Assembly (NCBI RefSeq): GCF_044704955.1
Contig: NC_091999.1
Location: 14,322,001 to 14,386,000, forward strand
Direction: 5' to 3'
DNA from: Pristiophorus japonicus
Taxonomy: Eukaryota
DNA: 64,000 bases
Made by a program: the position numbers and the translations under genes. Under the pieces are notes generated by a model. The model searched no databases and had not been told where the DNA came from. It saw nothing but the letters and a program-made list of their open reading frames with translations. Shown one piece after another: positions 1-64,000 of this stretch; within the stretch, counting starts at the first letter, position 1, and every line of letters begins with the position of its first letter.

Positions 1-425
1 CCATCTAACAAAACAAAACCAGGGATTATTGCCAATCTGATACATACCTCCATACATAAAGTACCAGAAAGTGTTCTTTACACAGAACAACAATGTTCCC
101 ACAGCCACAGTCGCCGTTTTCTCGGTGCAATATTTGGTTTTGAGCTTCTGACAACAAATGGCTATACTTCGATCAAAGGTAAAAACAACTGTGAACCAGA
201 CGGAACAGTCTGTGACTGCGTAAAGCAGGATGGCATGGATATTAAACACTTTAATCTTCCACATGAACTCAAACACGGTCCAATAACGAATAGGAATCTT
301 CCTGGATATCAGGTCGAGGATAACGACCAGTAGACCCGCCGCTGCCATTGCCACCAGGTAACGGCTGACACACTTGGAGAGACCGCACCTTCCTCGAGAC
401 AGGATCATTATCGTCACTAAGTTCA
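1..425 (-). CDS. GPR139-like class A GPCR, exon 2 (TM1 end to ECL2; continues beyond the left edge)
   Basis: Acceptor tttctctttcttgcag|TG at 426/425. Open frame (V)NLVTIMILSRGRCGLSKCVSRYLVAMAAAGLLVVILDLISRKIP...YAVTDCSVWFTVVFTFDRSIAICCQKLKTKYCTEKTATVAVGTLLFCVKNTFWYFMYGGMYQIGNNPWFCFVRW matches the GPR139/142-type TM2-TM4 pattern. Confidence 0.88.
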
Positions 426-524
426 CTGCAAGAAAGAGAAAAACAGGGAATTTATATTTCAGATTGAGAGCAACAACAGCTGCCTCAAAGAATTATGTGT
501 GAAATGTGTCAGGATTAAATGAAC

Positions 525-835
525 CAGCCAATGGGACTTATGATGTTTGGGGACTAATGAAATCATTGGATGGGACCCTGTGCTGTTTGGGTCAGGACTG
601 ATTACACCAGCGGATGGGACGTGTGGTGTTTGGCACAGGTACTGAAAGAACCAATAGATGGGACGTGTGGGTGTCGGGACAGGGACTGAATGTACCAATG
701 GATGGGATGTGTGGGTGTTGGCTCTGGACTGAATGTACCAGTGGATAGGATGTTTGGTTGTTGTGACAGGGAGCGAGTGAAGCGGTGGATGTGATGTGTG
801 GGTGCTGGGTCATGACTGAAAGAATTAATGCATTG
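525..835. repeat. Degenerate minisatellite (~44-bp unit) in the GPCR intron
   Basis: Repeated accaatggatgggacgtgtgggtgtt..gactgaatgt units. Confidence 0.7.
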
Positions 836-949
836 GACTTTTGCCAGGTGGGCAAAGCTCCGAATGAGACTATGATTTAATGCCATATCCAAGTCAGAGG
901 GAGCAATAATTCAGCACAAGAAGCCGCGAGTTTGTGAATAATCTGTGTC

Positions 950-1120
950 CATTGAGGGGAATAGAGTCATTGTCCAGGGATGCGAATGTAGTATGAGGAC
1001 AGCGAGGGGAATGGAATCTGTGTCCAGGGAGGAGAATGGAGTTGTGGGCCAAGGGAGGGAATGGAGTCTGTGGCCAAGGTGGGGAATGCCATCTGTCGCC
1101 AGAGAGGGGAATGGCGTCTT
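950..1120. repeat. Degenerate ~26-bp minisatellite
   Basis: Repeated gagggaatggagtctgtggcca-like units. Confidence 0.6.
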
Positions 1121-1941
1121 TGGCGAGGTTACTGCGGTTGTGTCGATGGCTGAAGAAGATGAATTGAATTGTATTATGTGTCGAAATCAGAACCTTTCCA
1201 ACCATTGTATTGAAAGTATACTTTGTAACTGGCTTAAGCTGACTTTCCAACAATATTGCAAATAATCTTTAAAGAAGGGACTGTCACTTTACAATAGACT
1301 GATGATGACCCATGTTGTAAGATGTCACAGAAGATTTTCGAACGTGTCTGTTTACAGCTGGAACCGTGTCAATCAACTGCCTTTCAGCTGGTGTGAGAAA
1401 GTTACAGACTTCCAGTTGACAGAGAGAGTTTGAGACTGGAAATATCAAAATATTTCACAATATAGTACTCCATTTTGAATAGTTGCCACCGTGCGGTCCA
1501 CACCGAGATCTCCTGAACTGTGGCTGAACAAGGGAAATAAATCAATTCAAACACAACTGAATAAATATTTTACTGGAAGACCCTGTCCTGATCATCTGGA
1601 ATTAATGACTGTGAGGCAGAGCGGGAGGCGGTGGAAATTACGACAACTGTCTATAGCTGAATCATTAGTGGATAATGTCTCATATATCAGTGTATTTGTG
1701 AAGGATCTCTCAACGCTGATTTCCACAGATCAGTGTCATTAACAATAACCAGCAGTCCTTAAAACACTTGTTACCGCTGAACACATATTTATTATCCAAC
1801 ACTGGGCATCAGTGCAGAAAGCTGACTGGAAGCTGTTCAATAATATAATCGTTCACTAACATATCTTGTGTCAATAAAATCACATTTCTGTCAAATCCTG
1901 TAAACCATTATCACTGGAAGCAAGTTGTGGAAACAACACAC

Positions 1942-2152
1942 TGTTCATTGAACTGGGATCAGCGAATCAGCAAATTATCAAACATTACATGACAGAAACT
2001 TCCGTGCATTGCCAGACATAGAACAAGAGGTTTAAATTGTGAAAACATCATGTTGTTCATTGAACTGGGAGCAGCGAATTAACAAATGATCAAACATTGC
2101 ATGACAGAAACTTCTTTGCATTGCCAGACACAGAACATGAGGTTTAAATTGT
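1942..2152. repeat. ~112-bp tandem duplication
   Basis: Two copies of tgttcattgaactggga...gaggtttaaattgt. Confidence 0.8.
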
Positions 2153-2239
2153 ATACAATTAATAACTAGAACTAAAGGACAAGGTCAGCAAATACAGAGA
2201 AACATGGGTTACATAATTAATTGCAGATGAAGGGCTCAC

Positions 2240-2336
2240 CAGGAACACCAACAGCAGCGAGGAGCGGGTAATAAATACGTTCCACATTGAAAAATGCCCA
2301 CAGGATCCAAAGCTCAGTTGGAATCTCCCAGAACAT
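2240..2336 (-). CDS. GPR139-like GPCR, exon 1 (N-terminus and start of TM1)
   Basis: ATG at 2336-2334; MFWEIPTELWILWAFFNVERIYYPLLAAVGVP followed by a phase-1 donor G|GTGAG that joins exon 2 in frame (G+TG=Val). Confidence 0.85.
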
Positions 2337-2427
2337 GATTTGACTTTCTGTGAGCTCCAATGAGCACTGTTCGTTTTAGACAACAACTTCAGTCAAATAT
2401 TGCTATACAGACTTTTTAAAAAATCTC

Positions 2428-2435
2428 TATTTATA
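2428..2435 (-). promoter_or_regulatory. Candidate TATA box of the GPCR gene
   Basis: TATAAATA on the minus strand about 95 nt upstream of the ATG. Confidence 0.45.
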
Positions 2436-2794
2436 GCCTGAGAGAACTATCCAGTGAGACAATTAAACTGCACACTGAAGGATCTTAATCACAGTCACTG
2501 AATAAACAAGTTGTCCGAACCGTTTCTTTGCATCACTTTTAATTGCAAAATATCTTAAAAGCAACGTGGCTTTTCAGATCAAATAACTTTAGCCAAAACC
2601 AAGCACTATTGGTAAAAGCAGAAATATTTAATTCCACAGAATCACAGCATGCATGTGAAAGGAGCAGCTTCATTTAGGGAGTTTCTATTATTGCTGAGAT
2701 GTAAAATAACTCTGTAATTTCATATTTTCAATTCACTTCTCGGGGTAACACAAGTGAAATAAAACAAATGGAAGGATAGATGCAGGCTAAGTAA

Positions 2795-3130
2795 AGGTCA
2801 GTAACATACATGGGAACTGACAGTACAGTGCTAATTAAAGATACATGAGGACTGATAATACAATGGTCAGTAAGGGTACATGGTGACTGTTAATATAATG
2901 GTGAGGAAGGATACATCGGGACTGATAATACAGTGGTCAGTTAGGATACATGGGGACAGATAATACAGTGGTCAGTAAGGGGACATGGGGCGGATTATAT
3001 ATTGGTCAGTAACGGTTCATGGGGACAGATAATACAGTGGTCAGTAAGGGCACATGGGGACAGATAACATATTGGTCAGTAAGGATACATGTGTGCTGTT
3101 AATACAATGGTCAGTAAGGATTCATGGCGA
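2795..3130. repeat. ~35-bp minisatellite
   Basis: About 9 copies of ggtcagtaaggatacatggggacagataatacagt. Confidence 0.85.
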
Positions 3131-3179
3131 CCGATGCCATACTGACAGTCACATGCCATCCTATCGTTTATTTTCCTCA

Positions 3180-5257
3180 GAGTAGGGAATGGAGAGACTG
3201 GAGGTGAGGAATGGAGATGAAAGGAGCAGAGAGGTGAGGAGGGGAGAAGAGAGAGGACAGGAGGCGGGGTGGGGGGGAGTAGACGATTGGAGGTGTCTGC
3301 AGAGGAGAGGAGAGGATGGGAATAAGAGAGCACAGGTGAGGGGAGGAGATGCGTGGAGTGGAGTGGAGAAGACAGCAGAGCAGAGTAGAGGATGGGAGGT
3401 GAGAGGAGAGGGTGGGATGATAGGATAGAGGAGAGGGGAAGTAGAGAGGAGCACAGAGGAGAGCAGGGCAGAGAGGGATGGATGAACGGAGAAGAGAGTT
3501 GATAAGAGGAAAGGAGAGGACAAGAGAAGAGAAAAGAGGAGAGAAGAGAAGCTAGGAGAGGGGAAGAGAGGAGAGGAGGGAAATGGAGATGATAGTGTAG
3601 GGGAGAGGGGAGGAGAGGAGAGTGGAATGGAGGTGAGGAGAAGGTAGGGGAGAGGAGAGGGATGAGAGAAGAGGAGGAGAGGAACAGAGCTTTGAAGGGA
3701 GGAATGGAGAGAAGTGGAGAGGGGAGAGAGGATGAGAGGGAAGGAGAGTCGAGGAAAGGAGAGGAGAAGGGCGGTGGGAGAGCAGAAGAGAGACCATCAG
3801 ACGAGAGGAGAGGAAGAGAGTGGGGAGAACAGGAGTGAGAAGAGATGATAAGGGAGGGGAGGAGAGGGGAGAAGAGAGGGGAAGTGGAGAGGAGAGTGCA
3901 GGAGAGCGGAGCTTTGAAGAGTCGAGTAATGGAGAAGAGAGTAGAGGAGATGAGAGGAGAGGAGAGAAAAGAAGAAAGCAGAGTGGAGAGAGGAGGGTAG
4001 TAGATTAGAGGAGAGGAGAGGACAAGAGAGGGGACAAGGGAGGAGAGTAGAGGAGAGGATAAGAGAGGATAGGAGAGTGGGTAGCGGAGAGGTGGGTAGA
4101 GGTGAATGGAAAAGAGGGGGGCAGTTAGAGGAGAGAAGAGGAGAGAGAAGACAGTGAATGAGAGGAGGATATGAAAAGAGAGTATAGGAAAGGAGAGCAG
4201 AGGAGAGGAGAGGGGAGGAGGGGGAGGAGATGAGTGGAGAAGAGAGGAGTGGAGAGGGTACAGGAGAGCAGAGGGAAAGAGAGGAGCGGGGAGGAGAAGA
4301 GAGGGTAGAACATCAGAGGACACAAGTGAGGAGAGGAGTTAAAATGAAAGGGAAGAATAGGTGAGGAGGAGAGGAGAGGCGAGAGGAGAGGAGGGGAGAA
4401 TTTAGAGGAGTGAGTAGAGATGATTGGAGTGGAGAGGAGTGGAGAGGAGAGAGGAGAGTGGAGTGAGAAGCGACTTAAAAACTGGGGAGAGGAGAGGATA
4501 GGTGAGGATAGGGGAGGAGAGGAGATGAGAGAGCAGAGGAAAGGAGATGAGAGGAGAATGGCGGAGAGGGAAGGGGAGGAGAAGACGGTAGGGGAGAGGG
4601 GAAGACAGGAGAATGGAATAGAGGCGTGGAGAATGTAGGCGAGAGGGGAGAAAATGAGGACACAATAGAGTTGAGGAGAACAGCTGGAGGAGAGTTGCAG
4701 AGAGGGGAGGAGAGGGGAGAGGAGAGGGGAGAGGACGGGAAGACAGGTGACGAGAGAAGTGGAGAGGAGAGGGGAGGAGATGGGAGAAAGGATGAGCCGA
4801 GTGGAGAAGATAGGCGAGGAGAGGGGAGAGGAGGAGATAAGATGAAAGGATAAGGAAGTGAGCAGAGGGGAGAGGAGAGGAGAGGAGTGTGGCAGAGAGG
4901 AGAGGCGAGAGGAGGAGAGTAGTGGAGAGGGGAGGAAAAGAGAGACGAGGGGAGAGAGGAGGGTAGAAATGATCAGGAAGGGGACAAGCGTGTAGGGGAG
5001 GAGTCGGGAGAAGAAAGCAGAGCAGGGGAGAGTAGAGCAACGGAGAGTATATAACGGAGAGGAGAGGAGAGGAAAGTGGAGTGAAGAGGGAAGGGGATTA
5101 GAGGAGAGGACTGGGGAGAGGAGAGGAGAGAGTAGACGCGACGGTAGGAGAGGAGAATAGAGTAGAAGAGGGGAGAAGGTAAGGGAGAGGAGAGGAGATG
5201 AGCATAGGCGAGACATGAGGAGAGAGGAGGGGAGAGGTGAGGGGTGAGGAGGGGAGG
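3180..5257. repeat. 2.1-kb polypurine (GGAGA)n-type low-complexity tract
   Basis: Plus strand almost entirely G/A with a degenerate gagag/ggaga period. It produces the spurious Leu/Ser/Pro-rich ORFs. Confidence 0.95.
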
Positions 5258-5880
5258 TGTTGAGGTAAAAAGGAGGCTTCTTTCTTTCAAGGTGGACGAA
5301 CTGATGTTGTTAATCGATACTTGCCCGTTCGTTGGGCTAAAAGGAGGCTTCTCTCCCTCGGGATGGACTAACTGATATAGTTAATCGATACCTCGCCCAG
5401 CTTCCCACTGTATAACGACTAAGGAAGTAAACAAACGAAACCTCAGGTTTATCGCTATTATTACGAGCAATGCACGGGAAGGTTCAGTCTTGGAACCACC
5501 GAAATAGAAGTGTTTTCAAGCATAATTTATACAGTTGTTGGAGAGGAGTTACAGTGATTTGTTGACTCTTATCAGACGGGCTCTGAATGGTACATACAAC
5601 TGCCCATCTCTCATCATTGTTTTGTTTCATTTTGCCCTCTACCCCAGTCTATCCGACGCCTGGTGTGGTTGTCCTGACTTCTTTATCTCTTCTCAGGGAC
5701 CTTTAAACAAAACTGCTGACTTTGGCTGTTTAAGTGTTACTAAGGTTAAGCTATAATATAATGCGTATACGTGTGTTATACCTTTATAAGCAAGTGTTAC
5801 ATACATAGGCAATAGATAAGTTCTCAACCTTCGGCATAATTCTGACCCCCTATCTGGAACCTTACTATTTATCCGTTACA
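5258..5880 (-). repeat. 3' LTR of the ERV
   Basis: Homologous to 16172-16831, including an internal ~70-bp duplication (ggcttctctcc..ggactaactgatatagttaatcga). Starts TG on the minus strand directly after the PPT. Confidence 0.88.
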
Positions 5881-5890
5881 ATTCCCCCCG
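5881..5890 (-). other. Polypurine tract (PPT)
   Basis: Minus strand GGGGGGAAT immediately before the TG of the 3' LTR. Confidence 0.75.
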
Positions 5891-6099
5891 AATGGCCCTT
5901 GACTATATGCCCAAGATAGGCCAGTTTGCAATTAATTCCACATGGGTGAGCTTCCAGGGTTGTCCTTTCACTTGGGTAGTGCTACTTCCCGAGCGCCTGG
6001 AGCTACCTGTTGGCTTCCCGATCAAGGTTATACTGTCTGGACTGTCTGATTTCCCTTTCTTCAATGTTTTAACTATAGTACGGGCTAGGGCTTATGTCG

Positions 6100-8060
6100 G
6101 TTACAGCTTTTAAAAGGATAATACTATCAAGGTGAGTACCCTTGCACTACAACCAGTAGATTGAGTCCAGCATAGTTCGTGTATCATCCTTTTTAGCCAA
6201 CATTATCTCGGTGTTCGAATTATGCCCCACCTGGGGTATCTGCTGTTTCTTCTAACTTCACTCCACTTTGGGTCTTCTCTATTCTGCCGAATTTCTGCCC
6301 CGCCTGGAGTATCCTCTATCTTGTCGGATGGTGTCCAATTCATTCGAGTTTGTTTCTCTTTCAGTTCGAGTATCGGTTTTCCTTGTAGCCCGATGGCCTT
6401 CGCATAACCTCCTCAGGTAATGTCCATCATTGTCCCATCGATCATTCCTCCTTTAGCTCAGGGGATATAATAAACCCATTTATATCTATCTCGTCAAGTG
6501 GAGTAAAGCAGAAGTCAATATCCATAATGGTGCATGAGGTGTTCCTTTCTTCATTTCAGTTGCCGTGGTGCTCACACATCAATCTCCATATCCTCGTGGA
6601 ACAGCGATAATTTAGTAGTAATATGTTAGGGGGTGATACTCAAGGTGCACCCGCCCACTTGGTTATATCCACAGTCATCTTTAATCATTCGCAGTGGATC
6701 TCGACATAAAGCAACTTGGTTATTTTTATAACAATCTACATATGCTGAGACTCTTAGTACTGTTGTTCTCTTCAGTTACATTTCTGGTTTGTCATCGTAC
6801 CGCACAGAGTTTGATTCGTTATTTATCCTACATTGTTTGGTGTAGAGGATCTTCCGTTGTCTCATCATACCGTGGTATAGATAATATAAAATCTATTTAA
6901 ATGTCCGGATACACAGCTGGCCTTTGGCCCCAAGCATGACTGTTTCCCTACACCTCGCAGGCATGAGTCATGTTTTTATCTAAGGTCCAGTTGGTAAATA
7001 CATCGAGTGTTATCCAATTCGGCACCCTTCCATACTGAAGCTGCTCAATGTTATGTTGTATTCAATTGAGCAACCATGCTCCATATCCTGCACGTACTAG
7101 TTCTGTCTGTATGGTTTTACTTAAGTTGCGTTCTGCTCTGTTCAATTATAGTTCTGGTATGGTCTCGCAATGTGTGGGCCACTGTAATAATTCGCTTTCT
7201 GCGCCATTACCCAGCTGTGCCTGTATCTTTTCATTATCCTCATCCATTTCCAGCAATCCCTGTGAGATTCGTGTTCGGGTGTTAACTCAATCATCTATCG
7301 TATGTAGGTCTATAATGTCACAATTCCCGCAGCGTATCCTGCCGCGTTACCTTCCCTGTATCCTGCCACGTACCATTTCTAGTATTCCTCTTTTTCCCCT
7401 GTCCCGTTTTTTACCTGTCCCTCTTTCCACATTAAACTTCATGGTTTTTGATTCAGGGCCTTTACGTGCTCGCAGGGTTGGGGTTCTATACAGGCTTATA
7501 CTGTTTAACCCGAAGACGTTGGGGTAGTTATATTGTTAAAATTTAGGAAAACATAATTATTTGCTGACATACCCTGAAGTGTATCTTATCCTTGGTCTGC
7601 CTTATCAATTTATCTTTTGCCCCAGCGTTCAGAGTTGGACACATTTGTAGCGCTGGGGGTGTGAAGGTCGAGGCCCTGGTAATGCTCACTGTTGCTAAAG
7701 TAGTGGGTGGGGCCGTGTTGATGGGTCTATCGCTGGAGATATCCCTCCACCACCATTCATAGGTGTTGAGTGAAATGTGCACCCCCTTCCCAGGGTGCAC
7801 TGTGTTTGTCCCTCCGCGGTTTTATTCCCACTAATTATGGTCCCGTATTATTGGCCCATTCCCAATGTTGATTCATTTCCTTGTTACATTGTTTTATGCC
7901 TGTTATTTATTTCTACTGCTGTTCGGTCCGTCACCATCAGTGTTTTTGATTCTTTATTAAACTAATGTCGCCCGAGTTCCGGTAATACAGGCCTGGCCAT
8001 CCCTCAGTCTGTTGTCCTTGATATGAGGCCGCGTTAGCCCACGTTGTATCCACGAGCATT
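6100..8060 (-). pseudogene. env: ERV env remnant with fusion (F)-protein-like layout
   Basis: Furin site RGKR at 7400-7389, then GILEM..AGYAAGI fusion-peptide-like residues, GYGAWLL..IQHNIEQLQYGRVPNWI, a Cys-rich block (CYKNNQVALCRDP..DDCGYNQVGGCTL..CVSTT..CTIMDIDFCFTP) and a hydrophobic LNLLVVVQG near 6150. Many stops and frameshifts. Candidate acceptor ttttttacag near 8067. Confidence 0.75.
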
Positions 8061-8399
8061 AGAGTCCTGTAAAAAACAATATTTTCCGGTCATCACCGGT
8101 TAGTTAGTGACCATGCTTTTTTAGCTGGGTGCAGTGTTTCCACTTGCCGACACCCCTTATAACTACCATAACTTACCATTACTACCTGATGGGGACCGGA
8201 CATCTCTGGGGTAATCTCTTGACTGCCTATTTGGGATGTTTAGACCTTCTGTTTCTTAGTGTCGTTCTCTAAATCCTTGATTTGCTAATCTCTAGCCTGT
8301 GTCTTTAAATTATGTAACAGCTTATAGATTTCCATTACAAATTTCCTTTTTTTTTTCGTTCAAAGGGTGTCAGTCCTGTCGTCCTACTAGAGGTTGCCT

Positions 8400-11300
8400 T
8401 GAGCTTTATTTATACTCGGGGTATCCTGTGTACCCGTCCCTTTCCAGTCTCCTTGATATGGGATATTTTTGCCTGATCCCTGGGCGCAGGCTTATTTGAT
8501 ATCTTCCCTGTGAAGTGTGTACCTTGATCTGAGTTCAGCTGTAGTGCCATTATTTATTTTGCTAGGATCCTGGCCATGGTTTCTACTGAACAATTCCTAG
8601 TGGCGAAAGCTTCTAACCACTTCATAAACTGGTCTATTATAACTAAGCAGTATGCCTTCCCCTTGTTGCTGGGTAACAGTCTCGTAAAATCTATCTGCAA
8701 TTTTTCCCAGGGTCCCTTCGGTCGGGGCTGATGTCCCATTCTGACCGATACTTTTCCCCCTGGGTTGTATTTTGTACATATCACGCACTTTCTACAGTGA
8801 TCCTCGATATCTCTACCTATTCCGTTCCACCACCAGCATCTGGACATCAAGCTTATCATATTGGTTCTACCTGTATGGACGTATCCGTGGTATAAATTTA
8901 ATAGACTCCCTTGGACGCATTCCGGGGCCACCACATTACCATCTTTCTTCCATATCCCGTCGGTCCCTTGTTGGGCCCTCTCTGCTTCTACCCCTCCTTT
9001 TCCTGTGGAGTGGTTTCTCCCTGTACCTTAAGCATGTTTACTTCCTCAGGCCCGATTGTAGATGCTCCGACCTGGGCTTCACTGTCCAGTATACCTGTCT
9101 CTGCCACTCGCTTGGCTGCTTCATCTGTCCATGCATTCCCCTGTTGATACTGATCATTATTTTTTAGGTGCACTTTGACCTTTATTTTCACACACTCCTG
9201 GGGTAGGAGGGAGGCTTCCACTCGGTGTTTAACAATTTCCTTGTGTTTAATCAGCCCTCCTCCTGAGGTCATGTATCTCGTCTGCTCCAAGCTATCATAT
9301 AATCATGCACTACTCCGAAAGCATATTGACTATCTATATAGATGTTTACTATTTTTCCCCTAGCCAGCCTCAGAGCCTCAGTGCGAACTACTAATTCGAC
9401 CACTTGAGCGGATAGACTCTCTTCTAACCGTCCTTTCCCTGTGACCCGTCCGCTGCTATCTACCTTAGCCCATCCCGTCCATGGTGTCCCATTGATATAG
9501 CGCCGACACCCATCTACATATAGATCCATGTCTGCCTCCTCAAACCGGGCTTCACTTGCCTGACTACTTCCCTCATCTTCTTCTGTTGGGCTACACTGAT
9601 GCTCCTCTCCCTCTGTAATGATTCACCCTGCAGGGGTTTACAGTCGTCTTTTATTATTGTTACCGTCCCGTTGGGGGTGGGGGAGGGGGTGGGGGAAGAG
9701 AGCATTGATTCATTATGCATTAGATACGGTTTCAGCCTTCCAGTGTTAAGTAAGTCGACGAAGGTATGCTGGGTATGTAGAATAATGCATCCTGACATTA
9801 TTATTGGTTCGCTAACTCTGATGGCCCAAGCCGCACAGTCTAGGGCAGCAACATAGAACATAATAGAACATCAGAATTAGGAACAGGAGTAGGCCATCTA
9901 GCCCCTCGAGCCTGCTCCGCCATTCAAAAAGATCATGGCTGATCTGGCCGTGGATTCAGCTCCACTTACCCGCCCGCTCCCCATAACCCTTGATTCCCTT
10001 ATTGGTTAAAAATCTATCTATCTGTGATTTGAATACATTCAATGAGCTAGCCTCAACTGCTTCCTTGGGCAGAAAATTCCACAGATTCACAACCCTCTGG
10101 GAGAAGAAATTCCTTCTCAACTCGGTTTTAAATTGTCTCCCCCGTATTTTGAGGCTATGGCCCCTAGTTCTAGTCTCCCCGACCAGTGGAAACGACCTCT
10201 CTTCCTCTATCTTGTCTATCCGTTTCATTATTTTAAATGTTTCTATTAGATCACCCCTCATCCTTCTGAATTCCAACGAGTAAAAACCCAGTCTACTCAA
10301 TCTATCATCATAAGGTAACCCCCTCATCTCCGGAATCAGCCTAGTGAATCGTCTCTGTACCCCATCCAAGGCCAGTATATTCTTCCTTAAGTAAGGTGAC
10401 CAAAACTGCACGCAGTACTCCAGGTGCGGCCTCACCAATACCCTGTACAGTTGCAGCAGGACCTCCCTGCTTTTGTACTCCATCCCTCTCGAAATGAAGG
10501 CCAATATTCCATTCGCCTTCCTGATTACCTGCTGCACCTGCAAACTAACTTTTTGGGATTCATGCACAAGGACCGGGGTCCCTCTACACCACAGCATGTT
10601 GTAATTTCACCCCATTCAAATAATATTCCCTTTTACTGTTTTTTTTTCCAAGGTGGATGACCTCATATTTTCCGACATTATATTCCATCTGCCAAACCTT
10701 AGCCCATTCGCTTAACCTATCTAAATCTCTTTGCAGCCTCTCTGTGTCCTCTACACAACCCACTTTCCCACTAATCTTTGTGTAATCTGCAAATTTTGTA
10801 ACACTACACTCCGTCCCCTCTTCCAGGTCATCTATGTAATGCACCTGGACAGTCCTGCAGCTGCAGGTTGCGGTTTATCTGAGTAATATGCCACTGGTCT
10901 ATGCCTGCCCCAATGTAATTGAATCACTACTGCGTAATAATGATGGTTAATATGGTAGGTATAGACGTGAAAGGACCTATTCTGGTCTGGTAGTCCCAGG
11001 GCTGGAGCACTTGTGAGAGTTTGTTTTAACTGCACACATGCAGTTTCTTGATCTAGGCCCCAGTTTACTGGCTCTTGGGATGGTTTCCACCCTTTGACCT
11101 GGTCCTGTATAGGTTAGGCCACCTTGGCATATTCGGGAATAACATTTCTGCAGTAGTTGAATAGCCCTAGTACCTGCCTGACCCCTTTCACGGTTCCTGG
11201 CCTGGGGATTGATTGAATTGCTTCCTTTCTGTCCTCGGGCATCTATCTCTTCCCTTGTGATATTATGTATCCTAGAGATGTTACTTCACTCCTTCCTTCT

Positions 11301-12060
11301 CTTACGTCTACTGGATCCAACATCCCTGACAATATTCGATGAAATATGCTCCGGCTGTTATGGAATCCCTGTGGTACTCTGGCCCATGTGTATTGTTTTC
11401 TCTTTACCATGAAGGCAAATTTTCCTTGGGACTCTTTGTCTAAGGATATGGCCCAAGTTCCATTCGCTATATCCAGCACGGTGAATATCTTATGTTCTGG
11501 ATCCAGGCCATTAAAAATTGTGGCCGGACTTGCCACTATTGGGTGTTCTCGGGGAGTCGCCTTATTCAATAGTCATAATAGTATAATCGATAGTCAGTCG
11601 GTAAGACCTGTCGGGTTTCTTTCCCGGCCACACAGGTGAATTAGTGGAGGCTATTACATGTTTCAATGCACTTTGCTCCTCTAATTCCTGTACTATGTGG
11701 CAGACCGCTACCTCAGCTTCGGGTGTTTATTGGTACTGTCGGTGAGCTTTCTGTTCGGGTCCAGGAATTTTGATGGGTGGTATCTCTGCTAATCCACAAT
11801 CATGTTTGTATTGTCCTCACAGGGTCGGGTATAATTGGCACACACTGCCAATTGTACCCTTATCTCCCTTAATGTATCGATGCCCAATATGTTGTTTTCT
11901 GTGTTCTGACAGCACCAAAACTGAGCAGGTAGCATTACCCCCTGTACTTCCAACAACACCATCTCACTTAGGGTTGCTTTCAGATATTCCCCACCCTCTC
12001 CTTGTATGTTGACGGTCCCATGGGTCAGGGGCAAATCTAAGTTTGTTATTGGGTGGTCTC
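8400..12060 (-). pseudogene. pol: ERV pol remnants (PR, RT, tether, RNase H, integrase)
   Basis: PR C-terminus NILGID; RT FTVLDIANG..YTWARVPQGFHNS; tether TSAPALGLPD..RPVAYYS; RNase H LYVDG..SAQVVEL..NIYIDSQYAFG; IN HHCC finger, LQIDF and NSDQGTHFTG. Confidence 0.88.
9851..10838 (-). mobile_element. 5'-truncated CR1 LINE inserted in ERV pol
   Basis: RT C-terminus (RPHLEYCVQFWSP), 3' UTR and TTCTATG-type tail. The flanking pol frame rejoins as GLSRCI-AALDCAAW. Confidence 0.92.
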
Positions 12061-12183
12061 TGGTTGAGGCGGTGGTGTCAGTGGTACCAGTGGTACTGGT
12101 ACCTATCTGAGCATGTCCATCAGCTCTTCCCTGGTTAATGGTGTTCCCTTCTTTGCCTGTTGGTGGCCTCGCCTTCCCGTGCC

Positions 12184-15100
12184 TCACCAATTATTCCAGC
12201 AATCTTTGGCCAAATGTCCAAGTTTACCACAATTTTGACATCTCCCTTTAGAATATCCGTAATATCTGCTTTTCTGCAGGTAATCCCTACTGAAGTGGCC
12301 TTCCTGATTGCAGTTTAAACATATCAGTGGAACTGCGCGGAAGTGTGTCTCCTCCTCCTTCATATCTGCTGCTAACGCTGTTGCTGCTATTTTTGCTCTT
12401 TTCTCCCTTTGTTCTAACTTTAACTCCTCTACATGGTCTGCCCATTCCAAAGTTTCATCATAATCATCTCCTATCTTACATCCGTATTTAATTATCTTTT
12501 TATGTGTCTTTCCTAGTCCGTTATTAAACATTTTCAAGAATGCTGCATCATTTTTGTTGGGGTCATCAGCCCAGAGTGGTTTTTGTATTCAATCCACTTT
12601 CGATCCCCATACTCCCCAACTCTTTTGCCTGCCTTTTGAGTCACAGTATTCGACTTCAATTTTTTGTCAGAATTCTGTATCTCTACTATGTTGCTTTAGC
12701 GGTTGGCAACTTATTCAATAGAATTGGTCTCCTGTGGGCTGAGGGGTATCTCCTGTATGATATTGTGGCCTGCTCTACGTCCGCTGGAGCGAATCGTGGT
12801 AGTGCATATCGGTGCCACTGATAAATAGCCATAATCATGTGCCGGGGGCCCCTCTACTCCGCACTCATTATCCCTGTCTGATGACTTGTTAGGTTGGGGT
12901 TGTGGACTACACTTACACACCGTGGGGTACATTGTCTCTATTACGGTAAGTGATGGTGCTATGGCTGTGCACTGAACTATTCATCTGGTCCTGTCTTTAT
13001 CTCTGCCAGGTTATTTATCTTAGCTTCTAACTCTTGATTTTGTTTTGTTTGAGTATCTATCTGACCTCTGTAGCAGGCGAGTATTATTACATAGGCTTTC
13101 TTTGCTTTATTTTTATTCTGACTATCCCACCATTTCCTCTGTCTGTCAGGCGAGTATTTTTTCTTTAATTAAGAAATCCAAATTAATAATGTGCAGTATA
13201 AAACAGCTGTCAATGGAAAGGGTTAACTCCGCTACAGGTTTGTACGAAGATCTGACGTCATTACGTGACTTCGAGTATTCATCTGAAAAATTCTTCCCAA
13301 GTCTTTGTGCTTTCAAAACTTGCTAAGAAATTAGGAATCCGTTAAAATAGCAGAAAACATTAGTAAAGTTGTCATAATAAAACCTTCTCATCAGGAAAGG
13401 CAGCATTTTAGATTAAACTCCAATTTCTCTACACATAGAAACATAGAAACATAGAAAATAGGTGCAGGAGCAGGCCATTCAACCCTTCTAGCCTGCACCG
13501 CCATTCAATGAGTTCATGGCTGAACATGAAACTTCAGTACCCGCTTCCTGCTTTCTCGCCATACCCCTTGATCCCCCGAGTAGTAAGGACTTCATCTAAC
13601 TCCCTTTTGAATATATTGAGTGAATTGGCCTCAACTACTTTCTGTGGTAGAGAATTCCACAGGTTCACCACTCTCTGGGTGAAGAAGTTTCTCCTCATCT
13701 CGGTCCTAAATGGCTTACCCCTTATCCTTCGACTGTGACCCCTGGTTCTGGACTTCCCCAACATTGGGAACATTCTTCCTGCAACTAACCTGTCTAAACC
13801 CGTCAAAATTTTAAACGTTTCTATGAGGTCCCCTCTCATTCTTCTGAACTCCAGTGAATACAAGCCCAGTTGATCCAGTCTTTCTTGATAGGTCAGTCCC
13901 ACCATCCCGGGAATCAGTCTGGTGAATCTTCGCTGCACTCCCTCAATAGTAAGAATGTCCTTCCTCAAGTTAGGAGACCAAAACTGTACACAATACTCCA
14001 GGTGTGGCCTCACCAAGGCCCTGTACAACTGCAGCAACAACTCCCTGGCCCTGTACTCAAATCCCCTCGCTATGAAGGCCAACATGCCATTTGCTTTCTT
14101 AACCGCCTGCTGTACCTGCATGCTAACCTTCAATGACTGATGTACCATGACACCTAGGTCTCGTTGCACCTTCCCTTTTCCTAATCTGTCACCATTCAGA
14201 TAATAGTCTGTCTCTCTGTTTTTACCACCAAAGTGGAAAACCTCACATTTATCCACATTATACTTCATCTACCATTCATTTGCCCACTCACCTAACCTAT
14301 CCAAGTCACTCATAGCATCCTCCTCGCAGCTCACACCGCCACCCAACTTAGTGTCATCCGCAAATTTGGAGATACTACATTTAATCCCCTCGTCTAAAAC
14401 ATTAATGTACAATGTAAACAGCTGGGGCCCCAGCACAGAACCTTGCGGTACCCCACTAGTCACTGCCTGCCATTCTGAAAAGTACCCATTTACTCCTACT
14501 CTTTGCTTCCTGTCTGACAACCAGTTCTCAATCCACGTCAGCACACTACCCCCAATTCCATGTGCTTTAACTTTGCACATTAATCTCTTGTGTGGGACCT
14601 TGTCGAAAGCCTTCTGTAAGTCCAAATATACCACATCAACTGGTTCTCCTTTATCCACCTTACTGGAAACATCCTCAAAAAATTCCAAAAGATTTGACAA
14701 GCATGATTTCCCTTTCACAAATCCATGCTGACTTGGACCTATCATGTCACCATTTTCCAAATGCGCTGCTATGACATCCTTAATAATTGATTCCATCATT
14801 TTACCCACTACTGAGGTCAGGCTGACCGGTCTATAATTCCCTGCTTTCTCTCTCCCTCCTTTTTTAAAAAGTGGGGTTACATTGGCTACCCTCCACTCGA
14901 TAGGAACTGATCCAGAGTCAATGGAATGTTGGAAAATGACTGTCAATGCATCCGCTATTTCCAAGGCCATCTCCTTAAGTACTCTGGGATGCAGTCCATC
15001 AGGCCCTGGGGATTTATCGGCCTTCAATCCCATCAATTTCCCCAACACAATTTCCTGATTAATAAAGATTTCCCTCAGTTCCTCCTCCTTACTAGACCCT

Positions 15101-16060
15101 CTGACCACTTTTATATCCGGAAGGTTGTTTGTGACCTCCTTAAATACTTGCCAACGAGTTATTCATTGATTTAAAGCGAGACCACATATTTTTAATTGCT
15201 ACTCTGTTTACAGAAATCCAATTTCCACGCAATCTATATACATTCCAGCAGTTTGGGTATTTTTTATGGTCCCATTCACTGAGCAAATCTTCTGTTTTAT
15301 TTCTCTCGGCACAAAATCTAAACTTCGGTGCCGGTCCATCTTTTTTAAGAATTCTGTAATTCCCAGTTTTTTCTTTCTGTGCTGAGTTCGCATAGCTTCG
15401 AACTTTTCCTCCTTTTGAATCCGAACTTAATCATTTTTTGATGAACTTACTCCAGTCCATAGTTAAACATCTTTGTTTCTCTTTCTCAACACAAAGCTTT
15501 GTCGTGTTTAACTCATAAGTTTTTATAATTAAACCAATATCTTTTTCACAGCCAATTTAAATCTCTTTTCTTCAAATTAGGTTTTGTATTTTGATGATCT
15601 TCCTCCAGTCCATTTTCCTCAACATCTTTGTTTCTCTTTCTAGCAGCTGCAGCTTTCAAGTTCGCATTTGTATCTTTTGATAAAAACAAACTGTCCTTTA
15701 TAAATTCAATTTGTTTTTCCAAAATTTTTCTTTTCTTTTATAAATTTTCCATTTATGTCAGCTAGCATTTTATCCCACTGGCCAGTTTTCCTAGGATCCT
15801 GGGGTCCCACCCCATTTTTTAGCTTGGATTCCTTCTTGTTTGCACTGCACACGATCAATACCAGCTTCACTGTTTTTTTACCATGTCACGCTTCAGGACA
15901 TACACCGTATATTTCCTCTAACGATCGCTGTGGTCCACTCCCCCTAAGGTTGTATTCCTTCTTTTTCAGGCAATACACCTATCCCACCCTTGGTTTTCAG
16001 CCTTCTGTGGTTCGTTATAACTTGTCCTACAGCTACCCCTTCTAATTCTTTATACAGATA
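12184..16060 (-). pseudogene. gag: ERV gag remnant, split by a CR1
   Basis: Two zinc knuckles (CLNCNQEGHFSRDY, CQNCGKLGHLAKDC), an MHR-like QKAGKRVGEYGDRKW..FNNGL segment, and a K/E-rich N-terminal part at 15.2-15.8 kb. The 5' boundary is approximate. Confidence 0.75.
13432..15140 (-). mobile_element. 5'-truncated CR1 LINE inserted in ERV gag
   Basis: RT ORFs 14269-15108 and 13534-14268 ([15 protein letters not shown]) and a (TTTCTATG)n tail. Close relative of the 50.8-54.0 kb copy. Confidence 0.95.
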
Positions 16061-16151
16061 AGCTCCTTCCCCGTCAATGCTTCAGCTGCAGGTGGTACAA
16101 AACATGCTCACTGCCATTTAGCTGTCACATCATCCAGGTCAGAGGGTCTGC

Positions 16152-16169
16152 ATTCTGTTCATGACGCCA
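16152..16169 (-). other. Primer-binding site, tRNA-Ser(CGA)-type
   Basis: TGGCGTCATGAACAGAAT, 2 nt after the 5' LTR end. 16/18 match to the recalled vertebrate tRNA-Ser(CGA) complement TGGCGTCACGAACAGGAT. Confidence 0.8.
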
Positions 16170-16171
16170 AA

Positions 16172-16831
16172 TGTAGGGCTTCTCTCCTTGAAGGTGGACT
16201 AACTGATATAGTTAGTCGACACCTGCCCATCTGTTGGGGTAAAAGGAAGCTTCTCTCCTTCGACGTGGACTAACTGATATAGTTAATCGACACCTCGCCC
16301 TTCTCCCACTGTATAACTACCACGGAAGTGAACACACGAGATCCCAGGTTCATCCGGCTTTTATTACGAGAAATTGCAAGGGAAGGTTCAGTCGTGGAAC
16401 CTCCGAAATGCAAGAGTTTACAAGCACAACTTATACAGATTTTGGAGAGGAGCTATCCTCCTGCAAAGTCATCGATAGGTCTATTGTTATCAGCGAAGTT
16501 ACATTGATTTGTCGACTCTTATCCGACGGGCTCTGAGTGGTAAATGCAACTGTCCATCTCTCATCATTGTTTTGTTCCATTTGTCCCTCTACCCCAGTCT
16601 ATCCGATGATTAGAGTGGTTGTACTTGCTTATTTATCTCTTCCTCAGGGAATTAAAAAAAACTGCTGACCGGCTGTTTAAGTATTACAGAGGTTACAGAT
16701 TCAGTTCAATGCATTATACAGTTGCGCGGTACCTGCATAAGCCAGTGTTACCTACATAAGCTCACTATAAGTTCACTACCTTCATCATAATTCTGAGCCC
16801 CTATTTGCAACCTTACAATTTATCCCTTACA
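16172..16831 (-). repeat. 5' LTR of the ERV
   Basis: TG...CA ends; homologous to 5258-5880 with an extra ~45-bp block. Confidence 0.88.
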
Positions 16832-18428
16832 GGAGTCGATGCAAAGCCTCCATCATTGCTCCCCATGAGTCCTCTAATTGTTTGGTGAGATGGTTATTCT
16901 CTCTGCTTAGATCTTTTTAAATCTCAAAATTTCCTAATTGTTTACATTGCAGTCCCTACCTGAATTGCATTAATACTCTGCTGTTGCATTACTCCAGTAG
17001 CTGAGGCAAATAGACTCTGCAAATTCACAATTTTCTATTTAATGTCTGAATCTATTTTCTGCAATTCTTCATTCTTTGCCGAATTTTGTTTTTCCAGTTC
17101 TGATATTGTATCCTCTAATTCTTTCTTGACCTTTGATTCACGTCCTGCGAAGTACGAAGGTGCATACGTGACTAGACTCATTGCCTTACCCAGCTTCCAT
17201 TTCTTAGCTTTAATCTGTTCATCAATAAAAGTGACTGCATCCTTAAGGGATACATTCGGATTCTTCCCTAGGCAATCTACCAACAGTGTCTGCACTTGTG
17301 TTTCGTCACATCTTTTTTCTAACTTTTTCTGATACTCTTCCAAGAGACACTGCTCCAGCATCTGAAAGTTAGTTATTTTTAAGTAAGCTTCCTTAACGAA
17401 GATAATAGTCACTATCAGTTGACGTAAATCAACCCGACACAAGGTTTGATCGGTGATCAAACGACCTGCCTTGCATCTGCTGGTGACACACAACAACCTG
17501 TTTTCAAATGGAGAGAAAAAATTACAAGAGTCCCCAATTAACTTGTTTAATGAGTATATTGTATTTTGTACCATATCTCTTTGTTTTGTCCCATCGTGGT
17601 CGCCAGATGTAGTTTCCAACTACTTAGCAGCTTTTAGCCGCTTTGCTAACGATAGCAATTCAACTATTCTCAGGGTTTATATTTAATTCAAACTAGGAGA
17701 CCTTTGTTCAGGTAATAACAAATGCTTTTAATGCAGGTTATTGAGTAAAAAAGAGTTTTATCAAGAAAATTAGGTTCTGTTACAAAATGTATTACTTAAC
17801 AAATTATAGTCACAGCCTAATTCTCGATAGTGTCCTCTCGAGCTGACCGTGGTGCCGACTCCTTATCTCCTGTTCGCTTGATTCGCACTGCCTTCTGAGT
17901 AGAAGAGCTGTTACCTTATATCCGTTTTTCCCATTCAAATGCTGTGAAAATCTACAGCTGTTGATGACTTACAACAGATCATATTTTCTATTGCCTTTGG
18001 CCTACTATGTTATCTCTATCTCCCCTCCTTCTCTGTGGCAGGAATCACTTCTCTGAAAACAATTATACCGAACATGTCACACAGAATTCATTACTGAGCT
18101 TGGTTTTACAAAATTATGATAAGAACTGATATGCGCTGCATACCTTTATCTTATTGATTAGTAATTTTGGCCTTGACCTTTCTATTTCTAAATGCAGCTT
18201 TATCAGCACTTAGAAAAATGGATAACATAATAATGACTCAATTTACCATAATGCTTTGCTTCTCAGCCTTTGGCCATTTTAAACACCATTTTATGTTACT
18301 CGGCGATATTCTATCATTTATACACTAGTTTTACAGGCAATCAATGCATATACAGGAAGTTACAAACATAAAGGTTATTAATTAATTACACACATGTAAA
18401 ATAAGCTTCTTAATTCTAACTTCTAACA
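16832..18428 (-). mobile_element. 5' portion of a second LTR element (LTR, PBS, gag-like start)
   Basis: LTR-like TGTTAG...CTACA at 18428-17608, PBS at 17605-17588, then a coiled-coil-rich ORF (17035-17619) whose frame is cut by the first ERV at 16831. Confidence 0.7.
17588..17605 (-). other. Primer-binding site, tRNA-Arg-type
   Basis: TGGCGACCACGATGGGAC, 2 nt after ...CTACA. 17/18 match to the recalled tRNA-Arg(TCG) complement TGGCGACCACGAAGGGAC. Confidence 0.75.
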
Positions 18429-18879
18429 TATGTCAAAAGGAGATATATTGCATTAGTCACCAACTGCATCCATTCCCAAACTCACTCCAAGCCCCTTCAG
18501 CAGCGCCGATTAATCTTCCCTCCCGCCAACCTGAAGTGCTATTCTACTACAGGTGACCTCAGGACTGGAGCCCAGGAGTTTAAAGGAACAGCAACGCGGC
18601 ATTAGAAGGAAAGAAATCGGAAGATACTCCGATGTGACCAGAAATCTTGGGGGTGTCCCGTGACCGGGAGGCTCCAAATGAAAGTTCATATGGTGAAGGG
18701 CAGGGTTCCCAACGTTCAGCGAAACAGGGAGCGAATTTCACTGGCGGATCCCTACGTGATCTTCAGTGAGTTCAGGGAGATGATATCAGAGGGAACGTAG
18801 CAGAGCAGGGAGACAGCATCCCTGGGGTGGGGTTCAGTGAGCTCGGGGAGATGGTATCAAAGGGAATGTAGCAGAGTAG

Positions 18880-20512
18880 AACATAAGAACATAAGACCAT
18901 AAGAAATAGGAACAGGAGTAGAACATGAGCTTGCTCCGCCATTCAATGTGATCATGGCTGATCTAATCATGGACTCAGCTCCACTTACCCCGCTCGCTCC
19001 CCATAACCCTCATACACTTATCATTTAAGAAACTGTCTATTTCTGCCTAAAATGTATTCAATGACCCATCTTCCATAACTCTCTGAGGCAGCGAATTACA
19101 CAGATTTATGACGTTTTGATAAGATCACATCTCATTCTTCTGAATTCCAATGAATAGAGGCCCAACCTATTCAACATTTCCTCATAAGTCAACCCCCTCG
19201 TCCCCGGAATCAATCTAGTAAACCTTCACTGAACTGCTTCCGAAGCAAGTATATCCTTTCGTAAATATGGAAACCCCAAAACTGCATGCAGTTTTCCAGG
19301 TGATGGCCTCACCAATACCTTATATAGCTTTAGCAAGATTTCCCAGCTTTTATACTCCATCACCTTTGCAATAAAGGCCAAGATACCATTGGCCTTCCTG
19401 ATCACTTGCTGTACCTGCATGCGATCCTTTTATGTTTCATGTACAAATACCCTCAGGTCCCGCTGTACTGCGGCACTTGGCAATCTTTCTCCATTTCAAT
19501 AATAACTTGTTTTTCGATTTTTTTCCGCCAAAGTGCATGACGTCACACGTTCCAACATTATACTCCATCTGCCAAATTTTTGCCCACTCACTTAGCCTGT
19601 CTATGTCCTTTTGCAGATTTTTTATATCCTCCTCACACATTGCTTTTCCGCCCATCTTTGCAACATCAGCAAACTTGGCTGAGTTGCACTCAGTCCCTTC
19701 TTCCAAGTCGTTGATATATATAGTAAATTGTTGTGGTCCGAGCACTGATCCCTGTGGCACCTCACGAGTTACTCGTTGCCAACTAGAGAATGAACCATTT
19801 ATCCCTACTCTGTGTTTTCTGTTCATTAGCCAATCCTCTATCCATGCTACTATATGACCCCCAACCCCGTGAAATTTATCTTGTGCAGTAACTTTTTATG
19901 TGGCACCTTATCAAATGCCACTGGAAGTCCAAATACACCACATCTACTGGTTCCACTTTATCCACCCTGATCGTTACATCCTCAAAGAACTCCAGCAAAT
20001 GTGTCAAGCGTGACTTCCCCTTCCTAAATCCACACTGACTCTGCCTGACCGAATTTTGCTTTTCCAAATGTCCTGCTCCTGCTTCTTTAATAATGAAGTC
20101 CAACATTTTCCCAACCACAGATGTTAGGCTAACTGGTCAAAATTTCCTGCATTTTGTCTGTCTCCTTTTTTAAATAGGGGCGTTACATTGGCAGTTTTCC
20201 AATCTGCTGGGACCTCCCCAGAATCCAGGAAATGTTGGTAAATTACAACCTATGCATCCACAATCCCGACAGCTACTTCTTTTAAGACCGTGGGATGCAA
20301 GCCATCAGGTCCAGGGGAATTACCTGACTTTAGTCTCATTATCTTACTGATTAACACCCCCCTTAGTGATTGTGATTGTCTTAAGTTCCTCCCGCGCTAT
20401 AGCCCCTTTGCTGCCACCTGTTGGAATATTGCTCGTGTCCTGTACCGTAAAGACTGATGCAAAATATTTGTTCAGAGTTTCTGCCATCTCCATTTTCCCC
20501 ATTGTTAATTCC
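18880..20512 (-). mobile_element. Degraded 5'-truncated CR1 LINE
   Basis: RT fragments ([13 protein letters not shown]), (TTCTTATG)n tail, flanking AGTAG repeats at 18875-18879 and 20513-20517. Confidence 0.88.
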
Positions 20513-21049
20513 AGTAGGGTGAACTGTAATCTGGAAACAGGAGACAGAGTGTCAGTGTTAATGGGTGTTGCTGAGATTCGAGCAGGATTGAAGGTGGTTA
20601 CTTTGCTCCTCGGTCTATTTAAAACGTTTGGACACGGAAGTCTTTAAAGAGGCTAATCCAAAACCAAAAATCATTGTCCAAGTGCCCTCACCGAAAGGAG
20701 GGCTCCACTCGCATACTTAGCCTGGTCAAAATTAAATGGTATTAGATCAGAATTGGACTTTTCCCAGTGATCATACAACCTGCTCCAACCGAGCCCACCA
20801 GCGGAGAAAGCACAGTAATACTCGCGGGCACCATGCTGCGCCGCATCTTATCTCCCTGAAATATTGTCTAAAAGCTGGAGCCTTTCTGTGTATTCAACTG
20901 GAAAATAGAGAGAGTCAGTGTATATAACAGAAAACGGCCGAGAGCGCGTGTGTGTGTCCGATAGGCACCGGGCTCTGGGAATCATTCCCCAAGGTTGTGC
21001 TCGGTGTCTGTGTCAGTTTTCAAACCAGTGCTTTCCCTGTCCTGCGACT

Positions 21050-21565
21050 TTTGATGGGACAGTGCAGAGGGAGCTTTACTCTGTATCTAACCCCGTGCTG
21101 TACCTGCCCTGGGAGTGCTTGATTGGACAGTGTAGAGGGAGCTTTACTCTGTATCTAACCTGTGCAGTACCTGCCCTGGGAGTGTTTGATGGGACAGTGT
21201 AGAGGGAGCTTTACTCTGTATCTAACCCGTGCTGTACCTGCCCTGGGAGTGTTTGATTGGACAGTGTAGAGGGAGCTTTACTCTGTATCTAACCCCGTGC
21301 TGTACCTGCCCTGGGAGTGTTTGATTGGACAGTGTAGAGGGAGCTTTACTCTGTATCTAACGTGTGCTGTACATCCCCTGTGACTGTTTGATTGGACAGT
21401 GTAGAGGGAGCTTTACTCTGTATCTAACGTGTGCTGTACATCCCCTGTGACTGTTTGATTGGAGGTTGTTTTGGGACATTTACGTTTATCTATCCCGTGC
21501 TGTACCTGCCCTGGGAGAGTTTGACAGGACAGTGTAGAGGAAGACTTAATCTGACCTGTACTGAT
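21050..21565. repeat. ~67-bp minisatellite
   Basis: About 7 copies of ttgatgggacagtgtagagggagctttactctgtatctaacccgtgctgtacctgccctgggagtgt. Confidence 0.92.
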
Positions 21566-21989
21566 CTATATCAAGCTGTGATGGAGCAGAGTACTGCTTT
21601 TTAATAGAACCTGCCTTGTGACTGTGACAGACCATAATATTAGAGGAGAGTGCTCTGCAACCGGACACAACAAGGCAGCGGTAAAGATGTCTTTACTCCG
21701 ATGGGACACTGGGTGGCGCAGTGGGTCCTTCACCAACAGGACCTGGTTTCTATCACAACCCAGACAGGACTGGTGAAACAGACCTGAATAAATGGTAAAT
21801 AAAACACCGTGTGACAGGGTAAATGAAGCGGTGTGGAGGAGCCGTGGAGAAAGGAATACAGCAAAGTCCAAGTTAGTTCATTTGTCATTTCAGATTTATT
21901 AGCAATTTCACAGAAAACAATTTACAGGGAAGTTTAAAAAAGTGAACAACAATGAATATAACTGAGCAATACATTGAGAACCGAACACA

Positions 21990-22430
21990 GGTGGATTGGG
22001 CCTGTACTCTCTGGAGTTTAGAATAATGAGAGGTGATCTGATTGAAACATAAGATTTTGAGGGCAATTGACAGGGTAAATGCTGAAAGTTTGTTTCCCCT
22101 GGATGGACAGTCTAGAAGCACTCAGGGAGTGCTAAGGAGCACTCCCTGAGGATAAAGGATTGGCCATTTAAGACAGAGATGAGGAGGAATTTCTTCACTC
22201 AGAGGGTTGTGAATGTTTGGAATTCCCTGCTCCAGAGGGCTTTGGATGCTAAGTCCCTGAATAAATTAAAGGCTCAAATATATAGATTTTTGACTCTAGG
22301 AGAAGCAAGGGATATGGCTATCGGGCGGGAAAGTGGAGTTGAGGTTGATGCTCAGCCGTGATCTTATTGAATGGCGGAGCAGACCCGAGGGGCCATAGGG
22401 CCTACTCCTGCTCCTATTTCTTATGTTTTT
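21990..22430 (+). mobile_element. CR1 3' fragment
   Basis: MRRNFFTQRVVNVWNSL, 3' UTR, ttcttatgtt tail. Confidence 0.85.
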
Positions 22431-22769
22431 ATGGCGGAGCTGCCAGATATCTGCACAACTGTGACAGACACCAGAGAGAGAGAACAGGGGCTCAGCATAA
22501 AGGGAAGGGAACAATTGTGAATAGGAATGAGAAAAGTTACTTATTTACACATGAAATGTGTGAGACACAGTTACATTGCAGCCACAATTATCGCACACAT
22601 TTCAAACAGAAAGAATGAAATCCCAGGTATATATTTCTCAGCCACCGATTCGGATCTATTAATTAAATGCATTTTACTCTGAGAATCACTAAGAGGACAT
22701 AGTTTATTTTTAGGAACACAGAGATGATAAACTGATGAGGAAAATCCAACGCGGCCGAAATTCAGATCA

Positions 22770-22778
22770 TCACTTGAG
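22770..22778 (-). CDS. IGHM: IgM TM2 exon (coding part)
   Basis: ttttgcag|CTC AAG TGA; AATAAA at 22708-22703. Confidence 0.75.
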   Translation of the reverse strand, partial: LK

Positions 22779-22918
22779 CTGCAAAATTGGGATAAAAGAA
22801 TGAAGCGGAGGTTTAGAGGTCTGGGGCATTTATCTCAGGGTTTTTATCAATGAAACATCCAAAGATTTGTCAAACTGCTTCAGTTAGATGGAAGTGTGAG
22901 CGGATTGAATCTTCCCAC

Positions 22919-23046
22919 CTTCACCAGAGTGACGGCGGCGCTGTAGGAAATGCTCAGGAAGAACAGGATGATGAATGTGGAAGCGGTTGTCCAGATGTTG
23001 CTGTTCTCGTCCTCATAGTCTTCACTCCAGATGTGGTCTGAGGAAT
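22919..23046 (-). CDS. IGHM: IgM TM1 exon
   Basis: ccccgtag|AT; [43 protein letters not shown]|GT, with the CART motif intact. Confidence 0.95.
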
Positions 23047-23779
23047 CTACGGGGATGTAGGGAAGGAAATATATTCAAATCGTTTATTAATTCCGGGTAT
23101 CATACTATTATTTTATGTTCTCTTTTCTTTCCCTTAAGTTATTAGTTTGCTCTCTAATTTAACTGTCAATGTATATTTTGTGTTAAGTTAATCACTCACA
23201 GCAATCTCTCTCTGTTCCTCACTCCACTGCGGCTCTTCCTTTATGATCCAGCTATAGTCCCTTTTGGAAATGTTGATAGTTTTTCTTCCATGTCAGAGGC
23301 TAATTGATTTTGGATGACTTTGCTATGATCTATCATTCGGGAATAATATGATGAAACATCGAGGCAAGTTTGCAGCTGGATATCGATTATTTTTCTGCTA
23401 GGTTAAGGTAGTTACTTAGTTGGAGGCTGCCAAGGAGGCTTTGTAAGAGACCAGTTGTTAGTTCTAACCTTTTTTTTAATTTGTTATGGCAATGCTCTGA
23501 ATATAAATAACTCGTGTCAGTTTGCAACAACTACATTGATCCAGTGTAGGTGAAAGGCCAGAATAGTGAAATGTGAGATATTATGGTATCAGGAATTATT
23601 TATTCAGGCCAAGCGTTGGATACATTGTCCATCCAAAAACTACAATTTAGTTCTACATTCTTCTATAGCCTGACGTTTTTATTTATGCTCTTTAGTGTTT
23701 CTATCACTGTATGACTATCTCTTATTCTGGATTATTCCGTGTTAGTGTTTCCCTGTGAGGGTGTTGATCTGTGGGGTTC

Positions 23780-24900
23780 TGCGTATGTTTGTTTGTAAGA
23801 TTGTGCATGTGTGTGTAAATCTTTGTTTATGTTTTGTGTAAGAGTGTGTGTGTTTATATGTAAGTGTGTGTGTTTATATGTAAGTGTATGTGTTTATATG
23901 TAATTATGAGTGTGCGATTTGTTGTAGGTGAGTGTGTGTACTTTTATGTGTAAGCATGTTCATGTCTAAGGGTTTGTGTGTTGATGTGTGTGTGTGTATG
24001 TGTGTGTATTTGTTTGTGTACAAGTGTGTTCATCTGTGTGTTTACCTGTAAGTGTATGTGTATGGTTATGTCTAAGTGTTTGTTTATGTTTAGGTGTAAG
24101 TGCGTGTGTGTATGAGTTTTTGTGTAACAGTGTGTTTACATGTAAGTTTGTGTGTGTGTGTTTTGTGTCAGTGTGTGTTTGGATTTATATGCGTGTTCAT
24201 GCTTGAGTAAGTGTGTTCAGGTGAGTGCTTCCCTGTAAGTGTATGGCTATGTCTCAGTGTTTGTTCATGTTTAGGTGTAAGCGTGTGTGTGTTTATGTGT
24301 AACAATGGATTTGCAGGTAAGATTTTGTGTGTGTGTTTTGTGTAAGTGTGTGTGTGGATTGATGTGTGTATTTATGTGTGTAAATGTGTGTTTTTGTAAG
24401 TGTGTGTGTGTGGATTGATGTATGTGTTTATGTGTGTGTAAGTGTGTTTTTTTGATAGTGTGTGTGTGGATTGATGTATGTGTTGATATGTGTGTAAATG
24501 TGTGTTTGTGTAAGTTTGTGTGTGGATTGCTGTCTGTGTTTATGTGTGTGTAAGTGTGTGTAAGTGTGTTTTGTGTAAGTGTGTGTGTGGATTTGTGTGT
24601 GTATTTATGTGTGTGTAAGTGTGTGTAAATGTGTTTTCTGTAAACATGTGTGTGGATTGATGTTTGTGCCTATGTGTGTGTAAGTGTGTGTAAGTATGTG
24701 TTGTGTAAGTGTGTGTTTGGATTGACGTGTATTATTGCTATTGTTCAAAGTTTCACAGAGTACCAATAACTGGATTGGACAATGAAGGTTTTCATTATAT
24801 TCTAGTTATGTTTAATATTATGTGTCAGAGTGTTAGTGTGTCTTTATATGTAAGTCTATGTGTGTGTATGTGTAATTGTGCACTTACACAAAACACACAC
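23780..24900. repeat. (TG)-rich low-complexity tract in the CH4-TM1 intron
   Basis: Degenerate tgtgtgtaag/tttatgtg repeats over about 1.1 kb. Confidence 0.9.
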
Positions 24901-25634
24901 TTACACGAAATCTTCAACACACTTATATATGAACACAGACAAACTCACTTTCACATGTATGCTCCCTGCTCTGTATAAATGTGTCCTGTGTGAGGCTCAA
25001 TGTGACGTCAGCTGAAGGATTGCAACAATTCAACCGATGGGCCTGAGAAACATCAGCGACACAACTGTGAGAAACCCGCAGAGGATACAATCACCAGTTT
25101 AGATATGGCCCATTGAATTCAGCATGTTAGTTTACAATTAACAGGGACTGTTTAATCACAACCCTATTTAAAAATATTACGTGGAATAAATAGTTATTTC
25201 AGAATATAATATTCATATGGCAAGTTTAAAATCTTTAGACCATGGGTTAGAATGTGACATTGTACTGATGGCAACTTAGTCCATTTAAAAGAGAGTGGTT
25301 CACTTCCCATCTCCCTGTGGGAGGGGCAGTGGGGGTTACGTGAATTACACTTTCCCGTTCCCCTCTCGCTGGTGGGTGTGAGAGGTAGTGAGTTAATAAT
25401 TACCCTTTACTCTCTCTCTGCTGAAGTTACTTTCAGGAATCCTGTAATGAGAAAACTTCATTCACCCAGTCTCTAACCCATGGTGTATCTGAGCTGGGAG
25501 CGCTGGCTGCACAAGCCTTGGACCCGAGACTCGCAAACACCCTACTTCAGATAAACAGCCCTCACATTGGCAAAATTAGGAAACATAATTAATTGAGCGG
25601 CTGTGTTTAAAACTCACTATTGGGAGAAAAGCAC

Positions 25635-25640
25635 TTTATT
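25635..25640 (-). terminator. Secretory-form poly(A) signal
   Basis: AATAAA about 40 nt after the tailpiece stop; a second one at 25645-25650. Confidence 0.7.
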
Positions 25641-25678
25641 GGTTTTTATTTAAGAACTGAAATGCAATCGAGAGATTC

Positions 25679-26070
25679 TCATTGACAAGAATTGATGGTG
25701 TCCATCAGAACAAGGGAAATGTTCACAAAACTGGGTTTACCGCTGGATTTATTGACGGTTCTGTTGGTGATCTTCAAGGGGATCATTTCATGTCCCACCA
25801 CACAGGAGTGAGAGGCGCCGCTGGCCCACTCCTCGGCTGCAATGGATAGCAGGCTGTACATGAAGAATGATCTGCTGCCGTTCTCCGCCATCACCTCGGT
25901 GTTCTTGTAGTTGCCGGAATCCACCGGCTTGTCATTGACGGTCCATTTGGCGAAGATCTCTCGGGGGGAGAAACCTGTCACTAAGCAGGTGAGGCTGACC
26001 AACCTCTGAGCGGAGACTTCTTCTACCGAGGGCAGGAGGACAGACACGGCCGGTTCCCGCTGATCTTTCG
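25679..26070 (-). CDS. IGHM: IgM CH4 exon plus secretory tailpiece
   Basis: ttctacag|CG; [56 protein letters not shown]. Internal donor G|GTAAA at 25741/25740 for the membrane form; penultimate Cys and N-glycan site present. Confidence 0.95.
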
Positions 26071-26965
26071 CTGTAGAACAGTTACAATAAAGGCCAATGA
26101 ACTGGACAGTTCCAGAGACAATGGGGGGAATATTAATCGAATACAGCGGGTGTGTTGTGGGCGAGGGGGTGGTTAAATTGTTAAAAATCGGAATCCCGAC
26201 CTCAACTCGCCCACTCCCGGTTGTAACATTATATTTGAGTAATATAATTAAATGAGGCTGGAATCCTCTATTTTAACCACCATTTGGTGTTTAACTGTCG
26301 CTGGTCCGGTTTGACACACAGTGCAAATCCCAGCAGTTACAGTGAGGCGGGGACTGCTGCACCCAGGTGGCAATTGCCCTGACACCTACCCACTGGATCC
26401 AGGGTCCCTGTCTATCCCATCCCCCGCGATCCGAGACCTCCTGACTCGGCTTCCAATCCTCCCATTCTCCCGGGTGGCCTGTGAGACCACCGCGCCCAAC
26501 TCGCCTTCCTCACTTAAATTCAACCAATATCCAGTGGTTAGATGTGAGAGAAATGGACTCTGCATTCACTTTTAACGCTTTTCCTTTTCCTCTCTGGAGC
26601 CTCTCTGGTTTTCCATCTCTTAGCAAAGGGAACGTAATCTTTCTCCTGAAATCTTGAAGGGTTGGACTGGAAAATGACATAGAATTTACTGCACAGAACG
26701 AGGAGATTTGGCCAACTATGCCGGTGTTTATGCTGCACGCACGCCTCCTCTGAGCTCACATACTCTGCTATTTCTAGCTCGCTCACGGACTTATCCAGTT
26801 TCCCCTAAAATGCATAATGTCAGGTCCCAGAGTGCTGAGTTCGTGGAATTACCAAACTGAATGATCAGAGTAGCCCATTAAACACTTTATAAGATGAATT
26901 GGCCCTTGCACATGCACCGGAAATAGTCGCAGTGTCTCACTTATTGCAACAATCTCCCCGCTCAC

Positions 26966-27274
26966 CCTTTTCCTTGTGGATGGAATCTCTGAGAGGAGTC
27001 GGCATATCCTGATGGCTCACCACGCAGTAGAACTTATCCCCACTCAGCCAGTCTTGTGTCGAGATGTTTAAGTTGCTGATCACGCTGTTGGGATTCTCTC
27101 CCAGTTGAACGGCAATCTCTGATTTCAAAGCCTCCTTTTCTCAGGTCCAGGATACGGTGAGCCCAGAAGGAGCGTCAGACACGATGCAGGTTAAGGTCAC
27201 CGTCGCCTCCAGTAGGACCTGTTCCAGTGACGGTGGGCGAAGAGTGACTTTTGAATCGCTGCATGGGACATCCA
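26966..27274 (-). pseudogene. IGHM: IgM CH3 exon with premature stop
   Basis: tttcgcag|TG; [71 protein letters not shown]; donor G|GTGAG. Confidence 0.92.
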
Positions 27275-27979
27275 CTGCGAAACAGGAATGAAAGTCAGGA
27301 AAAGCTGCATCTTCCGAACCAGGACATCAATATTTAGCTTTAACTCTTTCAAGGGGAATAAATCACTGTTGAGATATCAACCTCCCGCTGTTGCTTAAAC
27401 ACCGTCGTTATTGGAAGGGCAATGAATTGGCAATGATTCCGGGAGATCTGTAATATTTCCTGTGTATTTGCAGCCAGAGCCACCTAATGGGCTGTGAAGC
27501 AAATACCTGGTGTAAAATGGGAATACATTGGGGCGCAATTGTGTTAGGCACTGAATAGTGCTCTTCCTGAAATCCCTTGCTATTTTACGCCCGTCTATAG
27601 TTCCTTTCACCCAACTGCATATCTGCTGGTTATAATAGCTGAAGCCCAAATAGCCCGAAGTTCAAGAGGTCTCCACCAGCATTTTTCTGGTTCAAAACCA
27701 GTGTCAAATGCTTTTCAGGAATTTAGGGGCAGCAGGAAACAAAGTTAAGTTTCTGGTCTCTTGCTGCGATATTTGTTGGGGTGAAAATGTGCAGGAACCA
27801 GTCACAACCCCCGTCAGAGGAGAAGTGCAAGGTCGGGAGAATGGAGTTCCAAGGAGTCTTTTGTGGTGGGGCATCATTTGTAATGATGTGAGGTAGTTTG
27901 TTAATTTCTGTAATTACTGAACATTTATCATGTCTAGTGAGAGAGAGTCGGAATGAAATATGATCCCAGGGCATTAATA

Positions 27980-28500
27980 GCAACATAGGAACAGGAGGAG
28001 GCCATTCAGCCCATCCATCCTGTCCCACCATCCAGTTAGATCATGGCTGATCAACACTCAACACCATCTTCCCGCCTTGGTTATGTAACCCTTGATAATC
28101 TTGCCTAACAAAAATCTCTCAATCTCTGCTTTTAAATTTTCAAATGAAACCCAGGGTCAGCAGCTTTTGGGGAGGGAAATCCCGACTTGCATTATTCTCC
28201 CCGTGAAGAAATCCTTCCTGATATCACCTCTGCACGGCCTAACTCTAATTTTAAAGTTATGCGACTTGTTCTGGACTCTCCCAACAAAACAAATAATTTT
28301 TTTCTATATCTCCTCGATCAATGTCATTTATCAACTTAAACACGTCAATTGCATCCCCTCGTAGTGTTCTATACTCGTCTCCTGATCCTTTTACATTATT
28401 AGACCTGGTTTAATTCGGGTACACCTGCAGTTTAGCGCCTCCACGTATATCCTTCCTGAGGTGCACAGCCCAGAATTGGGCTCAGTGCTCTGAATAGGGT
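27980..28500 (-). mobile_element. Old CR1 3' fragment
   Basis: aacataggaacaggaggaggccattcagccc 3' UTR and degraded RT end. Confidence 0.65.
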
Positions 28501-28689
28501 AGATGCCCATTCTTGTAGTGCGTTCCTGAACAGTTAGCAGTAAAGGGTTCCAGACTCCTACTGCCAATCCGTATATGATCAGCCAATTCAGGATAAACCT
28601 GAGACTAAGGACACCTCACTCACTGCCTGAAATCAGAGCAGGGGAAAGCTTCTTTGGTGAGGTTATTAAATCCTAAGCAATGAGGAATC

Positions 28690-29113
28690 CTGAACCAGAA
28701 GATCATGGGTTGAATTCCCACTCCAGATATTTGATCGCAAAATGTAAGCTGAGTCTCCCAGTGCAGTACAGGGGGTGTGGTGCACTATCGGAGGTGTCGT
28801 CTTTTGGATCAGGTGTTAAACCGAGGATCCGTCTGGCCTCTCAGGTGGACTTAAAAGATCCCCTGGAATTATTTCAATGAAAAGCAGAGGAGTTCTACCT
28901 GGTGGCCTGAGAATATTTATCCCTCAAGAAATATTACTCAACAAAAAAAAAATGGTCATTATCACACTGCTGTTTGTGGGAGCTTGCTGTGCACTAAATG
29001 ACTGCCGCACTTTGTACATTACAACTGTGACCACATTTCACAACTTAATTCATTGGCTGGCAAGCGCTTTGGTTCAGTCTGTGGTCGTTGAAGGCGCTGT
29101 ATAAAGGCAAGTT
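28690..29113 (+). mobile_element. DeuSINE (SacSINE1/AmnSINE1-like)
   Basis: Deu-domain core ggtcattatcacactgctgtttgtgggagcttgctgtgc..tacattacaac..cattggctg..gcgctttgg and a ggcgctgtataaa 3' end. Confidence 0.7.
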
Positions 29114-29211
29114 TGTATCGCAAGAATACACAAACTGCATGATTGGAAATTAGGAATAGTCCTCTGCTTTTTACTAATTGCAATAAAAGTCCTGACTGAG
29201 ATCAGCGCTCA

Positions 29212-29505
29212 GAATGGTCAGGATAAGGGGTACGCCATTTAGGACTGAGATGAGGAGAAACTTCTTTATTCAGAGAGTTGTTAACCTGTGGAATTCCCTG
29301 CCGCAGAGCGTTGTTGATGCCAGTTCATTGGGCATATTCAAGAGGGAGTTAGATATGGTCCTAGCGGCTACAGGGATCAAGAGGTATGGAGGGAAAGCAG
29401 GAAAGTGGTACTGAGGTGAATGATCAGCCATGATCTTATTGAATGCTGGTGCAGGTTCGAAGGGACGAATGGCCCACTCCTGCACCTATTTTCTATGTTT
29501 CTATA
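29212..29505 (+). mobile_element. CR1 3' end
   Basis: RTEMRRNFFIQRVV, 3' UTR, tttctatgtttcta tail. Confidence 0.88.
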
Positions 29506-29538
29506 TTTCTAGGAACCTCCCGGGATTGTGCCTCTTAC

Positions 29539-29851
29539 CCTGAGATCTGCTGAAGTTATGGCTTTGCATGACCCCTACATGAGTGACCTGGCAGGTGTAG
29601 ACTGAGCCGGTGAACCATTCCTCGGCGGGGACTATCAGCCGACTGGACGCCGAGAAGTTCCCGTTCACCTCAAAGACGGGAGCGGTGATGAATCCCGAAT
29701 CCAGGAGTTGTCCACTCTTCAGCCAATTCACAGTCAGTGACTTTGGCCGGAAATCGATGATTGAACACACGGCGCTTGCATATCTGCTGTTGGTGATTTG
29801 TTCAGTGGAACTCAGCGTGAGGAGAACAGTTGGAGGAACGATCTTCAGGAT
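29539..29851 (-). CDS. IGHM: IgM CH2 exon (acceptor ambiguous: 29851 or 29880)
   Basis: [43 protein letters not shown]; donor G|GTAAG. Confidence 0.9.
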
Positions 29852-30117
29852 CTTCAAGAGAAGACATATTATTGCCATTGCTTGCAAAATAAATGATTAA
29901 ACAATGCAAAGTGTCCTTATGTTTTAACAGGTTCTTTGCTGTAATTCTAACACTAACCTGGCATTTACAGAGACCAGAACAGTGCATAGTATTCTAAGTA
30001 TGATATGGAGACCAGAACTATACACAGTACTCTAAGTGTGGTCTAACTAAGTTTCAATACAAGTTGAACATAATTTCTCACCTTATCACAGTTTGCCCTG
30101 TATCCCACACCACTAAC

Positions 30118-30417
30118 CGGGCATTGTGATGTTCCACACCGACCCACAACGTCGAACCTCGCAGTAGATTGTGCTGCTCCCCACCTCTGACTCGGTGATG
30201 GTTAACTGGCTGCTCAGGGTGTAGGTTCCCTTCCTGTTGAGCACTGACGGGTAGGTCTTCAATCCAGTGGTGATCGGCTCTTTATCTTTCTTCCAGGAAA
30301 GGCTGGTGATGTCGGGGGAGTAGTCCATCGCCAAACAGTCGTACGTGACCGAGCCGTCGGTGCTGGGTTGTTCACAGGAGGAGAGCAGGGCGTAGAGGGT
30401 GGGGGGAGACGGTGTTA
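30118..30417 (-). CDS. IGHM: IgM CH1 exon
   Basis: ttctttgccag|TA; [47 protein letters not shown]; phase-1 donor G|GTTAGT. Confidence 0.93.
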
Positions 30418-30759
30418 CTGGCAAAGAATGGCCCATTGAACAAGTTAGACTCTATAATCCGTGCTTATAAAAGAAATAAACTCGAAATTTGACAGCAGAA
30501 TAAACTAAATCCACCACTTCCCTATCGACGACTACATGGGCATTTGAGCTTCTGTCAGTTCCTGTCGATGCCCTGGTCAGGAACACACCTCTCTATCCCC
30601 GAACTCTATTACATTACAAAACAAGAACATTTATACATCTCCTCAATAAAGAATCCTTTATGGGATCATACAATCGAAGAGCAGAGACCTGTTCCTGTTA
30701 TTTTGGCCAGCATTTATTTCTCAATCAGCACATCTGGTCCTTTATTTAATTGCAGTTTC

Positions 30760-30965
30760 ATCGCCGAGAGCATGCAGAAAACAAGCGCAGGCAGCGGGAG
30801 GAGCGTGCGGTAAACCAGTCCCACCCACCCTTTCCCTCAACCACTGCCTGTCCCACCTGTGACAGAGACTGTGGTTCTCATATTGGACAGCTCAGTCACC
30901 TGAGAACTCACTTTTAGAGTGGAAGCAAGTCTTCCCCGATTCCCAGGGACTGCCTGTGGTGATGA
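30760..30965 (+). mobile_element. RTE-clade LINE 3' fragment
   Basis: Homologous to the 3' end of the 36.0-36.7 kb element (CPTCDR zinc motif, gggactgcct..tgatga). Confidence 0.75.
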
Positions 30966-31129
30966 CTTCCGTTTGTTGCGGCCGTTTGTTTTGCTGGGGT
31001 CGGCGATTTTATTTTTTTGAACAAAATATATTTTTGTTTTTGTGCACTTTATTACACTTCATTCCTCTCTCCTTCAAACTCACTTTCTTTAATTTTGCTT
31101 TCTAATTCCAGCTTTACTCCCCTCCCTAC

Positions 31130-32100
31130 TGAATTTATTTTCAGGTTCCCATCCCCCTGCCAAGCTTTGGTCCCGACTCTGTTGAGGTGCAACCCATCTG
31201 GTTTGTCCATGTCCCACCTCCCCCAGAAGCGGTCCCAATGCCTCAGGAAACTAGAGCCCTCCCACCTGCACCATCTCTCCAGTCACATATTCATCTGCTC
31301 TATCCTCCTATCTGTAGTCACTAGCTCGTGGCATCGGGAGTAATCCGCAGATTACTAGCTTTGAGGTCCTGCTTTTTAATCTCTCTCCGAGCTCCCGAAA
31401 CGCTGCCTGCAGGACCCCAGCCCTCTTTCTACCTGAGTCATTGGTCCCAATGTGGACCACAACATCCGGCTGTTCACCCTCTCCTCCTAGAATGCCCTGA
31501 CATCCTTGACTCTGGCACCAGGGAGGCAACATACTATCCTGGATTCACGTCTGCGGCCGCAGAAACGCCTGTCTGTTCCCCGACTATTGAATCCCCTACC
31601 ACTATAGCTCTTCCATTCTTCTTCCTCCCTTCCTTCCACCCCCCCTCCCCTGCAGCTGAGCCATCCGTGGTGCCGTGGATTTGGCTCTGGCTGCACTCCC
31701 CAGAGCCACCATCGCCCTCACCAGTACTCAGAACAGAGAACCAGTTGGAGAGCGAGATATACTCAGGGTACTCCTGCACTACCTGCCTGGTCCTCCTCTT
31801 CTGTCCAGGGGTCACCCAATCCCTATTTGCCTGTAGATTCTTAAGCTGCGGGGTGACCACCTCTAGAAACGTGATATCCCCGTAGCTCTCAGTCTCATGG
31901 ATGCACCGCAGTGATTCCAGCCGCCGCTCAAGCTCCAAAACACGGAGCTCGAGTTGGTGCAGCTGGAGACACCTCCTGCACATTTGGTCATCCCGGCTGT
32001 GTGAAGTTTCCAGGATTTCCCACATGCCACAGGATGTGTAATCCACGGGACTGAGCTGTCCTGTCATCCCTCGAGTTACACTCACAACTATCAAGTAGAA
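31130..32100 (-). mobile_element. CR1 ORF1 region (zinc finger, coiled coil, SGNH esterase)
   Basis: CRRC..LELRVLELE, AIVVGDSIV, CLPGARVKDV, VVVHIGTND. Confidence 0.85.
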
Positions 32101-32204
32101 CTAAACTCTAAACCTTAGAGAAATACACCCAGCAACTACTCAGCAATCTGCTGATTTAACTAACCTTTAGTAAAAGACTAAATACAAACTTAACAGAAAA
32201 CAAA

Positions 32205-32445
32205 AAACCTTCAGGGGAGGAGAGGGAGGGGAACCATTGAGTGTGGAACTGAACCCAACCAGAGTCAGTACCTTCAGGAGAGGAGAGGGAGGGGAACGAG
32301 TGAGTGTGGAACTGAACCCAGCCAGAGTCAGTAACTTCAGAGGAGGGGAACCATTGAGTGTGGAACTGAACCCAACCAGAGTCAGTACCTTCAGGAGAGG
32401 AGAGGGAGGGGAACCAGTGAGTGCAGAACTGAACCCAACCAGAAT
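32205..32445. repeat. 53-63-bp minisatellite
   Basis: Four copies of gaggggaaccagtgagtgtggaactgaacccagccagagtcagtaccttcag. Inverted copies at 40585-40665 and 59110-59455. Confidence 0.9.
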
Positions 32446-32654
32446 CGGTGGTGAAAACTGGGAGTAGAGGAGAAACAGTCAAGAAATGTGTGTTGATTTG
32501 GATTTCAGCACAGCAGGAGGGACAATGTGTGGGACAGGGATTTACAGCTTTGGAAGATCAAGAGAGGAAAGAATGTTCCATGGAAACTAGATGTGTCTAT
32601 CCTCAATTTGTGTCTTGTACTGACAGTGATGAGTTTTGTTATCTCCTTTTACAG

Positions 32655-33272
32655 CGTATTAGAAGGGGAGATTTTCAGACAGGAAACACAAACCAAACAT
32701 CGCGTCAAAATCTGATGGAGTCAATCGATTCATCAGGACCTGAATATCATCGGCGTTTGAAAGTAGAAGGAGAAATATTTGTCTGTCCTGCCTGTGGGGA
32801 AAGATTTCAAGTATCAGTGTGACTGGAAAAGCACCGAGACACACACACCCGAGTGAGTGTTCCAGTGCACTGCCTGTGGAAAGAGCTTTAACCAGTTACA
32901 CAACCTGAAGAAACATCGCACCATTCACAGCGCGGAGAAACTGTAAACATGTTGTGTGTGTGGGCGAGGCTTCAACTGATCGTCCAACCATCCAGAGTCA
33001 CAAGGATACCCGCACCACGGAGAAACCGTGGAAATGTGGGGACTGTGGGAAGGTATTTAGATTGCTGTCTGTGCTGGAAATTCATCGACGCATTCACACT
33101 GGGGAGAGGCTGTTCACCTGCCCCGTGTGTGGGAAGGGATTCACCTGGGTCATCCCACCGGCTGAAACACCAGCGAGTTCACACTGGGGAGAGGCCATTC
33201 ACCTGCTCAGAATGTGGGAAGGGATTCACTGGATCATCCATTCTGCTCACACATCAGCAAGTTCACAAGTGA
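32655..33272 (+). pseudogene. C2H2 zinc-finger terminal exon, disrupted
   Basis: Acceptor ccttttacag; [48 protein letters not shown]; in-frame stops and frameshifts. Confidence 0.88.
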
Positions 33273-33424
33273 CTGCAGGGGTTGGAATCTGCTGTTATTA
33301 CTGTCACATTCTGACAGTTGGGGTTTGTTTGTGCTCATGCTAGTAACCCTATAACTGGACTTTAATATTCTGGAATTCTGGCGGGGGCGGGGGCGGGGGG
33401 GCGGGAGAGTGTAAACAGCTAGAG

Positions 33425-36400
33425 GTCGTGGTCTATATCAGGACCAGCACCATATGTAGAAAGAGGGATGAGGTCCTACAGGCACAATTTAGGGATCTAG
33501 GAAGAAAATTAAAGAGTAGGACCTCAAAGGTAGTAATCTCTGGACTATGACCAGTGCCACGTACTAATGAGTAGAAGAATAGAAGGACAGAGAGAATGAA
33601 TGCGTGGCTGGAGAGTTGGTGTAGGAAGGAGGGCTTTAAATTCTTGAGGGATTGGGACCACTTCTGGGGGAGATGGGACCTGTACAAACCGGACGGGTTG
33701 CACCTCAACAGTGCCGGGACCAATATCCTCGCGGGGAGCTTTGCTCGTGCTGTTGGGGAGAGTTTAAACTAGCTTAGCAGGGGATGGGAACCTGAGAACA
33801 CATTCAATAGGGAGGGAAGTAAAGCAGAAATTGGATAGCAAGAATTCAGAAAACGAATCTGTAAAACAGAGGAAACAAGGGTTAGTAAGTATTAATCAAG
33901 GAGGTCTTCCTGTGCTAAATAGTATATACTTTAATGCAATGAGTATAGCGAGTAAGGCGGATGAGCTAAGAGCACAGGTAGATACTTGGGAGTATGATAT
34001 TATAGCCATTACAGAGATATGGCTGAAAGAGGGGCAGGTTTGGCAGATCAATATTCCTGGTTACAGGATTTTTAGACAAGACAGAGAGGGGGGTAAAAAG
34101 GGTGTCACGGTATTAATTAAAGAAACTATTACAGCGGTGAGGAGGGATATTTTAGAGAGATCATCAAATTAGGCCATATGGGTCGAATTTAAAAATAAAA
34201 AGGGGGCGATCGCACTGCTGGCCATGTAATATAGACCCCCAAACAGTGGGAGTGAGACAGAGGAACAAATATGTTGGCAAATTGCTGTGAAGTTGAAAAA
34301 CCATAGGGCAGTAATAGTAGGGGATTTTAACGATCCTAATATTGATTGGGACAAATTTAGTGTGAAGGGTATCGAGGGTGCAGAATTCTTAAACTGCATT
34401 GAAGAGAACTTTTTTAGTCAGTATGTAACAAGCCCAACACAAGAGGGGGGGGTTTGGACTTAGTTTTGGGGTATGAAGCTGGGCAGGTTGAAGGGGTATT
34501 AGTGGGAGAGCACTTGGGTGCCAGTGACCATAATTCAGTCAGATTTAAGTTAATTCTGCAAAAGGACAAGGATAGGCCTCGAATAAAATTCCCAAATTGG
34601 GGAAAAGCTAACTTTGCTAAGTTGAGGAGTGATTTGGTCACAGTGGACTGGAAACTGCTACTTGTAGGTAAATCAGTGTCGGAACAGTGGGAGACATTCA
34701 AGGAGGAGGTCTGGAAGGCTCAGGCCAAACATGTGACTTTAAACAAAAAGGGTGGAATAACAATTCTAGAACCCGCTGGATGTCTAAGGACTTACAGGGG
34801 AGGATAAAGAAAAAACGGGAAGCTTGTGTCATATACCGATGGCTAAATACTGTAGAATCTTTGGCGGAATATAGAAAGTTAAGAGGTAAAATTAAAAAGG
34901 ATATTAGGAATGTTAAGAGAGCGCATGAAATATTATTGGCTCATAAAATTAAAACCCAAAGATGTTCTATAAATATATTAAGAGCAAGAGGATAATTAAA
35001 GAAAGGGTAGGTCCTATTATAGACCATGTGGGTAATCTTTGTGTGGAGGCGGAAGATGTTGTTATGATTCTTAATGAATATTTTGCATCTGTTTCCACAA
35101 AGGAAAGGGGCAATGCAGATACTGTTATTAAGGAGGAGTGTGAAATTCTGTATGAAATAAACAGTGAGAGAGGAGTATTAAGGGGTTTATCAGCTTTGGA
35201 AGTAGATAAGTCCCCAGGCCTAGCTGAAATACATTCCAGGCTGTTGAGCGAAATAAAAGAGGAAATAGCAGATTCCTTGACCATCATTTTCCAGTCATCT
35301 TTGGAGTTGGGCATCATGCCATAGGACTGCTAATGTGGTATCCTTGTTTAAGAAGGGAGAAAGGGATAGACCGAGTAATTACAGGCCTGTCAGCCTAACC
35401 TCAGTGGTGGAAAATTATTGGAAAAAATCCTGTGAGAGAGGATAAATCTACATTTGGAAAGGCGAGGACTAATTAGGGATAGTCAGCACAGATTTGTTAA
35501 GGGAAGATCGTGTTTGACTAACCTGATTACCTCCTCAAAAAATTCAACCAAGAGGGTCGATGAGGGTAGTGCACACAATGCAGTGAATATGGCCTTCAGC
35601 AAAGCTTTTGATAAGGTCCCACATGGTAGACTGGTCACGAAGGTTCAAGCCCATGGGATCCAGAGAAAAGTGGCAAGTTGGATCCAAAATTGGCTTTGAG
35701 GTAGGAAGAAAAGGTAATGATTAATGGATGTTTTTGTGACTGGAAGGATGTTTCCAGTGGGGTTCTGCAGGGCTCAGTCATGGGTCCCTTGCTTTTTGTG
35801 GTATATATCAATGATCTAGATTTGAATCTAGGGAGTATGATTAAGACATTTGCAGATGACACTAAAATTGGCTGTGTGGTTGATAATGAAGAGGAAAGTC
35901 ATGGACTGCAGGAGGATATCAATCTACTGGTCAGGTGGGCAGAGCAGTGGCAAATGGAATTTAATTCAGAGAAGTGTGAGGTATTGCACTTTGGGAGGGC
36001 TAATAAGGAAAGGGTATACACATTAATGTTTGAAGATCAGTCCCTCAAAATTGTCGCCAAGCTCATGGTCTACAGGGCCATAGTAATACCCGCCCTCCTG
36101 TATGGCTCAAAGACATGGACCATGTACAGTAGACACCTCAAGCCGCTGGAGAAATACCACCAGCGATGTCTCCGCAAGATTCAGAAAATCCCCTGGGAGG
36201 ACAGACGCACAAACATTAGCGTCCTCGTCCAGGCCAACATCCCCAGCATTGAAGCACTGACCACAATTGATCAGCTCCGCTGGGCAGGCCACATAGTTCG
36301 CATGGCAGACATGAGACTCCCAAAGCAAGCGCTCCACTCTGAACTCGTCCACGGCAAATGAGCCAAAGGCGGGCAGAGGAAACGTTACAAGGACACCCTC

Positions 36401-37782
36401 AAAGCCTCCCTGATAAAGTGCGACATGCCCACTGACACCTGGGAGTTCTTGGCCATAGACCGCCCTCATTTGAGGAAGTGCATTCGGGAGGGCGCTGAGC
36501 TCCTCGAGTATCGTCGCAGAGAGCATGCAGAAATAAAGCGCAGGCAGCGGAAGGAGCATGCGGCAAACCAGGCTCCCTGCCCACCCTTTCCCTCAACCAC
36601 TATCTGTCCCACCTGTGACAGAAACTGTGGGTCTTGTATTGGACTGTACAGCCACCAAAGAACTCAGGCTAAGAGTGGAAGCAAGCCTTCCTTGATCCCG
36701 AGGGACTGCCTATGATGATGATGATGCACATTAAGCGGTAGATGATCAAACGGACCTTGGAGTGTTTGTCCATAGATCCCTGAAAGTAGCAGGCCAGGTG
36801 GATCAGGTGGTTAAGAAGGCAGACAGAATGCTTGCCTTTATTGGCCGAAGCACAGAATACAAGAGCACGGAGGTTATGCTTCAATTGTATAATACTCTGG
36901 TTAGGCCACAGCTGGAGTTCTGGTTGCTGTATTATAGGAAGGATGTGATTGCACAAGAGAGGGTGCAGAGGAGATTTACTAGGATGCTGCCTGGAATGCA
37001 ACATCTTAGCTGTGAGAGCAGATTGGATAGGCTGGGTTTGCTCTCATTGGAACAGTGGAGGCTGAGAGGGGACCTCATTGAGGTGACAACATTTTGTGAG
37101 GCCTGGATATAGTGGATAGCAAGGGTCTATTTCCCTTGGTGGAGGGGTCAATTACGAGGGGGCATAGTTTTAAGGTGGTTGGTGGAAGGCTCAGAGGGGA
37201 TTTGAGTGGAGGCTTCTTCACGCAGAGGGTTGTGAGGGTCTGGAACTCACTGCCTGGAAGGATGGTGGATGCAGAAACGCTCACCACATTTAAAAGGTGC
37301 TTGGATGGGCACTTGAAGTGCCGTAATCTGCAGGGTTACGGACCTAGAGCTGGTAATTGGGATTAGACTGGATAACCTCCTATTGGCTGGCGCAGATACG
37401 ATGGTAAGTACTGCAGCGAATCGAATATGGCCAGGGTGATTTCCTGGACTCGTTTCGATCGCCTGGATGGGTCAGAGAGGAATTTTCCCAGATTTTTTTT
37501 TCCCCCAATTGGCCTGGGTTTTATCTGTTTTTTGCCTCTCCCAGGAGATCACATAGGTCTGGTTGGAGTGGAGCGTAGAATGTTTCAGTGTAAGGGGCGT
37601 CGCAGTTGTGTGAGGCGGACTGGTTGGCCCGGGTGCTCTTTACCTTTCCGCCATTGTTCATTGCTCATAGGTTTATATGTAACCTTCAGGGCTGCTGACC
37701 GAGGGCCGTGCGGCTCTTTATCGGTCGGCGTGGACACGACGGGCCGAAATGGCCTCCTGCACTGTAAATTTCTATGTTTCTA
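33425..37782 (+). mobile_element. Long degraded CR1 (ORF1 end, EN, RT, long 3' UTR) interrupted by an RTE
   Basis: YFNAMSI..IIAITEIWL endonuclease, DKSPG, FADD, tttctatgtttcta tail. Confidence 0.88.
36027..36726 (+). mobile_element. 5'-truncated RTE LINE nested in CR1
   Basis: VYRAIVIPALLYGS..QLRWAGHIVRM..CPTCDR; (TGA)n tail; TSD CACATTAA at 36019-36026 and 36727-36734. Confidence 0.9.
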
Positions 37783-37789
37783 CCAATTA

Positions 37790-38800
37790 CTTTAAATCTG
37801 TGCCCCTAGTTATTGACCCCTCTGCTAAGGGGAATAGGTCCCTCCTATCCACTCCATCTCGGCCCCTCATAATTTTATAAACCTCAATAAGGTCTCCCCT
37901 CAGCCTCCTCTGTTCCAAAGAAAACAACCCCAGCCTATCCAATCTTTCCTCATACCTAAATTTCTCCAGTCCAGGCATCATCCTGGTAAATCTATTCTGT
38001 ACCCTCTCTTTTCTGTAATGTGATGACCAGAATTGCACACAGCATTCTAGCTGTGGCCTAACCAGTGTTTTATACAGTTCAAGCTCTTGTATTCTATGCC
38101 TTGGCTCATAAAGTCCAGTATCCCGTATGCCTTCTTAACCACTTTATCAACCTGTCCTGCTACCTTCAGGGATCAGTGGACAAGCACGCCAAGGTCCCTC
38201 TGTTCCTCTGCACTTCTCAGTGTCCTACATCTATTGTGTATTCCCTTTCCTTGTTAGCCCTCACCAAATGCATTACCTCACACTTCTGCGGCTGAATTCC
38301 ATTTGCCACTGCTCTGCCCACCCGACAGGTCCATTGATACCTTCCTGCAATCTGCAGCTTTCTTCTTCATTATCAACCACACAGCCAATTTTCGTATCAT
38401 CAGCAAACTTCGTAGTCATACCCCTTACATTAAAGTCTAAATCATTGATGTATACCAGAAACATCCTTCCAGTCACAAAAACACACATTGACCATTAACC
38501 TTTGCTTCCTACCTCAGCCAATTTTGGATCCAAGTTGCATCTTTGCCATGTATCCCATGGGCTATAACTTTCATGACCAGTCTGCCTTGTGGGATCTTAT
38601 CAAAAGCCTTGTTAAAATCCATATACACAACGTCAAACACAACACCGTCATCGACCTTCCGTGTGACCTCCTCAAAAAATGCAATCAGGTTAGTCAGACA
38701 CGACCTTCCATTAACAAATCTGTACTGAATGTCCCTGATTAATCCAGGTCTTCCTGAATGAAGATTTATCCTGTCCCTCAGAATTTTTTCCAATAATTCA
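37790..38800 (-). mobile_element. Internal CR1 RT fragment
   Basis: RSCLTNLIAFFEEVT, KFADDTK, QFWSSHYRK. Confidence 0.85.
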
Positions 38801-39142
38801 AAGTCCAAATTGGGGGAACTGAATTTTATTTTGTCATGTTATCGAGATTGGGGCCAGAGAGACAATAAATAATAATAAATAAATTATTTTAAAAATCGGT
38901 GATCAGACCTGCAGTATGATCAAAATCTCCAGATGACGCCAAAAATGGGGAGCGTGGGGCTCTGTGAAGAGGACTGTAAGTGAGCTCAGTCTGAATGCAC
39001 AGGTTTGTAAATGGGCTGGATGGATGGCAGATGACATTTAGTGCAGAGAAATCTGATGCAAACATCTTGGAAGAAAAATGGAGGAAATGTACATTAAATG
39101 GTAACATTTTAAAAGGAGTGGAGGGGTAGAGAGATTTGGGGA

Positions 39143-39690
39143 TGTAAAAGTCGAGCTAATCCCTTGTCTTATTAATTAGAAAGTTCCAGAGTCCAGTGTC
39201 AGCAACTTTAATACTTTAATAAGAAATATAAGTTGAGCAGTTTCTCCGTCACCCACCGTATCTTATACTGATCCACCAATCAGAGTAGAGATGCAAGTCC
39301 CGTGTGTCCACAGTAACTGACACCAGGTCAGCCCGCTGGATGGAACCTCTGGCGCCCTGAGCTTGATCTCTGGTGTCTCCAGTCCCCAATGCCCCCTTAC
39401 ATCAGTCTCCCCTCACTTTTATACCCTGCACTGATCCACCTCTGGCACCGGACTCTTCTTTGTCTTCTCTGCTGGGTTTGGGCAGGAAGTGAGGAAAAGA
39501 CAGCTGGAACTTCTCTAATCTGTGATTTACAAGGACACTTTCCCTGGTTCCCAGCACTTACTTTTCTTCAGTAATTTTCTCATTATTCCTAAACTATCCT
39601 ACATGCTGTTAGTTGTTATAGTTACACAATTATAGGTATAAACATCTCACATTATAATCTAATGTATTCTATTACTCACAATGGTTTAAG
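39143..39690 (-). mobile_element. Possible solo LTR
   Basis: Starts TGTAA; minus-strand TATAAAA near 39420 and ATTAAA near 39205. Right end and TSD not resolved. Confidence 0.35.
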
Positions 39691-40430
39691 CTTGGAAGAA
39701 GCACTGAGGGTTGCAAGGACATAGAATGTACTTTGGATCGGGAACTTGAATGTCCATCACCAAGAGTGACTCGGTAGTACCACTGTTGACTGAGCTGGCC
39801 GAGTCCTGAAGGACATATCTGCCAGACTGGGCCTGCAGCAGATGGTGAGAGAACCAACACGAGACAAAACCGACTTGAGCTGGTCCTCACCAATCTATCT
39901 GTCGCAGATACAAACAATGTCGGACAGGTAAAGACCATCAGGTACATCCAGCCTGTCCCATATGGAGCTGCATCTGTCTATGACAGCATTGGTAGCAGTG
40001 ACCATCGCACACAGTCATTGTGGAGACAAAGGCACACCGAAGACACTCTCAAATGTGTTGTGTGGCATCATCACCGTGCTAAACGGGATAGATGCAGAAC
40101 AGATCTAGCAGCTGAAAACGGGGCATCCTCAGGGTGCTGTGGGCCATCAGCAGCAGCAGCATTGTATTCCACCACAATCTGTAACCTCATGGTCCGGCAT
40201 ATCCCTCACTCTAACATTACCATCAAGCCTGGTTCAATTAGGAGTGCAGAAGAGCATGCCAGGAGCAGCACCAGGCGTACCGAGAAATGAGGTACCAGCC
40301 TGGGGAAACTGCAACACAGGGCTACATGCATACTAAGTAGCAGAAGCAGCATGGTATAAACAGGCCGAAGAAATCCCGGAACCAATGAATCAGATCAAAG
40401 CTCTGCAGTCCTGCCACATCCAGTCGTGAA
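39690..40430 (+). mobile_element. Degraded LINE endonuclease-region fragment
   Basis: LNVHHQE, QQMVREPTR..LELVLTN and IGSSDHRT motifs. Confidence 0.6.
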
Positions 40431-40832
40431 TGAACACAAAAATATACAAAAGAACTAGGAGCAGGAGTAGGTCATACGGCCCCCTCAAGCCTGCTCCGTC
40501 ATTCAATAAGATCACGGCTGATTTTCTACCACAACTCCACTTTCCTGCACTATCCCCATGTCTCTCGATTCCATTAATATCCGATGCTGGGTTCAGTTCC
40601 ACACTCACTGGTTCCCCTCCCTCTCCTCCCCTGAAGGTACTGACTCTACCTGGGTTCAGTTCTACAATCACCAGTTTCTCTCCAATATGTGACTAATGTG
40701 CCCAAACTCCATGTGTGAACCTCGACAGTGAGTGTCGACTGTCTATTCCACTGTCCTCACCTAAGGCCTCAGACGTGCATTTTCCAGCAGGGCCACCGAA
40801 CCCTCCTCCCAATGGCTCAGTGGATAAAGGCA

Positions 40833-41743
40833 TGTAGGATCTGTTCCCCACCCCCCCCTCACCCCAACTGTAAAATGGATTGTCGAATGGAATAAAACCT
40901 ATGGACGGTGGGACGGGTTAATAATAAACAAACCTCAGCACAAACACCCAGAGGGTGGGCTATACAGTAAGGGATGCATTCAAACATTGCAGCAAAACGA
41001 TGACTCATTGAGAGACTGGAAGGACATCCTCAGAGACAATGATACAGGACACCTGCCATCGATCTAATCAACACAGGCAATAGCACCAGACGCCGGCCAT
41101 GCACACCTTCAATGGCCCCTGGTCCCTGTCAAGAAGGAAGAGGGACATTCACACAGTCCTCAACAGTGGAGCCAGATCTGTTCCCAAGGATGGTTTGCAT
41201 TGTACTACACAGCAGGAGAGCTGATCGTGCCCCTGTCTGTGCCACTGATGATCAAGAGGTTATTAACCATCGGAAGAGTTGACAGGGGAACAGCAGGAAA
41301 TATGTTTGATGCTGTGATTATGAAGCCCCATAAAAAGAGGACCACTTCGAAGCGAGGGCAGTGCAATGAAGGAGGATGCAGGGTGGTCACCTGGTCCCGG
41401 CCTACAATCCACACCACAACCACCAGCTGTGTGGGTGATTATCAGTTTCAGTCAAACCGTCAGGGAATTTGTCCAAGTCGTTTTATAATCACAGTTGAAT
41501 CGCGGAAGGGTGTTAAACTGTGATATTTCCTGTTAGGTTTCAGGTAACCTTGTGCAGGGGGTTTGTATTATGGGTTCGGTGTTATTCCGGTCAGAATCTC
41601 AGGGAGGTTGTGTACTGGGGAATAACGCAAGTTCAATAAACATACAAGTTTAAGGTTGAGCCAAAACCCTGTGCCGAGTGTATTTTGTTCTTATAAATCC
41701 TGAAGTCAAGAACTGTTGGTGAGGGTTTAGCGAATCTCTCACC
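40833..41743 (+). mobile_element. Solo LTR (~911 bp)
   Basis: Starts TGTAGG; AATAAA at 41635-41640; GGCA TSD at 40829-40832 and 41744-41747. Splits a tRNA-like tggctcagtggataaaggca-ccaccc sequence. Confidence 0.7.
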
Positions 41744-41769
41744 GGCACCACCCAGTGTGACTGAGTCAT

Positions 41770-42320
41770 AGTTCCACCATTCAATTAGATCGTGACTGAT
41801 CAGTATCTTATCTCCGTCTACCTGCCTTGGTTCCATCACTCTTAATACCATTGCCCAAGAAGAATCTATCAAGCTCAGTTTAGGAATTTTCAATTGGGCC
41901 CCAGCCTGAGTTTTATGGGGAACAGAGTTCCAGATTTCCACAACCTTTAAGAACATAAGAAACAGGAGCAGGAGTAGGCCATACGGCCCCTCGAGCCTGC
42001 TGCACCATTCAATAAGATCCAGGATGATCTTGGACTTCAGCTCCACTTTCCCGCACTATCCCCATATCCCTCGATTCCTTTAGTGTCCAAACAGCTTTCT
42101 ATCTCAGCTCTGAATATATTCAATGACCCAACATCCACAGTCCTCTGGGAAGAGAATTCTAAAGATTCACGACCCTCTGAGTGCAGAAATTTCTCATCAG
42201 CTCAGTCCTAAATGGCCAAGCCCGTATCCTGAGACAATAACCCTTAGTTCTAGACTCTCGAGCCAAGAGAAATAGATTCTTACCATTTGTGTGAGGAAGT
42301 GCTTCCTGACATCACCCCAC
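41770..42320 (-). mobile_element. Stacked CR1 3' fragments
   Basis: aagaacataagaaacaggagcaggagtaggcc 3' UTR signatures. Confidence 0.7.
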
Positions 42321-42324
42321 AACC

Positions 42325-44270
42325 TCAGTCATGGGAAAAGTATTGGAAACAAATCCTGAGGGACAGGATAAATCTTCATTTGGAAAGACATGGATTAATG
42401 AAGGACAGTCAGCATGGATTTGTTAAGGGAAGGTCGTGTCTGACTAACGTGATTGAATTTTGAGAGGAGGTAACCATGAGGGTCGATGAGGGTACTGTGT
42501 ATGATGTAGTGTATATGGATTTTAGCAATGCTTTTGATAAAGTCCCACATGGCAGACTGGTCACAAAAGTAAAAGCCCATGGGATCCAGGGCTAAGTGGC
42601 AAGTTGGATCCAAAATTGGCTCATGCTGGAAGCAAAAGGTAATGGTACATGGGTGTTTTTGTGACTGAAAGGCTGTTTCCAATGGGGTCCTGCAGGGCTC
42701 ATTGCTGGGTTCCTTGTTTTTTGTGGTATATATCAATGACTTGGACTTGAATGTTGGGGGTATGATTAAGAAGTTTGAAGGTGACACTAAAATAAGCTGA
42801 GTGGTTGAGAATTAAGAAGAAAGCTGCGGACTGTAGGAAGATATCAATGCACTGGTCAGGTGGGCAGTAAAGTGGTAAATGGAATTCAATCTGGATAAGT
42901 GTGAGGTAATGCATTTGGGGAGGTCTAAGGCGGCAAGGGATTACATATTAAATGATCCGGCACTGACAATTGTAGAGGAACAAAGGGACCTTGGAGTGTA
43001 GGTCCACAGATCCCTGAAGGTGGCAGGCCAGATAGATAAGGTGGTTAAGAAGGTATATGAAATACAAGAGCGAGGAGGTTATGCTTGAACTGGTTAGGCC
43101 ACAGCTGGAATACTGTGTGCAGTTCTGGTCATCACATTACAGGAAAGATGTGATTGTACTGGAAAAGGTGCAGAGGAGATTTACAAGAATGTTACCTGGA
43201 CTGGAGAATTTTGGCTATGAGTAAATATTGGAGATGCTGGATCTGTTTTCTTTGGAACAGAGGAGGCTGAGGGGAGACCTGATGGAAGTCTATAAAATTA
43301 TGAGGGGCCTGGATAGAGTGGCTCGGAAGGACCTGTTTCCCTTGGCAGAGGGATCAACAACCAGGGGCATAGATTTAAAGTAACTGATTTAGAGGAGATA
43401 CAAAGGGAAATTTCTTCACCCAGAGGATGGTGGGGGTCTGGAACTCACTGCCTGAAAGAGTGGTAGAGGCAGAAACCCTCACCACATTTGAAAAATACTT
43501 GGATGTGCACTTAAAGTGCCATCAACTTCAGGGCTACGGACCGAGAGCTGGTGAGTGGGATTAGGCTGGATAGCTGATGGTCGGCCGGCACGGACACGGT
43601 GGGCTGAAATGGTCTCCTGCCATGCTGTAAATTTCGATGATTTTATGATTAATGACCTAGATGAAGGGACCGAGTGTAATGTATCCAAATTTGCTGATGA
43701 TACAAAACTAGGTGGGACAGTAAGCTGTGAGAACACACAAGTCTGCAGGATGTATATAGATAGATTATGTGAGTGGGCAGTAAGGTGGCAGATGGAGTAT
43801 AATGTAGGGAAATGTGAGGTTATTCACTTTAGTCGGAAGAATTTTAAAAAACAGAATATCTTTTAAATGATGAGAAACTTTTCAACGTCGGAGTTCGAAG
43901 AGATTTGGGGTGTCCTCGTGCAAGACACACAGAAAGTGAGCATGCAGGTACGCAAGCAATAAGGCAGGCAAATGGTTTGTCCTTTATTGCAAGGGGGTTG
44001 GAGTATAAGAGGAAGGAGGTCTTGCTACAATTGCACAGGGCCTTGGTGAGACAACACCTGGAGTACTGGGCACAGTTTTGTTCTCCTTATCTAAGGACGG
44101 AAACACTTGCCTTGGAGACGGTGCAACAAAGGTTCACAAGATTGATTCCTGGGATGAGAGGGCTGTCTGATGATGAGATAGTGCGTAGAATGGGCCTATA
44201 ACTCTCGAGTTTAGAATAATGATGTGTGATCTCATTGAAACATACAAGGTTCTGAAGGGGACTGACAGGT
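42325..44270 (+). mobile_element. Two adjacent degraded CR1 RT fragments (junction near 43645)
   Basis: SQHGFVKGRSCLTN, FDKVPH, KFADDTK, with many stops. Confidence 0.85.
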
Positions 44271-44271
44271 T

Positions 44272-46360
44272 ATATCTCAATCAGATATCTTGGATATTCC
44301 TCATACTGTTTATGGATCGGACCTAACTCAGTCTTCCACCCTTGCAAACGATTCTACCCAATACACCGTCCAAGGTTTCATTTCATTTCCATTTTTCCTT
44401 AGCAAAGTCAAGACCAATCCCACTGGTCTAATATCTTCACTTCTTTCTCCTTCCCTTGGGGCCAAAATCCCCATTCCTATTGGCTGCATCACATCAAAGC
44501 CTATGACTTGGTTCCCCTAAACCATTTTCTCAGTTGTTCTTCATGAATAAACAAAGGGATTTGATTACTCTCTCTCTTATCCAGTCCCTTCTGTACCACA
44601 TTCATCATAAATGTCACAGAGGCTACACACAATACCTCCAGTGAGCCACATCGTGTTCCCATTCACTTTCTATATCTATTCTGTTTACTCCTGCTAACCT
44701 TGCTGTGGCTCCTATTCTGAGCTATCCTGTCAGCTCTCACTTTCCTTGTGATTTAAACTGATTTTCCTTGTGTTCCCCATCTTTCTCATCCCTTGGATCC
44801 TGTTTTCTATTCTTTACTAACACATTCTTTACTAATTCTCTTCCCATTTTGTCTATTAATTGTGAATATCTCCTTTCACATAATCTCGTTGATAGATTCA
44901 AGCTCATGTTTAAAACTTTTGATTTCAATTAACTATTTAAAAACACACATTGTTATATAGTACATTTCCTGATTCAGTTACTTCTAGTCCATTAAAATGT
45001 GGGTTCTTTTACTGGATGGGACAGGTAGAGTTCTTTTTGTGAGGTGGAATGTCATTTTATTTAAGTCCCACATATGATGATCACTATCAGCGTTTGTACT
45101 TGGCAAACCAATAGTTAACATTACTGATCAACATACGACATTTCTTACTTTAAAATAACCTGCCGTCATTATCTTTTAAGTTTGTATTGAAGTATTTTAT
45201 AATGGTCTTGAATTACTTATTGTCCTGGTGTGATACTAACTCTTTAAGTGAACACTATTAATTTAGTGTTTGGGGTCAGGGTGTGTCCCAACCCACCTGG
45301 TTCAGGGGAGTCTTCCTGGTCTCCCAATCTTCCCAAGGAGCACGCTTTAGGCTTCTTTCTCTATTACCACCAAAATTATGCTTTTGAGGGTCTATACCTC
45401 AGTTTATCACGGATTCCAAAACTAACCCTTTTGAGGTGCTCTGCTTCCTATTGGAGATGGCCTCTCACTTGGATCCATGTTTTGTTATGGAGCCTGTGAG
45501 GTCTGGCCTCCTTATCTCCCACCTTCAGCTTGTAGCTAATCTGCACACAGCCATGGCCACCTTGTCCAGACAGAGACAGGCTGACTTTTTTTGTTTTTAG
45601 CCTCTCTACAAGCTTTCTTTGTTTAGTACTTAGTGGAGGCCTTGAAACTGATGACCATTCCAGCTGTAAGGAAATCTTAATTTGATCAGCATTCTCGCTC
45701 CTGTTAATTCTAATGCCTCTGACAGGTAGCAGTGTGTTTAACTCTATCCTAATTATTTCAAAGTCGGTTTCTCTATGGAGAATGTGTCACGGCCTCGATG
45801 GTTTAAAAAGTTCTCTCACTCTCCTGAGCCACATTAGCCATTTCATGTTGTGCTGTTGTCGATAACTGAGCATGCCTGAGACTCGTTCACACACACACGC
45901 AGCGGTATCCCAATATCATGCCACATGTGACATCTGATCCAAGCCATTTGAGGTGATCTTATCAAAAGATCGTGGGGTGTCTGAAGATCTTTGCTCATCT
46001 CCCTCTGCACGGTCCCGATGTCTCGGGTAGTGGCCAGGCGATCAAATTCAGTGTTCAGTACAGGCAATGACACAAACATCTCACAGAGAAATCTGAGAAA
46101 TTTCCTGCACTTTCCTGACTTCAACAAGAATTTACATTAACACCAGATTGTACCCAGGTGATTTATGACAATTCGCCCAGAAACAATGAGTGAAGAAACA
46201 TTTCTATTTGGAGGTGTAACTTTCCTGTTTTCCTCGTATATCCTCACTCATTTCCTCTCATTACATTTTATACAGTGTTCACCATTTCATTCATGAGCCC
46301 AGAGGAACTTTACTGTCTAATACAATATTATCATACTGTCTTTAAACATCGCTCAAACAT
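44272..46360 (-). mobile_element. Possible degraded LTR-element 5' region (LTR-like/leader/gag-like)
   Basis: Abrupt end of CR1 homology at 44271; A-rich minus strand with short K/E-rich frames; TG..CA segment at 46052-46360. No clear PBS. Confidence 0.3.
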
Positions 46361-46367
46361 TCCCACT

Positions 46368-46860
46368 TGGTCCAAATTTTGACCCAGTTTCTTTGTTTAA
46401 TTTTATTTCTTATTAATTTTTTATGATTGATTTATTGGTTGATTTATTGATGTATTTATCATTTATTATTGATGATGGCTCTTTATTTGTAAAACTGAAG
46501 TGTTTAATGTTTGTAAACTTCCCTTTAAGCCACCACCCTCCCCGCCACCCCCTACGCCTGATTTGTAACCTACGCCTGATTTTCTAAAGTGCAGACAAGG
46601 TTTTTTCGAGCATACAAAAATCTTCACTTACTCCATTCTAAGTTAGTTTGGAGTAAGTTTTCACTAACAAAACTTTGAAAACAGGCGTAAGTGGCCGGAC
46701 ACGCCCCCTTTTGAAAAAAAAATTCAGTTCCAAAGTGAAACTGTTCTGACTGACTAGACCTGGAGCAAACTAAATGACGAGAATTCTGATTTCTAAGATA
46801 CTCCATTCTACACCAGTTGCTCCAAAAAATCAGGAGCAAATCATGTGGAAACTTGGGGCC
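46368..46860. mobile_element. Non-autonomous interspersed element (MITE-like)
   Basis: Imperfect inverted ends ggtccaaattt / aaacttggggcc. A related start occurs at about 62578. Confidence 0.45.
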
Positions 46861-48410
46861 GATGGGACTAAAGGCGGGCAAGTCCCCTGGACCTGATGCC
46901 TTACATCCAAGGGTCTTAAGAGAAATGGCTGCAGAGATAGTGGATGCATTGGTTGTAATCTACCAAAATTCCCTGGATTCTGCGGCGTTCCCAGCAGATT
47001 GGAAAACCGCAAATGTAACGCCCCTATTTAAAAAAGGAGGCAGACAAAAAGCAGGAAACTATAGACCAGTTAGCTTAACATCTGTCATTGGGAAAATGTT
47101 GGAGTCCATTATTAAGGAAGCAGTAATGGGACATTTGGAAAAGCATGATTCAATCAAGCAGAGTCAGCATGGCTTTATGAAAGGGAAATCAGGTTTGACA
47201 AATTTGTTGGGAGTTCTTTGAGGATGTAATGAGCAGGGTGGATAAGGGGGAACCAGTGGATGTGGTGTATTTGGATTTCCAGAATGCATTTGATTTGATA
47301 AGGTGCCACATAAGAGGTTACTGCACAAGATAAAAGCTCATGGATAGAGGATTGGCGAACTAACAGAAAACACAGAGTCGGGATAAATGGGTCATTTTCC
47401 AGTTGACAAACAGTGACTAGTGGGGTGCCGCAGGGATCGGTGCTGGGTCCTCAACTCTTTACAATTTATATTAATGACTTGGATGAAGGGACAGAGTGTA
47501 ATGTAGCCAAGTTCGCTGATGAAAAAAGATGGGTGGGAAAGCAAATTGTGAGGAGGACACAAAACATCTGCAAAGGCTCAGTGAGTGGGCAAAAATTTGG
47601 CAGATAGAGTATAATGTGGAAAACTGAGAGATTATCCACTTTGGCAGAAATGATAGAAAAACAAATTATAATTTAAATGGAGAAAAATTGCAAAGTGCTG
47701 CAGTACAGAGAGACCTGGGGGTCCTTGTGCATGGAACACAAAAAGTTAGTATGTAGGTACAACAAGTAATCAGGAAGGCAAGTGGAATGTTGGCCTTTAT
47801 TGCAAGGGGAATGGAGTATAAAAGCAGAGAAGTTCTGCTACAACTGTACAGGGTATTGGTGAGGCCACACCTGGTGTACTGTGTACAGTTTTGGTTTCCT
47901 TATTTAAGGAGGGATATACTTGCATTGGAAGCTGTCAGAGAAGGTTCACGAGATTGATTCCGGATATGAGGGTATGAATAGGTTGGGTTTATACTCATTG
48001 GAGTTTAGAAGAATGAGAGGTGATCTTATTGAAACATATAAGATAATGAGGGAGCTCGATAAGCTGGATGCAGAGAGGATATTTGCACTCATAGGGGAAA
48101 CTAAAACTAAAGGACATAGTCTTAGAATAAGGGGACGCCCATTTAGAACTGAGATGAGGAGAAATTTCTTCTCTCAGAGGGTTGTAAATCTGTGGAATTC
48201 TCTGCCCCAGAGAGCTGTAGAGGCTGGGTCATTGAATATATTTAAGGTGGAGATAGACAGATTTTTGAATGATAAGGGAGTAAAGGGTTATGGGGAGTGG
48301 GCAGGGAAGTGGAGCTGAGTCCACGATCAGATGAGCCATGATCTTATTGAATGGCGGAGCAGGCTCGAGGGGCCAAATGGCCGATTCCTGCTCCTAGTTC
48401 TTATGTTCTT
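46861..48410 (+). mobile_element. Degraded CR1 RT plus 3' end
   Basis: [25 protein letters not shown], ttcttatgttctta tail. Confidence 0.9.
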
Positions 48411-48644
48411 AGGGTCTTAAAGGAGGAGGGAGAGGTTTAGGGAGGGAATTCTGGAGCTTAGGGCCTAGGCAGCTGAAGGCATGGCCACCAATGGTGGTGT
48501 GATTAAAACCAGGAATGCGAGGGAGGCCAGAGATCCTGGAGGGTTGTAGGGCTGGAGGAGGTTACAGAGATAGGGAAGGGCGAGGGCACAGAGGGATTTG
48601 AAAACAAGGATGAAAATTTTAAAATTGAGCTTCGTGCCCAGTCA

Positions 48645-48885
48645 CCATTTCACCTTTCTTTACAGATGCTCCCTGACCACTCTCCATTTCTCCTTCCTTT
48701 ACAGACGCTCCCTGACCACTCTCCATTTCTCCTTCCTTTACAGACGCTCCCTGCCCACTCCATTTCTCCTTCCTTTACAGACGCTCCCTGCCCACTCCAT
48801 TTCTCCTTCCTTTACAGACGCTCCCTGATCACTCTCCATTTCTCCTTCCTTTACAGACGCTTCCTGACCACTCACCATTTCTGCC
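48645..48885. repeat. 37-39-bp pyrimidine-rich minisatellite
   Basis: tccatttctccttcctttacagacgctccctgaccac repeats; resumes at 49550-49645 after a CR1 fragment. Confidence 0.85.
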
Positions 48886-48919
48886 ACATTTTTTTGAAAT
48901 ATTTAAAGATTTTAATAAA

Positions 48920-49545
48920 TCTTTGAAGGTCGCAGGACAGGTTAACAAAGCCTAAAGGATCCTGGGCTTTATAAATCGAGGCACAGAGTACGAAAGCCGG
49001 AAAGTTATGCTAAAGCGAAATAAAACACGAGCTCGAGCCCAGCTGGAGGATTGGATCCAATTCTGGGCACACTTCAGGAAGGACACAAAGGCTTTGGAGA
49101 GGGGACAGAAGAGATTTACTGGAATGGTGCCAGGGATGAGGAACTTCATTTATGTGGAGACTGGGGAAGCTGGGATTGTTCTCCTTGCAGCAGAGAAGGC
49201 TAAGACGAGATTTGATAGAGGTGTTAAAAATCATGAAGATTAGATAGAATAATTCTAATGGCTGATAACCAGAGGGCACAGATTTGAGACGATTGGCAAC
49301 AACAGAGGTCACATGAAGAAAACCATTTTCACACAAGGAGTGGTTAGGATTTGGAATGCACAGCCTGACGGAGCGGTGGAGACAGAGTCAATAGTAGCCT
49401 TCAAAAGTGAATTGGACAAAGACTTGAAGCGGAATGATATTGCACGGATTTGGGGAAAGAGCGGGGGAAGTAGGATAACCGGATTGCTCCCCGAAAGTAC
49501 CGGCGCAGACTCGACGGGCCGAATGGCCCCCTTCTGTGATTCTAG
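48920..49545 (+). mobile_element. Old CR1 3' fragment
   Basis: QFWAHFRKD..QKRFT, FTQGVVRIWN. Confidence 0.75.
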
Positions 49546-49689
49546 AATTCTTTACAGACGCTCCCTGCTCAGTCACCATTGCTCCTTCATTTACAGACAC
49601 TCCCTGGTCCATTACTATTTATTGTTGATTTACAGACGCTCCCTGAGAGTTTGACGCAGACACAGTGCGAGCAGACCCGGGACCCGGCA

Positions 49690-50828
49690 GGCAGGGGGAG
49701 AATGTTCCCCGGTTTATATCCCCCCCCACCCACCCCGGTGTGGGGAGAATGTTCCCTGGTTCATATCCCCACCCCCGCAGTGTGCGGAGAATGTTCCCTG
49801 GTTCATATCCCCCCCCCCCCGGTGTGGGGAGAATGTTCCCCGGTTTATATCCCCCCCCCCGGTGTGGGGAGAATGTTCCCTGGTGTGGGGAGAATGTTCC
49901 CTGGTTTATATCCCCCCCACCCCCCGGTGTGGGGAGAATGTTCCCCGGTTTATATCCCCCCCACCCCCCGGTGTGGGGAGAATGTTCCCCGGTTTATATC
50001 CTCCCCCGGTGTGGGGAGAATGTTCCCCGGTTTATATCCGCCCCACCCCCCGGTGTGGGGAGAATGTTCCCCGGTTTATATCCTCCCCCCGGTGTGGGGA
50101 GAATGTTCCCCGGTTTATATCACCCCCACCCCCGGGTGTGGGGAGAATGTTCCCCGGTTTATATCCCCCCCCCACTCCCGGTGTGGGGAGAATGTTCCCC
50201 GGTTTATATTCGCCCCCTCCCCCGGTGTGGGGAGAATGTTCCCCGGTTTATATCCCCCCCCCCGGTGTGGGGAGAATGTTCCCCGGTTTATATCCCCCCC
50301 CCCGGTGTGGGGAGAATGTTCCCCGGTTTATATCCCCCCCCCCCCGGTGTGGGGAGAATGTTCCCCGGTTTATATCCCCCCCCCGGTGTGGGGAGAATGT
50401 TCCCCGGTTTATATCCCCCCTGGGTGTGGGGAGAATGTTCCCCGGTTTATATCCCCCCCCGGTGTGGGGAGAATGTTCCCCGGTTTATATCACGCCCCCG
50501 GTGTGGGGAGAATGTTCCCCGGTTTATATCCCCCCCCCCCCCCCCCCCCGGTGTGGGGAGAATGTTCCCTGGTTTATATCCCCCCCCCGGTGTGGGGAGA
50601 ATGTTCCCCGGTTTATATCCCCCGGTGTGGGGAGAATGTTCCCCGGTTTATATCCCCCCCCGGTGTGGGGAGAATGTTCCCCGGTTTATATCCCCCCCCG
50701 GTGTGGGGAGAATGTTCCCCGGTTTATATCCCCCCCCCGGTGTGGGGAGAATGTTCCCCGGTTTATTTCCCCCGGTGTGGGGAGAATGTTCCCCGGTTTA
50801 TACCCCCCCCCGGTGTGGGGAGAATGTT
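49690..50828. repeat. ~40-bp GC-rich minisatellite with variable poly-C
   Basis: More than 25 copies of ggtgtggggagaatgttccccggtttatat(c)n; the last unit is completed at 54039-54060. Confidence 0.95.
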
Positions 50829-53800
50829 AGAAACATAGAAACATAGAAAATAGGTGCAGGAGTAGGCCATTCGGCCCTTCTAGCCTGCATCGCCATTCAA
50901 TGAGTTCATGGCTGAACATTCAACTTCAGTACCCCATTCCTGCTTTCTCGCCATACCCCTTGATCCCCCTAGCAGTAAGGACCTCATCTAACTCCTTTTT
51001 GAATATATTTAGTGAATTGGCCTCAACAACTTTCTGTGGTAGAGAATTCCACAGGTTCACCACTCTCTGGGTGAAGAAGTTCCTCCGCATTTCGGTCCTA
51101 AATGGCTTACCCCTTATCCTTAGACTGTGACCCCTGGTTCTGGACTTCCCCAACATTGGGAACATTCTTCCTGCATCTAACCTGTCTAACCCCGTCAGAA
51201 TTTTATATGTTTCTATGAGGTCCCCTCTCATTCTTCTGAACTCCAGTGAATACAAGCCCAGTTGATCCAGTCTTTCTTGATAGGTCAGTCCCGCCATCCC
51301 GGGAATCAGTCTGGTGAACCTTCGCTGCACTCCCTCAATAGCAAGAATGTCCTTCCTCAGGTTAGGAGACCAAAACTGTACACAATACTCCAGGTGTGGC
51401 CTCACCAATGCCCTGTACAACTGTAGCAACACCTCCCTGCCCCTGTACTCAAATCCCCTTGCTATGAAGGCCAACATGCCATTTGCTTTCTTAACCGCCT
51501 GCTGCACCTGCATGCCAACCTTCAATGACTGATGTACCATGACACCCAGGTCTCTTTGCACCTCCCCTTTTCCTAATCTGTCACCATTCAGATAATAGTC
51601 TGTCTCTCTGTTTTTACCACCAAAGTGGATAACCTCACATTTATCCACATTATACTTCATCTGCCATGCATTTGCCCACTCACCTAACCTATCCAAGTCG
51701 CTCTGCAGCCTCACAGCATCCTCCTCGCAGCTCACACTGCCACCCAACTTAGTGTCATCCGCAAACTTGGAGATACTACACTCAATCCCCTCATCTAAAT
51801 CATTAATGTACAGTGTAAACAGCTGGGGCCCCAGCACAGAACCCTGCGGTACCCCACTAGTCACTGCCTGCCATTCTGAAAAGTACCCATTTACTCCTAC
51901 TCTTTGCTTCCTGTCTGACAACCAGTTCTCAATCCATGTCAGTACACTACCCCCAATCCCATGTGCTCTAACTTTGCACATCAATCTCTTGTGTGGGACC
52001 TTGTCGAACGCCTTCTGAAAGTCCAAATATACCACATCAACTGGTTCTCCCTTATCCACTCTACTGGAAACATCCTCAAAAAATTCCAGAAGATTTGTCA
52101 AGCATGATTTCCCTTTCACAAATCCATGCTGACTTGGACCTATCATGTCACCTCTTTCCAAATGCACTGCTATGACATCCTTAATAATTGATTCCATCAT
52201 TTTACCCACTACCGATGTCAGGCTGACCGGTCTATAATTCCCTGTTTTCTCTCTCCCTCCTTTTTTAAAAAGTGGGGTTACATTGGCTACCCTCCACTCC
52301 ATAGGAACTGATCCAGAGTCAATGGAATGTTGGAAAATGACTGTCAACGCATCCACTATTTCCAAGGCCACCTCCTTAAGTACTCTGGGATGCAGTCCAT
52401 CAGGCCCTGGGGATTTATCGGCCTTCAATCCCATCAATTTCCCCAACACAATTTCCCGGCTAATAAGGATTTCCCTCAGTTCCTCCTCCTTACTAGACCC
52501 CCCGACCCCTTTTATAACCGGAAGGTTGTTCGTGTCCTCCTTCGTGAATACCGAACCAAAGTACTTGTTCAATTGGTCCGCCATTTCTTTGTTCCCCGTT
52601 ATGACTTCCCCTGATTCTGACTGCAGGGGACCTACGTTTGTCTTTACTAACCTTTTTCTCTTTACATATCTATAGAAACTTTTGCAATCCGTCTTAATGT
52701 TCCCTGCAAGCTTCTTCTCATACTCCATTTTCCCTGCCCTAATCAAACCCTTTGTCCTCCTCTGCTGAGTTCTAAATTTCTCCCAGTCCCCAGGTTCGCT
52801 GCTATTTCTGGCCAATTTGTATGCCACTTCCTTGGCTTTAATACTATCCCTGATTTCCCTTGATAGCCACGGTTGAGCCACCTTCCCTTTTTTATTTCTA
52901 TGCCAGACAGGAATGTACAATTGTTGTAGTTCATCCATGCGGTCTCTAAATGTCTGCCATTGCCCATCCACAGTCAACCCCTTAAGTATCATTCGCCAAT
53001 CCATCTCAGCCAATTCACGCCTCATACCTTCAAAGTTAGCCTTCTTTAAGTTCTGGACCATGGTCTCTGAATTAACTGTTTCATTCTCCATCCTAATGCA
53101 GAATTCCACCATATTATGGTCACTCTTCCCCAAGGGGCCTCGCACAACGAGATTGCTAATTAATCCTTTCTCATTACATAACACCCAGTCTAAGATGGCC
53201 TCCCCCCTAGTTGGTTCCTCGACATATTGGTCTAAAAAACCATCCCTTATGCACTCCAGAAAATCCTCCTCCACCGTATTGCTTCCAGTTTGGTTAGCCC
53301 AATCTATGTGCATATTAAAGTCACCCATTATAACTGCTGCACCTTTATTGCACGCACCCCTAATTTCCTGTTTGATGCCCTCCCCAACATCACTACTACT
53401 GTTTGGAGGTCTGTACACAACTCCCACTAACGTTTTTTGCCCTTTGGTGTTCTGCAGCTCTACCCATATAGATTCCACATCATCCAAGCTAATGTCCTTC
53501 CTAACTATTGCCTTAATCTCCTCCTTAACCAGCAATGCTACCCCACCTCCTTTTCCTTTTATTCTATCCTTCCTGAATGTTGAATACCCCTGGATGTTGA
53601 GTTCCCAGCCCTGCTCATCCTGGAGCCACGTCTCCGTAATCCCAATCACATCATATTTGTTAACATCTATTTGCACAGTTAATTCATCCACCTTATTGCG
53701 GATACTCCTTGCATTAAGACACAAAGCCTTTAGGCTTGTTTTTTTAACACCCTCTGTCCTTTTAGAATTTTGCTATACAATGGCCCTTTTTGTTCTTTGC

Positions 53801-54038
53801 CTTGGGTTTCTCTGCCCTCCACTTTTCCTCATCTCCTTTCTGTCTTTTGCTTTTGCCTCCTTTTTGTTTCCCTCTATCTCCCTGCATTGGTTCCCATCCC
53901 CCTGCCATATTAGTTTAACTCCTCCCCAACAGCACTAGCAAACACTCCCCCGAGGACATTGGTTCCGATTCTGCCCAGGTGCAGACCGTCCGGATTGTAC
54001 TGGTCCCACCTCCCCCAGAACCGGTTCCAATGCCCCAG
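50829..54038 (-). mobile_element. Young CR1 LINE, 5'-truncated within ORF1, ORF2 intact
   Basis: (TTTCTATG)n tail; ORF1 C-terminus at 53.8-54.0 kb; flanked by GAATGTT at 50822-50828 and 54039-54045. Confidence 0.95.
50926..53724 (-). CDS. CR1 ORF2 (APE endonuclease + reverse transcriptase), 932 aa uninterrupted
   Basis: CLNARS, ITETW, GDFN, SDH endonuclease motifs; YRPVSLTS, QHGF, LDFQKAFD, GVPQGS, FADD RT motifs. Confidence 0.95.
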   Translation of the reverse strand: MCLNARSIRNKVDELTVQIDVNKYDVIGITETWLQDEQGWELNIQGYSTFRKDRIKGKGGGVALLVKEEIKAIVRKDISLDDVESIWVELQNTKGQKTLVGVVYRPPNSSSDVGEGIKQEIRGACNKGAAVIMGDFNMHIDWANQTGSNTVEEDFLECIRDGFLDQYVEEPTRGEAILDWVLCNEKGLISNLVVRGPLGKSDHNMVEFCIRMENETVNSETMVQNLKKANFEGMRRELAEMDWRMILKGLTVDGQWQTFRDRMDELQQLYIPVWHRNKKGKVAQPWLSREIRDSIKAKEVAYKLARNSSEPGDWEKFRTQQRRTKGLIRAGKMEYEKKLAGNIKTDCKSFYRYVKRKRLVKTNVGPLQSESGEVITGNKEMADQLNKYFGSVFTKEDTNNLPVIKGVGGSSKEEELREILISREIVLGKLMGLKADKSPGPDGLHPRVLKEVALEIVDALTVIFQHSIDSGSVPMEWRVANVTPLFKKGGREKTGNYRPVSLTSVVGKMMESIIKDVIAVHLERGDMIGPSQHGFVKGKSCLTNLLEFFEDVSSRVDKGEPVDVVYLDFQKAFDKVPHKRLMCKVRAHGIGGSVLTWIENWLSDRKQRVGVNGYFSEWQAVTSGVPQGSVLGPQLFTLYINDLDEGIECSISKFADDTKLGGSVSCEEDAVRLQSDLDRLGEWANAWQMKYNVDKCEVIHFGGKNRETDYYLNGDRLGKGEVQRDLGVMVHQSLKVGMQVQQAVKKANGMLAFIARGFEYRGREVLLQLYRALVRPHLEYCVQFWSPNLRKDILAIEGVQRRFTRLIPGMAGLTYQERLDQLGLYSLEFRRMRGDLIETYKILTGLDRLDAGRMFPMLGKSRTRGHSLRIRGKPFRTEMRRNFFTQRVVNLWNSLPQKVVEANSLNIFKKELDEVLTARGIKGYGEKAGMGY

Positions 54039-54059
54039 GAATGTTCCCCGGTTTATATC

Positions 54060-54297
54060 TGGGCCCGGGGCTGCACTCGGTGTTGTTGTCCCCAGCGTTT
54101 CTTTAACCCGCTCCCTGGAGCTCGCTCACCTCCTGTGTCAGCGTCTGCCACCGCCGCCTGCACATGCTCAGCTCACACTGCCCGGGTGATTGACGGCAGC
54201 TCCCCACCAATAGGAAGAGCGGGGCGGGGCTGGAGGACCGAATGGACAGTTGGTCCTCTAACCAATTGGAGTGTGTGAGGGGCGGGGCTTCCGGCAG
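54060..54297 (-). promoter_or_regulatory. CpG-rich promoter/first-exon module (inverted homologue of 60.1-60.4 kb)
   Basis: GC boxes (ggggcgggg), CCAAT boxes, ETS-like cttccgg, gcacatgctcag. Reverse complement aligns with 60140-60340. Confidence 0.6.
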
Positions 54298-55250
54298 GCT
54301 GTAACTAGTGGGGTGCAGCAAAGATCAGTGCTGGGGCCTCAGCTATTTACAATCTATATTAATGACCTAGATAAAGGGACCGAGTGTAATATTTGCTGAC
54401 GATACAAAGCTCGGTGAGACAGTAAGCTGTGAGCAGAACACAAGAGTGCAAAGATATATAGATAGACGATGTGAATGGGCAGTAAGGTGGCAGATTGAGT
54501 ATAATGTCGGGAAATGTGAGGTTATTCACTTTGGTCGGAAGAATAGAAAAACAGAAAATGGTGAGAAACTTTAAATGTTGGTGTTGAGAGAGATTTGGGT
54601 GTCCTTGTGCAAGAAACACAGAAAGCGAGCATGCAGGTACAGCAAGCAGTTAAGGGGGTGGAGTATAAGAGTAAGGATCTATTGCTACAATTGTACAGGG
54701 CCTTGGTGAGACCACACCTGGAGTACTGGGCAGTTTCGGTCTCCTTATCTAAGGAAAGATATACTTGCCTTGGAGATCGTGCAACGGAGGTTCACAAGAT
54801 TGATTCCTGGGAGGAGAGAGCTGTCTTTTGATGAGAGATTGTGTAGAATGGACCAATACTCTCTGGAGTTTAGAAGAATGAGAGGGGATCTCATTGAAAC
54901 ATACAAGATTCTGAAGGGTATTGACAGGGTAGATGCTGAGAGGTCGATTCCCCCGGGCTGGAGTGACTTGAACTAGGCGGCTCAAGATAAGGGGTGGGCC
55001 ATTTAAGACAGAGATGAGAAATTTCTTCACTCAGAGGGTTGTGAATCTTTGGAATTCTCTGCCCCAGAGGGCTGTGAATGCTCAGTCTATTCAAGGCTGA
55101 GATAGATAGATTTTTGGACTCTCGGGGAATCAAGGGACATGGAGATCAGGTGGGAAAGTGGAGTTGAGGGCGATGATCTTATTGAATGGCGGAGCAGGCT
55201 CGAGAGGCCGTATGACCTACTCCTGCTCCCATCTCTGATATTCTAATATT
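54298..55250 (+). mobile_element. Degraded CR1 RT 3' part
   Basis: YRALVRPHLEY, YSLEFRRMRGDLIE. Confidence 0.85.
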
Positions 55251-55269
55251 GACATCTAAGGGGCTCTAC

Positions 55270-56120
55270 ATTTATTAATCCCACCCTTTATCTTAAGGGA
55301 ACATACTTGCTCTGAACCCTCGCTATCTCCTCCTTGAATGTCTCCCACTGCTCTGACACTAATTCACCTTCAAGTAGCTGTTTCCAGTCCACTTTGGTTA
55401 TATCACATCTTTGATTAGTAAAATTAGCTTTACCCCAATTGAGAACTTTTATTCCTGGTTCATCTTTGTCCTTTTCCATAACGACCCTAAATCAAACTGA
55501 ATTATGATCACCAGCACCAAAATGCTCTCCCACTGATACCCCTTCCACCTGCCCAAGCTTCATTCATTAAACCTAAGTCCAGAACCACACCCTCTCTTGT
55601 TGGGCTTGCTACGTAATGGCTAAAAAAGTTCTCCTGGATGCATTTTAAGAATTCTGCTCCTTCTATATCTTTCATACTAATTCTATCCCAGTTAATATTT
55701 AGGTAGTTGAAATCCCCGACTATTACTGTCCTATTATTTTTGCATGTATCAGAAATGTGCCGACATATTTGCTCTTCTATCTCCCTCTGACTGTTTGGGG
55801 GTCTATAGTACATCCCCAGCAGTGTGATCGCCCCTTTTCTGTTCTTCAGTTCTCCCATGTGGCCTCATTTGACGATCCTTCGAACATATCATTCCTCCCC
55901 ACAGCTGGAATTGTTTCTTTAATCAACACTCCGACGCGCCCGCCTTTTTATATCCCCGTCTCTATCTCGTCTTAAAACTCTGTAACCAGAAATGTTGAGC
56001 TGCCATTCCTGCAGTTCTTTTAGCCGTGTTTCACTAATAGTTACAATATCATACCCCCACATGTCTGTCTGTGCCCTCAGCTTATCTGCCTTAATCCCTA
56101 GACTCCTTGCATTGGCATTG
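55270..56120 (-). mobile_element. CR1 endonuclease fragment
   Basis: YYRPPNS..VIVGDFN..PTREG. Confidence 0.8.
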
Positions 56121-56299
56121 AAGGATTTCTAGATTGATTCCTGTGATGAGAGAGCTGTCTTATGATGAGAGTTTGTGTACAATGGGCCTATACTCTCTGG
56201 AGTTTAGACGAATGAGAGGTGATCTCATTGAAACACACTGGCACTGGCATTTAGCGCTGCCAAACTCCCTTATTGTCTATTTTCTAGCCTTTGTTTCCT

Positions 56300-56950
56300 C
56301 TGTCTTCCAAACACTAGCAAAACCCGCAGTGAGGATATTGTCCAGTCCTGTTGAGGTGCAACCTGTCCGGCTTGTACTGGTCCCACCTCACCCAGAAATG
56401 CTCCCAATGCCTCAGGAATCTAAAGCCCTCCCTCCTGCACCAAACTCCAGCCATGCATTCATCTGCTCTATCCTCCTATTTCTGTACTCACCAGCACGTG
56501 GCACCGGGAGTAATCCGGACATTACTACCTTTGAGGTCCTGTTTTTTAATCTCTTTCCTAGCTCCCTAAAATCTGCCTGCAGGATCTCATCCCTCTTTCT
56601 ACCGATGTCATTGGTCCCGATATGGACCACAACCTCTGGATGTTCATCCTCCCCCCTCAACAATGTCCTGCAGCCGCTCAGTGACATCCTTGACCCTGGC
56701 ACCAGGGAGGCAACATACCATCCTGGAATCATGTCTGTGCCTGCAGAAGCGCTTGTTTGTTCCCCTAACTATCAAATCCACTCCCACTATTGCTCTTCCA
56801 CTCTTCTTCCTCCCCGCCCTGTGCTGCTGAGCCACCCACGATGTCGTGGACATGGTTCTGGCTGTACTCCCCAGAGAAACCATCGACTTCATCAGTATCC
56901 AGAACTGAAAACCGGTTAGCGAGCGAGATGCACTCAGGGGACTCCTGTCC
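56300..56950 (-). mobile_element. CR1 ORF1 esterase fragment
   Basis: CCLPGARVKDV, VVVHIGTND, SGLLPVPR. Confidence 0.82.
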
Positions 56951-58029
56951 TACTCTTGCCCCATAAATCTGAACATTTTTTCAACTCATGTTTATCTCTT
57001 TCGAAAGTTCCAAGTGAATCTGCTTCCAGCACCCGAACAGGCAGTGTGTTCCAGGCCAGAACATCTCGCTGCTTCACTAGTCCCCTCATGTAGCATCTGG
57101 TTCATTTGCCAATCACATTAAATCTGTGCCTCTGGTTACTGATCTTTCTGACACTGAAAATTGTTTCTCCTTATTAAGAGGATTGGCGGGCTGGAGGAGC
57201 TTACAGAGATAGGGAGGGGCGAGGCCTTGGAGGGATTTGAACAAGAGAATGAGAATTTTAAAGCCTGAAGCCACCAGCCGTCTCCCCCAGTGCAGAATGT
57301 GACTCACTGCTAACAGAAAGGATTTTTGTTTACTTACAAAAGATGCATAATGAAAGGAAATCAATCTCTGTATCTTTAGCTAACAGCGACATGAGGGAAA
57401 TGAATGACCGTTAAACACCTGGTCCACTTGGCACTGAAGTGTCTGAAACTCATAATAGGAACTCCAGGGAAACAAAATACTGACAAATGTTAAACTGTTT
57501 TGCTGACAAAAGAAATCTGGATTTAACTTTAAAAGATAAATTGTTTAACAGGGGTTCACACAGACTCACCTGACAGGCCGACTCAGGATCCACCCCTCAA
57601 GCACCGTGATTGATTGCAGATCACGCTGCTCCCTGAGCCCTCCGGCCTCTCAGCTCTCTTCCTGTTGGTTCCCAGGTCAATCAATCACCACTCGCCAACA
57701 TTACGCTGCCAGATTAAGTTGAGGGGCTCAGAGGAAGAAATAAAACGGGGTCGTGAATCTGACTTAAGAAATAAAATTAGAGAAGCATAACTAAATTTAT
57801 GAACAAAACTAATTAAAGTCAAATCAAATGAATTGTTGCATTTAATACATCCATCTGGGCCAAGTGAGAAACAAGTGATGTGTGGGCTGTGCAGAGTGTC
57901 TGTGCCCGGTTACACAGCGTGTCCCTGACTCCCCGCTCCAAGTGCACATGTTTCAGCTCACATCCAACTGACTGGATAAACCTCGCCCGTCTAAACCCCA
58001 TCACACAAATATCAGCATTTGATGTTTAG

Positions 58030-58590
58030 TTCTGCTCAACCTTTATAAACACCGGTTAGGCCTCAGCTGACACATTGTGCTCAATTCTGGGCACCACACT
58101 TTCAGAAGGGTATCTACACCTTAGCGAGGGACCAGAAGAGATTTACTAGAATGGTACGAAGGAGGAGGGACTTCAGTTATGTGGAGATACTGGAGAAGTT
58201 GCGGTAATTCTCCTTGGAGTAGAAAAGGTTAAGAGGAGATTTTATAGAGTGTTCAAAATCATGAACGGTGTTGACAGACTAAATAAGGAGAAACACTTTC
58301 CAGTGGCAGAAGGGTCGGTAACCAGAGGACACAGAGTTCAGGTGATTGGCAAAAGAAGCAGAGGCGACATGAGGAACCATTGTATAAGCAGTGAGTTGTT
58401 GCAATCTGGATTGCACTGCCTGATTGGGTGGTGCAAGCAGATTCAATAGTGGCTTTCAAAAGTGAATACTAAAGGGACAATATTTGCAGCGCTATGGGGA
58501 AAGAGCAGGGGAGTGGAACTAACTGGATAGCTCGACCATCGAGCCTGCACAGGCACGATGGGCCGAATGGCCTCCTGCGCTTTCATTCTC
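58030..58590 (+). mobile_element. Old CR1 3' fragment
   Basis: FKIMNGVDR..TRGH and gggccgaatggcctcct UTR. Confidence 0.75.
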
Positions 58591-58639
58591 TGAAAATGGC
58601 GGATGATCTTATCCAGAATGCTGCGACCACATATCCCCA

Positions 58640-59100
58640 GAAAACCAAGACCGCCTATTTCCACCTGTGTAACATCGGCCGTCTCCACCCCTGCCTCAGC
58701 TCACCCTCTGCTGAAACCCTCGTCCATTCCTCGGTTACCTCTAGACTTGACTATTCCAACACACTCCTGGCTGGCTTCCCACATTCTACCCCACGTAATC
58801 TTCACCTCATTCAAAACTCGGCTGCCCATGTCGTAACTCGCACCAAGTCTCGTTTACCCATCACCTCCAGTGCTCACTGACCTACATTGGCTCCTGGTTG
58901 AGCTCATCCTTGTTCACAAATACCTCCATGGCCTCGCCCTTCCCTTTCTCTGTAATCTCCTCCAGCTCCACAACCCCTGAGATGTCTGTGCTCTTCTCAT
59001 TCTGCCCTCCTGAGCATCCCTGATTATAATCGCTCAACCATTGGTGGCCTCGTCTTCTGTTACCGAGACCCCAAGCTCTGGAACACCCTCCCGAAACCTC
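58640..59100 (+). mobile_element. L2-clade LINE 3' fragment
   Basis: ETLVHSSVTSRLDYSNTLLAG..IQNSAAHVVTRT..LHWL. An opposite-strand relative lies at about 48415-48625. Confidence 0.75.
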
Positions 59101-59109
59101 TGTGCCTCC

Positions 59110-59455
59110 TCCCTGAAAGCACTGACTCTAGCTTTGTTCAGTTCCAAACTCACTGGTTCCCCTCCCCTGAAAGCACTGACTCTGGCTGGGTTCAGTTCTA
59201 CACTCACTGGTTCCCCTCCCCTTAAGGTACTGACTCTGGCTGGGCTCAGTTCTACACTCACTGGTTCCCCTCCCCTGAAGGTACTGACTCTGGCTGGGTT
59301 TAGTTCTACACTCACTGGTTCCCCTCCCCTGAAGGTGCTGACTCTGTCTGGGTTCAGTTCGACACTCACTGGTTCCCCTCCCCTGAAGGTACTAACTCTG
59401 GCTGGGTTCAGTTCTACACTCACTGGTTCCCCTCCCCTGAAGGTGATGACTCTGG
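59110..59455. repeat. 53-bp minisatellite (same family as 32.2 kb, inverted)
   Basis: About 6 copies of ctgactctggctgggttcagttctacactcactggttcccctcccctgaagg. Confidence 0.9.
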
Positions 59456-59919
59456 GTGCCTGTGCTCTCGTCACCTCTTTATACACTCTGACCCTCCCTA
59501 TATATCTGTAATATCTCTGTTTTGGTGATGGGCTCTCCCTGACCACTCACTCCCTGACTCTCACCATTTCAGGGAATCATACGGCACAGAATGAGGCCAT
59601 TCGGCCCATCGAGCCTGTCCGACTCACTGAAAGACCTACTCCCTGCACCTGCCCCAAAACACCAGAAAATGTTCCCTTTGAACATTGCTGGTTTTGAAAG
59701 TTATTATTGATGTCCCAGAATTGAGGCCAACCCTCAATATCTGAGTCTAACTAGTGAGTGATAAAGGTTGACCAGAACTTGCTTGTTGTACTCTATACTG
59801 CTATTAATGCTGGAACAGATTGATCAGCGGACCCTGCCCCTCACAGCTTTGTGTTCACCTGTAAATTGCACCATTTGCTTTAGAATGCCTCCCATTTTTC
59901 CTCCTTCCCAAATCCCAGC

Positions 59920-60415
59920 TGGCGGCCGGTGACCCCGCTGACCCGGGCCTGTCACCGCGGGTCAAGCCCGGGGTCAGCCTCTGGGCTGTGATTGGCCCTG
60001 GGCCCGACACCACGTGTTTATGACGCTCACCAGCCCCACGCGCGGCTCCAATTCCTGCCCCGCGCCGACAACGGACATCATCCGGGCTCCACCAACTGTC
60101 GCCACCGCCGCCCGCACATGCTCAGTGCGGGAGATCCGGGCTCAGCCCCGCTCCTCACACACTCTGATAGGTTGGATGACCAACTGCCCGCTCGGTCCTC
60201 CAGCCCCGCCCCCGCTTTTCCAATTTGCCCGGAGCCGCCGTCAATCACCCGGGCAGTGTGAACCGAGCATGTGTGGTGGGGCGGCTGTGTCTGAGACAGC
60301 GGCTGAGAGATGGGCGGAGGAAAGGAGCGGGTTAATAAACCCCAGGGGGCCACGGGCTTCACACATACCGAGTGTGGGCCCAGGCCCCGAACAACAACCT
60401 GCAGCTCCGGCCTTT
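59920..60415 (+). promoter_or_regulatory. CpG-island promoter of the downstream zinc-finger gene, possibly bidirectional
   Basis: High CpG density, GC boxes, CCAAT, and gcacatgctc-type motifs in both orientations (near 60115 and 60268). Confidence 0.6.
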
Positions 60416-60642
60416 CCCCGGGGAGGTGGGCTCTGGGCCCGTGCGGGGCCCCCGGGGAGGTGGGCTCTGGGCCCGTGCGGGGCCCCCGGGAGGTGGGCTC
60501 TGGGCCCGTGCGGGTCCCCCGGGGAGGTGGGCTCTGGGCCCGTGCGGGGCCCCCGGGGAGGTGGGCTCTGGGCCCGTGCGGGGCCCCCGGGGAGGTGGGC
60601 TCTGGGCCCGTGCGGGGTCCCCGGGGAGGTGGGCTCTGGGGA
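60416..60642. repeat. 37-bp G-rich minisatellite
   Basis: Six copies of ccggggaggtgggctctgggcccgtgcggggcc. Confidence 0.9.
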
Positions 60643-61367
60643 GATTAGATTATTAAACACACCCTGTCCACACAATGGAAAAGTGTTTGAGGAACAAGTA
60701 TTTCTGGAGACTTTTAATCTATTGAACATATACAGATTTTTAAATTTGTTCCGGGCTGTGGCCGTCGCTGCCAAGGCCGGCATTTATTGGTCATTCCTAA
60801 TTACACTGGAGAAGGTGGTGGGGAGTCACCGACTTGAACCGCTGCAGTCCGTGTGGTGAAGGTACTCCCACAGTGCTGTTAGGGAGCCAGTTCCAGGATT
60901 TTGACCCAGTGACGATGAAGGAACGGTGATATATGACCAAGTCCGGATGGTGTGTGACTTGGAGGGGAACTTGCAGATGATGGTTTTCCCATTCACCTGC
61001 TGCCCTTTTCCTTCTGGGTGGTAAAAGCCGTGGGATAGGTTGGGTGGCAGGTTCCCTTCCATCAGAACATAAGGATTAGGAGCAGGAGTCAGCCATATGG
61101 TCCTTCGAGCCTTCTCCGCTGGTCAATACGACCATGGCTGATCTTCGACCTCAACTTGACTCTCCCGCCCGGTCCCCATATCGCTGGAGGACATTAGTGC
61201 GCCAGTTGGGATTTTAGTGACAATCCGGCAGCTTTCATGGTGACTGTTTTTCGAGAGCCTGCCCCACAAATTACCCGGTTTATTAAGCTCAATTTTACAA
61301 CAAGCCTTTGTGTTTTTCTGGGTTCTCTCTCTCACTCCCTTTTATTTGTTTTATATTTATTTTACAG

Positions 61368-62359
61368 GTGATTAGAAGGGGAGGACAAGTAGACAGGAAA
61401 TTTAACTCCAACATCACATCAAGATCGGTCAGTCTATTCATCGGGACCTGAATATCATCAAACATAACATGGAAGCAAAAAGCAGAGTTGACAGCGGGGA
61501 GAAACCGTACACGTGTTGTGTGTGTGGACGAGGATTCAGCCGATCCTGTGGCCTGGCAAAACACAAACGCAGTCACACTGGGGAGAAACCGTGAAAATGC
61601 GGGGACTGTGGGAAAGGATTCAATTATCCGTCTGAGCTGGAAACCCATCAACACAATCACACTGGGGGAGGGGGGCTGTTCAGCTGCTCCGTGTGTGGGA
61701 AGAGATTCACTCGGTCATGTGAGCTGCTAACACACCAGCCAGTTCACACTGTGGAGAGACCTTCACCTGCTCCGTGTGTGGGTCAGGATTCATTTCTTCA
61801 ACCCACCGACTGAGACACCAACTTGTTCACACCAATGTGAGACCTTTTAAATGTTCTGCCTGTGAGAAGAGCTTTAAAAGCAAAAAGGAACTGCGGACAC
61901 ACCAGCACACTCACACTGGGGAGTGGCCGTTCACCTGCTCCGTGTGTGGAAACACATTCAACAGTAATTACTGTAGTGTTTGCCAGCACTCTAGTAATGA
62001 CTCCACGAGGTAAGGTATTGCACTTGCACTGTTGTTACCTTCGTCCTTTTATTGCAGCTCCTGAATGAGGTGACAGTAAGGTGGGCTCCCTTTTATACCT
62101 GCGGTGTGCAGGTGACCTCTAGGTCTCCACCTGTTGCACCCTCTGGTGGTACAGACATATTGTATACAGTGTAAAGATACATTCATAGGTCTTATGTAAC
62201 TGTACATTGAGTGTACAGGGTATATACATGCACAACAATTATCACCTCCTGAGACACCAGCGAGATCAGACCGGGGAGAGGCCGTTCACTTGCTCCATGT
62301 GTGGGAAGGGATTCACTCGATCATTCAGCCTGCTGAGACACCAGCGAGTTCACAAGTGA
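61368..62359 (+). pseudogene. C2H2 zinc-finger terminal exon, disrupted and split by a solo LTR
   Basis: Acceptor tttacag; FKCSACEKSF..HQHTHTGEWPFTCSVCG; ends HQRVHK*; stops and frameshifts. Confidence 0.88.
61972..62237 (-). mobile_element. 266-bp solo LTR
   Basis: TG...CA ends; ATTAC/ATTAT flanks; minus-strand TATAAAA (~62095) upstream of AATAAA (~62050). Confidence 0.8.
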
Positions 62360-63154
62360 CTGCAGGGTTTGGATTCTGCTGTTATTGCTGCTGTTAGTTA
62401 CATCCAGAACTGAACCATGTTCATTCCACCACTGGAAGAGACACAGTGCAGCAGATTTAAAGGGACCGCTCACCAACTCCCACACCTGGGAGAGACACCG
62501 TGCAGCAGATTTAAAGGGACCGCACACATTGGTGAGAACAAAGTGCTAAATTGGTAAATTTGAAACAGTCCCACTCTTGGGGCCCAAATTTGACCAGTAG
62601 AGATTTCTGGCGAACTCACCAGAGGTGCGCCACTTTTCCACACCGATTAGGGCGCCAAAAATCTTCAGGCCGAGTTTGGCCGCTCCCCAGCCTCGCCTCG
62701 ATGGAGGTGCAGCCAGGTCCCGGTGCTGAAAACAGTGCCGGGACCTCTGCACATGCACGCTAGAGTGTGCACACATGTGCAGTAGCTCCTCGCCCCCAGA
62801 ATCTCTGCGTGTGCTCTGCAGGCTGTGTGGGAGGGGCCCGAAGCACGCCCACCCTATCCCTGGCCCAATGGGCTCCCTCATCGGCCACCCGCTGAAGGTA
62901 GGAGTTTTATTTTTTGTGTGTGTATTTATTGATTGATTGATTGTGATCTATTTTTTATTTTGCTTTCTGGGTTGCAAGAGATCTCGAGACCCCAGTTTAA
63001 GTTGATTGAAGAGATTCTGAGCTTTCTCTGCACATACATGCAAGTTGAGTTGCAGTCAGTAGGAGGTTGAGGGTATATCACCAGAAGCAGATCTGCACAG
63101 TGAGAAAGAACCGATTCTCCGACCTTTTTATTTGTTATTGATTGATTGCTTATT

Positions 63155-64000
63155 GCATAGAAAATAGATGCAGGAGTAGGCCATTCGGCCCTTCGAGCCT
63201 GCACCACCATTCAATAAGATCATGACTGATCATTCACCTCAGTACCCCTTTCCTGCTTTCGCTCCATACCCCTTGATCCCTTTAGCCGTCAGGGCCATGT
63301 CTAACTCCCTCTTGAATATATCCAATGAACTGGCATCAACAACTCTCTGAGGCAGGGAATTTCACAGGTTAACAACTCTCTTGAGTGAAGAAGTTTCTCC
63401 TCATCTCAGTCCTAACTGGCTTCCCTCTTATCCTTAGACTATGTTCCCTGGTTCTGAACTTTCCCAACATCGGGAACATTCTTCCTGCATCTGTCCAGTC
63501 CCGTCAGAATTTTATATATGTTTCTATGAGATCCCCTCTCATCCTTCTGAACTCCAGTGAATACAGGCCCAGTCGATCCAGTCTCTCCTCATATGTCAGT
63601 CCTGCCATCCCAGGAATCAGTCTGGTGAACCTTCGCTGCACTCCCTCAATAGCAAGAATGTCCTTCCTCAGATTCGGAGACCAAAACTGAACACAATATT
63701 CCAGGTGAGGCCTCACTAACGCCCTCGACAACTGCAGTAAGACCTCCCTGCTCCTATACTCAAATCCCCTAGCTGTGAAGGCCAACATACCATTTGCCTT
63801 CTTCACCGCCTGCTGTACCTGCATGCTAACTTTCAATGACTGATGTACCATGACACCCAGATCTCATTGCACCTCCCCTTTTCCTTATCTGCTGCCATTC
63901 AGATAATATTCTGCCTTTGTGTTTTTGCCACTAAAGTGGATAACCTCACATTTATTCACATTATACTGCATCTGCCATGCATTTGCCCAATCACTTAACC
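63155..64000 (-). mobile_element. CR1 3' portion continuing past the right edge
   Basis: RPHLEYCVQFWSP and catagaaaatagatgcaggagtagg 3' end. Confidence 0.92.

Follow-up and report, generated by a model that had tools for sequence, protein, structure and literature searches.

Lokiretroviruses, a lineage also named 'lokiortervirus', carry an F-like Env, which has been treated as a hallmark of the group and as support for independent gains of env (PMC9040795). Their tether has been described as nearer to the RNase H of Ty3 than to the tether of MuLV (32% versus 24%), and their RNase H clusters with foamy viruses (PMC7947760). In RT trees the Loki clade is sister to canonical retroviruses, and further traits are an integrase nearest to CGIN1 and, optionally, an smc gene. 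Foamy virus Env has a core in common with the F proteins of paramyxo- and pneumoviruses (PMC11468914), and the Env of the epsilonretroviruses WDSV and WEHV is of a non-gamma type that has been called structurally distinct (PMC3758190, PMC9967133). Among cartilaginous fish, endogenous retroviruses (ERVs) resembling snakehead retrovirus (SnRV; clade Huo), including CmiERV lineage I, have been reported from the elephant shark (PMC4422223, PMC6001957).

Here we describe a provirus in a window of 64,000 nucleotides (the whole stretch of DNA that was analysed) from the shark Pristiophorus japonicus, which a sequence-only reading had taken for a lokiretrovirus-like element. All of its features lie on the minus strand, with the remains of gag, pro, pol and env between a 5' LTR at 16172 to 16831 (660 bp, TG...CA, whose last part contains a tandem unit of ~70 bp) and a 3' LTR at 5258 to 5880 (623 bp). 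The element boundaries proposed earlier, 5258 and 16831, proved exact, both being LTR ends of the TG..CA type. At 16831, 10 to 11 contigs per run, in three runs, continue from the LTR edge into differing flanks; the element is a multi-copy retrovirus, and this locus is one decayed copy. The primer-binding site (16152 to 16169) begins with TGG two bases past the LTR and is presumably tRNA-Ser-like, and a short polypurine tract occupies 5881 to 5889. A leader and decayed A-rich coding remains (15143 to 16151) were matched by no stored protein. The flanking target-site match, at four of five positions, is doubtful, given a right flank made up of a CCTCT-type repeat and a left junction that is multi-copy too. 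The two LTRs are 83.5% identical over 606 aligned sites (K2P 0.187), and the corresponding divergence of 0.093 per site would give ~42 My at a rate of 2.2e-9 and ~425 My at 2.2e-10, the value employed in PMC4422223, and is too rate-dependent for an age.

The internal region retains recognizable parts of each gene. The C-terminal part of gag (12070 to 12588) encodes two zinc knuckles (PF00098, two stretches, E 7e-9) and is matched by SnRV Gag (tblastn E 7e-5). Protease remains follow at 11855 to 12079, where an intact DTG motif was not found. Reverse transcriptase (RT) and the first part of the tether lie in two frames at 10838 to 11864, and the RT is without the ~46 codons that would contain YxDD. 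The remaining tether (9730 to 9852) is 78% identical over 41 aa to P0023, an intact relative, and the tether matches PF17919 (E 2e-10). RNase H, also in two frames (9102 to 9613), matches PF00075 (E 1e-9) and the MuLV/XMRV RNase H (E 7e-9). The integrase (8243 to 8988) has a zinc finger and core (PF17921 and PF00665) and is more decayed toward its end. These four Pfam matches bear out the order previously read from the sequence, a tether followed by a separate RNase H, integrase, and env. The locus displays the features of canonical Retroviridae: the arrangement LTR-gag-pro-pol-env-LTR, a primer-binding site, a polypurine tract, dual RNase H, and a PQG-type RT.

The provirus is dead, with stops, frameshifts, the missing YxDD, and two LINE insertions; neither the YxDD gap nor the LINEs figured in the sequence-only reading. 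The first LINE (13436 to 15142, minus strand; RVT_1 E 3e-29) is 5'-truncated and, judged from its 3' tail, we take it to be of the CR1/L2 type. It was inserted after the provirus integrated, and in three of four runs contigs from other copies run straight past it. The second, also truncated and on the minus strand, sits within the tether (9853 to 10840) and is 70 to 73% like the first; contigs bypassed 9852 to 10841 in all four runs.

The env remains extend from 5900 to 8060, with domain borders drawn by eye against the intact Env P0045. They comprise an N-terminal domain, a Thr/Pro linker (~7720 to 7640), an F2-like core, a furin site (RGKR, 7400 to 7389), a long F1-like subunit, a membrane anchor near 6165 to 6100, and a tail. 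The site had been called early and placed ~400 codons ahead of an anchor near 6150. The distance is right, as we count 413 codons from RGKR to 6150 and the most hydrophobic 11-mers in that frame are at 6151 to 6139, but ~220 codons (8060 to 7401) precede the site, which is not early. No CX6CC motif occurs in the three minus frames across 8200 to 5880, as had been claimed, nor in any of the six relatives scanned; gamma-type Envs, by comparison, have ~140 post-furin residues. An AG near 8067 matches the splice acceptor consensus, yet may lie within the signal-peptide coding stretch.

By sequence similarity, the shark Env models are homologous to the window env. All named Env relatives in two sets came from sharks (3/3 and 13/13); P0042 is 45% identical (E 2e-40), and P0045 has RSKR at residue 249, one anchor only (656 to 680), and no CX6CC. 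P0043, at 69% identity, was omitted from alignments as a chimeric gene model with an Ig domain at its end. When longer proteins were searched by word index with the env piece, none of 428 candidates was a match. A profile of the shark Envs also reached SnRV Env (E 9e-4; score 26.6, where 100 shuffles reached at most 22.6) and a WDSV-like Env (score 40.6, E 3e-4, 275 columns). Foamy Env was non-significant against it (E 0.06), one foamy Env scoring level with SnRV Env across only 35 columns. Direct tblastn of the window env pieces against SnRV Env gave no match. SnRV Env itself has a long post-furin subunit, with 353 residues to the anchor, and aligns collinearly with the shark Envs; to judge from the profile match, SnRV-type Env is non-gamma and homologous to them.

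Several comparisons point, through the shark relatives, to a likely F-type class I fusion protein, in agreement with the F-like reading of env made earlier. Atlas features of P0044 and P0045 were Baculo_F, Fusion_gly, and Gypsy env at 0.91 to 0.94, with a low recognition score for P0045. Searched against the PDB, profile A2 matched henipavirus F alone (5/5 matches, E 0.097 to 0.58), and the five best Foldseek rows were metapneumovirus F (E 0.17 to 0.6). Individually these signals are non-significant. Profiles A4 and A5 and P0001 had no PDB match, Pfam Fusion_gly (PF00523) matched neither the window pieces nor 14 relatives, and no Pfam env family matched the window pieces, the relatives, or SnRV Env. 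AlphaFold models were of low confidence (pLDDT 31 for P0045, 35 for P0048), and fold searches with them in BFVD and a wide PDB set returned either noise or unspecific helical hairpins (Z at most 6.7), so that the absence of F there is uninformative. In our literature search, no paper was found that describes the SnRV-clade Env as F-type.

For the phylogenetic analysis, rows were hand-picked from 58 RT-bearing rows to give an RT tree of 37 rows, an RT tree of 20 rows with AU tests, and an integrase tree of 19 rows, all without Loki, Odin, ERV-L, ERV4, CmiERV, and fish foamy-like ERV rows; the SnRV-clade comparison was likewise made without CmiERV sequences. In the 37-row tree the window groups with four relatives (99/90), and with P0007 and SnRV added at 84/94; the same group was recovered at 71/96 in the 20-row tree. 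The SnRV join was the best tree in both RT runs, but it received no star in either, and the SnRV branch is long. In the 20-row tree, the grouping with epsilonretroviruses raised for checking was rejected (p-AU 0.004 with the walleye viruses), as was one with gammaretroviruses (0.002). A position with Gypsy outside the other retroviruses (p-AU 0.31) and one beside foamy viruses (0.11) were not rejected. In the 37-row tree the family falls on the retrovirus side at 100/97, and the Ty3/Gypsy traits of a single RNase H and a PFG-type RT are absent. The intact relative P0023 scored 289 with SnRV, 232 to 252 with gamma, 236 to 244 with epsilon, and 156 to 176 with foamy sequences. The window's own RT piece, by best-domain score, gave 74 to 94 bits with epsilon and gamma Pols and 64 with SnRV. 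Taken together, the nearest named virus is likely SnRV, whose lineage was missing from those that the sequence-only reading proposed for comparison. A P0023-based search for related loci found none in viral contigs and one Gypsy-like locus in metagenomes.

An identity as a genuine lokiretrovirus, which would make this the first in a cartilaginous fish, strikes us as very improbable. The case for it joins dual RNase H to an F-like Env with RXKR, in a motif order that by eye resembles that of Loki-Xtr Env; the RT motif RLTIDY, found in many Loki RTs, and the unrejected outside position also fit. However, dual RNase H is not diagnostic, because it is common to all retroviruses and Odin, and foamy Env is F-like as well, so the combination does not identify a lokiretrovirus. 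RLTIDY is found in SnRV too, and the pre-furin part of the window Env is about twice as long as the ~115 residues seen by eye in Loki-Xtr Env. As judged from motifs and scores, the RT, tether, and RNase H are of the canonical and not the Loki type. The window RT has PQG, as in 7/7 canonical rows, where 24/24 published Loki RTs have PFG, and HPIVASP where the same 24 show a W-P motif after LN (both by eye). The RT/tether piece scores 134 bits with MuLV, 76 with foamy virus, and 50 with Ty3. By score, with no tree, the RNase H matches nine gamma-type and two HIV sequences as well as SnRV, and none of 17 foamy Pols. Hosts differ too: cartilaginous fish, which the sequence-only reading took not to be prominent among them, are absent, none of six genomes having been positive in the Loki screen of 2020 (PMC7947760). 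Scanned for Loki RT motifs, viral contigs yielded one locus (L003), without RT.

It is also unlikely, though less so, that the element belongs to an unnamed lineage of its own among aquatic canonical retroviruses, with shark, minnow, and eel relatives, F-type env, and walleye-like integrase, no nearer to SnRV than to others. The weak SnRV join would fit this, as would the Pol of the relatives, which is only ~33 to 36% identical to that of SnRV. The env profile favours the walleye-type virus over SnRV, as does the window integrase (74 to 96 versus 34, in a tree without resolution). Against it, both RT trees and P0023 put SnRV nearest among the named groups, SnRV Gag matches, and SnRV-like ERVs are on record from the elephant shark. 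Somewhat less probable again is a divergent retroviral glycoprotein whose F likeness is generic to class I (furin site and heptads). No single F match is significant and the folds failed; yet three different methods each placed F-family proteins first, the PDB match spans the F2 helix and fusion peptide, and the post-cleavage subunit of ~410 residues is far from the gamma length.

We consider it quite probable, instead, that this is a dead germ-line shark copy of a multi-copy canonical retrovirus of the SnRV group (clade Huo, class III-like) with an F-type class I Env. With SnRV the window has in common the Gag C-terminus and the RT motifs RLTIDY, P.VAS, LDI.NG.W, PQGFH.S, and GLFN.CR. It differs in having two zinc knuckles where SnRV has one, an N-terminal Env subunit of ~220 residues where SnRV has ~620, and no visible 3' ORF. 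Epsilonretroviruses, with the best integrase scores among named groups and an Env matched by the shark profile, differ in their YMDD-type RT and other motifs. Foamy Env resembles that of the window in its furin-to-anchor distance (~383 residues), but it is ~990 residues long, with an additional membrane segment at its N-terminus, and foamy RT and RNase H are distant; the window also has zinc knuckles. The ancestor would have followed the usual retroviral replication cycle, with tRNA-primed reverse transcription and integration between LTRs, a Gag with two zinc knuckles, and a tether plus gamma-type RNase H. Furin would have cleaved its Env into an N-terminal subunit (an extra domain, the Thr/Pro linker, and an F2-like strand and helix) and a membrane-anchored subunit of ~410 residues that may have refolded like paramyxovirus F1.

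The locus itself is unremarkable, a dead provirus whose group was already on record from a cartilaginous fish, and the Loki host range is not widened by it; its value is the envelope. It is possible, although we lean against it, that F-type Env is an old envelope shared by aquatic retroviruses (Loki, foamy, the SnRV clade with the shark ERVs, and the walleye epsilonretroviruses), with gamma- and beta-type Envs as later replacements, which would overturn the model of two independent gains in Loki and in canonical retroviruses. If the Envs of the SnRV clade and the walleye viruses are F-type, 'F-like env' would be unusable for calling a lokiretrovirus, there would be a candidate fold for the unexplained Env type of epsilonretroviruses, and ideas on the origin of the retroviral envelope could be tested on the folds of a few natural proteins. 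If the Env described here is F-type, such entry proteins would be more widespread in aquatic retroviruses than has been assumed.

The decayed provirus runs along the minus strand from 16831 to 5258, and both bounds given in the sequence-only reading are the outer ends of long terminal repeats (LTRs) that start with TG and end with CA. The 5' LTR (16831-16172) and 3' LTR (5880-5258) are 83.5% identical across 606 sites in a pairwise comparison. On the same strand, a primer-binding site (PBS), which we take to be tRNA-Ser-like, starts at 16169 after the 5' LTR, and a short purine tract lies directly before the 3' LTR. Between them come gag (with two zinc knuckles in its remains), protease remains, reverse transcriptase (RT), tether (PF17919), a separate RNase H domain (PF00075), integrase, and env, which bears out the retroviral layout already proposed. 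The furin site RGKR (7400-7389, minus strand, env frame) is followed, 413 codons later, by a hydrophobic stretch near 6150, in agreement with the roughly 400 codons first estimated, and the CX6CC motif was indeed absent from every env-region frame scanned. However, the furin site had also been called early, and it is not especially so, as ~220 codons stand upstream. This copy is dead: stops and frameshifts are numerous, YxDD is missing from every frame (there are ~46 fewer codons than in P0018), and two truncated LINEs lie inside, one of them in the tether.

The env piece matched the protein model P0042 (45%, E 2e-40), and an Env profile search retrieved 13 shark proteins. Env matches were all shark-named (3/3 in one search, 13/13 in another), and one matching Pol cluster includes a Mustelus protein, which makes a shark host likely. 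A profile built from relatives (A2), P0042 itself among them, found the element env in two frames (E 2e-29 and 1e-11). The relative P0045, a whole 714-residue model, has RSKR at 249, a single anchor at 656-680, and no CX6CC in its sequence. In a sawshark gene model, P0043, an Ig V-set exon is fused to pieces of this ERV family (integrase tail and env furin region, 56-72% identity); the model is probably a prediction artefact.

The element Env is probably of the paramyxo/pneumovirus fusion protein (F) type. The F-like envelope first suggested is backed by three weak but concordant lines: Atlas features of Env relatives (Baculo_F, Fusion_gly, and Gypsy env, 0.91-0.94); a PDB profile search whose matches (E 0.097-0.58) were henipavirus F in 5/5 cases and covered the F2 helix and the fusion peptide; and Foldseek, with a low-quality model as query, whose 5 best rows were metapneumovirus F (E 0.17-0.6). 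Against this, Pfam gave no Env match, two further Env profiles (A4 and A5) and the query P0001 matched nothing in PDB, and neither of two Env structure models yielded a usable fold.

Reference retroviruses came from motif scans of viral contigs (L002, gamma, walleye-type, foamy, and class II); L002 (10,688 nt), which carries the snakehead retrovirus (SnRV) RT row, served as SnRV. In a 37-row RT tree, the element grouped with shark-cluster and unnamed Pols (support 99/97), joined next by a minnow Pol (99/90) and then by an eel-cluster Pol and SnRV (84/94). A 20-row tree recovered the same set (71/96); AU tests on it rejected a placement with the walleye group (p-AU 0.004) or with gamma (0.002), but neither a foamy placement (0.11) nor a position beside Gypsy (0.31). 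The integrase tree gave no settled placement. Pairwise scores speak against the SnRV grouping: walleye-type Pols reached 74-96 with the element integrase and SnRV 34, and epsilon and gamma scored above SnRV with the element's own RT piece. In RT motifs, judged by eye, the SnRV row is closest.

The element was originally read as lokiretrovirus-like, and the motif order of the Loki-Xtr Env does, by eye, follow that of the element, although only ~115 residues precede its furin site. Polymerase characters point away from that assignment, which we regard as very improbable. The element has VPQGFHNS and HPIVASP, whereas the RT alignment of the lokiretrovirus paper shows PFG, and a W-P motif after LN, in 24/24 Loki rows (PQG occurs in 7/7 canonical retrovirus rows on the same pages). 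Its RT/tether piece is nearer to MuLV (134 bits) than to foamy (76) or Ty3 (50) in PDB, and its RNase H matched gamma-type and HIV domains, no foamy domain, and 0/17 foamy Pols; by contrast, PMC7947760 places the Loki tether nearer Ty3 and groups Loki RNase H with foamy viruses. It also lists Loki in 0/6 cartilaginous-fish genomes, consistent with the first remark on hosts. As the trees hold no Loki row, the exclusion of lokiretroviruses rests on these motifs and domain affinities, and the grouping with SnRV is likely only.

In SnRV Env, which shares the plan of the shark Envs, the last furin site and the anchor stand 353 residues apart; gamma Envs have ~140 residues here and one foamy Env ~383. 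SnRV Env aligns collinearly with the shark Envs (E 9e-4) and beats 100/100 shuffles. The 1229-residue WDSV-like Env of L017, a 12,708-nt contig with RT as in the WDSV row, was the top shark-profile match among reference Envs (E 3e-4, 275 columns), above SnRV; this hints that epsilon Env, so far unexplained, may be F-type. When 234 ORFs were ranked, Envs from L017, foamy viruses, or SnRV took 13 of the 15 top places and gamma Envs took none, though no match was significant. By eye, the N-terminal part of SnRV Env (L002:6131-9535) shows an Ig-like C..W..YxC pattern. Near L002 180-225, a donor-like site accompanies a short hydrophobic exon.

PMC4422223 describes SnRV-like ERVs in elephant shark, PMC6001957 and PMC8922424 treat clade Huo (the ERV group including SnRV), PMC11468914 links foamy Env to F, and 10.1101/2021.11.23.469661 covers gamma-type Env only; PMC9040795, PMC12440569, PMC12193657, PMC13524379, PMC9967133, PMC3758190, PMC4299795, PMC12583693, and PMC11521997 were also drawn on. 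No paper naming an SnRV-clade Env as F-type was found in the texts searched; most subscription papers and Repbase lay outside this search, and Calcraft 2024 may contain a broader survey.

Just upstream (16832-18480, minus strand), a second multi-copy LTR element is represented by its 5' part. An LTR-like stretch has its last bases, ..TACA, near 17614; a PBS-like sequence beginning TGG (presumably tRNA-Arg-like) follows at ~17611, and a coiled-coil ORF (17619-17035) reaches the provirus 5' LTR, all on the minus strand. High-depth contigs of other copies span the 16831 junction, so a nested composite seems to have multiplied. Elsewhere in the window are a minus-strand open frame at 1-420, a G-protein-coupled receptor-like gene piece that we take to be GPR139/142-like (73% match to a Mustelus gene model tail); minisatellites at 550-1115 and 2789-3170 (units of 25, 44, and 35 bp); a decayed GGAGA microsatellite adjoining the 3' LTR (3190-5257); a 67-bp tandem array (20983-21553); a TG-rich array (23750-24880); and more pieces of the same LINE family (18890-19720, 22130-22430, 27980-28050, and 29220-29510).

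Contigs from four sequencing runs, from at most two samples, covered all 30 bins. Some skipped the second LINE in 4/4 runs and the first in 3/4, so both LINEs are later insertions. In three runs, 10-11 contigs per run exit the LTR at 16831 into dissimilar sequence, which indicates many integration sites.

Taken together, we think there is a good chance that the element belongs to the SnRV-like group; its Env is probably F-type. Its ancestor would have entered cells by a furin-primed F-type trimer, whose extra N-terminal domain on a Thr/Pro linker is a candidate receptor-binding part, and would have undergone PBS-primed reverse transcription and then germ-line integration. The family would then have multiplied, while the present copy decayed and received its two LINE insertions.
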